Notes: generated by a model from the sequence alone, not told the origin. A stretch of 57,368 bases of DNA from an uncultured Gammaproteobacteria bacterium (GCA_964414145.1 CAYPVH010000002.1:1-57368), one strand, 5' to 3'. Shown: positions 1 through 57,368, counted from the stretch's first letter. Made by a program: numbers and translations.

Positions 1-53
1 AAAAACCAATTGATTTATTAAAAGTTATGTCAACGAAATAGGTAACAGATACA

Positions 54-74
54 ATTCTGAGCGTAGCGAAGAAT
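54..74. repeat. REP-like short palindrome ATTCTGAGCGTAGCGAAGAAT
   Basis: ATTCT/AGAAT arms around GAGCGTAGCGA; lies just after an upstream + strand frame that ends TAG at 41. Resemblance to the REP-like class is from memory. Confidence 0.55.
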
Positions 75-294
75 CCCATTACGTAAAATTTATAATTTAA
101 AATTTAGAGTAAATAAATAAGAAACTAGTTTCTAGAAATTGGAAAACGGTAATAGAAAAGGGAAAGTAGAAAATGGAATGTTTTTATTTATTTATTAATT
201 CTAGCTTCTAAATTTAATCGAAATTCAAAATTAGAGCTTCAAAATTAATCTTTGATTATTCTTTTGTATCTTTTTACTTGCAATTTTTAATTTT

Positions 295-1047
295 TTAATG
301 TTGGTGCGGCATAATATTAAACGCCCCAAACATAACTATAACTCCAATAATTAACGGAATTAAATTCTTCCTAATATCTGTTTCTTTGTCGGCACTACTT
401 GGTAAAAAATCTACCGCTCCCAAATAAAAGAACAAACCGGCTGCAAAAGCAATTAAATACCCAACAACCGCGTCATTTTTAATAAAGTAATAAACTAAAA
501 ATGCGCCTACAACCGTAGCAAGCGCAGACACAAAATTAACTAATAAAATTTTAGCTGGCTTCCACTTGAACTTATAAAGAATGGCAAAGTCGCCAATTTC
601 GTGTGGCACCTCGTGCAGAAAGCTTGAAAAAGCGGTAGTTAAACCAAGTATGGGCGAAGCTAAAAAACTGGCGCCAATAGCCACACCATCTACAAAGTTG
701 TGCACTGTGTCACCTATAATTAATAACAACATACTGCCTTTCTTGCTGCTATGATTATGTTCTTTGCTGTCGTCGTGGTGATGTAGTTTAAAAAAGAAAT
801 GCTCAAACATAAAGGCAGCTAAAAAAGAAAAAAGGCAAACTGCGTAAGCCCTTTCATCAATTAAGTGCACCGCCTCGGGTAAAAGACCAATAAAAGCTGT
901 GGTTAGTAAAACGCCGGCGGCAAAAGGAATTGAATAACGGCAAAGTAATCTACGCCACTTTTTAATATACAAAAAAAGGGCACCACCAACTAAAGCAAAA
1001 ACACTACCAAGTAAAGAAAATACTAAAAGTAGCAAAGCTTCGTTCAT
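295..1047 (-). CDS. ZIP family divalent metal (Zn) transporter
   Basis: Multi-TM; His-rich loop HHHDDSKEHNH; signature GDTVHNFVDG and LHEVPHEIGDF. Confidence 0.95.
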   Translation of the reverse strand: MNEALLLLVFSLLGSVFALVGGALFLYIKKWRRLLCRYSIPFAAGVLLTTAFIGLLPEAVHLIDERAYAVCLFSFLAAFMFEHFFFKLHHHDDSKEHNHSSKKGSMLLLIIGDTVHNFVDGVAIGASFLASPILGLTTAFSSFLHEVPHEIGDFAILYKFKWKPAKILLVNFVSALATVVGAFLVYYFIKNDAVVGYLIAFAAGLFFYLGAVDFLPSSADKETDIRKNLIPLIIGVIVMFGAFNIMPHQH

Positions 1048-1079
1048 AAAGCAATTGTATCAACCAAGTCCAATTTGTA

Positions 1080-1937
1080 CTAGTAACTAAATTCCTTTTT
1101 CAGTATTTTTATAATTACTTTGCTTGCAGTTTTTGGGCTTTCGGCAAAAAAATTATGACCTAAATTTGGCAGCGTTGTGTAGTTATCAGTTATATTCTTA
1201 ATATTTTTTTTCTGAATGTCTTTTTCTCCGTATACGAATATTTTTCTGTTCCGAACTTCCTTAACTAAACGGCTTGTTTGCTCAATTTCACTGTAATCCG
1301 GGTCGGCAATAGCCTGCGGGCTAGTTTGCATAATTAACTCTATAGCTGTGTTTTCTACCGCCTTTATATTAGTATCAGTATTCTTGTAAATCACAGGTAA
1401 AAGTAAAAAACGAAGAGCAAACAAGTTACCGGCTAAAAATTTCCTTATGAAATAAGGCATTTGAATAAAAATTTTACCACTCAGTGTTGTTGGTAATCCG
1501 GCCAAAATAAGAGGTGCATTTGTATATTTCTTTTTAGCAGCTTTTAAAGTTACAATTGTGCCCAAAGATAAGGCAATAATTGGGGTCTCGGGTAGTTTGT
1601 TTATCGAAATAAAGGTTCCTAAGGCGTTAGTAAACAAATCGGTATTGTGTATAGCCCCAGGAATACTTTCTGAGTCGCCAAAGCCGGGCATTTCCGGTAT
1701 ATATACCTTATAGCTTTCTGCCAACAATTTATCAAATCCATTCCAAGACTTACTGGCAAAAGCACCGTGCAGCAAAATTACCGGTCTGCCATTTCCCAAA
1801 ACCCGATAACTCATCTTTTTATTCTTAAATAAATAAATGTTTTCCGGTTTCTTGCTTCTGTAAAGAAGTGACAAAACAGAGCCGGACAAGAGTAATAACA
1901 GCAGAATCAACAAAATAACCAGAACTGTAAGCAACAT
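1080..1937 (-). CDS. Membrane-anchored alpha/beta hydrolase
   Basis: N-terminal TM; LLHG oxyanion motif; PEMPGFGDS; nucleophile elbow ALSLG; C-terminal GH; TATAAT 6 nt upstream of ATG. Confidence 0.85.
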   Translation of the reverse strand: MLLTVLVILLILLLLLLSGSVLSLLYRSKKPENIYLFKNKKMSYRVLGNGRPVILLHGAFASKSWNGFDKLLAESYKVYIPEMPGFGDSESIPGAIHNTDLFTNALGTFISINKLPETPIIALSLGTIVTLKAAKKKYTNAPLILAGLPTTLSGKIFIQMPYFIRKFLAGNLFALRFLLLPVIYKNTDTNIKAVENTAIELIMQTSPQAIADPDYSEIEQTSRLVKEVRNRKIFVYGEKDIQKKNIKNITDNYTTLPNLGHNFFAESPKTASKVIIKILKKEFSY

Positions 1938-1984
1938 AATACTATTATATTACTACACTGAAAAATTATTTATAATATCTAGCA

Positions 1985-2635
1985 GTGAAAAACCCTTTTG
2001 ATAAGAAAAGTAATGTCTGTACAATTTATATTGTCCGTCATGGTGAAACAGAGTGGAATAGGCAAAAAATTATTCAAGGCCATTTGGATTCACCCTTAAC
2101 AAAGGCTGGTCTATTTGCAGCAAAAGATTTGGCAGATAAATTAAAAGCTATAAAGTTTGCCGCCTGTTATTCATCAGATTTACTACGGGCGAAGAAAACA
2201 GCAAAAATTATTGCTAAAGAACATCAGCTTATTGTAAAAACAACGAAAGCCTTAAGAGAAAGAAAATTAGGTAGGTTTGAAGGAAAGTCTATCGATTATT
2301 TACAAAAGGAATTGCAAAAAGCTATTGTTGGCTACAAAAACCTAGTTGAAGCTGAGCTTAACAACAAATGCTTACCCGACATTGAAAGCCACCAAAAAAT
2401 AATAGAACGCTTTATAAGTTTTGTTCGTCAAGTAGCTCTGGCATACCCACGGAAAAATGTTTTATTAGTAACTCATGCAGGTGTGATTGTGGCGTTTTTA
2501 GCTAAGATGGCTTTTGCCACACACCAAGAGTTAAGAACCGGTACTATTTCTAATTTGGCACAAATTGTTTTGCTGTCTGATGGGGTTGAATTCTATATAA
2601 AAGAAACTATCGGAATTAAGCCAAAAACACTTTGA
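1985..2635 (+). CDS. Histidine phosphatase / phosphoglycerate mutase family
   Basis: RHGETEWN, SSDLLRA and LLVTHAG motifs; GTG start 8 nt after TATAAT (1971-1976). Confidence 0.93.
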   Translation: MKNPFDKKSNVCTIYIVRHGETEWNRQKIIQGHLDSPLTKAGLFAAKDLADKLKAIKFAACYSSDLLRAKKTAKIIAKEHQLIVKTTKALRERKLGRFEGKSIDYLQKELQKAIVGYKNLVEAELNNKCLPDIESHQKIIERFISFVRQVALAYPRKNVLLVTHAGVIVAFLAKMAFATHQELRTGTISNLAQIVLLSDGVEFYIKETIGIKPKTL

Positions 2636-2660
2636 CATTACTTATTAATTTAGGTAGTAT
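2632..2660 (+). promoter_or_regulatory. sigma70-type promoter for dsbA-like gene
   Basis: TTGACA (2632-2637)-17 nt-TAGTAT (2655-2660), 9 nt before ATG 2670. Confidence 0.7.
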
Positions 2661-2669
2661 TTGTAGATT

Positions 2670-3398
2670 ATGGCAAATCAATCACAGCTAGAAACAAATA
2701 TTAATGCTCTTCAGCAGTCCATTAAGATTCTTTCCGTTTTGGTTATTGTGCTCATATTTGGGGTAGCTGTTTTGTTTTACCAGCAGTTTAGTAGTCCCAA
2801 AAATGCAGAGGTGGCTGGTGAACAAATTGAAGAAGAAGAGCAATTTACAGTAATTGACGAATACCCCCAAATTCAAGAAACAGATCATATTAGGGGTAAT
2901 AAAGATTCCAACATTGTTATTCTTTCTTTTTCCGATTATGAATGCCCATTTTGTAAAATGTTTGATGAAACAGTTAACACGCTTGTTGAAGACAATAATA
3001 TTGCCTATATTTATAGACACTTTCCTTTAGATATGCATCAAAACGCTTTAACCGAAGCTATGGCTGCTGAATGTGTTGCCTTGCTTGGCGGAAACGATGC
3101 TTTTTGGCAGTTTAGTGATCTAATTTTTGAAAACACACAATCAAATGATGGTCTTGATTTAGAATTATTGCCCGAATTTGCGCAAAAGAGTGGGGTGAAT
3201 GCATTTGATTTTCAAACATGCCTTGATAATAAGGAAACTGAGGCGGGAATAAAGAGTGGGGTAGAAGAAGCAGCCAAATTTGGTGTTTCTGGCACTCCGG
3301 CAAGCTATTTAATTAATAAAAAAACCAAGAAAGCTATCTTCATACCCGGCGCTCAACCGGCCGATAAAGTTGTCGAAGCGATTCAAAAAATTCAGTAA
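2670..3398 (+). CDS. Membrane-anchored DsbA/thioredoxin-fold oxidoreductase
   Basis: N-terminal TM; FSDYECPFC; YRHFPL; cis-Pro loop GVSGTP. Confidence 0.93.
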   Translation: MANQSQLETNINALQQSIKILSVLVIVLIFGVAVLFYQQFSSPKNAEVAGEQIEEEEQFTVIDEYPQIQETDHIRGNKDSNIVILSFSDYECPFCKMFDETVNTLVEDNNIAYIYRHFPLDMHQNALTEAMAAECVALLGGNDAFWQFSDLIFENTQSNDGLDLELLPEFAQKSGVNAFDFQTCLDNKETEAGIKSGVEEAAKFGVSGTPASYLINKKTKKAIFIPGAQPADKVVEAIQKIQ

Positions 3399-3433
3399 CA
3401 AGGGATTCAATTTTTTTTTATAATGAAGTTGTC

Positions 3434-3883
3434 ATGAGTAAAGCTAAAAATCACTCTTCTATTTCACACCTTGTAAAACATGCCTTAAAATTTACTTCAT
3501 ATACAGGCTCTAAGGAAACCGAACCACGTATGGCTGAGCCCTTAAAAATTAAGGAACCCCTTAAAGAAAGTGTGGCTGAGAAAGTAGAAAAAGCACCGCA
3601 ATCTGAATCAGAAACCCAAACAAATATACAGGTTGATCCGGAAGTACCTGAAGTTAGTGAGGAACTTAAAGAAGCCGGGGTAGAAACGGTAAAGAGCTCT
3701 AGTGTTTTTGTTAATAATAAAAAAATCGAGCTACCTATTTCTCCCGATGATCTCAACGAAGCTTCTCATAAACCAATAACTTCAGGAGCTCGTTGGCTGG
3801 CTGAAATAACCATGTACATTTTAAACAAGTCTCACCTGGTTCTAAGGAGAGTGGGTAAGGGTTTTGAAGTTGTTCAGAAATAA
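3434..3883 (+). CDS. Hypothetical protein (acidic middle; C-terminal LPIS...SGARWLAE helix)
   Basis: TATAAT 3419-3424 precedes ATG; 2-nt gap to next gene; no known motif. Confidence 0.75.
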   Translation: MSKAKNHSSISHLVKHALKFTSYTGSKETEPRMAEPLKIKEPLKESVAEKVEKAPQSESETQTNIQVDPEVPEVSEELKEAGVETVKSSSVFVNNKKIELPISPDDLNEASHKPITSGARWLAEITMYILNKSHLVLRRVGKGFEVVQK

Positions 3884-3885
3884 AA

Positions 3886-4221
3886 ATGAAAGCTGGTTTT
3901 AGAGTAATCCGAGCAATTATTCCAGTAGCATCTTTTTTGGTCTTGATTAGTCTTGTAATATTTGTCCCGCCAAACTCAAGGGAAATAATAATTCTTTTTA
4001 TTTTTGGTTCCGGATTATTTATACATTTACTATTTAATCTATTATTAAAGTCACGAATTAAAAACAATACGATTAAGCGCCTATTACTAATCTATTTACC
4101 ACTAACAATAGTACAAATTTTGTATTTTATGTGGCAAGAAATTTATAATATAGAATTTTTTCTATATGGCGCCCTGGTATTATTTTTATTAGAATTAAGT
4201 ATTCGTCTTATTTTTGTTTGA
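3886..4221 (+). CDS. Small integral membrane protein (about 4 TM)
   Basis: Hydrophobic 111 aa; stop overlaps next start. Confidence 0.75.
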   Translation: MKAGFRVIRAIIPVASFLVLISLVIFVPPNSREIIILFIFGSGLFIHLLFNLLLKSRIKNNTIKRLLLIYLPLTIVQILYFMWQEIYNIEFFLYGALVLFLLELSIRLIFV

Positions 4222-5726
4222 TAAAATCAAGATTACCAATGAAGATTAATAAAAGTATATTTAACAAGCGTTTTTTTGAAATAGTTTTCCCACTTTGTAC
4301 TTGGGCGCTTATTACAATGCCAGTTTGGTTGTCACCTTTTCATCCAGCGGTTGTAGCATATTTTATTATCATCTTCGATGTTTACTTTTTTTACAAAACC
4401 TTTAAAACTGTTATTCTTGCTACAATTTCTTATATCAATATTAAAAAATCAAAGGAAGTTGATTGGTTAGAAAAGGCTAGAAAAGAACCGAATTTTACCA
4501 ATATTAAGCATTTTATTATTATTCCCAACTATCAAGAAACCTTCGAAAAAGTATCAAAGAGTATAGATACAATAGTAAACCAAAATTATGTAATGAAAAA
4601 CGTGTATGTTGTACTGGCGCTTGAAAAAAGTGAAGGCAAGGTAGCTGTTTTGAGAGCAGAAAAACTAAAAGCTAAGTATGGCTCACGTTTGGGAGGGTTT
4701 TATGCGTCAGTCCATCAACTAATGCCTGGCGAGCAGAAGGGAAAGGCTAGTAACCAAACATTTGCTGCTAAACTCATTTCCGAAAAGGTTGGGCAGTTGG
4801 GGTTTAGTGCTAAAGATGTGATTATAACTTCGTGTGACGCTGATACTTTAGTAGATGAGCAATATTTGGCATATTTAACTACCACTTACTTACTTGATAA
4901 GCAAAACAGGTATCATTTTTATACCGCTCCGGTGCTTTTATATAACAACTATTGGAAACTGAATTTTTTTATCAGAATACAAACTACGTTGTCTTCAATA
5001 ATGCGTTTAGCTTTTCTTTCCGAAAAACATAACTTGATTCAAATTTCCGTTTATAGTTGTAGTCTATGGCTCCTGGAGTCCGTTAATTATTGGGATGTAG
5101 ACATTGTTTCTGAAGATTGGCACGTTTTTTTACAGGCTTTTTTTGAGCATGGAGTTAAGGTTAGAACTGTTCCCATATATTTAATTAATACCAGGGACGG
5201 AGTTAGAGGTAAGAATTTAATTGAATCATTAAAAAATCGTTATGTTCAAGAAAAGAGATGGGCTTGGGGAGTATCTGATATTCCCTATGCCCTTGAAAAG
5301 GCTATATATTCCAAAAAATTAACTTTTTTTGATAAGTTTTTCAGAATTCTGTCGGTTTCCGAGTCCCACCTACTTTGGCCGTCATCATTTTTCTTACTAA
5401 CTTTAGGTGCTAACATACCCGCTCTTATTAATCCATATTTTAAACGCACTGTAATGGGCTATTTATTACCTCAAATTGCTGGTGGTATTCTTACTTTAAC
5501 CGCTTCTTTTGTTTTAGTAATAGCATATTTAGATTACCAAACTAAAAGCACATTATTGAAAAAAACAGAAACTAACAAGTTCCCCATATTAATAATTCAG
5601 TGGATATTGTTTCCGGTTTTATCCCCTATAATTTCCGCCTTTCTTTCATCAATACCTGCTCTTGAATCACACACCAGGCTACTTCTTGGCAAGAAACTAG
5701 ATTATAAAGTTACGAAAAAATTCTAG
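4218..5726 (+). CDS. Processive membrane glycosyltransferase family 2 (cellulose-synthase-like)
   Basis: N- and C-terminal TMs; PNYQE, CDADT (DxD), SEDW and QEKRW (QxxRW); alternative ATG at 4239. Confidence 0.9.
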   Translation: MIKSRLPMKINKSIFNKRFFEIVFPLCTWALITMPVWLSPFHPAVVAYFIIIFDVYFFYKTFKTVILATISYINIKKSKEVDWLEKARKEPNFTNIKHFIIIPNYQETFEKVSKSIDTIVNQNYVMKNVYVVLALEKSEGKVAVLRAEKLKAKYGSRLGGFYASVHQLMPGEQKGKASNQTFAAKLISEKVGQLGFSAKDVIITSCDADTLVDEQYLAYLTTTYLLDKQNRYHFYTAPVLLYNNYWKLNFFIRIQTTLSSIMRLAFLSEKHNLIQISVYSCSLWLLESVNYWDVDIVSEDWHVFLQAFFEHGVKVRTVPIYLINTRDGVRGKNLIESLKNRYVQEKRWAWGVSDIPYALEKAIYSKKLTFFDKFFRILSVSESHLLWPSSFFLLTLGANIPALINPYFKRTVMGYLLPQIAGGILTLTASFVLVIAYLDYQTKSTLLKKTETNKFPILIIQWILFPVLSPIISAFLSSIPALESHTRLLLGKKLDYKVTKKF

Positions 5727-6052
5727 TGAAAACAAAGGCAAGTGGGTTGTTGTACAACAAAAAATTTTGGCTTATTTTATTTCTTATTACTTATGCAATT
5801 TCGTGGTTATGGCTACCGGAAGAACTACCGCTATATTATTCGTTTGCTCTCAAGGCCGATCGTTTGGCTTCAAAATATGAACTTTTATTATTGCCTTTAA
5901 TTGTTTTTATTATTTCATATATAGCAGAAAACTGGCTTAAAAGGCTAGCCCTTGGCAACGAAACAGTTGAGCAGTTGATTAAGTTTACAGTATTGTCTGT
6001 ATCGGGTTTTGCATATTTCTTGTTTTTAAAAATAATATTATTAGTCGTTTAG
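5726..6052 (+). CDS. Small membrane protein (DUF1648-like)
   Basis: 3 TM; LPEELPLYYS segment after TM1; GTG start overlapping previous stop. Confidence 0.6.
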   Translation: MKTKASGLLYNKKFWLILFLITYAISWLWLPEELPLYYSFALKADRLASKYELLLLPLIVFIISYIAENWLKRLALGNETVEQLIKFTVLSVSGFAYFLFLKIILLVV

Positions 6053-6061
6053 GTAAGTTAA

Positions 6062-7132
6062 ATGAATATTTATATTTTTTCGATAGTATCTTTTTTAATT
6101 GCCTTTATTACTACTCCACTTACTATTAAATTGGCAAAACAATTCAAGTTGGTTACAGACGCCACAAAGCCAACACATCCAGCGCACACTCATCAGGGAA
6201 TATTACCCAGAGGTGGCGGCTTGCCTATATTTTTGGCCATTTTAATTACATCTTTACCCTTTATTCATAACCAAATTATTACCACTATAATCATTGGTGC
6301 TGCTTTAACTGTAGTTGTGGGTTTACTTGATGATAAATACAACTTATCTCCTTACTTAAGGTTTTTATTGAATATTTTGTCGGCGGCAATAGCTGTTGCC
6401 GGGGGTATTGGTATTCCTTTTATTACCAACCCGTTTGATACGGTTATTCATTTGGCAAGTTATCAATTCAACCTTAATTTTCTGGGGCGAGCCTTTACCG
6501 TTTATTGGTTATCAGATATTGCCGCTATTATCTGGATTGTATGGTCAATGAATACAATTAACTGGAGCAAAGGAGTTGATGGGCAACTACCCGGTTTTGT
6601 GTCTATTGCTGCCTTTTTTTTGGGAATACTTTCCTTAAGGTTTACACGGCACGATATTTCTCAAGAAGTGGTAACTATAATGTGTTTCACTACTTCTTTT
6701 GCATTTCTTGGGTTTTTACCCTGGAATAAATACCCCCAAAAAATTTTACCCGGGTACGCTGCCGGATCTTTAGCCGGTTATATGTTGGCAATCTTATCAA
6801 TTCTTTCTTGGGGCAAGTTAGGTACATTAATGTTAATTTTAGCTTTGCCCATGACAGATGCGGTACTGGTGTTTTGGCGTCGAGTGTTTAAAAGGAAATC
6901 GCCTTTTAAAGCCGATCGTTCTCATTTTCACCACACACTTCTAGACTTGGGTTGGAGCCGAAAAAGAATAGCCCTATTTTATTGGGCTGTTTCTATTATC
7001 ATTGGCGTTTTTTCTTTAACTATGAATTCAGAAGAAAAAATATTTGCCTTTTTTATGTTAATTTTTGTATCTGGTGGTATAGTTCTTGGCAGCTATCAAT
7101 TTGTAGAAAATCTTAAAAAAGAGTCGGAGTAA
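6062..7132 (+). CDS. Polyprenyl-phosphate sugar-1-phosphate transferase (WecA/TagO/MraY family)
   Basis: PRGGG, GLLDD, NTINWSKGVDG, DRSHFHH motifs; about 10 TM. Confidence 0.92.
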   Translation: MNIYIFSIVSFLIAFITTPLTIKLAKQFKLVTDATKPTHPAHTHQGILPRGGGLPIFLAILITSLPFIHNQIITTIIIGAALTVVVGLLDDKYNLSPYLRFLLNILSAAIAVAGGIGIPFITNPFDTVIHLASYQFNLNFLGRAFTVYWLSDIAAIIWIVWSMNTINWSKGVDGQLPGFVSIAAFFLGILSLRFTRHDISQEVVTIMCFTTSFAFLGFLPWNKYPQKILPGYAAGSLAGYMLAILSILSWGKLGTLMLILALPMTDAVLVFWRRVFKRKSPFKADRSHFHHTLLDLGWSRKRIALFYWAVSIIIGVFSLTMNSEEKIFAFFMLIFVSGGIVLGSYQFVENLKKESE

Positions 7133-7153
7133 CTGAGCTATAATATTATTTGT

Positions 7154-8029
7154 ATGAAAAGTAAAATTAAAGTTATTGTTTTAGCCGCTATTATTTTTTT
7201 AGTAATACTGGCTGGAATTCAAGTATTTGCTCCTAATCGTTTTATAACTGGTATATTCAAAAAAAGCGGTACTTTAAGAGTTGAAAGTTACCCAAAAGCG
7301 AACGTTTTTATTAATAGTAGCATGTATGGCCAAACACCTATTCAAGTTGGTTTAAACCAAGGTGTTTATACTGTTAAATTAGTACCGCTTGGCAAAGACC
7401 ATGGTTTGATAGCTTGGAGCGAAAAGGTTAAAATTCTTGAAAATATTACTACTTATGTTAATCGCGAGTTGGCCGAAACCGAACTTCTCTCGGGTGGCGA
7501 AATACTACTTCTTGAAAAAAGCCGAAGCGAAAAGGGGCAAATATTAGTCAGTACCGACCCGACCGGTCTATTTATTTCGTTAGACGGGGAAGACAGGGGC
7601 ATTTCGCCCTTATTTATGGATAATGTTAACCCCGGCGAACATGAACTTGGGGTATGGGGTGAGGGTTTTATTTCAAGAAGTATAAAAATTAACGTGGTTG
7701 AATCACATAAACTGCTGGCTTCTTTCAAGCTTAAAATTGATGAGGAATACAAAGAAAAAAAAGAAGAACAAAATAAAAAAGAGTCTGCAAAAAAAGAAGC
7801 GGTAAAGTTTATAAAAATATTAAATACACCAACGGGTTGGTTAAGAGTTAGGTATGAACCAAGTTTAGTAGCGTCAGAAGCTGCAAAAGTTGAACCAGGA
7901 AAGGAATTTAAACTTCTAGCTGAAGAAAACAGTTGGGTAAAAATAGAATACGAAACAGATCTGGAAGGTTGGGTACACTCGGATTATGTAGAAGTCATAG
8001 ATAAGAAGAGTGAGGAAGAAGAAGAGTAA
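7154..8029 (+). CDS. Membrane-anchored PEGA-domain protein with C-terminal SH3b domain
   Basis: Two PEGA-like repeats (LRVESYPKANVFIN; ILVSTDPTGLFISLDG), charged linker, SH3b (LRVRYEPS...WVKIEY...EGWVHSDYV). Confidence 0.85.
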   Translation: MKSKIKVIVLAAIIFLVILAGIQVFAPNRFITGIFKKSGTLRVESYPKANVFINSSMYGQTPIQVGLNQGVYTVKLVPLGKDHGLIAWSEKVKILENITTYVNRELAETELLSGGEILLLEKSRSEKGQILVSTDPTGLFISLDGEDRGISPLFMDNVNPGEHELGVWGEGFISRSIKINVVESHKLLASFKLKIDEEYKEKKEEQNKKESAKKEAVKFIKILNTPTGWLRVRYEPSLVASEAAKVEPGKEFKLLAEENSWVKIEYETDLEGWVHSDYVEVIDKKSEEEEE

Positions 8030-8650
8030 AGAAATTCAAATTCACAAATTACACAAATAACAAATCAAATTCAAATAACAAAACAAAAATCAACAAGAGT
8101 TAAGATTTAGGAGTTATAAGATAGGATAGAGAAAAATTCGTAATCCGTAATTCATAATAGGATAATTGTCAGCATGTCATGTTGAATCGCCGTTTTGGGC
8201 GATGAAACATCCCATGGGATTCAGAATAACCCATAAAAATAACCAATTACCAATCCGCCAGCTGGCGGATCAATTAAGCACAAAATCCGAATATCGAAAC
8301 CCGAGATTCGTACTTAAAATTCACTTAATTATTTACTATCCTAGTTTGTTATTTGTAGCTTGAGATTTGTTTGCCCTTCGATTCGTAGGGCTTGGTGTTT
8401 GCTTGCCCCTCGAAGCCTTGGCGAAGTGGGGTTTCGGACTTCGTGCTTAGCGCTTCGGATTTATACAAATACTTCCTTTTTATAATGTATATTGTATTTT
8501 GTCTATTGACTAATGGATAATGTCTACTGTCTAATGATCTTGTCTCTTGTCTATTCTTACCGAACTTTGTTCCCCGACAGTAAGGTCGAGGGACGGAGTT
8601 ATTGTATCTTATGCATCGAATAATGGATATTGTATTTTGTCTACTGAATA
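8030..8650. repeat. Intergenic cluster of short palindromes and 6-7-mer low-complexity tracts
   Basis: Palindromes at 8175-8211, 8253-8270 (perfect ATCCGCCAGCTGGCGGAT), 8373-8391, 8401-8431, 8569-8594; 17-bp direct repeat ATATTGTATTTTGTCTA at 8489-8505 and 8627-8643. Confidence 0.75.
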
Positions 8651-8668
8651 TTGCTCTGCAATCTACAC

Positions 8669-8697
8669 TTGCAATATTTTTTTTGCGTCGGTATAAT
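8669..8697 (+). promoter_or_regulatory. sigma70-type promoter of tuf-S10 cluster
   Basis: TTGCAA (8669-8674)-17 nt-TATAAT (8692-8697). Confidence 0.8.
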
Positions 8698-8763
8698 GCA
8701 TTTACTTTCGAGTAGATATTTATTTAGTGTAATAATATTTAAAAGTTTTTTATTTCAAAAAAT

Positions 8764-9948
8764 ATGGCTACAGCTGTCTATCAAAGAACCAAGCCTCACG
8801 TTAATGTTGGTACTATCGGTCATGTTGATCATGGCAAAAGTACTCTAACTGCGGCAATTACTCACGTTTTAGCTAAAAAAGGTTTAGCCCAAGCGCTAAC
8901 ATATGATCAAATAGATAAAGCACCCAAGGAAAGGGAAAGGGGCGTTACAATTAATGTTCATCACTGTGAATATGAAACTGAAAAACGTCATTATGCTCAC
9001 ATTGATGCGCCCGGTCACGCAGACTACATTAAGAACATGATTACAGGTGCCGCCCAAATGGATGGCGCTATTTTAGTTGTATCTGCACCCGACGGTCCAA
9101 TGCCTCAAACCAGAGAGCATATATTACTTGCTCATCAGGTTAATGTACCAAAAATTGTTGTCTTCTTAAATAAGGTTGATATGGTTCAAGATCCTGAGTT
9201 GTTAGAGCTTGTTGAAATGGAAATCAGAGATCTTTTAACCAAATATAAATATCCCGGCGACGAAGTGCCAATTATTAAAGGCTCGGCTCTGAAAGCTGTT
9301 GAAGGTCAAGCTGACGCGGAAAAAGCAATTATGGAACTTATGGATGCAGTAGATACATATATTCCAGAACCAGTGAGAGATACCGAAAAGCCTTTCCTTA
9401 TGCCCGTTGAGGATGTTTTCTCAATTAAGGGTCGTGGTACCGTTGTTACCGGAAGGGTTAAACGGGGTAAGCTACAAGTTAACGAAGAAATCGAAATTAT
9501 TGGTATTAAAGACACTAAGAAAACAGTAGCAACTGGTGTTGAAATGTTCAAGAAGAGCATGACCGAAACCATAGCCGGCGATAATGTTGGTCTTCTCTTG
9601 AGGGGTATTGAAAAAAAAGATATTCTAAGAGGTCAAGTAATTGCCAAACCAGGCACTATAAAACCTCATAAAAAGTTCGAAGCCGAACTATATATTCTTA
9701 CAAAAGACGAAGGCGGAAGGCACACCCCTTTCTTTAATGGGTATCGCCCTCAATTCTTTATCGAAACGGCTGACGTTACCGGTGAAATGAAACTTCCAAG
9801 TGGAGTAGAGATGGTATCTCCGGGCGACAACGTAAGTATTACGGCTGAATTAATTTATCCTGTTGCTATGGAACAGGGTTCTCGTTTTGCTATCCGTGAA
9901 GGTGGTAAAACAGTTGGTGCCGGAGTAATTACAAAAGTTATAGAGTAA
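8764..9948 (+). CDS. tuf: Elongation factor Tu
   Basis: [40 protein letters not shown]. Confidence 0.99.
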
Positions 9949-9972
9949 TTTAGAAGATTAGTTAGAGCTATG

Positions 9973-10010
9973 CTAGAGGCTGGATTAATAAGGTATTAAT
10001 CCAGCTCTAG
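9973..10010 (+). terminator. Long hairpin between tuf and rpsJ (terminator, processing or stabiliser)
   Basis: GCTGGATTAATA-AGG-TATTAATCCAGC 12-bp perfect stem extended by CTAGA/TCTAG; followed by TTTATT. Confidence 0.6.
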
Positions 10011-10035
10011 TTTATTAAAAATAAAAAATAAGAAA

Positions 10036-10344
10036 ATGCCTACAGGTAAAATTAGAGTTAAACTAAAAGCATACGACCACAAAGTATTAGAAGATACTTG
10101 TGAAAAGATTGTTAACACCGCAATCAAAACTGGTGGAGCAGTTATTGGACCAATTCCATTACCAACAAAACGAAGTTTAATTGTAGTTAACAAATCCCCC
10201 TTTACCGACAAAGACAGCCGCGAACATTTTGAAGTAAAAGAACATAAGAGATTGGTAGACATAGTAAATCCAACTCTTCAAACAATTGATGCGTTAACAC
10301 ATTTAGATATCCCGTCTGGAATTGACGTAGCGATAAAAATGTAA
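10036..10344 (+). CDS. rpsJ: 30S ribosomal protein S10
   Basis: KIRVKLKAYDH, GPIPLPT, REHFE. Confidence 0.99.
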   Translation: MPTGKIRVKLKAYDHKVLEDTCEKIVNTAIKTGGAVIGPIPLPTKRSLIVVNKSPFTDKDSREHFEVKEHKRLVDIVNPTLQTIDALTHLDIPSGIDVAIKM

Positions 10345-10422
10345 TATAATCAATGACTGTAAATATGCTGTTTTTATTTGTAAAACAGGAAGAAAGTTAG
10401 AAATAATATAAGATTGGTAGTT

Positions 10423-10456
10423 AAAAAGACCCACCAATCTGGGTCTTTTTTTATTT
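10423..10456 (+). terminator. Intrinsic terminator-like hairpin just before rplC
   Basis: AAAAAGACCCA-CCAATC-TGGGTCTTTTT followed by further T residues. Confidence 0.75.
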
Positions 10457-10463
10457 GAAAACA

Positions 10464-11147
10464 ATGATAGGTTTAATAATAGGAAAAAAAGGAATACAAA
10501 AACAAGGATTTGACGAGCAAAAAATTCGTCGTGTTTACACAGAGGTAAATGTAAGTCCGTGTTATGTTATTGATATTAAAACCAAAAAAGAAGACGGCTA
10601 TACTGCTATCAAAATTGGGACTCAAACCAAAAAAACCAAAAGTATTAAAAAGCCAATACTTGGGCAGGCAAAAAAAGCGGGAATTGAAAACCCGCTTAAT
10701 TTTATTCAGGAAGTTAGAATCAAAAAAGATCAAGATGTAGAAATCTATGAAGAAAATGGCAAAAAAGGTCTTAAATTAGGTGATTTAAAGTATTTTATAG
10801 GAATGAAAATTTTGCCAAGCTCTGTATTCAAAATCGGAGACGTTGTACAAGCAACCGGAGTCACAAAAGGTAAGGGCTTTCAAGGAGTTGTAAAAAGGTA
10901 CGGTTTTGCCGGAGGGCCAAAAACACACGGTCAGTCAGATAGGCTTAGGGCTCCGGGATCTATTGGTCAAGGTACAACCCCCGGACGAGTTTGGAAAGGT
11001 AAAAAAATGCCCGGAAGAATGGGTAGTGATACAAAAACAATTAAGGGATTGAAAGTAGCAGAAGTAGGTGAAAATTCGCTTACTGTTACCGGTGTTTTAC
11101 CAGGCTATGCAAATAATGTTTTATTAATTAGAACAGAAGTTAGATAA
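10464..11147 (+). CDS. rplC: 50S ribosomal protein L3
   Basis: KGKGFQGVVKR, HGQSDRLRAPGSIG, GKKMPGRMG; ATG 10464 preferred to TTG 10455. Confidence 0.98.
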   Translation: MIGLIIGKKGIQKQGFDEQKIRRVYTEVNVSPCYVIDIKTKKEDGYTAIKIGTQTKKTKSIKKPILGQAKKAGIENPLNFIQEVRIKKDQDVEIYEENGKKGLKLGDLKYFIGMKILPSSVFKIGDVVQATGVTKGKGFQGVVKRYGFAGGPKTHGQSDRLRAPGSIGQGTTPGRVWKGKKMPGRMGSDTKTIKGLKVAEVGENSLTVTGVLPGYANNVLLIRTEVR

Positions 11148-11152
11148 AGAAA

Positions 11153-11800
11153 ATGGCAAAAAAAACCTTAGTATTACCAATTATAAGTGGTGGTAAAGAA
11201 GTAAAGAAAACAGAATTACCTTCAGATATTTTTGATATTAAAGCTTCCGATAAGCTTATTGCGCAGTATGTTCATGTTTATCTTGCCAATCAAAAAAGAT
11301 TTATTAGTACTGTAAAAAGCAGGGGTGAAGTTAAGGGTTCAACCAGAAAAATCTACAAACAAAAGGGTACAGGTCGAGCCAGGCATGGAGATATTAAGGC
11401 GCCTATTTTTGTTGGTGGTGGTATTGCTCATGGTCCGGGCTTACAAGGCAAGAAAAAGGTATTGCCAAAAAAAATGAAGCGCAAAGCACTCTTTTTTACC
11501 CTTTCAAACAAAATCAAAGATAACAAACTTAAGATTATTGCCGATAGTTTGGTAAGTAAAGTAAAGAAAACCAAAGATGCCAGTGAGTTAATATCTAAAG
11601 TTACAGAAAAAAAAGATTACAAGAATATTATTCTGGTACTGCCTCACAAAGACGAAGTAAAAAAATATTTCCGTAATATTGAAAACGTCAATATGATAGA
11701 GGCAAACGGTTTGAATGCCTACTTTGTTATGAAGAGCAGGGCACTTTATTTTAGCGAAACAGCGCTGGCGGAATTTATTAATCTTTTCAACAAAAAATAA
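11153..11800 (+). CDS. rplD: 50S ribosomal protein L4
   Basis: KSRGEVKGSTRK, QKGTGRARHG, GGGIAHGP. Confidence 0.98.
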   Translation: MAKKTLVLPIISGGKEVKKTELPSDIFDIKASDKLIAQYVHVYLANQKRFISTVKSRGEVKGSTRKIYKQKGTGRARHGDIKAPIFVGGGIAHGPGLQGKKKVLPKKMKRKALFFTLSNKIKDNKLKIIADSLVSKVKKTKDASELISKVTEKKDYKNIILVLPHKDEVKKYFRNIENVNMIEANGLNAYFVMKSRALYFSETALAEFINLFNKK

Positions 11801-11802
11801 CA

Positions 11803-12081
11803 ATGGCTAAAACAACATTAATCAAACCATTAGTTACGGAAAAGTCAGTCAAAAATAGCCTGGTATATGTATTTGAAGTTGACAAACAGGCAGCAAGAAA
11901 TGAAATAAAAGAAGTTATAGAAAAGGCTTATAAAGTTGAGGTAGACAAAGTTAATACTCTAATTACCAAAGGAAAAATAAAGTCTGTTGGAAAAAAACGA
12001 GTTAAGAAAAAATTAGCTGACAAAAAGAAAGCTTATGTTACTTTAAAAAGTGGCGAAATTAAAGAATTTCCAAAAATCTAA
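11803..12081 (+). CDS. rplW: 50S ribosomal protein L23
   Basis: PLVTEKS, VDKVNT, KKAYVTL. Confidence 0.97.
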   Translation: MAKTTLIKPLVTEKSVKNSLVYVFEVDKQAARNEIKEVIEKAYKVEVDKVNTLITKGKIKSVGKKRVKKKLADKKKAYVTLKSGEIKEFPKI

Positions 12082-12087
12082 AATAAA

Positions 12088-12837
12088 ATGGGAAAAAGTA
12101 TAAAAAAGTTAAAACATATTTTAAAAAATCATGCCTCCCGAGACAATAAAGGCAGAATTACTGTTCATGGCAGGGGTGGCAGACATAAAAGATTGTATAG
12201 AATTATAGACTGGAGTAGAGAAGACAGGAATATAAAGGGTACGGTAATTAAAGTTGAATACGATCCAAATCGATCAACAAGCATTGCCCTGATTGAATAC
12301 GAGAATAAAGAAGTTAAATATATACTTAGACCAAAAGATTTGAATGTTGGAGATAAGGTAATTGCCGGCGAAAAAGCTCCAATTAAACCTGGGTCGGCAA
12401 TGCCTCTTAAAAATGTACCGGTTGGTGTTGAAGTACATAATATTGAATTAATACCGGGAAAAGGCGCTAAAATTGTTCGAAGCGCCGGTACCAGTGCCGT
12501 TATCATTGGAAAAGACGAAAAGTATGCTCATGTTAAGTTGCCTTCAAACGAAATCAGAAAAATAGACCTTGAGTCGTATGCTACAATTGGTCAGCTTGAT
12601 AATGAAGACAGAAAAAACCGAATTTTGGGTAAAGCCGGTAAAAAAAGATGGTTAGGAAGGCGACCAAAAGTTAGGGGTGTAGCTATGCATCCTGGTGCCC
12701 ATCCTCATGGTGGTGGTGAAGGCAGGTCTGGTGAAGGTATGCACCCGAAAGACAGATGGGGCAATCCAGCCAGAGGCACAAAAACCAGAAATAAAAAGAA
12801 GTCTTCCAACAAGTTAATAATTAAACGAAGAAAGTAA
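12088..12837 (+). CDS. rplB: 50S ribosomal protein L2 (short N-terminus)
   Basis: [24 protein letters not shown]. Confidence 0.99.
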
Positions 12838-12839
12838 AT

Positions 12840-13124
12840 ATGTCAAGATCGCTTAAAAAAGGACCATACATAGATAGCAAGCTTTTACAAAAAGTTGAAG
12901 CACAAAAAAAAGTTAATAAACGCACTGCTATTAAAACATGGGCAAGAACATCTCAAATTCCACCCGAATTTGTAGGACATACTTTCTTGGTTCACAATGG
13001 TAAAAAGTTTATCGAAGTCTATGTTTCCGAAGCCATGGTGGGCCATCGACTAGGCGAATTTGCCCTAACCAGAACTTTTAGGGGTCACGGTCGTGTTACA
13101 AAGAGAATTACAACCAAAACTTAA
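12840..13124 (+). CDS. rpsS: 30S ribosomal protein S19
   Basis: [27 protein letters not shown]. Confidence 0.99.
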
Positions 13125-13127
13125 AAA

Positions 13128-13538
13128 ATGGAAAAGACAGTTAAAACAAAATATATCAGAATGTCGCCAAAAAAATTACGAATGTTTGTTGATGAATTGA
13201 AACAAAAGAACGCAAATGAGGTCATGGATATGTTAAAATTGAACTTTACAAAAAGCGCTAAAATATTTGCCAAAGTAATAAAGAGCGGCATTGCTTTGTT
13301 TGACGAAAAAGACAAAGCCAATGTTTTAATAAAGAATACTTTAGTGAATGAAGGCCCGGTATTTAAAAGATGGCGAGCCGGAAGCAGGGGTATGGCAAAA
13401 AAGTATGTAAAAAGAACATCTCACATAGAGATGGTTTTTATTACTAAAGCTGAAAAAGAAACAGTTAAAAAAGAAAAAATAAAAGAAATCAAGAAGCAAA
13501 GTAAAAAAATAGTTAAAAAAGTAACCAATGGGAAATAA
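13128..13538 (+). CDS. rplV: 50S ribosomal protein L22 with Lys-rich C-tail
   Basis: RMSPKKLR, VNEGPVFKR, KRTSHI. Confidence 0.97.
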   Translation: MEKTVKTKYIRMSPKKLRMFVDELKQKNANEVMDMLKLNFTKSAKIFAKVIKSGIALFDEKDKANVLIKNTLVNEGPVFKRWRAGSRGMAKKYVKRTSHIEMVFITKAEKETVKKEKIKEIKKQSKKIVKKVTNGK

Positions 13539-14172
13539 AGTAAACGCTAACGCACTTAGACTAGGAGTATTAAGCACTTGGAAAAGTAGATGGTTTTTTA
13601 GTAACAAGAAACAGTTTCGAAATGCTTTAATTGAAGACATTAAAATACGAAAAGAATTAATGACTAAATTAAGACCAGCCGGCATAACACAGGTTGAAAT
13701 TGAAAGAAGTTTATCTGGCATGGATTTAATTCTACATTCTGCCCGTCCGGGTATGATTATTGGCCGTGGTGGTAAGGGTCTGGAAGACGTTAAGAAACTG
13801 GTTATGAATGCCCTTAATATCAATGAGTTAAAAAATAATGAAAACTACAAACTTGAAATCAAAGTAGAACAGGTAAAAAAACCGTTTCTAAACGCTCAAT
13901 ATGTTGGTGATTATATTTCTGAAAGAATTGAGAAGAATTTTTCACACCGTTATTTGGTTCACAATGTTATGAGTCGTGTTATGGAAAGTGGCGCTGTTGG
14001 TATTAAGATTGTATTAAGTGGGCGAATTAGAGGAGCTAGAATAGCCAGAACTGAAAAGTATCGTAGTGGAAAAGTTCCCCTTTCTTCAATAAAAGAAGAT
14101 ATTGTTTATGCGTCGTCGCCGGCTTTAACAAGAAACGGTTATGTTGGTGTAAAAGTTTGGATTTGCAGATAA
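13528..14172 (+). CDS. rpsC: 30S ribosomal protein S3
   Basis: MGNKVN..LRLG, RPGMIIGRGG, GVKVWI. Confidence 0.98.
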   Translation: MGNKVNANALRLGVLSTWKSRWFFSNKKQFRNALIEDIKIRKELMTKLRPAGITQVEIERSLSGMDLILHSARPGMIIGRGGKGLEDVKKLVMNALNINELKNNENYKLEIKVEQVKKPFLNAQYVGDYISERIEKNFSHRYLVHNVMSRVMESGAVGIKIVLSGRIRGARIARTEKYRSGKVPLSSIKEDIVYASSPALTRNGYVGVKVWICR

Positions 14173-14173
14173 C

Positions 14174-14587
14174 ATGTTAGCACCAAAGAGAACTAAACAC
14201 AGAAAGCAATTTAGAGGAGTATGGAGAAGAATTGCAACAAAAGGTAACAAAGTTAGTTTTGGTAGATATGGGTTGCAAACACTAGACCCGGAATGGATAA
14301 CAGATAGGCAAATCGAGTCATCTAGAGTAGTTTTGTCTCGAGAAACCAGAAAAATGGGCAGGTATTGGATTAGAATATTTCCTCATAAACCCTATTCCAA
14401 AAAGCCACTTGAAGTTGGGATGGGTTCGGGAAAGGGAGAAGTTTCTCATTATGTAAGCAGCGTTGTTCCCGGAACAATGCTTTTTGAACTAGACGGGGTA
14501 ACAAGTAGTGAAGCTAAAAGAATATTTAAAAAAGTTGCCAGTAAATTACCGGTACACACCCAGGTAATAGATAAAGAAAATGACTAA
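14174..14587 (+). CDS. rplP: 50S ribosomal protein L16
   Basis: MLAPKRTKHRK, WIRIFP, MGSGKG. Confidence 0.98.
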   Translation: MLAPKRTKHRKQFRGVWRRIATKGNKVSFGRYGLQTLDPEWITDRQIESSRVVLSRETRKMGRYWIRIFPHKPYSKKPLEVGMGSGKGEVSHYVSSVVPGTMLFELDGVTSSEAKRIFKKVASKLPVHTQVIDKEND

Positions 14588-14822
14588 AACTAAATTATTA
14601 AACATACGAGAGTTAAGAAAAAAAACTACTGGTCAGTTAATTAAAGTTTTGAATGAACAGCAGGTTGAAGTTAATAAGAGTCAAATTACTCTTAAATCTG
14701 ATAAACAAAAAGACAAAAATATTTTAAAACAAAATAAAAAAAATATTGCCAGAATCAAAACTGTTTTAAAAGAGAAAAGACTTATGCAAGTTACTGGCAA
14801 TGAGCAAGTTAATAAAAAATAA
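14580..14822 (+). CDS. rpmC: 50S ribosomal protein L29
   Basis: Position; ELRKK and NIARIKTVLKEK. Confidence 0.93.
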   Translation: MTKTKLLNIRELRKKTTGQLIKVLNEQQVEVNKSQITLKSDKQKDKNILKQNKKNIARIKTVLKEKRLMQVTGNEQVNKK

Positions 14823-14824
14823 TA

Positions 14825-15073
14825 ATGACAAAAATACTAACTGGTAGCGTTATATCAACAAAGATGGAAAAAACCGTAAAGGTTAGAGTCGAAAGAAAAT
14901 ATAGGCACCCTTTGTACGAAAAAGTTGTTCGGAAACATAAAAACTTTTTAGCCCATAATGAAAAAATTGAATTACAGACAGGTGATACGGTAAAAATCAA
15001 AGAAACAAGACCACTATCAAAAAACAAACATTTTGAGGTTATTGAAAAAATAGAAGTTAAAATAAAAAAGTAA
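14825..15073 (+). CDS. rpsQ: 30S ribosomal protein S17
   Basis: G.VISTKMEKT, HPLYEK, ETRPLSKNK. Confidence 0.98.
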   Translation: MTKILTGSVISTKMEKTVKVRVERKYRHPLYEKVVRKHKNFLAHNEKIELQTGDTVKIKETRPLSKNKHFEVIEKIEVKIKK

Positions 15074-15076
15074 AAG

Positions 15077-15448
15077 ATGTTGCAGTTGAGATCGGTTTTA
15101 AAAGTTGCCGATAATTCCGGTGCAAAGTACGTATCATTAATCGGAATTCCGGGTAGAGGAAATAAAGTAATTGCCAAACTAGGCGACGTGATAACTGTTG
15201 TTGTAAAAAAAGCAGATCCAACCGGTCAAGTAAGAACGCATCAGATTGTAAGAGCAGTAATTGTAAGAACAAAAAAAGAATTTGGAAGACCAGACGGCTC
15301 GTATATCCGATTTGATGAGAACGCCTGTGTTATTCTCGACGCAAAGACAAAGGTGCCTAAGGGTTCAAGAATCTTTGGGCCAATTGCCAGAGAAATAAAA
15401 CAATTTGGTTTTAATAAGATTGCAAGTTTAGCAAAGGAAATATATTAA
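15077..15448 (+). CDS. rplN: 50S ribosomal protein L14
   Basis: VADNSGAK, IRFDENA, RIFGPIARE. Confidence 0.99.
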   Translation: MLQLRSVLKVADNSGAKYVSLIGIPGRGNKVIAKLGDVITVVVKKADPTGQVRTHQIVRAVIVRTKKEFGRPDGSYIRFDENACVILDAKTKVPKGSRIFGPIAREIKQFGFNKIASLAKEIY

Positions 15449-15450
15449 AA

Positions 15451-15762
15451 ATGAAAATTAAAAAAGGTGATAAAGTTATTGTGATACAAGGCAGAGATAA
15501 GCTAAAGTCTGGCGTGGTCGAAAGAGTTTACGAAAAATCAGATAAGTTGCTTATTAAGGGAATAAACTTGTATAAAAAACACGTTAAGAAGAGCGAAGCC
15601 TTTCCAAAGGGTGGTATTGTAGAAGTTGAACGCTCCCTTATTGCCAGTAAGGTAATGTTGGTTTGCCCAAAATGTAAAAAAAGAGCCAGGGTTTCCTACA
15701 AGATAGATAATAAAGGCAATAGGCAAAGAGTTTGTCGACAATGCAAACAAGTTATTAAGTAA
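15451..15762 (+). CDS. rplX: 50S ribosomal protein L24
   Basis: IKKGDKV.VIQGRDK, GGIVEVE, CPKC...RVCRQC. Confidence 0.97.
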   Translation: MKIKKGDKVIVIQGRDKLKSGVVERVYEKSDKLLIKGINLYKKHVKKSEAFPKGGIVEVERSLIASKVMLVCPKCKKRARVSYKIDNKGNRQRVCRQCKQVIK

Positions 15763-15767
15763 AAAAT

Positions 15768-16313
15768 ATGAACGCTTTATTAAAAAAATATCAAACAGTT
15801 ATAGTGCCAGAGCTTAAAAAAGATCTTAAGCTTAAAAATGTAATGGCGGTACCAAAGGTACTAAAGATAGTTATTAATATGGGATTGAATGATGCCGTTG
15901 GTAATAAGGGTGTTATCGATAAGGCTCGAAAACAAATTGAAATAATTACTGGCCAAAAAGCTTCAGTAACTAAGGCAAGGAAATCAATTTCAGCCTTTAA
16001 GCTAAGAAAAGGAATGCCAATGGGTCTTAAAGTTACTCTCAGAGGAATAAGAATGTTTGATTTTCTAGAGAAAATTGTTAAAATAGTACTCCCGCGTCAG
16101 AGAGATTTTAAAGGCATATCAGAAAAAGGCTTTGATGGCTTGGGCAACTTGAATATCGGTTTCAAAGAACAAACGATTTTTCCCGATCTTGAATATGATC
16201 AGATCGACCGACCAAGAGGCATCGAGGTAACTATTGTTACTTCGTCAGCAAAGAATGATCAGGCAAAAATATTATTAGAAAAAATTGGAATACCTTTTAA
16301 AAAAGAACAATAA
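15768..16313 (+). CDS. rplE: 50S ribosomal protein L5
   Basis: KIVINMG, FKLRKGMPMG, RDFKG, EQTIFP. Confidence 0.99.
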   Translation: MNALLKKYQTVIVPELKKDLKLKNVMAVPKVLKIVINMGLNDAVGNKGVIDKARKQIEIITGQKASVTKARKSISAFKLRKGMPMGLKVTLRGIRMFDFLEKIVKIVLPRQRDFKGISEKGFDGLGNLNIGFKEQTIFPDLEYDQIDRPRGIEVTIVTSSAKNDQAKILLEKIGIPFKKEQ

Positions 16314-16316
16314 AAA

Positions 16317-16502
16317 ATGGCAAAACTTAGTGATGTAGTTAAATTTGAAAGAGAGCAAAAGTATAAAACAAAACATGTCAACAGATGTAAAATTTGTGGT
16401 AGGTCTAGAGCTTATATAAGACGGTTTGGACTATGCAGAATTTGTTTTAAAAAAGAAGCAGTTGCAGGGAATATTCCCGGCGTATTAAAAGCTTCATGGT
16501 AA
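16317..16502 (+). CDS. rpsN: 30S ribosomal protein S14 (Zn-binding type Z)
   Basis: RCKICGR...GLCRIC; ends KASW. Confidence 0.98.
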
Positions 16503-16509
16503 AAAAAAT

Positions 16510-16905
16510 ATGGTAGTATCAGATAATATTGGCGATTTATTAATCAGAATTAAAAACAGTTATATGGCTTCCAAGCTAAGGTTAGAAGTTTGGCATTCCA
16601 AAGAAAACGAAAATCTTTTAAGCGTATTAAAGGAAATTGGATTTGTTAAAGATTATAAAACAAGAGAGCTTGAAGGCAATAAAAAGATGTTAGATATAGA
16701 TTTACTCGATACCTATAAAGGTTTAAAAATTGATGTTAAAAGAATTAGTAAACCCGGTAGGCGCAGGTATATTAAATTCAAAGATATCTATAGCATAAAG
16801 GGTGGTAAGGGCAATATTCTTATCAGTACTTCAAAGGGAATCATGACGGGAAAAGTTGCCAAAGAAAACAAGTTAGGCGGCGAGTTACTTGCCGAAATTT
16901 TTTAA
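16510..16905 (+). CDS. rpsH: 30S ribosomal protein S8
   Basis: DLLIRIKN, RISKPGRRRY, ISTSKGIMT, GGELL. Confidence 0.98.
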   Translation: MVVSDNIGDLLIRIKNSYMASKLRLEVWHSKENENLLSVLKEIGFVKDYKTRELEGNKKMLDIDLLDTYKGLKIDVKRISKPGRRRYIKFKDIYSIKGGKGNILISTSKGIMTGKVAKENKLGGELLAEIF

Positions 16906-16907
16906 AT

Positions 16908-17450
16908 ATGTCAAAAATAGGAAAAAAACCAATTCCGGTACCAAGTGAGGTGCAGGTAGAAATAGAAAAAAACAGGATCACTGTTAAAGGACCACAAGGA
17001 ACAGGCGTAGTAAATTTACCGGAAAGAATTACAGTTAAGTTAAAAGAAAACGAACTAATTATCGAAAAGCCCAAAAATATCGAAAATGGGAGTGCTCTTT
17101 ATGGTTTGTCCAGAACCTTAGTTGACAACATGGTTCAAGGTGTAACAAAAAAATGGGAAAAAGTGTTGGAAATTCATGGGGTTGGGTACCGAGGAAAGTT
17201 GGAAGGTGGAAAATTAAATTTAGCCTTGGGATTCTCACATCCGGTAATTTACCAAATTCCAAAAGAAGTTGAAATATCAGTCAAAGGAAATAAGGTAGTA
17301 ATACAAGGAATAGACAAACAACTGGTTGGCGAAGTAGCGGCGAAAATAAAAAGCTTTAAAAAGCCGGATAAGTACAAAGGTAAAGGAATTAGGTATCAAG
17401 GTGAGATTTTAAAATTAAAGCCAGGTAAAAAAGCTAAAACAGCTGCATAA
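16908..17450 (+). CDS. rplF: 50S ribosomal protein L6
   Basis: MSKIGKKPI, GVGYR, LGFSHPV, YKGKGIRY. Confidence 0.99.
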   Translation: MSKIGKKPIPVPSEVQVEIEKNRITVKGPQGTGVVNLPERITVKLKENELIIEKPKNIENGSALYGLSRTLVDNMVQGVTKKWEKVLEIHGVGYRGKLEGGKLNLALGFSHPVIYQIPKEVEISVKGNKVVIQGIDKQLVGEVAAKIKSFKKPDKYKGKGIRYQGEILKLKPGKKAKTAA

Positions 17451-17468
17451 TTTAATTAACAAAAAAAA

Positions 17469-17831
17469 ATGAAAGTACAAAGTTTACAAAAAAAAACCAA
17501 AAAACAAAGGCAGAGAACTACAAGAAGGGTTCGTGCACCAATTTTAGCTGGTAAAAATCGACCCCGTTTGTCGGTTTATCGATCTCTTAATCATATTTAT
17601 GCACAAATAATTGATGATACTTCAAGAAAAACACTAGTGTCATTTTCAGATTTAAAAATGACCGAGAAAAAAAGTAAAATCGATTCAGCTAAAGAGGTGG
17701 GAAAAAAGATTGCAGAACTGGCACTAAAGAAAAAAATTAGCACTGTTGTTTTTGATCGTTCTTGGTATCGATTTCATGGTAGAGTTAAAGCATTAGCCGA
17801 ATCGGCAAGAATTGCAGGTTTAAAATTTTAA
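17469..17831 (+). CDS. rplR: 50S ribosomal protein L18
   Basis: [33 protein letters not shown]. Confidence 0.98.
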
Positions 17832-17843
17832 TAAAACAAAATA

Positions 17844-18290
17844 ATGGAAGAAGTTAAGGAATTACAAGAAAAAGTATTACATATTAGACGGGTTTCTCGG
17901 AAAGTACCCGGTGGTAATTATGTATCGTTTTCAGCCCTTGTGGCTGTTGGAGATATGCAGGGCGGTTTGGGTATTGGTCTTGCCAAAGCTCTTGAAGTAC
18001 CAAAAGCTATCGAAAAAGCGCTTCGAAAAGCCAAAAAGAGGATGGTAAAAATTGACCTTAAAGGAACAACTATTCCTTACGACACGGTTATTAAATACAA
18101 TGCTTCCAAAGTACTTCTTAAACCGGCTGCCGAAGGAACCGGTTTAAAAGTTGGTAGTGTAATTAGGCCATTAATGGAAATTGCCGGAGTAAAAGATCTA
18201 TCCGGTAAAATCCTTGGCTCTAATAATAAGATTAACCTAACATACGCAATATTTAAGGTTTTTAAAGAGTTTAAAGCCAGGCAGAAATGA
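17844..18290 (+). CDS. rpsE: 30S ribosomal protein S5
   Basis: [32 protein letters not shown]. Confidence 0.97.
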
Positions 18291-18736
18291 CAAAACTAAA
18301 TCAACTTACAAGTATTACAGAAAAAAGGAAAAAGCGAATTGGTAGGGGTTGGTCCTCAGGCGCTGGTAAGTATAGTGGCCGTGGTATAAAAGGTCAGAAA
18401 AGCCGGGGAAAGATTAAATCATTCTTTGAAGGAGGTCAATCGCCGCTTTCAACAAAATTACCAATGCTTAGAGGTAAAGGGAAAAATAAATCAATAAAAG
18501 ACAAGGTTGTTGTAATTAACGTTTCTCAACTTGAAGCGCGAGATCAAATAAAGAAAGGCGCTACAATCAACGAAGCATCACTAATTAAAAGTGGTTTAAT
18601 AAAAAAGAGCCAAACAAAGAGAGAAATTAAACTTCTCGGTATGGGTAAACTAAGTAAAAAGTTAATAATTGAAATTAAAGCGTCAACAAGCGCAATCAAA
18701 AAAGTTAAAGCAGCTGACGGTGAATATAAATATTAA
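18287..18736 (+). CDS. rplO: 50S ribosomal protein L15
   Basis: [28 protein letters not shown]; ATGA overlap with rpsE. Confidence 0.98.
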
Positions 18737-20015
18737 ATCTTTTATCAAAGATATTTGGGAAAACAGAGCGCTTCGAAAAAAGCTTATCTTTACCTTAGCT
18801 GTCCTTGTTGTCTTCAGACTCTTTTCATACGTTACTATTCCAACAATCGATATAGAAAAATTAAGGAGCTTTTTCGCTTCGAACCAATTTTTAATATTAT
18901 TGGATATTTTTAGTGGTGGTACCTTGTTAAATTTTTCTATTCTAGCTACTGGTCTAAATCCATATATTAATGCCTCTATTGCTATTCAACTGTTTACTAT
19001 GATTTATCCCCCTCTTGAAGCTCTTTCTAAAGAAGGTGAGTACGGGCGGAATAAAATAAACCAGTATACGCGTATGCTAACCTTACCTATTGCTTTTTTT
19101 CAAGCGATTGGTATGTATTTCTTCTTAAAAAATCAAGCAATAATTGGAGCACTCAGCTTTATGGAATTAATTGTTTTTGCTGTTTCACTAACTGCAGGTA
19201 CTTTTATATTGGTTTGGTTGGGTGAATTAATTTCGGAATTTGGTATTGGTAACGGAATTTCATTTATCATTCTTGCCGGTATTGTAGGAAGGATTCCTGT
19301 AGTTTTGGTACAGTCATTTAATTTACTCAGTGCCGAAAACGTAGTTCCGGCACTAACCTTAGTTGCCATATCGTTTGCCGTGATTATTTTGGTGGTAGTA
19401 TTAAACGAAGCTAAACGAAAAATTCCCGTTTATTACGCTAAGCGTGTTAGAGGGGGCAAGATGTATGGTGGCGCAACAAACTATTTACCAATCAAACTAA
19501 GTCAAGCAGGGGTAATACCAATTATTTTTGCTGTTTCTTTTGTGCTTTTTCCACAATTAATTGGTAATTTTCTGGCAAGTTCTGCAAATTCAACTTTGGC
19601 CGGGATTGGTGAGTTATTTGTTACAGTTTTTAATGCCAATGGCATTATTTATAATTTAATTTACTTTTTATTGGTTATTGTGTTTACTTTTTTCTATTCA
19701 TCTGTAATCTTTAATCCTCAAAAAATATCTGAAGAAGTTCAAAAGCATGGTGGTTTTATTCCAGGAATTAGACCGGGTCAAAAAACCAAGGAATTTTTAC
19801 AAACAACACTTTACAGATTAACCTTTGTTGGTGCGGTATTTTTGGGCTTAATTGCGGTTTTGCCCAATATTCTTTCTGCCTTTACCGGGTTTAAATCACT
19901 TTTTTTTGGTGGCACCAGTATACTTATTGTAGTTTCGGTAATTCTCGAAACTTATAAAGTAATACAGGCACAGTTAGCGGTTCAAGGCTATGATAAGTTG
20001 CAAACCAGTTTATGA
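18720..20015 (+). CDS. secY: Preprotein translocase subunit SecY
   Basis: [49 protein letters not shown]; GTG 18720 is the likelier start than 18669. Confidence 0.98.
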
Positions 20016-21142
20016 AAATAGTATTATTCGGAATTCCCGGCGCCGGAAAGTCTACTCAGGGTAATTTATTGTCTAAGCAATTCCATATTCCGTATTTGTC
20101 AACTGGGCATATTTTTAGAAACATTGCACAGGAAAAAACCAAATGGGCAAGATTTGTTAAAGAAACCATGGCGGCAGGCTTACTAATTCCTGACAAAGAA
20201 ACAATTCAAATTGTTAATGAATACCTGTCTAGAAAAGAGTATCAAAAAGGATATATTTTAGATGGATTTCCCAGGAATATTTACCAGGCAAAAAAATTTA
20301 CAAATAATATTGATAATGTCATTTACCTAAAAGTATCAGATAAAGAATCATTATGGCGGATTTCGGGTAGAGTAGATGAGGGGCGTGCCGACGACACAGT
20401 CCATGCTGTTAAGAAAAGGATCGATATTTTTCATAAACACACCGAACCTGTGTTAGATTATTACCGTAAAAAAGACTTACTTAAAGAAATTGACGGCACC
20501 AAAACAATTAAACAAGTTAACGAACTAATATTAAAATCAATCGGAAAAACGATTGGTAAAAACGGGGTTACTAGCTGGTTTAAGAGAAGAAAAACAATAT
20601 TAGCGATAGTTGGTTTACCGGGTGCTGGTAAAAGTGCTGCTGCCAATTACTTTAAAGCCAAGGGCTTTCCTGTTATTAGATTGGGGCAGATTACCGACGA
20701 CATTATCAAAGAAAAAGGGCTAAAATTCACAGTTGAGAATGAAAAAAAAGTCAGGGAAGGAATTAGGCAAAAGGAAGGAATGGCAGCTTACATGGTGGCG
20801 AATGTACCTAAAATCAAGAAAACACTGGAAAATAATAAAGTAGTCGTGATTGATGGACTGCGATCATATGAGGAATATTTATTTGCCAAAAAATCTTTTA
20901 AAAATGTATTTCTACTTGCAATTGTTGCCGACAAAAAATTAAGACACAAAAGAATTAAATCCAGACAAGTTAGAGCTAATGTAAGAGGAGAAAAGAGAGA
21001 TGTTCAAGAGGTGCTAAATTTAAACATGGGCCCAACGATTGCCCTAGCCGATAAGATTGTAATTAACAACAGTACCATTTTCGAACTTGAAAGCAAACTA
21101 GAAGAGGCATACAGACAAGTTTACTATGGAACTCCTTATTAA
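20012..21142 (+). CDS. adk: Adenylate kinase (short LID) fused to a second P-loop NMP/dephospho-CoA-kinase-like domain
   Basis: Domain 1: GIPGAGKST, STGHIFR, LDGFPR, GRADD. Domain 2: IVGLPGAGKS, VIDGLRS, ADKIVINN. Confidence 0.9.
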   Translation: MKIVLFGIPGAGKSTQGNLLSKQFHIPYLSTGHIFRNIAQEKTKWARFVKETMAAGLLIPDKETIQIVNEYLSRKEYQKGYILDGFPRNIYQAKKFTNNIDNVIYLKVSDKESLWRISGRVDEGRADDTVHAVKKRIDIFHKHTEPVLDYYRKKDLLKEIDGTKTIKQVNELILKSIGKTIGKNGVTSWFKRRKTILAIVGLPGAGKSAAANYFKAKGFPVIRLGQITDDIIKEKGLKFTVENEKKVREGIRQKEGMAAYMVANVPKIKKTLENNKVVVIDGLRSYEEYLFAKKSFKNVFLLAIVADKKLRHKRIKSRQVRANVRGEKRDVQEVLNLNMGPTIALADKIVINNSTIFELESKLEEAYRQVYYGTPY

Positions 21143-21904
21143 ATGATTCATACTCAAAATAATTCTATCTCTCAGAAAACTGCTATGATTCGAGGTGGCA
21201 AAATTATTAAAAGTGTAATGAATCAACTGGAAAAGCAGATTGCTCCCGGCATTACAACTCTAGAGCTAAACAATATTGCTACTAAATTGATTCATAACCA
21301 CGGAACTGATACTAGCTTCGATAAAGTTCCCGGCTATTATTTTGCAACATGCATGTCGGTGAACGAAATTGTAGTTCATGGAGTACCAAATAAAACCAAA
21401 CTAAAGAAAGCGGACGTGCTTAAAATAGATATCGGTGTTTATGAGGGTGGTTATCATGTTGATTACGGAAACACTTTTTTAGTCGGTATGGAGGAAAAGG
21501 GAAGTATAAAAGCATTTCTTGATAAAGGCAGACGAACACTTTTAAAAGCTATTCAAAAAACAGCTGCTGGCGTTCATATTGGAGTCATAAGTAAAATAAT
21601 TCAAAACGAAATAGAGGGAAGCGGCTATAAAGTAATTTGGGATTTAACCGGTCATGGAGTTGGTAAAGAGCTTCATGAAGATCCCCTTATTCCCGGGTTC
21701 TTGAGTGGTAAAATAGAAAATACTCCAAAATTTAAGTCTGGCAGAGCTTATGCTATTGAAATTATCTATTCAATGGCAGACAATCAGGTTATTCTTGATT
21801 CATCAGATGGTTGGAGCTTAAGAACAGTAAAACGTAGTCAAAGCGCTTGTTTTGAGCATTCCGTGTTTGTAGACAATAACGAAGTTACGGTTCTTGTTAA
21901 TTAG
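21143..21904 (+). CDS. map: Methionine aminopeptidase type I
   Basis: [33 protein letters not shown] metal ligands. Confidence 0.96.
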
Positions 21905-21947
21905 TCTTTTAATTTATAAGTTAAAGTGTTATAATAAATATTTTCGT

Positions 21948-22169
21948 ATGCAAAGCAAAGAAGGAAACATTATAGTTGTTGGTGAGGTTTTGGAAAACTT
22001 GCCCAACACCATGTTCAAAGTTAAAATAGACGGGACCGACAGAGAGGTTTTATGTTATTTAAGCGGTAAGATGCGGAAGCACTATATTAAAATACTTCCC
22101 GGAGATAAAGTAAGAGTGGAAATTACGCCTTACGACAAAAATAGAGGTAGAATAGTTTATAGAATGTAA
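21948..22169 (+). CDS. infA: Translation initiation factor IF-1
   Basis: [25 protein letters not shown]; ATG 21948 after extended -10 TGTTATAAT (21927-21935). Confidence 0.98.
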
Positions 22170-22172
22170 AAT

Positions 22173-22286
22173 ATGAAAGTACAAGCATCGGTAAAAAAAA
22201 TATGTCCAAAATGCAAAATAGTAAAAAGACGTGGGAGGGTACAAGTTATATGCCAAAATCCTAAGCATAAACAAAGGCAAGGCTAA
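22173..22286 (+). CDS. rpmJ: 50S ribosomal protein L36 (not in ORF track)
   Basis: Manual translation [37 protein letters not shown]. Confidence 0.99.
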
Positions 22287-22291
22287 ATATT

Positions 22292-22711
22292 ATGGTTAGA
22301 ATTGTAGGTACAAATTTACCAGACAACAAAAGGTTAGAGTATGCTCTAACATTAATATTTGGAATTGGGTTTACTCGATCAAGAACAATTCTTACCCAGG
22401 TTGGGATCGATGTGAATAAAAAAGTAAAAGACCTGGTAGACACTGATATTAAGAAAATTCAAGAATATATTGAAAAAAACTATCGGGTTGAAGGTGACTT
22501 AAGGTCGCAAATAAATGACAATATAAAAAGACTTAAAGAAATCAGTAGTTACAGAGGTTACAGGCATATAGTAGGGCTTCCGGTTCGTGGCCAAAGAACT
22601 CGTTCAAATGCCAGAACCAGAAAAGGAAAAAAGAGAACGGTAGGTTCGCTAACTAAAGAAGCCTGGGCGAAAATTGACCAATCTTCACAACAAAGAAAAG
22701 TTAAAAAATAA
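22292..22711 (+). CDS. rpsM: 30S ribosomal protein S13
   Basis: ALTLIFGIG, YRGYRH..GLPVRGQRTRSNART. Confidence 0.99.
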   Translation: MVRIVGTNLPDNKRLEYALTLIFGIGFTRSRTILTQVGIDVNKKVKDLVDTDIKKIQEYIEKNYRVEGDLRSQINDNIKRLKEISSYRGYRHIVGLPVRGQRTRSNARTRKGKKRTVGSLTKEAWAKIDQSSQQRKVKK

Positions 22712-22713
22712 AA

Positions 22714-23133
22714 ATGGCAAAGGCTAATAATCAAAAAAAGCAAACAAAAAAAAACCAAAAAACAGTAAAAAAAGAAGCTAGATACACTCCTAAAGGTAGA
22801 ATTTACCTAACGGCTACTTTTAACAATACAATTATTACTATAACAGATGAAAAAGGAAATACGATATGCTGGAATAGTTCAGGAAAAACCGGATTTTCAG
22901 GAACCCGTAAATCAACACCATACGCAGCAACTCAAACCATTGAAAACGCAATAGGTGAAGCTAGAGAGCAACACGGATTAACCGAAGCTGCAGTCTATAT
23001 AAAAGGCGCTGGTCCTGGTAGAGATTCACTAATCAGGGTTTTAAGAACCAACGAATTGGGTATTAGTAAATTAGTTGACTTAACTCCTATTCCGCACGAC
23101 GGAATTAGGCCCAAAAAAAGACGGAGAGTATAA
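22714..23133 (+). CDS. rpsK: 30S ribosomal protein S11
   Basis: ATFNNTIITIT, RKSTPYAA, GAGPGR, DLTPIPH. Confidence 0.99.
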   Translation: MAKANNQKKQTKKNQKTVKKEARYTPKGRIYLTATFNNTIITITDEKGNTICWNSSGKTGFSGTRKSTPYAATQTIENAIGEAREQHGLTEAAVYIKGAGPGRDSLIRVLRTNELGISKLVDLTPIPHDGIRPKKRRRV

Positions 23134-23137
23134 AAAT

Positions 23138-23767
23138 ATGGCAAAAACTAGAATTGCAAAAAACAAATTAGCTAGGAGAGAAGCGGTAGATTTATCGCTA
23201 AAAACCTTTGGTACAAAGGCACATGCTAGTTTATTGAGAAGAATAAACGTTGAACCGGGTGCTAAATCTACTCGCGGCAGACGAAGAAAGATATCGGATT
23301 TTGGTAGGCAGCTTCGGGAAAAACAGAAACTAAAAAGAATATATGGAGTTTCAGAAAGCGCAATGAAACGTTATTTTGAAAAAGCAATAAAAACAAAAGG
23401 CAATACGGCCGACGCACTGGTTAAATTATTGGAAAATAGATTAGACAACGTAGTGTATCGACTAAATTTTGCACCAACTCGCGCTTCAGCCAGACAGTTA
23501 GTAGCGCATGGGCACATTGCTGTTAACGGCAAAAAAGTAGACATTCCTTCTTATCAAGTTGAAAAAGCCGAAAAAATTTCTTTTCATAAAAAAGCTACTC
23601 CAGAAATCTCTTATATTAAAGCTGTTATTGAAGACAAGAATTATGAGCCACCAGCATGGTTAAAAAGAAAAGGTTTGCAAGCAGAAATTACCGGAGCCGT
23701 AGACTTTGAAAATTACCAAGAACCGGTAAGTTTACCATTAGTAATTGAATTTTATTCAAAATTATAA
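23138..23767 (+). CDS. rpsD: 30S ribosomal protein S4
   Basis: QLREKQK, LENRLDNVVYR, ARQLVAHGH, IEFYS. Confidence 0.99.
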   Translation: MAKTRIAKNKLARREAVDLSLKTFGTKAHASLLRRINVEPGAKSTRGRRRKISDFGRQLREKQKLKRIYGVSESAMKRYFEKAIKTKGNTADALVKLLENRLDNVVYRLNFAPTRASARQLVAHGHIAVNGKKVDIPSYQVEKAEKISFHKKATPEISYIKAVIEDKNYEPPAWLKRKGLQAEITGAVDFENYQEPVSLPLVIEFYSKL

Positions 23768-23785
23768 ATTTCATTTTATTTTTCA

Positions 23786-24700
23786 ATGCAAAAACCAAAA
23801 TTTTATCTGGAAACTATTAAAGAAAACAGCTCTGAAGGTAATTTTGTTATTTCCCCGCTTAACCGGGGTTTTGGCAATACAATCGGCAATGTCTTAAGAA
23901 GAACTTTGCTTTCCTCACTTGATGGCGCGGCAGTAACATATGTTCGAATTAAAGGAATAAGCCATTCATTCGATACTATCAAAGGTTTGAAAGAAGATGT
24001 TTTAAGCCTAATTCTTAATCTTAAGTTATTACGTTTTAATTTTAGTGCTACAGACGAGCAAAAACTAATCTTAAAGAAAAAAGGTCCGGCTAAGGTTACA
24101 GCGGCTGATATACAAGACAGTCCTTTGTGTAAGGTTGTTAATAAAGACCTTTATATTGGAGAATTAGCACAAGGGGGCAGTTTAGAAATAGAAATATATG
24201 TAGATAAGGGTACAGGTTATATTTCATCTGAAGAAAAGGATCAACGTGATTTTGGTATTATGCCTGTTGATTCAACTTTTACTCCAGTTAACAATGTAAT
24301 TGTGAATGTTACCAGTGCTCGTGTTGGTGAAAGAACTGATTTTGATAAGTTAACCCTAACTGTATTTACAGATGGAAGCGTAAAGCCATCCGAGGCATTA
24401 AATAAAGCTGTTAATGTAGTCATTGAACACTTTAGTTTGCTTTCCAAAGGTGGTGCTACAAAAGAAATAAAGCCCGAAAAAACAGCTTTGGAACTTGAAG
24501 AATCTACAGAAAGAGCTACAAGGGAAGATATGATGGTAGATGAACTTGATCTTCCAACAAGAGTTATTAACGCTCTTATAAAACACGGAATTGAAACGGT
24601 AGGTCAACTTAAAAATATGACCGATGATGAGCTGGCCGAAGTTAGGGGCCTTGGAAAAAAATCTGTTAAAGAATTAAATGACAAGCTCCTGGAAATATAA
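23786..24700 (+). CDS. rpoA: RNA polymerase alpha subunit
   Basis: PLNRGFGNTIGN.LRR.LLS, PVDSTFTPV, CTD LDLPTRVINAL...GLGKKS. Confidence 0.98.
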   Translation: MQKPKFYLETIKENSSEGNFVISPLNRGFGNTIGNVLRRTLLSSLDGAAVTYVRIKGISHSFDTIKGLKEDVLSLILNLKLLRFNFSATDEQKLILKKKGPAKVTAADIQDSPLCKVVNKDLYIGELAQGGSLEIEIYVDKGTGYISSEEKDQRDFGIMPVDSTFTPVNNVIVNVTSARVGERTDFDKLTLTVFTDGSVKPSEALNKAVNVVIEHFSLLSKGGATKEIKPEKTALELEESTERATREDMMVDELDLPTRVINALIKHGIETVGQLKNMTDDELAEVRGLGKKSVKELNDKLLEI

Positions 24701-24705
24701 AAGAG

Positions 24706-25182
24706 ATGAGAAAAAGAATTAATAAACCAGTTTTGGGCAAAGGAACAAAAGAAAAAAGTGATTTAATCAACCAGATTAAAACTATTTTTAGCTATGGAAA
24801 ACTGGAAACATCACTTACCAATGCAAAGAAATTGGTAAGAATGGTAGATATGCTTTTGTCTCAGACTAAAAAAGGAGAACCGCTTCAGGTACAGAGACAG
24901 CTTGAAAGAAAAGTTGGTAACTTTAAGGTAGCGAAACAGATTTATCTGTATGGCACAAAAGAAACAACTAAAAAAAGCGGCTATACTCGAATTTCGAAAT
25001 TGGGATTCAGAAGAGGTGACGGAACAGCGGTTGCCAAAGTTGAATTGATTGATTACAAAGAAAAAGTTAAAACAAAAAAAGTAAAAAAGACAACTAAAGC
25101 AACAGACAAAACGGTGAAGAAAGACGATACTAAAAAAAAGACAGCAGTTAAAGAAATGGTTAAAAAGAAAAATAAAAAATGA
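24706..25182 (+). CDS. rplQ: 50S ribosomal protein L17 (divergent N-terminus, Lys-rich tail)
   Basis: Position after rpoA; SGYTRISKLGFRRGDG.AVAKVELI. Confidence 0.92.
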   Translation: MRKRINKPVLGKGTKEKSDLINQIKTIFSYGKLETSLTNAKKLVRMVDMLLSQTKKGEPLQVQRQLERKVGNFKVAKQIYLYGTKETTKKSGYTRISKLGFRRGDGTAVAKVELIDYKEKVKTKKVKKTTKATDKTVKKDDTKKKTAVKEMVKKKNKK

Positions 25183-25628
25183 TAAAACCAACAGTTTATA
25201 CAAAAACCCCAAGCCAAGCCAGTGTTGAAAGAGGGGTTCATGTGATTGATGCTAAAGGTAAAATCTTGGGTCGGTTAGCATCCGAAATTGCTTTGCTTTT
25301 GCAAGGAAAGAACAAAAGGAATTTTACTTATAATATTGATACCGGCGACTATGTGGTTGTTATAAATGCTAAGCAAATGAAAGTTACCGGAAACAAATGG
25401 GAAGACAAAGAGTACAGTAGATATTCCGGTTATCAAGGAGGCTTAAAAAAGGAAAACCTGAATTCACTTTTCCAAAGAAGACCAACAGCGCCTTTGTTTA
25501 ATGCTATTAAAGGCATGTTACCAGATAATAAACTTAAAAAAGAACGTCTGGGAAGGCTATATATATTTGCTGAATTAGATTACAATTTACCGAAAGAAAT
25601 ATTAAAAATTATGAATAAAGATAAATAA
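25179..25628 (+). CDS. rplM: 50S ribosomal protein L13
   Basis: IDAKGKILGRLAS, DTGDYVVVINA, GMLP. Confidence 0.99.
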   Translation: MIKPTVYTKTPSQASVERGVHVIDAKGKILGRLASEIALLLQGKNKRNFTYNIDTGDYVVVINAKQMKVTGNKWEDKEYSRYSGYQGGLKKENLNSLFQRRPTAPLFNAIKGMLPDNKLKKERLGRLYIFAELDYNLPKEILKIMNKDK

Positions 25629-26095
25629 TGGCTGCTACAGTTAAAAAACAGCGGAAAAAGAAAAGTTCAGACATCTATTATGGTGCGGTAGGTAGGCGTA
25701 AAGAATCAACTTGTAGAGTTAGGTTGTACTTAACACCAAAAGGTGAAGTAAAATTAGGTACGGTTGTAATTAAAAAAGGTGAAATTGTGGTTAACAAACT
25801 TCCAATTGAAAAGTATTTTATGTCTGAAATCTTCAAAGTAACTTACATGGAACCTTTAATTTTAACAGGTTCAGAAAACAGGTTTGCAATTGTTGCAAGG
25901 GCCGTTGGCGGTGGTAAAAAAGGGCAGCTTATTGCTTTTCGACTTGCTGTTTCCCGGGCTCTTGAGAAAGTAGACAAAGATTATAGAAGTATTCTAAAGC
26001 CAAAGGGCTTTTTAACCGTTGACGCACGGGTAAAAGAACGAAAGAAAGCCGGTTTGGTAAAGGCAAGAAAACAAAGACAATCACCCAAGCGTTAA
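25628..26095 (+). CDS. rpsI: 30S ribosomal protein S9
   Basis: VGRRKES, GGGKKGQ, DARVKERKKAG, QSPKR. Confidence 0.98.
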   Translation: MAATVKKQRKKKSSDIYYGAVGRRKESTCRVRLYLTPKGEVKLGTVVIKKGEIVVNKLPIEKYFMSEIFKVTYMEPLILTGSENRFAIVARAVGGGKKGQLIAFRLAVSRALEKVDKDYRSILKPKGFLTVDARVKERKKAGLVKARKQRQSPKR

Positions 26096-26149
26096 ATACT
26101 CGAAAGTTGTGAATTGATAATTTTCAATTATCTGCTACAATAGTGAAAA

Positions 26150-26533
26150 ATGGCAGCTAAGAAGAAAAAACAAACAAGTCTAGATAAGGCAAAAAAAATA
26201 ATCAATCAAAAACCTGCAGAATTTATACTAGGTGTTATTGTTTTAAGTACTGTATTTTTATCTGGCTCGTTTTTATCATTCAAAATAATCAACAGTAACA
26301 AAAGAATAATTACTAACACCAAAAATAAAGTAAAACAAAATATTAAAGGCGCAATAGATAACAAGAACAGTGAAGCAGGAATTAAGTATCGAGTACTTGA
26401 AGAGGGTGAAAGTATTTGGGATTTGGCAGAAGCTGAATATGGTAGCGGCTATTTTTTTCCTACAATTTTACACTTGAATAATTTTGAAAACCCAGACTTA
26501 TTAGATTCGGGTACAAAAGTTAGAGTTAGGTAA
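26150..26533 (+). CDS. Membrane-anchored LysM-domain protein
   Basis: TM then GESIWDLAEAEYGSG...LNNFENPDLLDSGTKV; extended -10 TGCTACAAT upstream. Confidence 0.85.
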   Translation: MAAKKKKQTSLDKAKKIINQKPAEFILGVIVLSTVFLSGSFLSFKIINSNKRIITNTKNKVKQNIKGAIDNKNSEAGIKYRVLEEGESIWDLAEAEYGSGYFFPTILHLNNFENPDLLDSGTKVRVR

Positions 26534-26534
26534 T

Positions 26535-27929
26535 CTAATCCTTTTTTTTCCCTACTAAATAAATCGCTTTCCAGGGTCTGAAATTTGAAATAAATTCTTT
26601 TTCTTGGAGTATTTGTTCATTTTTACTTACCTTATAAGAAAATTTGCTTGAAGCACCCCAATTGGCAAAATCTACTTGTTTAACCACACCATCGGGCAAA
26701 CTAAAATCATCGATGTACTCGTCAGGGGGTGGCGGTGACACATTCCACACTGTTACCGGTGACAATTCAACAACTCTCTGGTCTTTTGTACCATATATAG
26801 AAAAAGTAAGTCTAGAGTTGGTTACGTCAACAATTGATTGAATTAATATTGAATTTTCATAATTATTTTTAAATTTAAGGTCTACAGAGGGCGAGTAAAT
26901 AGTTGCGTCTAATCCTGGGTCTGAATCTTGTTCATAATAACCAACTCTATAGGCATGGGCGTGTCTCTCAATAATTTCTAGCCCAGAATTTAATGCTGCT
27001 CGAAAAAGTGTGGTTGACACTTGGCAAATTCCCCCACCATCACCCAGTACCGTTCTACCGTTTGTAATAACATAGGCCTGCATAAAACCACTTGAACGAG
27101 ATATATCGCCAATTTTTTCAACAAAAGAAAAGGTTTCGCCTGGTTTTACAATTATACCGTTAAGTTTACTGGCTCCGGTAACAATGTTGTGTACCCTTTC
27201 TGCGGCGGAACCTGCAAAAAGAGAATTACCTTCGGCTATCTGTTCATTGATTCCCATATTATTAATCTCATTTAGTTTTAGCTCTGGGCGAGTAATTTTC
27301 TTTTCAAGACGCACATGAATGGTTTTTTTAAAGCTTTTTTTTATTTCGGTAATTTCTTTTTCAATCTGTAATAAAGCTTTACCGATATTTAATTCATATC
27401 CATTTTTATTTAGCTGAAATGCTTCAACTTTATTATTGGCTTCATTAAATTCAAAGCGAGCTTCTTGGGGTAATACCTTATATGAATCGTTTAAATTGGT
27501 AATATAGGTACTGATAAACCCTTGGTCGTATTCGGGTGAAAGTTCAAAATTATATCTTTCCCAACCAAAGTTTAAAGCTAAATTTTGGTAAAGCCGAGAA
27601 ATAAAATTACTTCCTCTGCCAACCAAAAAGGCCTGATCAACAACATTTTCTATTGGTAACTTAAAACTAATATCACTGGCTGAAATAGTAGCCACTTGAT
27701 TCTGTTCTAAAGTAAACAAAATATTGAAGTTTGTTTTTTTTTGATAAATTTTGTTTAGGAGTGAGTTTGCTGCCTTTGTGTTCATATTCCCAACATCTAT
27801 ATTGTCAATATAAATGTTTGGCAAAATTAGGGTGCTTTGGCTTGATCTATTAGAATAGTTTATTGCCCAAACCAAACAAATACCAATTAGTATGAATGGT
27901 AGTAAAAACATTAATATAATCTTTCTCAC
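26535..27929 (-). CDS. VanW-family protein with N-terminal TM and putative PG-binding repeats
   Basis: GGGICQVSTTLFRAALNSGL, ERHAHAY, GLDATI, DLKFKN; start reassigned to GTG 27929. Confidence 0.92.
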   Translation of the reverse strand: MRKIILMFLLPFILIGICLVWAINYSNRSSQSTLILPNIYIDNIDVGNMNTKAANSLLNKIYQKKTNFNILFTLEQNQVATISASDISFKLPIENVVDQAFLVGRGSNFISRLYQNLALNFGWERYNFELSPEYDQGFISTYITNLNDSYKVLPQEARFEFNEANNKVEAFQLNKNGYELNIGKALLQIEKEITEIKKSFKKTIHVRLEKKITRPELKLNEINNMGINEQIAEGNSLFAGSAAERVHNIVTGASKLNGIIVKPGETFSFVEKIGDISRSSGFMQAYVITNGRTVLGDGGGICQVSTTLFRAALNSGLEIIERHAHAYRVGYYEQDSDPGLDATIYSPSVDLKFKNNYENSILIQSIVDVTNSRLTFSIYGTKDQRVVELSPVTVWNVSPPPPDEYIDDFSLPDGVVKQVDFANWGASSKFSYKVSKNEQILQEKEFISNFRPWKAIYLVGKKKD

Positions 27930-27950
27930 GGTTTTATTATAATAAAAAGT

Positions 27951-29447
27951 ATGGATAACAGTAAAACAGATTCGGACTCTAAAAACAAAACAATATATGA
28001 GGAAAAAACAGAGCCGGTAAAAGGTACTGTTGAAGCTACAGAGCAAAATAAAACACCTTCTGTAGGAGCTATACCTGAGGAATATTTAACAGATGAAGAC
28101 TTATATCCTTCGCAAGAAGATGCTTCCAATAGTTCGGTTTTTACAAATAAGAAAAAGCCGTTAATATTCCTGGTTGTTGGTGGTGGGGTACTAATTTTGT
28201 TTTTAGTGATCTTATTAATAAGGTTATTGGGAGCAGGTTCGGGCAAGTCAGCAGAAAGTGTAAAACTTCTATTTTGGGGTTTGTGGCAAGACGAGGTAGT
28301 TATGAACGAAATGATAAAAGAGTATCAAGCATTAAACCCAAACGTTGAAATAAAGTATGAACTAATGGATGCAAAAGATAATTATAAAGATAGGGTAGTT
28401 GAAAGAATCAGAAATGGAACCGGACCAGATATTTTTAGATTTCATAATACCTGGATACCAATGATAAAAGAAACGCTTTCAGTTGCACCCAATACTGTCT
28501 ATACGGCTGACGACTTTAAGAATACCTTTTATCCTGTTGCCGAAAAAAACCTAATCATTAATGATCAAGTTGTGGGAATACCCCATTATATTGATGGATT
28601 AGTGATGCTCTACAATAAAGATATTATTAAAGCTGTTGGAGTAGAAGAACCGCCAACTACTTGGGAAGAGCTAATTGAAGTTGCCGAAAAAGCAACTGTT
28701 TACGACGAAAACAAAAATATTATTACTGCCGGCGTTGCATTGGGTACTGCCGAAAATATTAGTCATTTTTCAGATATTTTAGCGTTAATGTTTTTACAAA
28801 ACGACGTAGATATTCATAACTTTGAAGATGATCCAAATGCAAAAGCTGTTTTTGATACCTATACTAATTTTGCTATTTCTGCTAATCCGGTATGGAGCGC
28901 TGCAATGGATAATTCAGTTGAAGCCTTTGCTAGTGAAAGACTAGCTATGGTTTTTGTTCCCATATATGAAATCAATGTTATTAGGCACATGAATCCCGAC
29001 TTACAATTTGGTGTATCACAGGTGCCACAAATTCAGGGTGGTGAAAGTAAGAATATTGCCAATTATTGGGCAGACGGGGTGTCTAGAGGTAGTGAAAATC
29101 AGCAAGTAGCCTGGGATTTTTTAAAGTTCTTAAGCAGTAAGGAAAGTTTGGAAAAAATGTTTGAACTCGAAGTAAAGAATGGGCGTTCTTACGGCAACCC
29201 TTATTCCAGAAAAGATATGGCTCAACTCTTGAATCAACATGAATATTTAGGGGCAATTATTAGAGATGCGAGTAGCCTAGATTCACTGCCCTTAATTTCC
29301 AGAACCTACGATAATGGGTTAAACGATAAATTAATCAACTACATGAAAGATGCTATAAACAGTATTTTTCTTAGTACCGGTACAGACGAAGCGCTTCGTA
29401 ACATGAGTCAAGGATTTGCTCAAGTATTTACTCAATACCCGGATTAA
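27951..29447 (+). CDS. Membrane-anchored extracellular sugar-binding protein (SBP family 1)
   Basis: Acidic N-tail, TM, GPDIFRFHNTW, MLYNKD, PTTWEEL, AWDFLKFL; no ABC permease or ATPase adjacent. Confidence 0.9.
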   Translation: MDNSKTDSDSKNKTIYEEKTEPVKGTVEATEQNKTPSVGAIPEEYLTDEDLYPSQEDASNSSVFTNKKKPLIFLVVGGGVLILFLVILLIRLLGAGSGKSAESVKLLFWGLWQDEVVMNEMIKEYQALNPNVEIKYELMDAKDNYKDRVVERIRNGTGPDIFRFHNTWIPMIKETLSVAPNTVYTADDFKNTFYPVAEKNLIINDQVVGIPHYIDGLVMLYNKDIIKAVGVEEPPTTWEELIEVAEKATVYDENKNIITAGVALGTAENISHFSDILALMFLQNDVDIHNFEDDPNAKAVFDTYTNFAISANPVWSAAMDNSVEAFASERLAMVFVPIYEINVIRHMNPDLQFGVSQVPQIQGGESKNIANYWADGVSRGSENQQVAWDFLKFLSSKESLEKMFELEVKNGRSYGNPYSRKDMAQLLNQHEYLGAIIRDASSLDSLPLISRTYDNGLNDKLINYMKDAINSIFLSTGTDEALRNMSQGFAQVFTQYPD

Positions 29448-31639
29448 TTATTTTTCGAAATTGCACCTAATTCCAGAATCAGTGATTTGCGTTGTGTTAC
29501 TTTCCTTAAAACGGGCTTGTTGATTTTAAAAGGTGCATCGATACCTTCAATGTAGAAGTGATATCGAAGTATTTCCGATGTTTTTGGTTCTGCTTTAAGA
29601 TTAATTTTTTCACTTACTTCTTTGTTGTTTATTAATCCTATAAATAAGTAGTCATTACTAATATCAAGCGTAGCCTGGTTCAATTCATAAAAAAGCCTTT
29701 TGGTTTCATCTTTGTTGAGTCCTATTGTACCGGCAATATTGTTGTTAAATTTTATTAACTCTGATTTTTTAATAACCCAACCGGTTCTTGGTTTACTAAA
29801 ATTTACTGCTAAGTACTCGTAATAGATATAAGATCGTGTTAGGTCATTGATTAGCAGAGAATTGTTATTAGGCTTTACTACCCATTTATTATTTTGGTGG
29901 GGCGGATCAGAATAAGTAATGGGCCTACTTACTTTGACAGTTGTATTTTTTGCCGAATAAACAAATATTGTGGGCGAGGGGCCGGTTAACCGAATTGGGC
30001 AGCTACCATCCCATTTACTCCATTCTCGATCTAAAAAAACCCGCCTTCTAATACCCATCTCGCCATATGTTGCTGCCCCAATACTGCTTAGTAACGAACT
30101 TACCTCATTTGTTACCGAGTCAATATTAGGTAGAGTATTTGAATTTGGTATTAAGTAGTAGGCAGGGATGTCTGCAACAAAATTTTCAACTTCTCCAACC
30201 ATTGGAATATTAATATGATTAATGTAGTAACCCAGACGACCAAAATTTTCCAAGTCATAGATTGGGCTAAGTTCATCTTCTGTTGGTTTACAAATACCCC
30301 CCTTATCTATGGCTGCAACAACTTCGGCCGCTATAGTTGGCTCTATTTCTGCACTTTCCGGAAATTCGGGGTCGAAATCGCCAAGTTTAATAACCGGTTC
30401 ATTGGCGTCATTTTCACCCAGAACAGATATATTTTTTGACTTTGTAGCCGGAACAACTTCGGTAAACTTAGCCCTATAACCGGAAGATAATTCTGCATAA
30501 CCTTTTATTAAGTAGTACGGTTCAAATGTACTTTGTGCTATATGGGGTGAGTTTTCCAAATAAGTTAAAACATAATCGGTAACAGTGGCATTTTTAGAAT
30601 GTGCAATGTTATTGGGGAATATTTTACTTGAAATAACTGTGCCTTTACCACTTGGCATAATCAAAGAATTTTCTGCCTTATGAGTTGAAAAAACGGATAA
30701 AGCTTCTTGTGGTCCGATTAAATCATCCATATTAATATTTACAGTTCTTTTTATTTGCCTTAAATTAGAATCTATGGAAATAATTTGGTCATTTTGCACC
30801 ACAACGGTTATAGTGTTAAAGTCGGTTGGTCTATCTTTACCGTTTGACATATCGGAAACATTGATAATATTGGGATTGGGTAAGCTTTGCGAGTCGGTTT
30901 GACCTTCACGAATGTTTTTTATATTAACATCTTCTGCCACGTTAAGTATTCCCTGAAAGTTAAGAATTGGCAGTCCGGCTATTTCCCAGTCACGATGGCA
31001 CTCAACAAAGACCATTTTTTTGTATTTCTGGTTTTCATAAGTTATCGGACAGCTAATAGTGCTATCGGCTAGCCCTTTTTGTTGTAGGTAGTTTAAAACT
31101 TTTTCGTTTATGTTATTGCCCCCAAAATCGGTTAATTGATGCTTACCAAAAGAAACGAATGAATATGCCCCAGACTTTGTGTTATACACCAGTATTCCTT
31201 TGTTATTTTGGTTTTTCAACTCATAAACAAAAACAGTACTGCTTTTTGTTGTTTTGGTTTGGCTTAAATTAAAAATTGATCCCAGTTGGGTAGCGTCTGC
31301 CAAACTAAAATTGGTCTTTAAATAATACGTTTGGATTGATGTAGGTATGTTGGGGTAGGTAGTTTTTAAAGTATAGTTTTCGAAGATTGTTTTGGGAATT
31401 GGGCTGGAAGGAGTTATACTTGTATCTGTAGTATCTGGGTTGACTTGTTTAGGAACAAGCCCAAAATTACTGGATGTTTCTGGTTGATTGGCTTCAGTCT
31501 TTGATTGTTCTTGGTTATTTTCACTACTTTTGCTTTTAATAACTAAAACTGCAGTAATAAATACAATAAAAACAGCTACAACCAAGCCAATAACTATAAA
31601 TTTATTTTTATTGTTTTTGTAATAATCAAAGTCATCCAT
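29444..31639 (-). CDS. Large membrane-anchored secreted protein of unknown function
   Basis: N-terminal TM, S/T/P linker, C-terminal PTIFVYS...YIYYE...GLN..E...ILELG domain. Confidence 0.85.
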   Translation of the reverse strand: MDDFDYYKNNKNKFIVIGLVVAVFIVFITAVLVIKSKSSENNQEQSKTEANQPETSSNFGLVPKQVNPDTTDTSITPSSPIPKTIFENYTLKTTYPNIPTSIQTYYLKTNFSLADATQLGSIFNLSQTKTTKSSTVFVYELKNQNNKGILVYNTKSGAYSFVSFGKHQLTDFGGNNINEKVLNYLQQKGLADSTISCPITYENQKYKKMVFVECHRDWEIAGLPILNFQGILNVAEDVNIKNIREGQTDSQSLPNPNIINVSDMSNGKDRPTDFNTITVVVQNDQIISIDSNLRQIKRTVNINMDDLIGPQEALSVFSTHKAENSLIMPSGKGTVISSKIFPNNIAHSKNATVTDYVLTYLENSPHIAQSTFEPYYLIKGYAELSSGYRAKFTEVVPATKSKNISVLGENDANEPVIKLGDFDPEFPESAEIEPTIAAEVVAAIDKGGICKPTEDELSPIYDLENFGRLGYYINHINIPMVGEVENFVADIPAYYLIPNSNTLPNIDSVTNEVSSLLSSIGAATYGEMGIRRRVFLDREWSKWDGSCPIRLTGPSPTIFVYSAKNTTVKVSRPITYSDPPHQNNKWVVKPNNNSLLINDLTRSYIYYEYLAVNFSKPRTGWVIKKSELIKFNNNIAGTIGLNKDETKRLFYELNQATLDISNDYLFIGLINNKEVSEKINLKAEPKTSEILRYHFYIEGIDAPFKINKPVLRKVTQRKSLILELGAISKNN

Positions 31640-31713
31640 TACTTAAAAAATTAATACCTAATACTAAAATATTAATCTTATTGGTTTCGATTGTCAAATT
31701 GGCAAAAATACTT

Positions 31714-32418
31714 TTAGCTATTTGAAAATTTAGTGTGCCTTTTGTTGATTTCCAATGAACTCGTGACCATGGATTCGTCTTGCTCAATTAAGTTAATAAT
31801 TAAGTCGGCCACTTTGTTGGGATCCATCCAATCTTCAATCTCTTTTTGATTACCTGCCTTTTCAAAAAGGGGTGTTTTCATTCCACCGGGGTGAATTGCC
31901 GTAACTTTTACATTAGTTTTTGCTAAATCCATTTCTAAACACCTGGTAAAACTGGTAACTCCAGCTTTTGAAGCAGCATATACGCTTTGCCCGTTCCTGA
32001 TTTTTAAACCAGAAGTAGACGATATATTAACAATATGCGCCTCAGTCTCTTTTAAAAGTGCCGGCAGCAGTGCCTTGGTTGTATAAATTGTGCCTTTAAG
32101 ATTAGTATCTATGGTGTAGTTAATGGTGTTGTAGCTGTTATCTGTAAGTTCGCCTTCTAACCAAACACCGGCGTTATTAATTAAAATATTTACACTCAAA
32201 CCGGATAAACTTTTTTCTACCTCTGTGTGATTACTAATATCAGCCAGAATTGCCGCTGTTTTGGTTTTGCTTATTGTTGTTACTGCCTCTTGCAGTTTTT
32301 TTTGGTCTCGCCCCAATATGTAAACAAATGCGCCTTTTTCAACCAATTTTTTAGCTAAAGCAAAGCCCAAACCCGAAGTTCCTCCCGTTACCAAAGCTTT
32401 TTTGTTTTGTATGTGCAT
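31714..32418 (-). CDS. Short-chain dehydrogenase/reductase
   Basis: TGGTSGLG, NNAG, NISS, YAASK, HPGG. Confidence 0.95.
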   Translation of the reverse strand: MHIQNKKALVTGGTSGLGFALAKKLVEKGAFVYILGRDQKKLQEAVTTISKTKTAAILADISNHTEVEKSLSGLSVNILINNAGVWLEGELTDNSYNTINYTIDTNLKGTIYTTKALLPALLKETEAHIVNISSTSGLKIRNGQSVYAASKAGVTSFTRCLEMDLAKTNVKVTAIHPGGMKTPLFEKAGNQKEIEDWMDPNKVADLIINLIEQDESMVTSSLEINKRHTKFSNS

Positions 32419-32455
32419 TTTTTAATTTTAAACAATTGTTATATATTTGGCAATA

Positions 32456-33118
32456 TTAGCTGTCAACAGGTTCCAGTAGCTCTTTATAATTATTACTAAC
32501 TTTGTTTACTGCACTCGAAACCGGGTACATTTGCAGATCAGTATAGGCAGAATAAAGGCCCAGCAAATCTAAAAGGGTATTTGCAGAACTGGTTTGGTTT
32601 AGCCAGGCGTCTTCTTTGTCTTTGCCCAAAATTACCGGCATACGGTTGTGAATTAGTGAAACAGGTTTATTAGCTGCTTTGGTGATTATAGAGAAAGAGA
32701 GCTGTTTTTTACCCGTGTTATCTAGCGACTCAGAATATATACCGGCAAAAGAAATGATTGGTTCGTTTATTGAATGAATGTAATAAGGAATTTTTTGACC
32801 GTTTTCTTTTTTCCACTCAAAAAAACCGCCCGAGGGAATTAAGCAACGACTGTCTTTAAATGCTGCTCTGAATGTTGGTTTTTGATTAATGGTTTCAGCC
32901 CTGGTATTAATAAGTAGGCGGCTTTTTTCTTTTGCCCAAGGTGGAACAAGTCCCCAATGCATTTCCATTGCAGTTAATTCATTGTTCTTAACAATTGTTA
33001 CTACTTTACTACCCGGGGCAATATTGTAACTTGGCTCAAAATTAACATTCCCCAAACTTACTTTGTATCTCGTTTCAATATTATCTTTGGTAAAAGGCGT
33101 TGCCCACCTACCACACAT
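32456..33118 (-). CDS. SRAP (YedK/HMCES) abasic-site protection protein
   Basis: MCGR N-terminus, YNIAPG, WGLVP, INTRAE, GFFEW, HNRMPVIL. Confidence 0.95.
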   Translation of the reverse strand: MCGRWATPFTKDNIETRYKVSLGNVNFEPSYNIAPGSKVVTIVKNNELTAMEMHWGLVPPWAKEKSRLLINTRAETINQKPTFRAAFKDSRCLIPSGGFFEWKKENGQKIPYYIHSINEPIISFAGIYSESLDNTGKKQLSFSIITKAANKPVSLIHNRMPVILGKDKEDAWLNQTSSANTLLDLLGLYSAYTDLQMYPVSSAVNKVSNNYKELLEPVDS

Positions 33119-33140
33119 ATATATGCAATTCTATCAAAAC

Positions 33141-33166
33141 ACCTCGGGGGTTCTAACCCCCGAGGT
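33141..33166. repeat. GC-rich palindrome (REP-like), copy 1
   Basis: ACCTCGGGGGTT-CT-AACCCCCGAGGT, perfect 12-bp arms. Confidence 0.85.
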
Positions 33167-33196
33167 ATTAAAGCAAAAATGGGTATAATAGCTTTT

Positions 33197-33292
33197 ATGA
33201 TCAAGATAATTCTGGCCTTAGCCCTTTTCCGTTTTTTGTGGAAATATATGCAAAGGCTTGTAATTAGAATAAAACAACCAAAAAAAGTATAA
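33197..33292 (+). CDS. Putative 31-aa cationic membrane peptide (not in ORF track)
   Basis: MIKIILALALFRFLWKYMQRLVIRIKQPKKV*; TATAAT 33184-33189 lies 7 nt before ATG. Confidence 0.5.
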   Translation: MIKIILALALFRFLWKYMQRLVIRIKQPKKV

Positions 33293-33301
33293 TAACATTC
33301 T

Positions 33302-33763
33302 ATGTATGCACATGCTCCAAATAACTACATTTGCCCCATATGTTTGGCAATTAAAGGAATAGAAAATAATCAAACAATGATAAAGCAAGCAGATTTGGTT
33401 TACAATAACAAGCTAGTTTCGGTTTACATAAACTCAAAATTTTATAAAAATAATAAGGGCCATTGTATTGTGGTGCCAAATAAACACTTTGAAAATATAT
33501 ATGTTATAGATTCAGAAGTGCTTGCCGAAGTTGCTAGGGTGGCAAAACTGGTAAGTATTGCAATGAAGAAGGCGTATAAATGTTTTGGTATTAACTTAAT
33601 GCAAAACAATGAGCCAATGGCAGGTCAGCATGCCATGCATTTCCATTTGCATATAATTCCAAGGTACAAGAATGATAACTGGGCAAATAATATTCTCGAA
33701 ACCTATATTTCCAAGCCCTCAGAAAGAATTGAGTATGTAAAAAAACTTAAAGAGTTTCTTTAA
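33302..33763 (+). CDS. HIT family nucleotide hydrolase
   Basis: CPIC, HFHLHIIPR histidine triad. Confidence 0.95.
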   Translation: MYAHAPNNYICPICLAIKGIENNQTMIKQADLVYNNKLVSVYINSKFYKNNKGHCIVVPNKHFENIYVIDSEVLAEVARVAKLVSIAMKKAYKCFGINLMQNNEPMAGQHAMHFHLHIIPRYKNDNWANNILETYISKPSERIEYVKKLKEFL

Positions 33764-33775
33764 TATGTATAAAAT

Positions 33776-34954
33776 ATGGCGAAGCAAAAAAATACAAAAA
33801 TAACTTTGTTGAATATTTTACATGTTCTGAATGACGGCTTTTTAGTTAGTCTTCCATTGTTACTACCTTTTATTAGTAAAGGTTTAGGAATAAATTTGGC
33901 AGAAGTGGGTATTTTGGGAACTTTTTTAAATGTACTTGGTATATTTTTAGCTCTTCCCGCCGGGTATATTGCTCATAAAATCGGCGGCTTAAAAGTGCTT
34001 GTTATTGCGGTTCTTTTATATAGTATTGGTTTTTTTGGAACTGCACTTTCAACCTCGCTATATATGCTAGCTTTATTCTTTTTTATTGCCGGTATCGGTT
34101 TTGGTGTTTTTCACCCAATTTCGTTTGCTTTAGTTTCGCGGTGGTCTATAAAGGAAAATAGGGGTAGACTTATGGGTAATTTTACTGCAATTGGTGACAT
34201 TGGCAGGATTGGGTTTTCTACTGTTATAACATTTTTAATTGCTTACATTGGTTGGCAATTAACTTCACTTTCTTTTGGTTTACTTGCTCTACTAATTTTT
34301 CTTCTTTTATATTGGTTTTTTGTAAAGGATAGACAGGTAAATAGTGAAGAACTTTCAAAACCAATATTAGTTACCAAATCTAGTATTATAGATCTTCTTA
34401 AAAACAAAAAATTTGTGTTGTGCTCAACTTCTTCAGCCATAGATTCATTAGCAAGCTCTGCGTTATTCATATTTTTACCTTTTTTACTTATTGAAAGGGG
34501 AGTAGAGCCGTCTTTATTTGGCTCTTTTACAGCTGCCTTCTTCATTGGCAATATGGCTGGCAAAACTGTGTTGGGGAGATTAGTAGACACGTTTGGAAAT
34601 TTAAAAATATTTATTGTGGCAGAGTTGTTAATGGCTTTGTTTATTTTTCTCTTAGCCAATACTCCTTCACTAGTATTAATAGTACTGTTTTCTATAATTT
34701 TAGGAGCTTTCACAAAAGGTACCGCGCCCGTTGTGCAAACAATGATTGCAGAATCGGTTGAAGACTACGGTAATTTTGAAAAAGCCTTTGGTGTTAAAGA
34801 AACAATTTCTGGGTCAGCAACTGCTATAGCGCCATTATTATTGGGATTTGTAGCATACCAGTTTGGCATAGTTAATGCTTTTAATTTAAGCGCGGTTTTT
34901 GCATTATTGGCGATTATTCCAGCGTTATTGGCAACCAAGACAAAGATGGTTTAA
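33776..34954 (+). CDS. MFS transporter
   Basis: 12 TM; GYIAHKIG and GRLVDTFG loop motifs; GVFHP. Confidence 0.92.
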   Translation: MAKQKNTKITLLNILHVLNDGFLVSLPLLLPFISKGLGINLAEVGILGTFLNVLGIFLALPAGYIAHKIGGLKVLVIAVLLYSIGFFGTALSTSLYMLALFFFIAGIGFGVFHPISFALVSRWSIKENRGRLMGNFTAIGDIGRIGFSTVITFLIAYIGWQLTSLSFGLLALLIFLLLYWFFVKDRQVNSEELSKPILVTKSSIIDLLKNKKFVLCSTSSAIDSLASSALFIFLPFLLIERGVEPSLFGSFTAAFFIGNMAGKTVLGRLVDTFGNLKIFIVAELLMALFIFLLANTPSLVLIVLFSIILGAFTKGTAPVVQTMIAESVEDYGNFEKAFGVKETISGSATAIAPLLLGFVAYQFGIVNAFNLSAVFALLAIIPALLATKTKMV

Positions 34955-34959
34955 CGTTG

Positions 34960-35859
34960 TTAATTCAGCAGCATTACCAGTATTGGTAGAGTTATTATAG
35001 ATAAGAGTATTGTGAAGGGTACCAGTTGCCCCAAAAGTTTGGTTGGTATTTTCTCTATTTCGGCAAAAATCAGAACTGTTAGGGGTACAGGGGCGGTACT
35101 TGCCATAATAAGAACCTCTGCGGTTTTGCCGCTAATTCCCATTAACTTTACAGTTAACAAACCTATTATTAAGCCGGCAACAATCTTAAAGGTGGCAACG
35201 GTTAAAACAGTTTTATACTCTTCTATCTTTTTCAAATTTATAGTTAGCCCCAGCAAAATACCGGCTAAAAAGGTAAACGAATTTGCAAAAAATGCCAATA
35301 TGTTAACCGCAACTTTTGTGTTGATGTTAATAAGCGAAAGCAAAACGCCCAAAATAATCGAAATAACAATAGGGGAAAGAATTATCTTTTTTAACGTTTG
35401 GGCTAGATTCGGGTTTTTATTCTTACCCATGTAAACAATTGAGCCATAAGAAAAGGTCATTAAGAGTAAAAAGTTGGTTATGTCGGCAATAACTAGGTGC
35501 GAAAAAACTTTTGTTGAATAATTAAGCATTACCAGCGGATAAATAATTGGTCCGCAAGCTAATCCCATAAAGGCAATAAACACCTCTTTCCGAACTGTTT
35601 TGCTGTAAATTTTAGAAATAAAGTATCCGGTAACTAATAGTAGAGACCAAATAATTATGCCAACAAATATATATTTTACGTCGGGTAAACCAATACTGTT
35701 TTCTATAAGTAGTTTAATAATAAGGGCAGGGATTACTATGTTAAAGGCAATTCTGGTTATAGTGGCTTTATCTTCATTTTTCAACAAGCCTATTTCTTTG
35801 GCTAGGTACGTTACTACAATTGAAAGCAAAAAAGGTAGGTTATTCAAAAAAACAGCCAT
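34960..35859 (-). CDS. AEC (auxin efflux carrier) family transporter
   Basis: 10 TM; IVIPALII, SPIVISIILG, PVP motif. Confidence 0.85.
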   Translation of the reverse strand: MAVFLNNLPFLLSIVVTYLAKEIGLLKNEDKATITRIAFNIVIPALIIKLLIENSIGLPDVKYIFVGIIIWSLLLVTGYFISKIYSKTVRKEVFIAFMGLACGPIIYPLVMLNYSTKVFSHLVIADITNFLLLMTFSYGSIVYMGKNKNPNLAQTLKKIILSPIVISIILGVLLSLININTKVAVNILAFFANSFTFLAGILLGLTINLKKIEEYKTVLTVATFKIVAGLIIGLLTVKLMGISGKTAEVLIMASTAPVPLTVLIFAEIEKIPTKLLGQLVPFTILLSIITLPILVMLLN

Positions 35860-35890
35860 AGCCCAAATTATATCAGAGGCTACAATATAA

Positions 35891-35919
35891 AGAAAAAGGG
35901 TAGCGTTTTACCGCTACCC
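35891..35919 (-). terminator. Intrinsic terminator after small peptide gene
   Basis: Minus strand GGGTAGCG-GTAAAA-CGCTACCC-TTTTTCT. Confidence 0.8.
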
Positions 35920-35994
35920 CCGCCCTCTCATTATCTCCGCCATGGAGACAATGTAGAGGGCTAAAATTAGCCCAACTATTAAGATGGCATGCAT
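35914..35994 (-). CDS. Putative 26-aa single-TM peptide (not in ORF track)
   Basis: MHAILIVGLILALYIVSMAEIMRGRG*; SD GAAAGGAGGT 6 nt upstream; extended -10 TGGTATAAT (36033-36025); terminator overlaps stop. Confidence 0.7.
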   Translation of the reverse strand: MHAILIVGLILALYIVSMAEIMRGRG

Positions 35995-36054
35995 TTTGCC
36001 ACCTCCTTTCATTAGGATAGGTGTATTATACCAAAAAACTATAGGTTATGATAA

Positions 36055-36552
36055 TTATAAACTCCAGCTTTGGTTTCTAAATTTCGGATCGTTGAAGAGC
36101 TCCTCAATATATTTATGTACTAACTCTTTGTCTTTTTTGTTGAGTGGCATGAAGTTATCATAAAACCCAGATTCTTTGGCAGGTAAATATACAGCTTCGG
36201 GCCATATTTGTTTTTTTGCGTTTTTAGCTCTTCCAAATATATGCATATGCATCACTGGTCGCTCATTATTTTTAAACGCCCAAGTACCTAGATCTTCGTA
36301 ATTAATCCATACCACAAGTATGCCTTGTTCGTTCATTGCTTTTAATAGGGCTTGGCCGGCTACTATACTTAGGCGCATATATTCAATTGCTTCTTTTGGG
36401 GTTAGTTCTGACCTGTTGCTTATTCTTTTGGCGTCTTTAGGAAACAGTCTTATGTGTCCGCCTTCTGTTCGACAGACTAGGGGGTGTGGCGCTGAGTTAA
36501 CTATAAAGTTTTCTGTTTCAAAAAGTATGTCTTCCGGATTAATAGTTGCCAT
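36055..36552 (-). CDS. HIT-like protein (non-canonical triad)
   Basis: EGGHIRLFPK, NYEDLG, VMHMHIFGR (third His absent). Confidence 0.75.
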   Translation of the reverse strand: MATINPEDILFETENFIVNSAPHPLVCRTEGGHIRLFPKDAKRISNRSELTPKEAIEYMRLSIVAGQALLKAMNEQGILVVWINYEDLGTWAFKNNERPVMHMHIFGRAKNAKKQIWPEAVYLPAKESGFYDNFMPLNKKDKELVHKYIEELFNDPKFRNQSWSL

Positions 36553-36570
36553 AACAAAATATATAAGCTT

Positions 36571-37428
36571 TTATAAAAGTAACAAAAACAAACCAACTAT
36601 AACACCAAATACGCCAACAAATTTTTTAAAAGATAACTCGTCTTTAAATAAAATCCACGCAAATATTGTTACTGCCGAAATAGAAGCGGCGTTAATTGCA
36701 TTTACATAACCCAAATTTGGTGCAATTTGAATAGACAAAAAGTTAAACAAATTAAACCCGGTAGACAATAGTCCAACGCCTAAAAAGGCAACTGGTTTGG
36801 CTTTTATTTGCCCAATATTTACTTTTTTAATAATAATTTCTGCAATTATGGCGCTAACTACAACAATGTATGCATAGCTTAAAAAAACATATAACTCAAC
36901 ACCTTGGTTAAACAAGTATTTTGAAGACAACGAAAGCATTCCCCAGCAAAAAAAGCTAACAATGGCTAGTGGTAACCAAAGCGGTTTTGTAGTTTTTTTG
37001 GTTTTTTTTTGGTCCAGCATAATTAAAGCCGAAAAAGCCACAATTAAAAAAATTGCTGCTGTATTTTGCCAGCTTAATGGCTGACTAAACCAAACAACGG
37101 CTACTAGTGTGGTAAACACAACGTAGCTTTTAGAAATAACTAAACTAAACCCCGGGTTTGGGGCGTATTCTATACTTAACAAAGACGCTACATTTCCAAT
37201 ATAGCTAAAAATAATAGACACAAAAAATATAATAACGTACTGAATTGGGGTTAATAGAAAGTTTTGTTTGTTTACTATTCCTAATATTAAGAATGCAAAA
37301 AGGGGAATACCAAACATTGCCAAGTTATTTATTTGCTGAGGTACTTTGTTAAGCGCAGCTTTCCTTATTAATAGGTATAAACCTACCGAAGAGGCAAACA
37401 TCAGCAAACTTGTTATTATCCAGTTCAT
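36571..37428 (-). CDS. DMT/EamA family transporter
   Basis: Two 5-TM repeats each with AP(N)PG/LG motif; LFKDELSFKKFVG end. Confidence 0.85.
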   Translation of the reverse strand: MNWIITSLLMFASSVGLYLLIRKAALNKVPQQINNLAMFGIPLFAFLILGIVNKQNFLLTPIQYVIIFFVSIIFSYIGNVASLLSIEYAPNPGFSLVISKSYVVFTTLVAVVWFSQPLSWQNTAAIFLIVAFSALIMLDQKKTKKTTKPLWLPLAIVSFFCWGMLSLSSKYLFNQGVELYVFLSYAYIVVVSAIIAEIIIKKVNIGQIKAKPVAFLGVGLLSTGFNLFNFLSIQIAPNLGYVNAINAASISAVTIFAWILFKDELSFKKFVGVFGVIVGLFLLLL

Positions 37429-37438
37429 ATAATTTAAA

Positions 37439-37882
37439 TTATCTAAACAAAGAAAACTTTTTAGTAAATTCCCTTAACTCACTAGTCTTTCCAAATAAAC
37501 AAACACCATAATATTCTAGCTCATTTTCGGTTGTTTTTGCTGTGGCGTTAACTTGGTCTTCCGAAGTGCCTACAGTCATTGTGCTTGTGAAATCTGTGAA
37601 AATTATTTGCCTTTTTATTGCCTCGTTTCGTACAGTACGTATTTGGTTAGAATTTTCGGCCTTTAGCACAATAAAAGGGAAGTGCGAAATGTTGGGGTGA
37701 ATGTTGCCATCTTTGTCTGTGTATTCTAAAAAGCACATATCTGCTTTATTACTGTTTGCACAGGCTAACCCGGCTGTCATATGGCCCAAAGCATTCATTA
37801 GTAGCCCAGTCTCAATTTTTTTGTTTAATACTGCTATAAAACGATAACTGTTTTCGTTTGGAAGGGTTGAAAAATTAATCAT
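37439..37882 (-). CDS. DUF2000-family (PTH2-like fold) protein
   Basis: AVLNKK..G..MNALGH, HPNISHFPFIVL, DFTSTM, YYGVCLFG...TKKFSL. Confidence 0.75.
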   Translation of the reverse strand: MINFSTLPNENSYRFIAVLNKKIETGLLMNALGHMTAGLACANSNKADMCFLEYTDKDGNIHPNISHFPFIVLKAENSNQIRTVRNEAIKRQIIFTDFTSTMTVGTSEDQVNATAKTTENELEYYGVCLFGKTSELREFTKKFSLFR

Positions 37883-38406
37883 GGTTTATTTAAATAACTT
37901 TTAACCAAAAATAAAGCCGAAATCATACGCGATTCGGTTAATTCACCTTTTTTTATTAATTCTTCAAACTTAGAAAACGGGTATTTAAAAACCTCGGCTA
38001 TACTGTCTTCATCCCCTTCAAGGTGGCTTTCTACCAAATCTTCTGCTAAAAACACATGTGTTTTTTGAGTAAAATAGCCAGGCGACATGGTAAGGGTAGC
38101 AATATGCGTAAGTTTATTGGCTTTGTAACCAACTTCTTCTTGCAATTCCTTATTGGCTGTTTCCAGTTCATTAAGCCCCTTTTCAATTCTGCCCTTTGGT
38201 AAAGCAACTTGGTATTCATCTATAGCAGCAAAATATTCTTTTATAAAAATAACTTCTTTGTTTTTTGTTAACGGAACCAATAGGGCAGTATTGCCTTTTT
38301 CAAGAATAGAAAAGCTTTTTAAATTACCTTGCTGTTTTACTTGAATGTCTTTAACGCAAAATACATTGTTCTTAAAAACCGTCTTTTCGGAAAGTCTGTT
38401 TAACAT
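37879..38406 (-). CDS. nudE: Nudix hydrolase, NudE-like ADP-compound hydrolase
   Basis: IKEYFAAIDEYQVALPKG..E..E.ANKELQEEVGY; TMSPGYF. Confidence 0.8.
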   Translation of the reverse strand: MLNRLSEKTVFKNNVFCVKDIQVKQQGNLKSFSILEKGNTALLVPLTKNKEVIFIKEYFAAIDEYQVALPKGRIEKGLNELETANKELQEEVGYKANKLTHIATLTMSPGYFTQKTHVFLAEDLVESHLEGDEDSIAEVFKYPFSKFEELIKKGELTESRMISALFLVKSYLNKP

Positions 38407-39425
38407 TAGACTAAATTAAATGCTGTTTTAAGGTTACTTAATAGTTCATCATCAACCTCGATAAACCCCTTTTCTATATTTTTTTCCCTGGTTTTACCAG
38501 ATTGTTCTCCTGGGTAAAATATTTCTTTTACTCCGGCTCTTTTTTTAGAACTTTTCAGCTCATTAATTGCAGTGTCTATGTCTTTCTTAAATTCCTTTAA
38601 AGGCCGGAATAGTGTTGGGTCAAAAAGTATAAAAAAGGTACCCCAACCACCCTTAACTGAGTGACCAACCCTAGAACCGGTTAAAGCGCCGGCAAGCATT
38701 TCACCTATAAACATTAGTCCAGACCCTTTATGTCCGGCAATTGGTAAAAGAGCGCCTTCTACCCAAGCTTTTTCAGCGTCAAGTATCATATTCCCCTCAC
38801 TATCTATTGCCGAATCGGGGGGTAAAGGCTTGTTTTCTCTTTTTAAATTCATTACTTTTCCGGCAGTAATTTTAGATGTTGCCATGTCTAATATAATCGG
38901 AATATTATTTGTTGGTATTCCGATTGTTATTGGGTTAGTGCCGTATAGCCTTTGTGTTGAACCATGCGCCGTATTTTTACCATTAGAATTGTTCCAGCTT
39001 ATAAAAATTAAGTTATTTTTTGTTGCTTCTCTTGCCCAATAGCCAACACACCCGGTTGATGGGGCAGTATTGTACAGGCCTGCAAGTACTACTTTAGATT
39101 TCTTTACTTTTTTTAATGCCAAGTCTAGCGCCTTTCTTATTACTAAGTGACCAGGCTTTTGATTCCCGTTTAAGTGTATAGAAACTGGTGTTTCCTTTGC
39201 TATTTTAACTGGGCCAGATTTAACTTTAACAACGTAGCCACTAGAACCTTCAACAGTTACGGCTCTTTTAAACCATAGTAAGTTACCTAAGCCATGCGAC
39301 TTTTTGCCACTAATTTCGGCTTCGTACACATTTTCTCCAATAATCTTTGCTTCTTCTTTTGTAAAACCTAAAGTTTGTATGCAGTTATGTATAAGTTTTT
39401 TTGCATTATTTAACTCAACTTTCAT
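38406..39425 (-). CDS. Ldh_2 family (malate/L-sulfolactate/ureidoglycolate dehydrogenase-like) oxidoreductase
   Basis: GKKSHG, GTNPI, LDMATS, GHKGSGL..E.LAG.L, YPGE; start reassigned to ATG 39425 (TATAAT 7 nt upstream). Confidence 0.92.
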   Translation of the reverse strand: MKVELNNAKKLIHNCIQTLGFTKEEAKIIGENVYEAEISGKKSHGLGNLLWFKRAVTVEGSSGYVVKVKSGPVKIAKETPVSIHLNGNQKPGHLVIRKALDLALKKVKKSKVVLAGLYNTAPSTGCVGYWAREATKNNLIFISWNNSNGKNTAHGSTQRLYGTNPITIGIPTNNIPIILDMATSKITAGKVMNLKRENKPLPPDSAIDSEGNMILDAEKAWVEGALLPIAGHKGSGLMFIGEMLAGALTGSRVGHSVKGGWGTFFILFDPTLFRPLKEFKKDIDTAINELKSSKKRAGVKEIFYPGEQSGKTREKNIEKGFIEVDDELLSNLKTAFNLV

Positions 39426-39486
39426 AAAACAAATTATACACAAAGGTTGTTAGCTTTTGTATCAATAGTACGTTATAATACTAATT

Positions 39487-40116
39487 ATGCAAGATGGTGA
39501 ACGAAGAGATGGTTATAATCCTTTAACCGATTGGAATTTAGCGGCTAGGCTAGTAAGAAAAACTATTCCTAACAGTCCCCCAGAAGAAAGAGTTACGGAG
39601 TTACTTGAGCAACTTGGCAATAACGTAGGTCTTGTTATTTATCCAAAAAGACAGTTGCTTGTTCCAGAGTTAACTAGAGAAACTGTACCAGCAAGTTTTG
39701 GTGATGATTCTGTAAATGTATGGGGTCATATAGAAAGAATGTCAAAATATTTAGCTAGCTTTCCTGTTGGTGATCATTTTGGAAGTAACCATGAAGAAAG
39801 AAGAGTATCTAGAAATCAATTATTTATTAGACTCAGAGAAGAATCAACAGATATTGCTGAGTTTTATTTTAATCTAGTAAAAACTTATAATCAATTTGCT
39901 ATGAATAATATTTCTAGTATTAGAATGTCTCTTTTATTGCTAGACCGTTTAGTTAATAAAGTAAGTGTTGGTAGCTTAGTTGGTCAGGCGGCAAAAGACG
40001 TTTCAGGGTTAATTAATGATTACAATGGAGTGGAATCACTAGATGAGAAACTTGTTGTTGTACATAAAACCGAAGATAATCTAGTTGATGTATTAAGCTT
40101 TCTAGGTTCTCTTTAA
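39487..40116 (+). CDS. Hypothetical helical cytoplasmic protein
   Basis: 209-aa ORF with TATAAT 39474-39479 7 nt upstream; no motif recognised. Confidence 0.75.
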   Translation: MQDGERRDGYNPLTDWNLAARLVRKTIPNSPPEERVTELLEQLGNNVGLVIYPKRQLLVPELTRETVPASFGDDSVNVWGHIERMSKYLASFPVGDHFGSNHEERRVSRNQLFIRLREESTDIAEFYFNLVKTYNQFAMNNISSIRMSLLLLDRLVNKVSVGSLVGQAAKDVSGLINDYNGVESLDEKLVVVHKTEDNLVDVLSFLGSL

Positions 40117-40228
40117 AGTTTATCCTTTTACATTTGACTATACCTAACTAACGTTTCTAAAAATATATTTATTACTAAATAGTAACAACTATAATTATTT
40201 TGATAAGGCGAATACAAAAACTACAATA

Positions 40229-40258
40229 CAACCCCCGAGGTTACAACCTCGGGGGTTG
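40229..40258. repeat. GC-rich palindrome (REP-like), copy 2
   Basis: C-AACCCCCGAGGT-TACA-ACCTCGGGGGTT-G; same arms as 33141-33166 in swapped order. Confidence 0.85.
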
Positions 40259-40480
40259 ATAAACAATTTTTTCTAGATGTAGGTTTTGAACTAAGTGGAA
40301 GTAGGAGTAAAAAGATTATTTAATTTGGCGGTTTAATTGAAAATGGAATGGTTCGATTAAGACCCAACGGGCGGCAATCATGGTACGACGTTGGAAATTA
40401 TCTGAACGAGTTAAGATAAATATTGGGAAGGTTTCTTTAAGAGAGCAGAAGAAAAACTTTTTAATTTTTGTATCTTGTTT

Positions 40481-41044
40481 AACCCAAGAGCTGCTAAAAC
40501 CACTATGTTGACTTGAAGGGAAGGAGCTTGTTATTCACAAGTCTTTACCCTTCACTGGCCTTTCGGCCAGCTCTCCATTATTATTTCCCATGGAGAAAGT
40601 CTTTTTTCTATTTACAGCGAGTCCAAGCGACGACGAATTCCGGCAGGTACTCTGCCGGCGAGTCGTCGTAGTCAGCGCAGTGGACGCAACACGCCTCGTC
40701 TGATGGGTCGTTGGGGTCCGGTGTGGACCAGGCGTCGCAATATTGTTCATCACTGCATCTTACACAGCATCCACTGGCCGTCGTCAAGAGAATGACGGCC
40801 AGCGTTACTAGTACAACAACAACTCTCACGACTTTCTTCTTGTTCACCATTTCCTCCCATGAAAAAAAACCAAACATGCCAGTTCTCGCTCCGCTGGTTC
40901 GGAGGGGCCTTACCCCGTTGTGGTTTATCACCTCCTTTGTGATAAATTTGGGCATTAAGCCCGCAATAAATAGAATAATATATTCCACTCACTGCGGGCT
41001 TACCCAAAAATATTTAGGGAAAGTGTTAATACAGCTCTTGGGTT
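40481..41044. mobile_element. Cassette A: GC-rich segment bounded by 13-bp inverted repeats
   Basis: AACCCAAGAGCTG (40481-40493) / CAGCTCTTGGGTT (41032-41044); hand count 38/60 GC at 40621-40680 vs 19/60 at 11821-11880; mobility is inferred. Confidence 0.55.
40608..40850 (-). CDS. Small exported 8-Cys protein, possible lipoprotein
   Basis: MVNKKKVVRVVVVLVTLAVILLTTASG-CCVRC...CCVHC...C; GGAGG SD upstream; start ATG 40850 or GTG 40847 rather than 40988. Confidence 0.65.
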   Translation of the reverse strand: MVNKKKVVRVVVVLVTLAVILLTTASGCCVRCSDEQYCDAWSTPDPNDPSDEACCVHCADYDDSPAEYLPEFVVAWTRCK

Positions 41045-41206
41045 GTTAATGAGCAACTATTGAATTAATTAAATACATTAAAGCAGCTTCTGCTTTAAAT
41101 AGTTTAATAAACCAATAATAACCTATAATATAATACATTACCAAACCAAGAAGTTCAAAACCAAACAGAATATAATATATTGTTTATTGTGGGGCTCTAT
41201 AGAATG

Positions 41207-41280
41207 CGGGATTGACGGGACTCGAACCCGCGACCTTCCGCGTGACAGGCGGACGCTCTAACCAACTGAGCTACAACCCC
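41207..41280 (-). tRNA. tRNA-Asp(GTC)
   Basis: GGGGTTG-TA-GCTCAGTTGGTTAGAGC-G-TCCGC-CTGTCAC-GCGGA-AGGTC-GCGGG-TTCGAGT-CCCGT-CAATCCC-G; CCA not encoded. Confidence 0.97.
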
Positions 41281-41625
41281 AATTTGTATAAGTACATTAT
41301 TTTAGCATATTCTAGCCATTTTGAAAGTAAAAAAGAAGAGTACTGATTATTTTTACAAAGTATTATAAATTTAGTAGCTAAAGCTTAATACAACTATGGT
41401 CTATGTGGCTTGTTTAGAAAATTATTTTTACTCTATCTTTGAGTTTTTTAGGGGAAGCGTAAGGTTCTTGTAGTAAACAATAAAACGTCTTAGGTAGCAT
41501 TGTTTTGGTGTATAATTTGACTGCTATTAATAATTATGTCAGACTACAATCTATTCTATGATAAAACTGTATGAATGATTAGTTTTAATTTGTAGATTGC
41601 ATTCTGCACCATTGAACTTTTAATA

Positions 41626-42474
41626 ATGGTTAGAAACATACCATCAAAGGCAAAAATAAAATATTTTCGTCACTTAGTTAACTCTTTATTTTTTAAAGCA
41701 AAAAAGAATGACCCGGCAGAATATATTTGTGCTATTAAATATTTTTTGGATATGAATAATCTACATTTAAAAACACCATCCAAGGAATTGGCAGATACTA
41801 TTGATCAAGTTTTAAGTTCACTTCCTCACATTGTGGATGATAAGGAATTGTGTATCAAAATTTTGTCATATGTATATTGTCAAATATACGAATCAAATAA
41901 CTGGTTGTCTCTTGTTTATAACTTACTTCTAATTAACGACTCTGAATGTGTCCAAATTAACCCTTTTAAGAAATCATTAGTAGAAAATAAAAGAGTATCT
42001 ACATTAGAGAAAGTTAGAGAAATATTAGATGAATCAAAAAGCACAAGTATGGTGAAAGTGAAATTAATAAGTCATAGTATCAATCAAGTATCAAACCCAA
42101 ACATAGGTATTCTTACAAAACTAAAAAAAATAAAAAATTTATCTGAAAGACTAAATATAAAGATTGGGTCATATATTTGGGATTTGTATAATAATGATTT
42201 CCGAAATGATTTCACTCACTCGCAATATGTGATTTATAAAAATGAATTAAATTTAGTTAAATCTGTTCGACATATAAATTTACTAAGTCTCATAGATCTA
42301 ACTGTTACTGTAATGAATATCTATATTCATATCATGAATAGAGCTTTTACTGAAATTGAAAGAATTAAAAGTAAAGGATCAGTAAAATTCAAAGGAAAAT
42401 GTGGTTATGTAAAAGTTTCTTTTGAAAATGATTACATAAAGCATGAATCAAAAATGAACTGTGCAAATTTTTAA
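41626..42474 (+). CDS. Putative HEPN-domain protein (RNase-like)
   Basis: Helical 282 aa with R-N-D-F-T-H (Rx4H) in the C-terminal third; very AT-rich (12/60 GC at 42121-42180). Confidence 0.55.
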   Translation: MVRNIPSKAKIKYFRHLVNSLFFKAKKNDPAEYICAIKYFLDMNNLHLKTPSKELADTIDQVLSSLPHIVDDKELCIKILSYVYCQIYESNNWLSLVYNLLLINDSECVQINPFKKSLVENKRVSTLEKVREILDESKSTSMVKVKLISHSINQVSNPNIGILTKLKKIKNLSERLNIKIGSYIWDLYNNDFRNDFTHSQYVIYKNELNLVKSVRHINLLSLIDLTVTVMNIYIHIMNRAFTEIERIKSKGSVKFKGKCGYVKVSFENDYIKHESKMNCANF

Positions 42475-42539
42475 GTTATGCAGAAATATCAGAATAAAAT
42501 GTTTAATGCTGTATCATGATTGCCACATTTTTGCCTGCT

Positions 42540-43067
42540 TTAAAGTTCAAGTTTTCTAATAAACTTATTTAGTTTTAATAGAGACATTTCATAAATAAAA
42601 AGGTTATGGATTTGTTTATCGTTATCAATTGTTATTATTGTCTTTCTATCGAGTAATGTTAAATTAAAATCCTTATCACTAGTTATTAAGTATGACTTAC
42701 CTATAAACTTATAAAGTGCGCAGTAAAGAAGAAAATCAGGATAGCTTGCATTTTTAGATGAAATTTGAACTACAGGCATTATTCGTTTAAAATCATTTAA
42801 ATGTTTTTCAATCGGATATGTCCTGATATACTCATTATAAAATTTAAGTCTTTTTTGCTGATTCACCAAAGAATCTGTTCTTGAAAATTCAAATAGGACT
42901 GAGGGAATACAAGTTAGTTCAATGCCTAAAGGTTTTAACTTACTGACTACCTCAAAAAATAATGTTGTGTTTTCAATAAAAGTAATTAGGGCATTATTAT
43001 CAATGAATAAGAAAGTATTTCTTCTAAATGCAAGAAAGTCTTCTTTTTGGTAATAAATCCTTTTCAT
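42540..43067 (-). CDS. PIN-domain (VapC-like) ribonuclease
   Basis: Acidic tetrad pattern: FIDNNAL, VLFEF, SYPDFLL, LITSDKDF. Confidence 0.8.
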   Translation of the reverse strand: MKRIYYQKEDFLAFRRNTFLFIDNNALITFIENTTLFFEVVSKLKPLGIELTCIPSVLFEFSRTDSLVNQQKRLKFYNEYIRTYPIEKHLNDFKRIMPVVQISSKNASYPDFLLYCALYKFIGKSYLITSDKDFNLTLLDRKTIITIDNDKQIHNLFIYEMSLLKLNKFIRKLEL

Positions 43068-43209
43068 TTCCGTTATTTGTTAACGTTTGTTTAACCATTT
43101 TTACATCTCTAATGAATTTAATTTTATTGATATCCTTAAGATTTGTTCTAGGTGATTTTTGCTCGAATGTAATTTCTTTTTCAATGTCTTTTAGTGTTAC
43201 TTTTGTCAT
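43024..43209 (-). CDS. Small basic protein upstream of PIN gene, candidate antitoxin
   Basis: 61 aa, overlaps PIN start by 44 nt, same strand. Confidence 0.45.
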   Translation of the reverse strand: MTKVTLKDIEKEITFEQKSPRTNLKDINKIKFIRDVKMVKQTLTNNGNEKDLLPKRRLSCI

Positions 43210-43275
43210 CTATTTCATTATATATTATTTAATAATTATTTAATATAAATTTGTTAATACTATAATATTACATTA

Positions 43276-44190
43276 GTGAATAAGAAATCTAGATTAAAAA
43301 TAAGTAATACATTAGTAGCTACTGTATCCCTATCTTTCTGGCTCTTAACACTAGTGGTGTTTTATATTACACTGATGTATTCAAATAAAACCCATAAAGC
43401 AAGTATTTATTCAGATTCTGTTTCTAATCTTTTTTTGATTATTCTGATAGTAGGATTTATTGCTTATCTATTTCTTATGGTATCAGTAATAAGTATGTTA
43501 ATAGGTAAAACAAAAAAGATTATATACAAAGCATTAATCTTTATTGGTACTTTTATTTTTTTTGTTTCTTTTCCAATACTTTTTGTTATTAGTATTGCTT
43601 ATTTTTCAAGTACTTTGAAACCTGCTGTAGACAGGGAATTAGCATTTGTGATAACACCAACTATACAAGAAATAGAACCTTCATTAGTTAATAATATTAG
43701 TCCCTCAGCTATACCTATATCTGACAGTATACATGAAGCTGATAATGGTGAATGGGGAGTTGCGAAGCAGGTAGACGAAATTGGGTGGTCTATGAAAGTT
43801 GGAATGGATAATAGAATTGGTACACCTCAGGAAATATATGAGGCGTTAAACGCATATCGTCAAAAGCATGGTGTTGGTCAACTGTCTTGGGATAATAACT
43901 TATCTGCGTTTGCCCAAAGTAGAGCTGATTATTTTAATAATATTGGAACAACAGATAAGCATGAAGGTTTTAATAAATTTTCAAACAATCCGGACAACTT
44001 TACAAATATAGGTTTTAGAAGTCTTGGTGAAAATTCATCTTACGGATATAAACTGCTAGGTGTACATATAATTGAATGGGTATTTGCAGGCGATGAGCCA
44101 CATAACACAAATCAATTAAATCCCAAATGGCAATATGTAGGCATTGGAGTTAATGGTTTGGGTATTGATATAATTTTTGGTGCCAAGTAA
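43276..44190 (+). CDS. Membrane protein (3 TM) with C-terminal CAP/SCP domain
   Basis: ALNAYRQKHG..LSWD..L..FAQSRA, GEN, W...H..NQLNPKWQYVGIG. Confidence 0.9.
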   Translation: MNKKSRLKISNTLVATVSLSFWLLTLVVFYITLMYSNKTHKASIYSDSVSNLFLIILIVGFIAYLFLMVSVISMLIGKTKKIIYKALIFIGTFIFFVSFPILFVISIAYFSSTLKPAVDRELAFVITPTIQEIEPSLVNNISPSAIPISDSIHEADNGEWGVAKQVDEIGWSMKVGMDNRIGTPQEIYEALNAYRQKHGVGQLSWDNNLSAFAQSRADYFNNIGTTDKHEGFNKFSNNPDNFTNIGFRSLGENSSYGYKLLGVHIIEWVFAGDEPHNTNQLNPKWQYVGIGVNGLGIDIIFGAK

Positions 44191-44249
44191 GTCTTTTAAT
44201 AATCATATCTTAATTCGGTTACTGTATTATTTTTACTGGATTATTTGCA

Positions 44250-44283
44250 GACACCAAAGAGGACTTTGGTGTCTTTTTCTTTT
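44250..44283 (+). terminator. Intrinsic terminator-like hairpin that also contains the left IR of cassette B
   Basis: GACACCAAAG-AGGA-CTTTGGTGTC then TTTTTCTTTT. Confidence 0.75.
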
Positions 44284-44950
44284 CATGTTTCTTTTCTCCT
44301 TTTCTACTGCCGGCTCATCACCGGCACCGGTTCGTCGAGCAAGTGCAAGAGAACCCCCCATCCGTTTGGGGAGCTCTCGTTGGGGTAGATCTCGACGAAG
44401 CCGATGAAGGCATCATGCCCGCAGATTTTGCGGACCACAGCGCCCTCGTTCTCGACGAAACCGACTCCTCGGACGGATACTTCCATATCCGTGGAGTCGA
44501 AGGCGTCAAGTGCGAGAAAAAGGGTGTTTCGATTCCCCGTATCCTCGCAGACGCCGCCGTCCAGGTGGTACTGCCCATCCCAAGAGAGGATATAAGACGT
44601 GCCCCAATGGAGCTCGTCGATCCTCTCTGGCATCTCCAGTTCTCGCTCTTGCGAGAGTTCGACAAGGCTGATTCCCAGGACAAGGAGCGCAAGTAGTATA
44701 CCTGCGCCTGTTATCAATCTCCATGGATATTTCATTTTACCCTCCGGATTTTGATGTTGGCACCTAACCTTCCTCTACTCAAGGAGCTGGCCGGTTTGGG
44801 CCAGTTCTTTGCCTTTTTAGGGGCAGAGAAACAGGAGAGTATTTTCTCTCCAGGCTCGAGGAGGCACCTATCTAGCCACTAGCTTTTATTGCTAACAAAT
44901 AAATAGGTGCCTCCTCGATTATTAAAAAAAAGACACTAGTCCTCTTTGGT
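44253..44950. mobile_element. Cassette B: GC-rich segment bounded by inverted repeats
   Basis: ACCAAAGAGGACT-ttg-GTGTCTTTTT (44253-44278) vs AAAAAGACAC-t-AGTCCTCTTTGGT (44927-44950); 34/60 GC at 44341-44400; mobility is inferred. Confidence 0.55.
44304..44735 (-). CDS. Signal-anchored acidic beta-rich hypothetical protein
   Basis: MKYPWR + 19-aa TM; SD GGAGG 5 nt before ATG; two Cys; preferred over the overlapping alternative frames. Confidence 0.7.
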   Translation of the reverse strand: MKYPWRLITGAGILLALLVLGISLVELSQERELEMPERIDELHWGTSYILSWDGQYHLDGGVCEDTGNRNTLFLALDAFDSTDMEVSVRGVGFVENEGAVVRKICGHDAFIGFVEIYPNESSPNGWGVLLHLLDEPVPVMSRQ

Positions 44951-44963
44951 TTTAAAGAGCTAA

Positions 44964-45012
44964 TTTACCTAACTTGTTTACCAGCAGCAAATGCTGGTAA
45001 TTTTTAGGTAAA
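44964..45012. terminator. Compound hairpin just outside cassette B
   Basis: TTACCAGCA-GCAAA-TGCTGGTAA (44978-45000) extended by TTTACCTA/TAGGTAAA. Confidence 0.55.
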
Positions 45013-45061
45013 TAATATCCTATATAATGCAATTTTTAACTAACTTTATATAATACTTAAT

Positions 45062-45331
45062 ATGGCCTCGCTTAAACAGCTTGAAAAAGAAATAAACACA
45101 ATAAAAGAAAGGAATAAAGCAGTAGAACTTAATAAGGCATGGGAAACAAGTATTGCTCGCCGGGTTTTATTAATTATTTTCACCTATGTTTCTATTGCTT
45201 TCTATATGAATGCAATTGGGGTAGATAAGCTTTGGCTAAACGCAGTTATTCCCAGTTTAGGCTTCTTGCTTTCTACCCTAACCCTACCTTTTTTTAAGAA
45301 GATGTGGGTAAAAAGGGCTAAACAAAGATAA
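45062..45331 (+). CDS. Small 2-TM hypothetical protein with N-terminal coiled coil
   Basis: KAWETS..RR...Y; WLNAVIPSLGFLLSTLTLP; TATAAT 7 nt upstream. Confidence 0.8.
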   Translation: MASLKQLEKEINTIKERNKAVELNKAWETSIARRVLLIIFTYVSIAFYMNAIGVDKLWLNAVIPSLGFLLSTLTLPFFKKMWVKRAKQR

Positions 45332-45390
45332 AAATTATTTAATTAATAAGTAACTAAAACCTTATGGCTTTTATATAATATTTAATAATT

Positions 45391-45933
45391 ATGACAGGTA
45401 AACAACAAAGATGGCAAGGTAAAATAATAGTTTACTCAAAATATTCAGGTAAAGTTGCTAATTTAATCATTACTAATAACAACCTAGTAATTGATTTTGG
45501 AAAGAAGAAGCTAGCTATTGAAAAAAATAATATTAACAGCATTGATGTTGGTGTTATTAACTTTTCTCAAAGAATACTGAATTCTACATTTCCTCTAAAA
45601 ATTGTCATAGACCTAAAGGATACAAATAAGAAGATAGAAATTGCAGCAGTAAAAGGCATTCTTGTTACAAGAGCAGCAACATTTGATCTATTTAATAATT
45701 TAGGTAAATTCGCAGGCAAAAAGTTACCAAACTTTGAAGCTAACTTAGTTGAAAATAGTAGCCAAACAATTAAAAGATTTACCCTTGCAGCGATTGCAAT
45801 AGGCGTTGTACATTTTGTGTTAATTAAGAAAGTAACCTTAGTTGAAATTGGATTATTGCTGCTCTTAGTTACATATATTATAGGAGAACTAATTAACAAG
45901 TCTGCAAAATCATTACCTAACAAAAATCTATGA
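45391..45933 (+). CDS. Hypothetical protein, PH-like N-terminus plus 2 C-terminal TM
   Basis: Beta-rich N-half; hydrophobic C-terminus; stop overlaps next start. Confidence 0.65.
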   Translation: MTGKQQRWQGKIIVYSKYSGKVANLIITNNNLVIDFGKKKLAIEKNNINSIDVGVINFSQRILNSTFPLKIVIDLKDTNKKIEIAAVKGILVTRAATFDLFNNLGKFAGKKLPNFEANLVENSSQTIKRFTLAAIAIGVVHFVLIKKVTLVEIGLLLLLVTYIIGELINKSAKSLPNKNL

Positions 45934-46763
45934 AAATTATCCTTATTGGTGCTAGTTCTTATGTTGGTTCCCGCATATTTTATGATTTAAAAGATAAATA
46001 TCAAATAGTAGGAACATGCCACAAACTATGTTTGTCAAAAAAACAGATCAAGCTTAATATTACAAATCAAGCTAATGTTTTTTCAGTTATTGAAAAAGTA
46101 AAACCAGAAGTTATTATTCATGTTGCTAACTTTCCTAGCCCCAGCAGCATTTCTGGTAACGAGGATTTTTTTGAAAAAGTAAATAAACAAGCTACAGAAT
46201 ATATAGTTAATGCTGCAAACAAATTAGGGGCGAAGGTAATTTTTATTTCTTCTCAAGCTGCCAACAACCCATCTAATCTTTACGGAAAACTAAAGGCAGA
46301 ATCTGAGGGGATAGTTAAGAAAACTAAAACGGGCTATGCTATTATTCGGCCTTCAATTATTTATGGTTTTAGCCCAAATACTTTTAACCCCAGGCCATTT
46401 AACCGAATATTAAGTTGTTTAGATAATAATATGGTAGGCGAGTTTGATACTTCATGGAAGTTGCAACCTACATATTTAGGCAATATTTCTCAGGTTATAG
46501 ATAAGGTAATTAGTTTTAATTTATGGAACAAAACAATACCTTTGTTTATTAACGAATTAACGACACAATATAGTGTTGCTAAAGATATATTGAATCAGTT
46601 CGGTTTAAAAACTAAATCCATAGATAAAAAACTCAATATCCCTCAAAGCAAAGATAGTCTAGAGATATTTAACTCATTTAACTTAACGCCAAAAACATAC
46701 AAGCAGTTTATTCAGGTATTAGTAGAAGAAATAAAAGAAAGAAGTAAATTTGTGTTTGAATAA
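45930..46763 (+). CDS. Extended SDR, RmlD-like sugar-nucleotide reductase/epimerase
   Basis: IILIGASSYVG, KPEVIIHVA, FISS, YGKLK, IIRPSIIYG. Confidence 0.85.
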   Translation: MKIILIGASSYVGSRIFYDLKDKYQIVGTCHKLCLSKKQIKLNITNQANVFSVIEKVKPEVIIHVANFPSPSSISGNEDFFEKVNKQATEYIVNAANKLGAKVIFISSQAANNPSNLYGKLKAESEGIVKKTKTGYAIIRPSIIYGFSPNTFNPRPFNRILSCLDNNMVGEFDTSWKLQPTYLGNISQVIDKVISFNLWNKTIPLFINELTTQYSVAKDILNQFGLKTKSIDKKLNIPQSKDSLEIFNSFNLTPKTYKQFIQVLVEEIKERSKFVFE

Positions 46764-46803
46764 TAATTATTTACTGATTTGATTATCTAAATTTTCACAT
46801 TTT

Positions 46804-47568
46804 ATGAAGCAAACAGATCTAAGGGCGTTAACAATTGCCACCAGTCAGTTCCCGCAGTCTACAAATATTGAACAAAACTTTAAATATATGCTTAGGCATA
46901 TAAGTATTGCGGTAAACAAAGGCGCCAATGTTATACATTTTCCCGAACTGTCACTTTCCGGTTACCAAACAAAAACTGAAAATATAGACTGGAATATTAT
47001 TCAAAATAAAATTTTAAAGTTAAAACATGTCGCCAAACAGCAAAAAATTAATATTGTTTTTGGCGTGCATAAAAAGAACAAAAATTTACCTCCATTTAAT
47101 TCAACAGTAGTAATTTTAAGTAACGGTACAATTGCCGGCGAATATATTAAATCTAAATTGTATAGCGCCGAAAAAAAGCGGTTCAGTTTTAAAGAAAATT
47201 TTTTTACCTGCAAAATAAACGGAATAATTTGCGGGTTTTTAATTTGCTACGACTCAAATTTTCCCCATTTATTTGAAAAGTACAAAAAGCTTGGGGTAAA
47301 ACTTTTGTTTCTATCGTATTATAACGCAAATAGCACTAAACCAAAAAATAGCATGGATACATTAATGAAATCGCAGTTAATAACCAGGGCCACAGACAAT
47401 TTATTCTATATTTCGGGTAGTAATTCGTCGTCTTATTATTCCAGAATGCCTTCTTCTTTTGTTTCGCCAGATGGGGCAATTACTGAGCTACCTAGGCACA
47501 AACCGGGAGTATTGATTAGTAAATACCCAAAAAACAACCTTGGCTGGACAATCAAAACTGAAAGCTAA
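46804..47568 (+). CDS. Carbon-nitrogen hydrolase (nitrilase superfamily)
   Basis: Catalytic E (FPELS), K (YIKSKL), C (LICYD). Confidence 0.92.
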   Translation: MKQTDLRALTIATSQFPQSTNIEQNFKYMLRHISIAVNKGANVIHFPELSLSGYQTKTENIDWNIIQNKILKLKHVAKQQKINIVFGVHKKNKNLPPFNSTVVILSNGTIAGEYIKSKLYSAEKKRFSFKENFFTCKINGIICGFLICYDSNFPHLFEKYKKLGVKLLFLSYYNANSTKPKNSMDTLMKSQLITRATDNLFYISGSNSSSYYSRMPSSFVSPDGAITELPRHKPGVLISKYPKNNLGWTIKTES

Positions 47569-47594
47569 TTAGTTTCTTTTGTATAATCAAGTAA

Positions 47595-48239
47595 ATGAGG
47601 CTTAAATATCTTTCTTTAGTAATCGCTATAACTATACTTCCTATTTTAACTTACTTTTTCTTTGTTAATCAAAATTCAGAATCAAAAGGAAAACAACAAG
47701 CTATAACTAAAGGCACACCTACAAAAGTAACCTTAAATAATAAAAAAGAATGCAGTGATGATTTAGATTGCAATACTAATAATGAATGGTGTTTATATAA
47801 TTCTTGCCTAAAGATTCAAAAAATTAAAACAATAATTGAAAATGGTTTAAAAAATTATTCAAATGCAGAACCCAAATTTACGGTTAGTTTCCCACCTAAT
47901 TTTGATATTGCAAAAATTAATAAAGGTAAAGAACATGAAAGCATTTCGCTCGCCGAAACAACTAACGGAGTAGTCATTAAAGGTAGCGAGGGGTTTGTAG
48001 AAATTTTGTGGGGTTCTGGATTTGGCGGTTATTGTGAAAACTGGGAAAAAATTAGTATTCAGGGTAGTGATTATCCAGTTTGCATAACAAAAGAGAAAGA
48101 CGGATCTAAAAACTGGCGGGGTATTACTAAAAAATTTGATGGTTATAGCCTGGTAATAAATGGGCACGCCAACTCTGGTTTATCTAAAAATTATGGTACT
48201 ATTCTTAAAATTATTACTAATATTAAATTCGAATATTAA
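47595..48239 (+). CDS. Membrane-anchored secreted hypothetical protein
   Basis: N-terminal TM, 4-Cys micro-module, YSN...FTVSFP (PsbP-like start). Confidence 0.75.
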   Translation: MRLKYLSLVIAITILPILTYFFFVNQNSESKGKQQAITKGTPTKVTLNNKKECSDDLDCNTNNEWCLYNSCLKIQKIKTIIENGLKNYSNAEPKFTVSFPPNFDIAKINKGKEHESISLAETTNGVVIKGSEGFVEILWGSGFGGYCENWEKISIQGSDYPVCITKEKDGSKNWRGITKKFDGYSLVINGHANSGLSKNYGTILKIITNIKFEY

Positions 48240-48243
48240 ATAT

Positions 48244-48696
48244 CTATAGACTGGCTCTATACCAAATCAACTCGCCATTATCTTTAAACACCTTAAAGTT
48301 GTTTTTTTCAAACATTATACAGGCAGATTTAGCAAAGTGCGAAGTTATAAGCTCAATTTCCTTGTAATTATTATTTTTAGCAAAAGCTAAAGCAAAATTG
48401 AGTAGCCTTTGCCCTAAACCCTTTTTTCTGTATTTATTTTTCAAAAAAAGTCTTTTTAATAAACATGTTTGATTATTCTTATTAAGAATAGCTACAGTAC
48501 CTATTACGTTATTATTGCTTAATAAAATCCAAAACCTACTTTTTCCTTTGTATATCTTTGCTATGTTGTTTAAATCTTTGTTTCTTTCTTCGGATTTAAG
48601 GGTATAACCCGGTCTTAATTCTTGCATTACTTCCAGGACCAGTTTTTTTACATCTTCTTGATATTTTTCTTCAAAAGGAATAATTGAGTATGTCAT
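48244..48696 (-). CDS. GNAT acetyltransferase
   Basis: LKRLFL...YRKKGLGQRLL, A...FEKNNF; start reassigned to ATG 48696 (TATAAT 6 nt upstream). Confidence 0.9.
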   Translation of the reverse strand: MTYSIIPFEEKYQEDVKKLVLEVMQELRPGYTLKSEERNKDLNNIAKIYKGKSRFWILLSNNNVIGTVAILNKNNQTCLLKRLFLKNKYRKKGLGQRLLNFALAFAKNNNYKEIELITSHFAKSACIMFEKNNFKVFKDNGELIWYRASL

Positions 48697-48755
48697 AAAC
48701 CTATTATACGGCAATCTTTATAAGTAAGGATTTTTCACTTTCTAGTATAAATGAC

Positions 48756-49610
48756 TTACAATTTAACGAACAAAGAAGCAGTCATTTTTAAATACTTTAA
48801 ATTACTATAATAATACCTTTTAAAGTAATACATAAATTTGTCCAGTTTATTCTTGTTTTTACCATAACCAAAATTCTTTATTGGGCGCAGAAAATTATTG
48901 TGGCCAGCGTTATGAACAATCGGAATTAATTCATTATCAGCCGAATAAAATTTGCCATTCTTAATATTAAATTTACGAAGAGTATTATTAATCATAAAGT
49001 TATATTTGTAATTCAGGGTTATAGTTTTTTCTTGGTGCAGCATGTAGTTCAAAACTATTTGATCCGGCCCATATTTACCTTTATTTTTAATTAACTTATC
49101 CATAACTTTGCCAAGTTCTATAAATTTTTTACTTGGGGCCAAAATAAAACCGGCATTATAAACAGGCTTATCATTTACTACTTCATATATTTTTTTGGCA
49201 ATCTTTTTATCAAAACTGCCCAGAATAAAAACCTCGTAAAATAAAACTTCCATTTCTAAAATACCGGCACGAAACATAGTCTTATCTTTTCCAAATAAAT
49301 GAGATATGTCACTTTGAAAAATAATGTCGCCACTGTCAACAGAAAGTACCTGGTCATAGCTGTTTTTTTCAAGATAGTCTGCAGTATCAATAAAACGCAT
49401 ATTAACAACGTGTTTTTTAGTTGATTTGGTAATTAGCTTAATTGGTTGTTTTGCTAATTTTACAAGCTGTTCTTTGTTTAGTCCATAATCAAATAAAACA
49501 ATATCTATATTTTTTAAATTTACTTCTTTTTTAAGTGAGGTTAACCAATCGTTAATAAAAAAATCACCATACCTTTCGTTACAGCAAGTGATTATTGCAT
49601 GTTTTTTCAT
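48756..49610 (-). CDS. Putative GT-A fold glycosyltransferase (GT8-like)
   Basis: VDSGDIIFQ (DxD), YNAGF, GPDQ.VLNY, YNF, IVHNAG. Confidence 0.7.
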   Translation of the reverse strand: MKKHAIITCCNERYGDFFINDWLTSLKKEVNLKNIDIVLFDYGLNKEQLVKLAKQPIKLITKSTKKHVVNMRFIDTADYLEKNSYDQVLSVDSGDIIFQSDISHLFGKDKTMFRAGILEMEVLFYEVFILGSFDKKIAKKIYEVVNDKPVYNAGFILAPSKKFIELGKVMDKLIKNKGKYGPDQIVLNYMLHQEKTITLNYKYNFMINNTLRKFNIKNGKFYSADNELIPIVHNAGHNNFLRPIKNFGYGKNKNKLDKFMYYFKRYYYSNLKYLKMTASLFVKL

Positions 49611-49668
49611 TGTTTTTTATTATACTGTACGTTCAATAACAAAACTATTTCTGCGTGAGGCAAAATTT

Positions 49669-49697
49669 TTGACATTACAACTACAAAAATCTATAAT
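49669..49697 (+). promoter_or_regulatory. Consensus sigma70 promoter of lemA-htpX
   Basis: TTGACA (49669-49674)-17 nt-TATAAT (49692-49697). Confidence 0.85.
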
Positions 49698-49725
49698 GTA
49701 TTCAATATTAGTTTAAATAAAATAT

Positions 49726-50277
49726 ATGCAACCATTTTTTATTGTTTTAATTGTTGTTGGTCTTCTGGTTATTTTTGTTTGGGGAATGTACAACAAGCTA
49801 GTAATTCTTAAAAACAGAATAGACGAAGCTTGGAGCAGTATAGACGTTCAGTTAAAAAGAAGGGCAGACCTTATTCCCAATCTTCTAGAAACGGTTAAAG
49901 GTTACGCTAAACATGAAAAAGAAGTTTTCGAAAACGTTACAAAAGCTCGCTCTCAGTTAATGAATGCTAAGGGCGTAAGCGAAAAAGAGCAAGCCGACCA
50001 GCAATTAACCGGGGCATTAAAAAGCTTGTTTGCAGTAGCCGAAGCTTACCCCGAACTTAAAGCTAGTAACAATTTTCAAGAACTTCAAAGAGAACTTTCA
50101 GACACGGAAGATAAGGTTGCTTTCGCCAGGCAATTTTACAATACAACAGTACTCGAATATAACAATACAGTTGAGGTTTTCCCCAACAGCTTGTTTGCTT
50201 CTATGTTCGGGCACAAGGAAATGCCTTTTTTTGGAGCCGGAGAGTCTGAGCGCAAAAATGTAAAGGTAAGTTTTTAA
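49726..50277 (+). CDS. lemA: LemA family protein
   Basis: [40 protein letters not shown]. Confidence 0.97.
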
Positions 50278-50296
50278 GAAACTGTTAGGCAAAAAT

Positions 50297-51187
50297 ATGT
50301 ATAAAGCTATAAGTCAAAACAAAGTTAAATCTTATTTAATTTTGGTTTTTTTCTTTATTTTTTTAAGTTTTGTTTTGTTTGTTTTGGGTAGGGCAATGGG
50401 CTATTCGGGGCCTTCACTTTTCCTTTTTGCTTTTTTAATTAGTTTATTTAGTAGTTTTTTCAGCTATTATTTTTCCGACAAAATTGTATTAGCTTTGCAT
50501 AGCGCAAAGCCGGCAAATAGGGAAGAGCACTATAACTTTTATACCGTAGCTGAAAACTTGGCAATCGGTGCCGGTATGCCCAAACCCAGGCTGTATGTTA
50601 TAAACGACCAGTCTCCCAACGCATTTGCAACGGGCAGAAACCCAAAGAACGCTATTATTGTGGCAACAACCGGTTTATTAAACTTATTGGATCGGCGAGA
50701 GCTTGAAGGCGTGGTAGCACACGAACTTTCGCATATTAAAAACTACGATATCTTATTAATGACCATTGCTTCGGTTTTGGTTGGTTTTGTGGTTTACTTA
50801 ACCGACTTTTTTATGCGTTCTATTTGGTTTTCGCGCCGCGATAATGACCGAAAGGGCAGTGGGGTAACAATGATTATTGCAATCGCGGCGGCAGTTTTGT
50901 CGCCAATTGTGGCTACGCTATTGCAGTTGGCGCTTTCCAGAAAAAGAGAGTATTTGGCAGACGCCTCTGGTGCTTATTTAACCCGATACCCACAGGCACT
51001 GGCTTCGGCTTTAGAAAAAATTTCTAGTCAACCTACACCCCTAAAAAGCGCTTCAAATGCAACTGCTCATATGTTTATCGAAAACCCATTTAAAGCAGAT
51101 GTAAAAAAGCAAGTTTCTTGGTACGCCAAATTATTCAGCACTCATCCCCCGGTTCAAGAACGAATCCAAAAACTTAGAGCAATGTGA
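50297..51187 (+). CDS. htpX: Zn metalloprotease HtpX (M48)
   Basis: PNAFATG, AHELSH, SRKREYLAD, FSTHPPVQERI. Confidence 0.97.
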   Translation: MYKAISQNKVKSYLILVFFFIFLSFVLFVLGRAMGYSGPSLFLFAFLISLFSSFFSYYFSDKIVLALHSAKPANREEHYNFYTVAENLAIGAGMPKPRLYVINDQSPNAFATGRNPKNAIIVATTGLLNLLDRRELEGVVAHELSHIKNYDILLMTIASVLVGFVVYLTDFFMRSIWFSRRDNDRKGSGVTMIIAIAAAVLSPIVATLLQLALSRKREYLADASGAYLTRYPQALASALEKISSQPTPLKSASNATAHMFIENPFKADVKKQVSWYAKLFSTHPPVQERIQKLRAM

Positions 51188-51259
51188 GCCGAGACGGGGA
51201 CTTGAACCCCGAACCTACTGTTTACGATACAGTTGCTCTACCAGTTGAGCTATCTCGGC
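51187..51259 (-). tRNA. tRNA-Thr(CGT)
   Basis: GCCGAGA acceptor, GCTCAACTGGTAGAGC D-arm, ACTGT-ATCGTAA-ACAGT, CGGGG-TTCAAGT-CCCCG; CCA not encoded. Confidence 0.93.
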
Positions 51260-51380
51260 GAATTATATATCAATTTTATCAGATATAAGGTGCTATTTAT
51301 GCTAAATATAATTGCATATGATTGTTTATAAATAATTCTGCTATTAACTGGCTCAGGAAATTGCTAAAATAAGTTTTATA

Positions 51381-52082
51381 ATGGCAAGAAGAAGTAGGCA
51401 AGATAACCAAAACCGAATAATTTTGTACTTGGTATTATTCCTTGCTTTACTGTTTTTGTTTTTCCGGTTTGGCTTGCAGATATTTATAGATACAGCATTT
51501 TATTTAACACAAGGCCGCCAAAGCGTGGCTATAAACAGTAAACAGGCAGAAAGTTCGAAAGTGGCAATTGTTACAGACCCAATTTTAGAAAGCTTACCAG
51601 ACGCAACCAACGAAGCTACTTTGCAAGTGCGGGGCCGTGCAAACCCCGAAAATAAAGTTACACTTTACCAAAATAGCGCCTATATAGATTCGATTAATAC
51701 AGACTACGACGGCAATTTTGAATTCGAAGTTACGCTAGAGGAAAATATCAATAAAATCTATATAGAAGCAACAGATACATACAGCAACAACAGTCGAAAA
51801 TCTAAAGTTCAAGAAATTCTTTTTCTAAACAAAGAGCCAACTTTAGAAATATCGAACATAGAAGATAATAAAAAATATTACAATTCCCAGGTAAATATTG
51901 AGGGCAAAACCGATAAAGAGGTGTTTATAAGAGTAAATCAAATTCCGGTTGTGGTACGGGCAGATGGCGGCTTTAATTATTCATTAAATCTAAAACCTGG
52001 CGAAAACAAGCTAACAATCGAAGCCAAAGATCAGGCAGGTAATGCTATCGAGAAATCTTATACTTTAATTTTTGTTGAGTAG
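51381..52082 (+). CDS. Membrane-anchored protein with two bacterial Ig-like domains
   Basis: TM then VRGRANP...F.FEVTL.E.INKI.IEATD and IEGKTD...F.YSLNL.PGENKL.IEAKD.AGN. Confidence 0.85.
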   Translation: MARRSRQDNQNRIILYLVLFLALLFLFFRFGLQIFIDTAFYLTQGRQSVAINSKQAESSKVAIVTDPILESLPDATNEATLQVRGRANPENKVTLYQNSAYIDSINTDYDGNFEFEVTLEENINKIYIEATDTYSNNSRKSKVQEILFLNKEPTLEISNIEDNKKYYNSQVNIEGKTDKEVFIRVNQIPVVVRADGGFNYSLNLKPGENKLTIEAKDQAGNAIEKSYTLIFVE

Positions 52083-53160
52083 AACCGTAAAACAGAATAA
52101 AAAATATAAACACTCCGGGTGTAAACAAACCGTTAACAAACCAAGAGTGAATAAAAAAAGTAATCACTAATATCTGTTGATTAATATTAGCTTTATTAAA
52201 TAAAATAAAAATTAAACCTAAATAAGCAATAAATCCGGCCATTCCTGTTGTTACCAATATAGTCAATACCGAATTATCTAGGCCATAGGCACTATTGTCT
52301 GTAAATTCAAATTGTTTACTTTTAACCCTAATTTTGGGAATGTTGTTAAAACCATAACCAAATAGCGGTTTTTGTATGACTAATTTTAATCCTTTTTTCC
52401 ATGATTCTTGTTTGCCCAATATACTATTGGTTCTTAATAAATTGGTACCTTCACCAAAGTATTTGGGCAAAAATGGTACAAGAACTACTAACATAAGCAA
52501 AATTGCTAATAAAAAATACTTGTTTTTGTAATTTTTAAAAAATAAATAAATACTTGCTACAATTAGAGCCAAATAGCTGGTTCTTGAATAAGTTAACAGA
52601 ATTGCTGTAAAAGTTATTAACAATAAACAGTATTTAATGTAATTATTTTTAATATTATTCATTAGCCAAAAAAAATACCATACAAAAACAATTCCAATTA
52701 AGTTTGGGTCTAAAAATAATCCAAATAACCTATGGGCATGAGGGTCGAAACCCAAGTACAGCAAGTTTCGTAAATCCGGGTATAGAAAATACTGTAAGCA
52801 TCCGGTGGACAAGAGCATTAACAGGGAAATGTTAATAAGCTTTTTTGGGAATGATACAAAACTACTTTTTAAAACAAAGTCTAGCAACAAGAAATACATT
52901 ACGGTTCTTAATAAATAAATTATTCCTAAATTATTGACTAAGTTAAAATTAATTAAATTACTGAATATTAAAAAGAAAATAAATATAAATACTGTCCGGT
53001 TTTTGAATAAGGTTTTGGTTTTGAAAATTGAATATGCCAAATAGGCAAAAACTACAATATCTACTACCCGAATATAAATATTTTGGAATGCTTCAAACCT
53101 GAGTACTTCAGAAAACGGAGCTAGTAAAATAATAGCAGTAAATAGCAATTTACCAATCAT
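52045..53160 (-). CDS. O-antigen ligase / Wzy-like polytopic membrane protein
   Basis: RLFGLFLDPN, LTYSRTS, PLFGYG, late His. Confidence 0.85.
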   Translation of the reverse strand: MIGKLLFTAIILLAPFSEVLRFEAFQNIYIRVVDIVVFAYLAYSIFKTKTLFKNRTVFIFIFFLIFSNLINFNLVNNLGIIYLLRTVMYFLLLDFVLKSSFVSFPKKLINISLLMLLSTGCLQYFLYPDLRNLLYLGFDPHAHRLFGLFLDPNLIGIVFVWYFFWLMNNIKNNYIKYCLLLITFTAILLTYSRTSYLALIVASIYLFFKNYKNKYFLLAILLMLVVLVPFLPKYFGEGTNLLRTNSILGKQESWKKGLKLVIQKPLFGYGFNNIPKIRVKSKQFEFTDNSAYGLDNSVLTILVTTGMAGFIAYLGLIFILFNKANINQQILVITFFIHSWFVNGLFTPGVFIFFILFYGSTQQKLKYKISR

Positions 53161-53903
53161 TTATTTTTTAGTAAATAAAGCTTACTCCGGCTTAAAAACG
53201 AATGAAAACTCATCATAAAAGAATATACAAAGCCAGCCGGCCCGTCTAGTAAACCTAATTTAAAAAAGTAGGTATAAACAAATTTAAAGAGAGGGGTAAA
53301 AAATATATCCATCGCATTCGTCTTTTTATTTGTTTTATAAAAATAATCGGCATTCATAGTTGAATAATAATTTATTTCTCTTAAAAAATTGGCGATATTT
53401 TTATGGGGGTAATGCTTTAATTCCCCATTGAGTTTAATAACTTTACCTCTTTTAGGTTCCCATTCTTCGTGTACTGCCCTTATAAAGCGGCCATTATTCT
53501 TATTAACTAATCTTGGAACAAAGCAGTTTAACACCTCGCCATGCCTTATTTCTTTATTCCAAAAAACATCTACCCGTTTGAATAAATAGGCCGACACGTT
53601 TTTGGTATTTTCAAGCTTATCAATTTCTTTAATAAGGTTGTCGTTGGGTAGTTCGTCAGCGTCTAGAAAAAGCACCCAGTCTGTTTTTACTTTTTGTAAA
53701 GCGTAGTTACGTTGAGTGGCAAAGTTATTACCAAGGTTTCTTTGTATTATGTTTGCTTTGTGTTGTTTGGCTACTTTTACCGTATTGTCTGTTGAGTAGT
53801 CATCAATAACAAGCTTGGGAACATTATTACTAAAAGTTTTTAGTAACTTACCAATATTTTCCTCTTCGTTTTTAGTTATTACAACTAAGGTATAGTTTTT
53901 CAT
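53157..53903 (-). CDS. Glycosyltransferase family 2 (WaaE/KdtX-like)
   Basis: ITKNEEENI, IDDYSTD, FLDADE, VHE. Confidence 0.92.
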   Translation of the reverse strand: MKNYTLVVITKNEEENIGKLLKTFSNNVPKLVIDDYSTDNTVKVAKQHKANIIQRNLGNNFATQRNYALQKVKTDWVLFLDADELPNDNLIKEIDKLENTKNVSAYLFKRVDVFWNKEIRHGEVLNCFVPRLVNKNNGRFIRAVHEEWEPKRGKVIKLNGELKHYPHKNIANFLREINYYSTMNADYFYKTNKKTNAMDIFFTPLFKFVYTYFFKLGLLDGPAGFVYSFMMSFHSFLSRSKLYLLKNK

Positions 53904-55032
53904 AAAGCTTTAATACTTCTTTTGCACAATTAATATTATTATAATACTTTAAAGCTCGTTTTCTTGCTTTTTTTGCAAGTTCATTTTTTAAAACCTTATT
54001 TGACATAAGATTAGTTAAGGCCTGTGTTAATTCTGGCTCATTGTTTTCTTTTATAACTATACTGCTTTCACCAACTATTTCGGGGATTGCACCGGTATCT
54101 GTTGTTATAATTGGTAAACCCGAACTAAGAGCCTCAACCAGTACCATACCGTATTGCTCTTCCCAGGTTGGAGTATTTTGCGACGGCAAAACAAATATAT
54201 CTGCCCATTTGTAGTGCTTATGTATCTGATTGTAGGGGGTGGTAGTTATTTCAGTACTGTTTTGTAAGTTGTTTTTATTAACTATAGTTTTAATTTGTTT
54301 TTTTAAAGGTCCATTACCAACTATTCTTAAATTACAATTCTTAAATTTTTGGTGTAATGCAATAAAAGAATTTAAAAGCACTAAAATTCCTTTTTCTTGG
54401 CTTAATCTACCAATAAAAAGTATATTGTTTGTAAGCCTATTATTAACTCGCTTTTTGGGGGAAAATCTATTCGTATCAATACCCAGTCTAATAAATGTAA
54501 TTTTAGAAGAATTTATTCCTTCGCTCAATAAGGTGTTGTAAGACACCCGGGTGTGGCAAATATAATGATCAATTTGGCTTTTAGTAAAATCAATTAAACG
54601 GCGCTTGGCTAATGTTTTTCTGTTGTTGTTAACAATCGTATCCCAGAAGGTGCTTACAAGTATTGCTTGTGGGTATTTTTGTTTTAGTTTTGCCGCTTGA
54701 TAACTATAGTAGTAATGGGGATCGGCGGTATGCCAAATATTATATTTGGGCAAATACTTTTCCAAGTTAAAAAGCAAATGCATGTCGCCAAGAGTACGGT
54801 TAGCCAATACTTTTATTGCTTTTTGTATAGAAGGGGAGAGTTGATGGGGAAAAAGATGAGTAATGTCTGTTGGAGAAAAAAGGCGAGTTGTTTCAATATT
54901 TATATTTTTGTCTAGTACAGATAGCGCAGATATCAATCTAGTTTCCACGTTTTTCACAAAAGGGGAGTAGTTTTGCAGTTCATAAGGGTTAGAATAAGCC
55001 CCCCTAATTAATGCAACTTTAAATTTTTTCAT
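53872..55032 (-). CDS. Glycosyltransferase family 4 (GT-B)
   Basis: FIGRLSQEKG, FVLPS, EEQYGMVLVEALSSG. Confidence 0.93.
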   Translation of the reverse strand: MKKFKVALIRGAYSNPYELQNYSPFVKNVETRLISALSVLDKNINIETTRLFSPTDITHLFPHQLSPSIQKAIKVLANRTLGDMHLLFNLEKYLPKYNIWHTADPHYYYSYQAAKLKQKYPQAILVSTFWDTIVNNNRKTLAKRRLIDFTKSQIDHYICHTRVSYNTLLSEGINSSKITFIRLGIDTNRFSPKKRVNNRLTNNILFIGRLSQEKGILVLLNSFIALHQKFKNCNLRIVGNGPLKKQIKTIVNKNNLQNSTEITTTPYNQIHKHYKWADIFVLPSQNTPTWEEQYGMVLVEALSSGLPIITTDTGAIPEIVGESSIVIKENNEPELTQALTNLMSNKVLKNELAKKARKRALKYYNNINCAKEVLKLYEKLYLSCNN

Positions 55033-56065
55033 ATAAATCGATTAACTTTTTGGTAAAGTTTTGCCAATTGAATATTTTGTGTAGTTTAACCAAATTAATT
55101 GGTTTTGGGTTTTTTATAGCTTTACTTATAGTTTTGGCAAAATCTTTAACACTGTTGGCGCTAATAAATACAAATCGTTCATATTCCGGTATTGTAGCGC
55201 TCTTTAGGGCTACAACCTGTGTTTGTTGCGACAGGGCTTCGATAATCGGAAAATTGAAGCTTTCGTAATGTGAAGCGCTCAACAGCACCTCGGCTTCATT
55301 ATATAGTTTTACTAATTCTTGCCCCGAAACTCTATCTAGCACAATAATTTTATTTGTTATAGAAGTACTATTAAGCGTTTTAAAGTAGTTGTTATTTACT
55401 CCGGCCAAAACCAGTTTATAGCAACTATATTCCGGTACATCGGAAAACTGCTTGAAAGCATCAATAATAAATTGAATATTCTTTATTGGGTGACCCATAC
55501 CAACATATAAACAAATTTTCTTTTTTTTGAACTTCTTTGATTTTTTAAGAAAAGGTTTTGGAATACCAAACGGCAATAATTTTATTTTATTAGCTACTTC
55601 CCTACTCGGTTTATAAATGTCGTTAAAGCCAATTTTAACTTTTTCAGAACTAACAACTATTAAATTTGCTTGCCTTAACATTTCTTTTGTTTGGTTTTTT
55701 AATACTTCCCTTTTATCCGGGTAAAATGCTGGAAAATACAGTGGAGCCAGGCCGTGCGAAAAAGCAATTATTTTGGCTTTGGTAAGGGTTGGTATAGCTT
55801 GGTTAAGGGCAAGGAATATGTCTTTTTTATTAATTAGTTCTTCAACTGAAACGCGCAACTTTAACCAACCCGCTTTAGGGGCTAGTTTTTTAAAAACAAA
55901 GTTATGAGCCAAGTTTATTTTCTGATTCCCTAAGGTATATATGGTGTATTTATTTACAGGGTCGTTTAAAGACAAGTTATTAAGCACTTCATTGGTAACC
56001 GTGAAATTTCCGTAACCGCTTTTATAATTGGTATTTAAAGCGCCCCCGTCTACACCTATCTTCAT
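55019..56065 (-). CDS. Glycosyltransferase family 4 (GT-B)
   Basis: LYVG..HPIKNI, S.YESFNFPIIEA, FNW. Confidence 0.9.
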   Translation of the reverse strand: MKIGVDGGALNTNYKSGYGNFTVTNEVLNNLSLNDPVNKYTIYTLGNQKINLAHNFVFKKLAPKAGWLKLRVSVEELINKKDIFLALNQAIPTLTKAKIIAFSHGLAPLYFPAFYPDKREVLKNQTKEMLRQANLIVVSSEKVKIGFNDIYKPSREVANKIKLLPFGIPKPFLKKSKKFKKKKICLYVGMGHPIKNIQFIIDAFKQFSDVPEYSCYKLVLAGVNNNYFKTLNSTSITNKIIVLDRVSGQELVKLYNEAEVLLSASHYESFNFPIIEALSQQTQVVALKSATIPEYERFVFISANSVKDFAKTISKAIKNPKPINLVKLHKIFNWQNFTKKLIDLYEKI

Positions 56066-57291
56066 CTTTTGATAATGTTTTTGTAATAGTAGTAACCAAA
56101 AAACAAAGTACCTGTTAGTTCGGTAATAACGGTAAGGTAAGCCGAGGCATAATAACCAAAACTTGGTATTAACAAAATATTCAGCAATACGTTAAATAGA
56201 GCTAGGCATGCGAATATGAAGGCAACAGTTTTTGTTTGATTATTTGCGTAAAGCGAAATAATAAAAACACTACTTACCAACTGAAAGGGTAAAGCCATTA
56301 TAAGAATATTTAAAAGTGGTATTGAATTAGTGTATTTATTAGAAAAGAAAGTGTTGATTAATAGTGGTCCTATTAGCCAAACAATGAAGACAATTGCCAA
56401 AGAAATAGCTAATAGAAAAATAATATCTTTTCTTACTTTACTTAAAATTTTTTTTCTTTCTTTTTTAAATAGTTCTTGGTAAATAGGCAAGCTGCTTAAG
56501 TTAAAATTTGCAACCAAGAGTAGTGGCACTTCGAAAAATTTAAATGCTGCCGAATACACGGCTAAGCTGTTGTTACCTATTATTTTGCTTAATATTATAA
56601 AGTCGGATTTAAAATAAATTGAAGCAAAAAATGAAATAACAGAAAATATTATTGACTTTTTAATAATATTTTTAATTTGAGTAAAGCTGAAAGTAAAGGT
56701 GATATCAAATAAATATTTTCTAATAAAAAAGAAAAGAATAATTCCGTATAAAGCGTAGCAAAGCGCTGTTATTTTTAGCACAATGTAAATGTCTTTAGTA
56801 ATTAAAAGAGTAGAAATATTTGCGCCAGACACGAAAATATTAAATACCACAGATGTAATTGCGGGTATATGCAGTTCTTTTTTTAATGAAGAAATTATTA
56901 ATAAAAAACCTGAAACAGTATTTGATAAATATAAACCAAAAAAGAGTGCGATTATTACGATTATTTCGGCTGGGTAATTAATAACAATAGATGCAACTAG
57001 AGTACTAATAAAAATAATAACAGACAAAATAAGCCGAAGACCAAAAATGTTGTTTAAAACCAACTTATTTTTTGTATTTCCCTGAAGCAGACCGTAGGAA
57101 GTAGTACCCAAGTCTTGCCAAGCTCCCAGTAATCCCAGGTGCGCCCACACCAAGCTGTAAATTCCGAATGATTCGGGCGAAAGTATTCGAACAAGTAGTA
57201 TTACATAAACAAAGCTAATTGCCTTATTAACAACCGAAGACACGTTTAAAGAACTATAATTAATTAAGAATTTTTTCGATATCAGTTTCAT
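56062..57291 (-). CDS. Wzx-type polysaccharide flippase
   Basis: RILSPESFGIYS, DLG, YFKSDFIIL, YSAA.K; about 12 TM. Confidence 0.92.
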   Translation of the reverse strand: MKLISKKFLINYSSLNVSSVVNKAISFVYVILLVRILSPESFGIYSLVWAHLGLLGAWQDLGTTSYGLLQGNTKNKLVLNNIFGLRLILSVIIFISTLVASIVINYPAEIIVIIALFFGLYLSNTVSGFLLIISSLKKELHIPAITSVVFNIFVSGANISTLLITKDIYIVLKITALCYALYGIILFFFIRKYLFDITFTFSFTQIKNIIKKSIIFSVISFFASIYFKSDFIILSKIIGNNSLAVYSAAFKFFEVPLLLVANFNLSSLPIYQELFKKERKKILSKVRKDIIFLLAISLAIVFIVWLIGPLLINTFFSNKYTNSIPLLNILIMALPFQLVSSVFIISLYANNQTKTVAFIFACLALFNVLLNILLIPSFGYYASAYLTVITELTGTLFFGYYYYKNIIKR

Positions 57292-57368
57292 ATTTTTTAC
57301 CTTTAAAAAAATCCAGATAAGCCGCTATTTTAAGCTTGTTAATATTGCTTTTGTGCCCCTTGTATTCT
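57260..57368 (-). CDS. C-terminal fragment of an upstream gene (probably another glycosyltransferase), truncated by window edge
   Basis: Open frame EYKGHKSNINKLKIAAYLDFFKGKKYETDIEKILN* overlapping the flippase start. Confidence 0.45.
   Translation of the reverse strand, partial: EYKGHKSNINKLKIAAYLDFFKGKKYETDIEKILN

Follow-up and report, generated by a model that had tools for sequence, protein, structure and literature searches.

Two short segments of the AT-rich window, by which we mean the whole stretch of 57,368 nucleotides that was analysed, each carry one minus-strand gene between complementary ends: unit A (40481-41044) and unit B (44253-44950). The inverted repeat of A consists of AACCCAAGAGCTG (40481-40493) and CAGCTCTTGGGTT (41032-41044), and that of B of ACCAAAGAGGACT (44253-44265) and AGTCCTCTTTGGT (44938-44950), the latter with an extension to 26 nt at 81%. 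The layout is common to both units: a promoter-like module rich in AT is followed by a 5′ leader of about 260–270 nt with strong structure, a GGAGG site, a GC-rich gene and a structured 3′ end (Table 1). Fold z scores of the leaders are -5.7 for A and -8.1 for B. The A protein has a signal peptide and eight Cys residues, and homologue searches with it detected none. The preliminary description had located the units, repeats, leader hairpins and minus-strand genes correctly, all of them being found again as described.

Table 1 Features of units A and B (positions in the window)
Unit	Feature	Position	Strand	Remarks
A	Promoter-like -10-type AT-rich motif ATTATAGGTTATTATT	41114-41129	-	Common to B and L005; pattern match
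A	Small upstream hairpin TTAAAGCAG-AAG-CTGCTTTAA	41078-41098	-	Counterpart of B 44978-45000
A	Conserved block GCTCATTAAC	41045-41054	-	Directly upstream of 5′ arm, outside repeat
A	5′ arm of inverted repeat	41032-41044	-	Sense strand AACCCAAGAGCTG
A	Long leader hairpin, AT-rich loop	40956-41002	-	
A	Shine-Dalgarno site GGAGG	40853-40857	-	
A	Gene, 80 aa, predicted exported, Cys-rich acidic peptide	40608-40850	-	GC3 0.63
A	Structured 3′ UTR, three-way junction	40510-40601	-	Fold z = -4.3; contains GAGCTGGCC-GAAA-GGCCAG hairpin 40554-40573
A	3′ arm of inverted repeat	40481-40493	-	
B	Promoter-like site TTAAAA-16-TATTAT, conserved motif TATAGGATATTAT	45011-45039	-	Pattern match
B	Small upstream hairpin	44978-45000	-	Covaries with L005 and L022 counterparts
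B	Conserved block GCTCTTTAAA, outside repeat	44951-44960	-	CUCUUU able to pair with 5′-arm AAAGAG
B	5′ arm	44925-44950 (core 44938-44950)	-	Also local hairpin AAAGAGGAC-loop-GUCUUUU, then U-run; sense-strand G·U pairs
B	Long leader hairpin	44856-44918	-	CTCCTCGAGC arm invariant in 3/3 family members
B	Conserved hairpin CTGGCC-CAAACC-GGCCAG, then CTCC	44784-44805	-	
B	Shine-Dalgarno site GGAGG	44741-44745	-	Kept in L005 and L022
B	Gene, 143 aa, N-terminal hydrophobic helix and all-beta domain	44304-44735	-	GC3 0.69; family of four members
B	A-run and 3′ hairpin GACACCAAAG-TCCT-CTTTGGTGTC	44249-44278	-	Holds 3′ arm 44253-44265

The sharp steps in GC content, as well as the fact that the genes have zero or nearly zero homologues, could be taken to mean that the contig is chimeric, with GC-rich pieces of a different organism inserted. 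However, 14 separately assembled contigs, which come from further JGI and Logan samples, are collinear with the window at 99.9–100% identity and have the same junctions, and the architecture of B was seen again in one NCBI genome and in other Logan assemblies. Because of the collinear contigs an assembly artefact is excluded, and the probability that the units are chimeric is negligible.

The GC3 values of the two genes are far above those of the host genes (mean 0.28, sd 0.046, maximum 0.37). A Shine-Dalgarno-like motif is absent from 60 of the 63 host genes, whereas GGAGG is present at the genes of both units; the window contains 16 GGAGG sites on its two strands, 6 of which lie inside A or B, in agreement with the earlier remark that this motif is rare here. 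The islands reported at 57–63% GC against a background of about 32% are indeed GC-rich, but the measured figures are 54% (A) and 56% (B) for the coding sequences and 60–61% for the 150-nt peaks, against 34% for the window. Since their GC3 is so much higher than that of the host and they carry GGAGG in a host poor in Shine-Dalgarno sites, A and B are compositionally and translationally foreign, apparently acquired separately from elsewhere by an AT-rich host.

Perfect 13-bp inverted repeats with a spacing of 150–2500 nt are expected about nine times by chance in such an AT-rich window, so that the repeat alone is weak evidence. The repeats of A and B lie where the GC islands end, and the window has no other strong islands; the repeat of B was found again in two other genomes. 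Furthermore, the outer arm AACCMAAGAG is common to the two units, and the end motif TTAA-N0-4-CCMAAGAG occurs 3 times versus 0.17 expected, which bears out the relatedness of the repeat ends proposed before. Sharing of the outer arm is not required for pure base-pairing; it would be expected if one DNA-binding protein served both units or if they had a common ancestor. As to the hairpin that A and B were also said to share, the motif GAGCTGGCC...GGCCAGT is present on opposite strands of the two units, but it is a single 10-mer match, of which about one is expected by chance according to a rough estimate from the size of the sequences compared. The suggestion that the gene is flipped relative to this hairpin rests on the same match and is not retained.

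Relatives of the B protein are few: only 3–4 were found among 5.8 billion sequences, with identities of 31–38%. Two of the loci, L005 and L022, have unrelated gene contexts, and there the repeat core is identical at 13 of 13 and 11 of 13 positions, respectively. The leader blocks CTCCTCGAGC and GGCCAGCTC, GGAGG and the 3′ hairpin are kept as well, in spite of the low protein identity. Sequence comparison thus places B in a tiny, very rare family, the non-coding ends of which are far better conserved than the protein. The cassette family postulated earlier is confirmed for its B part, in that relatives with the same repeat core and leader occur in different gene contexts.

Conservation is not confined to the repeat. 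In A, B, L005 and L022 it covers about 10 nt upstream of the 5′ arm, with the block GYTCWTTAA. Between B and L005 it reaches about 90 nt upstream of the 5′ arm and includes a promoter-like motif at about 75–90 nt (z = 6.6 and blastn E = 0.008 for B and L005; z = 3.2 for A and L005), while matches to the promoter-like pattern as such are no commoner in the window than in shuffled sequence. At the other end, conservation between independent loci runs 4–5 nt past the 3′ arm, within the 3′ hairpin. The 5′ module is probably common to A and B, and because conservation continues upstream of the 5′ arm, the repeats are, as judged from these alignments, not the ends of the conserved unit.

This has consequences for the idea that A and B are non-autonomous transposable cassettes, in which the imperfect repeats of 26–30 bp would be bound by a transposase whose gene lies in another part of the genome or in another member of the community. 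Mobile insertion cassettes and MITEs with passenger genes, such as MIC231 of Bacillus cereus, are small and transposase-free and have imperfect inverted repeats and one passenger gene. A and B resemble them in all these respects, and in being foreign in composition. The occurrence of B-type units in three unrelated gene contexts, the arms with a perfect core and imperfect flanks, like the ends of insertion sequences, and the excess of the outer motif TTAA-N-CCMAAGAG common to both units would fit such an origin. The same holds for the flanks of A, TGTTTA and TGTTAA, which form a 5/6 direct repeat only if the ends are taken as ACC...GGT. Unlike mobile insertion cassettes and MITEs, however, A and B each occur once in the 57-kb window, and no insertion sequence matching them was found. 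A second copy of either repeat type was found neither in the window nor in IMG/VR, the GTDB species genomes or the JGI metagenomes, and the proposed search for further repeat pairs gave only chance-level hits and zero paired copies in these three public collections. Further differences are that B lacks a target-site duplication in each of three genomes (that of the window, L005 and L022), that the conserved unit overruns the 5′ repeat and extends past the 3′ arm, and that strand-specific RNA hairpins lie at the arms. No recombinase, transposase or integrase domain was detected among about 45 ORFs scanned in the window, as the preliminary description had it for transposases and integrases, and the 14 contigs contain no empty site. 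Moreover, the arms stay identical between lineages with cargo identities of 31–38%, and a non-autonomous element present in one copy would maintain this only with difficulty. We consider transposable cassettes rather unlikely, and the view that the repeats bound a cassette which a single recombinase moves or flips finds no support: conservation overruns the 5′ arm, and neither a target-site duplication, nor a second copy in the window and the collections searched, nor a recombinase in the window was found.

Flipping could also serve regulation, as in invertible DNA switches such as fimS, the cwpV switch and the invertible promoters of Bacteroides. A trans-acting recombinase would then invert the segment and uncouple the gene from the promoter-like module outside it, leading to ON/OFF phase variation of a secreted or surface protein. 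Repeats of 13–26 bp at a distance of 550–700 bp are typical of invertible segments, a conserved promoter-like module outside the repeat is what an ON/OFF design needs, the arm motif common to A and B could be the site of one recombinase, and the cargo proteins are predicted to be exported. In contrast to the known switches, the segment comprises a whole gene with its leader, no recombinase is encoded nearby or elsewhere in the window, and the assemblies contain one orientation. All junction-crossing contigs (6 at the right arm of B, 2 at its left arm, 5 at the left arm of A and 3 at its right arm) agree in this respect, as do L005/L006 and L022/L023. Neither the empty-site nor the inverted allele that had been anticipated was seen in these contigs; since consensus assemblies would hide a minority orientation, this evidence against inversion is weak. 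The arms are also embedded in strand-specific RNA hairpins, and an invertible gene switch appears quite improbable.

Locally, too, each arm is part of a hairpin, and this has G·U pairs that only the sense strand permits. The 5′-arm hairpin AAAGAGGAC-loop-GUCUUUU has a conserved stem, a loop whose length ranges between 4 and 9 nt, and two sense-only G·U pairs, while the 3′ hairpin has two such pairs in L005 and one in L021. The loop UCCU of the 3′ hairpin is dispensable for the local stem, yet it is kept, and its sequence is complementary to that of the 5′ arm. The 5′–3′ stem is predicted to have 14–30 pairs overall, 14 in A and 22–30 in the B family, with a perfect core of 13 bp, and the predicted energy of the duplex is -32 to -40 kcal/mol as compared to -21 to -27 for both local hairpins summed. 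When the whole transcripts of A, B, L005 and L022 are folded, the result is a panhandle in which most pairs have probabilities >0.8. The same is true of a third, unrelated unit in L005, which has a 17-pair 5′–3′ complementarity overlapping the stop codon and a separate proper terminator beyond. Among only three sequences, the inner helix has a compensatory change, from G-C to A-U, and a wobble change; a single compensatory pair is minimal covariation, and a DNA repeat would equally be preserved by such a change. With the covariance models of Rfam 15 only tRNAs reached the gathering score, the best sub-threshold match being FsrA (26.6 bits versus a cutoff of 80). The location of the arms in sense-strand hairpins, combined with the predicted pairing of 5′ and 3′ ends, suggests a role at the RNA level.

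Hairpins at both ends might also be no more than a pair of terminators that insulate the unit, without any long-range function, the appearance of an inverted repeat being caused by duplication of one hairpin. The 5′ hairpin with its U-run would block transcription coming in from upstream, and the A-run, which is a T-run on the opposite strand, would with the 3′ hairpin block convergent transcription. B, L005 and L022 have a U-run after the 5′ hairpin, all four loci of the B family have an A-run ahead of the 3′ one, and the 3′ hairpin of B, read on the plus strand, also scores as terminator of the CAP-domain gene at 43276-44190. However, the arm hairpins of A are not terminator-like, and the third unit in L005 has its long complementarity next to a separate, proper terminator. 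Furthermore, drift would be expected in terminator loops and unpaired flanks, but the complementarity between the UCCU loop and the ACC of the 5′ arm is retained from lineage to lineage. Insulation without long-range pairing is an improbable explanation.

Comparison with other known systems gives partial similarities. Phage morons are autonomous promoter-gene-terminator units with deviating GC content, and A and B are likewise self-contained single-gene units with their own promoter-like site, hairpins and a deviating composition. They differ in lying outside a recognisable prophage: no PHROGs matches were obtained for the unit or neighbour proteins and no phage DNA matches were found, and none of the flanking genes tested gave a phage family, their matches being to Pfam domains of an ordinary cellular kind or lacking altogether. 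Morons are also not known for structured leaders of about 260–270 nt or 5′–3′ complementarity, both of which A and B possess, the leader being conserved. With integron gene cassettes the units have in common that they are compositionally foreign, carry a single gene and contain an imperfect palindromic element, but array and integrase are lacking and the repeats are 550–700 bp apart, as compared to a site of 57–141 bp. An attC site (RYYYAAC / GTTRRRY) is absent from the 3′ end; the left end of A has GTTTAAC, but its partner GTTAATG fails GTTRRRY, and the leader hairpins are perfect stems 5′ of the gene without paired attC core motifs.

RNase III processing stems, which bracket rRNAs and phage T7 mRNAs, resemble the predicted B-family stem in that the latter has at least 20 bp (22–30 pairs) and is formed from sequences flanking a functional RNA. 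In this case, however, a single mRNA is bracketed, and the stem of A has just 14 pairs. In hok/Sok-type mRNAs the leader is paired with the 3′ end by the tac/fbi stem (PMC9841398). The long-range stem in A, B, L005 and L022, predicted by folding only, is similar, the 5′ element has alternative partners, with a 'metastable'-type local hairpin directly downstream and another upstream, and the encoded protein is small and hydrophobic at its N-terminus. On the other hand, proteins of 80 and 143 aa with exported domains are unlike toxins of about 50 aa, and there is no sequence relationship. No conserved gene for a hok/Sok-like antisense RNA was found, the plus-strand terminator-like site in the B leader being absent from L005 and L022. 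A hok-like translational gate is unsupported, since in silico removal of the 3′ arm leaves the predicted accessibility of the ribosome-binding site unchanged.

The explanation that we prefer, tentatively, is that A and B are horizontally acquired, self-contained single-gene transcription units in which the repeat works in the RNA. The 'terminal inverted repeat' would consist of a leader segment and a 3′-end segment that are complementary to one another, and in the finished mRNA the arms would pair and close the transcript as a panhandle, in competition with a local hairpin at each end. The stem may govern end processing or stability of the mRNA, possibly as an RNase III-type substrate or by shielding the ends from exonucleases. 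What the data show is the foreign origin, the conserved non-coding architecture, the hairpins of the sense strand and the predicted pairing; that the arms pair in the cell, and to what effect, is our inference. Besides the minimal covariation, the outer arm common to A and B and the unchanged accessibility of the ribosome-binding site, it speaks against this explanation that a stem of 14 pairs, as in A, is short for RNase III, and that an RNA model gives no account of the movement of units between genomes.

It is conceivable, though somewhat doubtful, that the units are expression cassettes of a new kind, moving horizontally with a single gene each in CPR-like bacteria with small genomes. If so, a portable platform would be made up of a promoter module, a structured leader and a strong Shine-Dalgarno site, plus 5′ and 3′ ends that are complementary and are recognised in single-stranded form or as RNA structure. 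Such a platform would carry different genes for exported proteins (those of A and B and perhaps that of the third unit in L005) across genomes of very different GC content, and would allow expression of the cargo even in a host whose own genes are without Shine-Dalgarno sites.

The window is a segment of bacterial chromosome with 34% GC, in which a ribosomal-protein operon occupies about 10.4-26 kb and the genes for L18, S5 and L15 are contiguous, with S5 and L15 overlapping and L30 absent between them, an arrangement that we take to fit a CPR/Patescibacteria-like host. The GC3 of 63 host genes is 0.28 ± 0.046, with a maximum of 0.37, and 60 of these genes have no Shine-Dalgarno-like motif (GGAG, GAGG, AGGA or AAGG) in the 25 nt upstream; the upstream regions of host genes are A/T-rich. 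The only strong GC islands of the window, at about 40533-40927 and 44235-44894, fall at units A and B, whose genes have GC3 values of 0.63 and 0.69, respectively, and are the sole ones in the window's ORF list with a canonical GGAGG upstream. These two genes are foreign to the host. A separate peculiarity is the adenylate kinase gene, the product of which has 376 aa and is thus roughly double the normal size, with a faint dephospho-CoA-kinase-like match at residues 196-234 of the protein, in its C-terminal half.

Location of the units and of other features discussed in the text (positions are those of the window unless a locus is named)
Feature	Position	Strand	Details
Unit A	40481-41044; gene 40608-40850	minus	80 aa; repeat arms 40481-40493 / 41032-41044
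Unit B	44253-44950; gene 44304-44735	minus	143 aa; repeat arms 44253-44265 / 44938-44950
Third GC-rich single-gene unit	L005 885-1825; gene 910-1674	minus	57% GC, 254 aa
Unit A copy of promoter-like motif	41114-41129		ATTATAGGTTATTATT
L18, S5 and L15 genes	17469-18736		
Adenylate kinase gene	20012-21142		
33-nt direct repeat	40395-40427 / 42136-42168		82% identity
Overlapping 61-aa / 175-aa gene pair	42540-43209	minus	
Terminator-like hairpins of the B leader region	44780-44811; 44978-45000	plus	opposite to gene strand
Further 13-bp perfect inverted repeat	50770-50782 / 51405-51417		TTCGGTTTTGGTT

The features on which the preliminary description was built, namely the inverted repeats, two minus-strand genes, long leader hairpins and a hairpin present on opposite strands, were all recovered at the positions given; both repeats are perfect over 13 bp and that of B reaches 26 nt at 81%. 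Since 14 independent contigs of other JGI and Logan samples align collinearly with the window (identity 99.9-100%), the junctions of A and B are real and an assembly chimera can be rejected. A lone 13-bp perfect repeat at a spacing of 150-2500 nt is not unusual in this AT-rich window, where about 15 are seen as compared to about 9 expected under a Markov model. The A and B pairs carry weight because they lie at the edges of GC islands, because they share the end motif TTAA-N0-4-CCMAAGAG (at three of the four ends, with 0.17 expected), and because the B pair recurs elsewhere. The further repeat pair in the table, which encloses the end of an M48 peptidase gene, a mild GC bump (50815-51012) and tRNA-Thr, is probably a chance match. 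The hairpin GAGCTGGCC...GGCCAGT, which occurs in both units on opposite strands, had been regarded as a sign of their kinship, but the likeness is a 10-mer match of which about one is expected by chance, as estimated from the size of the comparison, and this argument has to be abandoned; the hairpin is nonetheless conserved inside the B family.

An exhaustive profile-free search and a profile search of 5.8 billion proteins yielded only three relatives of the B protein, at 31-38% identity, encoded at the loci L005 (NCBI GCA_054921575.1, about 41% GC), L022 (Logan, about 43% GC) and L021, and the profile search added no member to these four. The gene contexts in L005 and L022 are unrelated. In both, the gene is bracketed by the repeat core ACCAAAGAGGACT / AGTCCTCTTTGGT (identical in L005, 11/13 in L022), and a long leader hairpin ending in CTCCTCGAGC, the GGCC...GGCCAGCTC leader hairpin, the GGAGG site, and an A-run with the 3′ hairpin GRCAYCAAAG-TCCT-CTTTGGTGTC are kept. 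This non-coding bracket is far better conserved than the protein, which marks it as a functional element. The earlier proposal of a cassette family is borne out for B, of which the repeat pair and leader recur elsewhere, whereas for A it is only suggestive. In L021 the 3′ hairpin alone is retained. At positions 540-600 of that locus the gene has no structured leader, and AAAGAAGACTAG, just upstream of the start and with one mismatch to the core AAAGAGGACTAG of the 5′ (leader-side) repeat arm, may be a remnant of that arm.

The GC3 values of the homologues in L005 (0.50) and L022 (0.44) are both near host values, and their hosts use Shine-Dalgarno sites. As these homologues match their own hosts, the window copy of B is a compositional outlier, an indication that it was acquired recently, from a donor of higher GC that has yet to be sampled. 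DNA-pattern scans of IMG/VR, GTDB species genomes and JGI metagenomes gave chance hits only, located in unrelated, mostly GC-rich coding DNA and never accompanied by a partner arm; a seeming paired hit in the loci L007, L009 and L010 lies inside phage genes. With four lineages among 5.8 billion proteins, the B family ranks as very rare in the data now available, and any conclusion is limited in generality and strength.

L005 also carries a third GC-rich single-gene unit, the gene of which, at 57% GC, stands out from a genome of about 41% and encodes a protein without family match. Its leader can form 17 complementary pairs with the stop-codon region (CGTCTCCCTATGAGCTACTT / AAGTAGCTCACATCAGGAGACG), overlapping the stop codon. 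The unit also has a hairpin in the leader, the loop of which is AT-rich, and, separately, a strong, proper terminator. The arm sequence is unrelated to the arms of A and B, which suggests that the recurring feature is an architecture and not one recognition sequence.

Conservation extends outside the repeats. GYTCWTTAA stands directly upstream of the 5′ arm in A, B, L005 and L022, and about 55-90 nt upstream B and L005 have in common a promoter-like motif (TATAGGATAKTATTTA) and a small hairpin that covaries (for this region, blastn E = 0.008 and local alignment z = 6.6). Unit A contains a copy of the motif and a small upstream hairpin similar to that of B and L005; strictly outside the repeat, alignment gives z = 3.2 for A with L005 and z = 1.5, not significant alone, for A with B. 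Judged from these alignments, the boundaries of the conserved unit are not set by the repeats. No homology was found downstream of the 3′ hairpin. On the plus strand, scoring for intrinsic terminators picks out two hairpins in the leader region of B; their T-runs are not kept in L005 or L022.

The preliminary description had the cassettes mobilised or flipped in trans by one recombinase. The strongest point for a role in recognition at the DNA or protein level is the end motif that A and B have in common. Nothing testable supports mobilisation or flipping by one recombinase: no recombinase, extra copies, or empty or inverted alleles were found in the window, the collections and the contigs searched, and we consider a transposon-like cassette unlikely. 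None of the approximately 45 ORFs in the window has a recombinase or transposase domain, no target-site duplication is seen at B, and the flanks of A offer no more than a near-repeat of 5/6, under one way of placing the ends. An invertible switch is somewhat less likely still; no empty or inverted allele occurs in any contig examined, a weak point because these are consensus assemblies that are blind to minority alleles. An integron cassette was rejected for lack of attC, array and integrase, and an island integrated at tRNA-Asp because the tRNA 3′ end is not repeated anywhere in the window.

Everything from 40.1 to 45.4 kb has the look of a variable zone adjoining tRNA-Asp. Between A and B (41300-43600) the GC content is 22-28%, below the 34% average, and the genes have no family matches; one of them specifies a 282-aa protein, and two others, of 61 and 175 aa, overlap in a toxin-antitoxin-like arrangement. 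Between the terminator of a 209-aa gene (40229-40258) and the 3′ arm of A, 220 nt (40260-40480) are without a convincing ORF. A 33-nt direct repeat has its first copy to the left of A, where the DNA is non-coding, and its second within the 282-aa gene; this prompted the idea that A was inserted into a paralogue of this gene, but tblastn revealed no gene remnants on either side.

The best-supported interpretation takes A and B to be self-contained transcription units gained by horizontal transfer, in which the repeat would act as a closing stem at the RNA level. Folding of the non-coding parts shows an unusual degree of structure (z = -8.1 for the B leader, -5.7 for the A leader and -4.3 for the A 3′ UTR). 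The 5′ arm forms a local hairpin AAAGAGGAC-loop-GUCUUUU followed by a U-run, with a conserved stem, a loop that varies (4, 4 and 9 nt) and two G·U pairs that are possible on the sense strand only; the 3′ hairpin likewise has sense-only G·U pairs, two in L005 and one in L021. Such local hairpins could be read as paired insulating terminators, an unlikely explanation in our judgement: the local stem does not require the loop of the 3′ hairpin, which is nonetheless conserved, with complementarity to the 5′ arm. On cofolding, the 5′-3′ duplex reaches -32 to -40 kcal/mol, as compared to -21 to -27 for both local hairpins together. Its design of a 13-bp helix, an internal loop and an inner helix is conserved, the inner helix comprising 8-10 pairs by hand registration or 9-13 by cofold and displaying one compensatory change (G-C to A-U) and one wobble change. 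Whole-transcript folding predicts panhandles of 14 (A), 28 (B), 22 (L005) and 30 (L022) pairs, with pair probabilities mostly above 0.8.

The closing stem would thus compete with the local end hairpins, and end processing or protection is its most plausible role. The closest functional analogue is hok mRNA, with its tac/fbi stem and metastable 5′ hairpin (PMC9841398). Unlike hok, there is no conserved antisense gene, and in silico removal of the 3′ arm leaves the predicted accessibility of the ribosome-binding site unchanged, so that hok-like gating of this site was rejected. A known RNA family or ribozyme was rejected as well, since Rfam gave no match at the gathering score and noise only at E ≤ 5; for the junction with a GAAA loop in the A 3′ UTR, a hammerhead was dismissed because its core motifs are absent.

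Concerning the cargo, protein searches found no homologue of the A protein. The model of the B protein (pLDDT 75) shows a hydrophobic helix at the N terminus and a domain that is all-beta, and has no fold match in the PDB. Sequence searches of Pfam, PHROGs and the PDB for a cargo function gave zero matches, and neither DNA nor protein matched the phage and plasmid collections.

The architecture of A and B is rare and unusual. Foreign genes for secreted proteins may arrive as sealed packages, each equipped with a promoter, a leader, a ribosome-binding site and an end structure of its own. If this is true, the units show how such genes are taken up, and possibly expressed, by an organism that has a tiny, AT-rich genome and makes no use of Shine-Dalgarno sites. 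The conserved bracket would be either an RNA architecture of a new kind, for regulation or processing, or a site that some unknown mobilising enzyme recognises.
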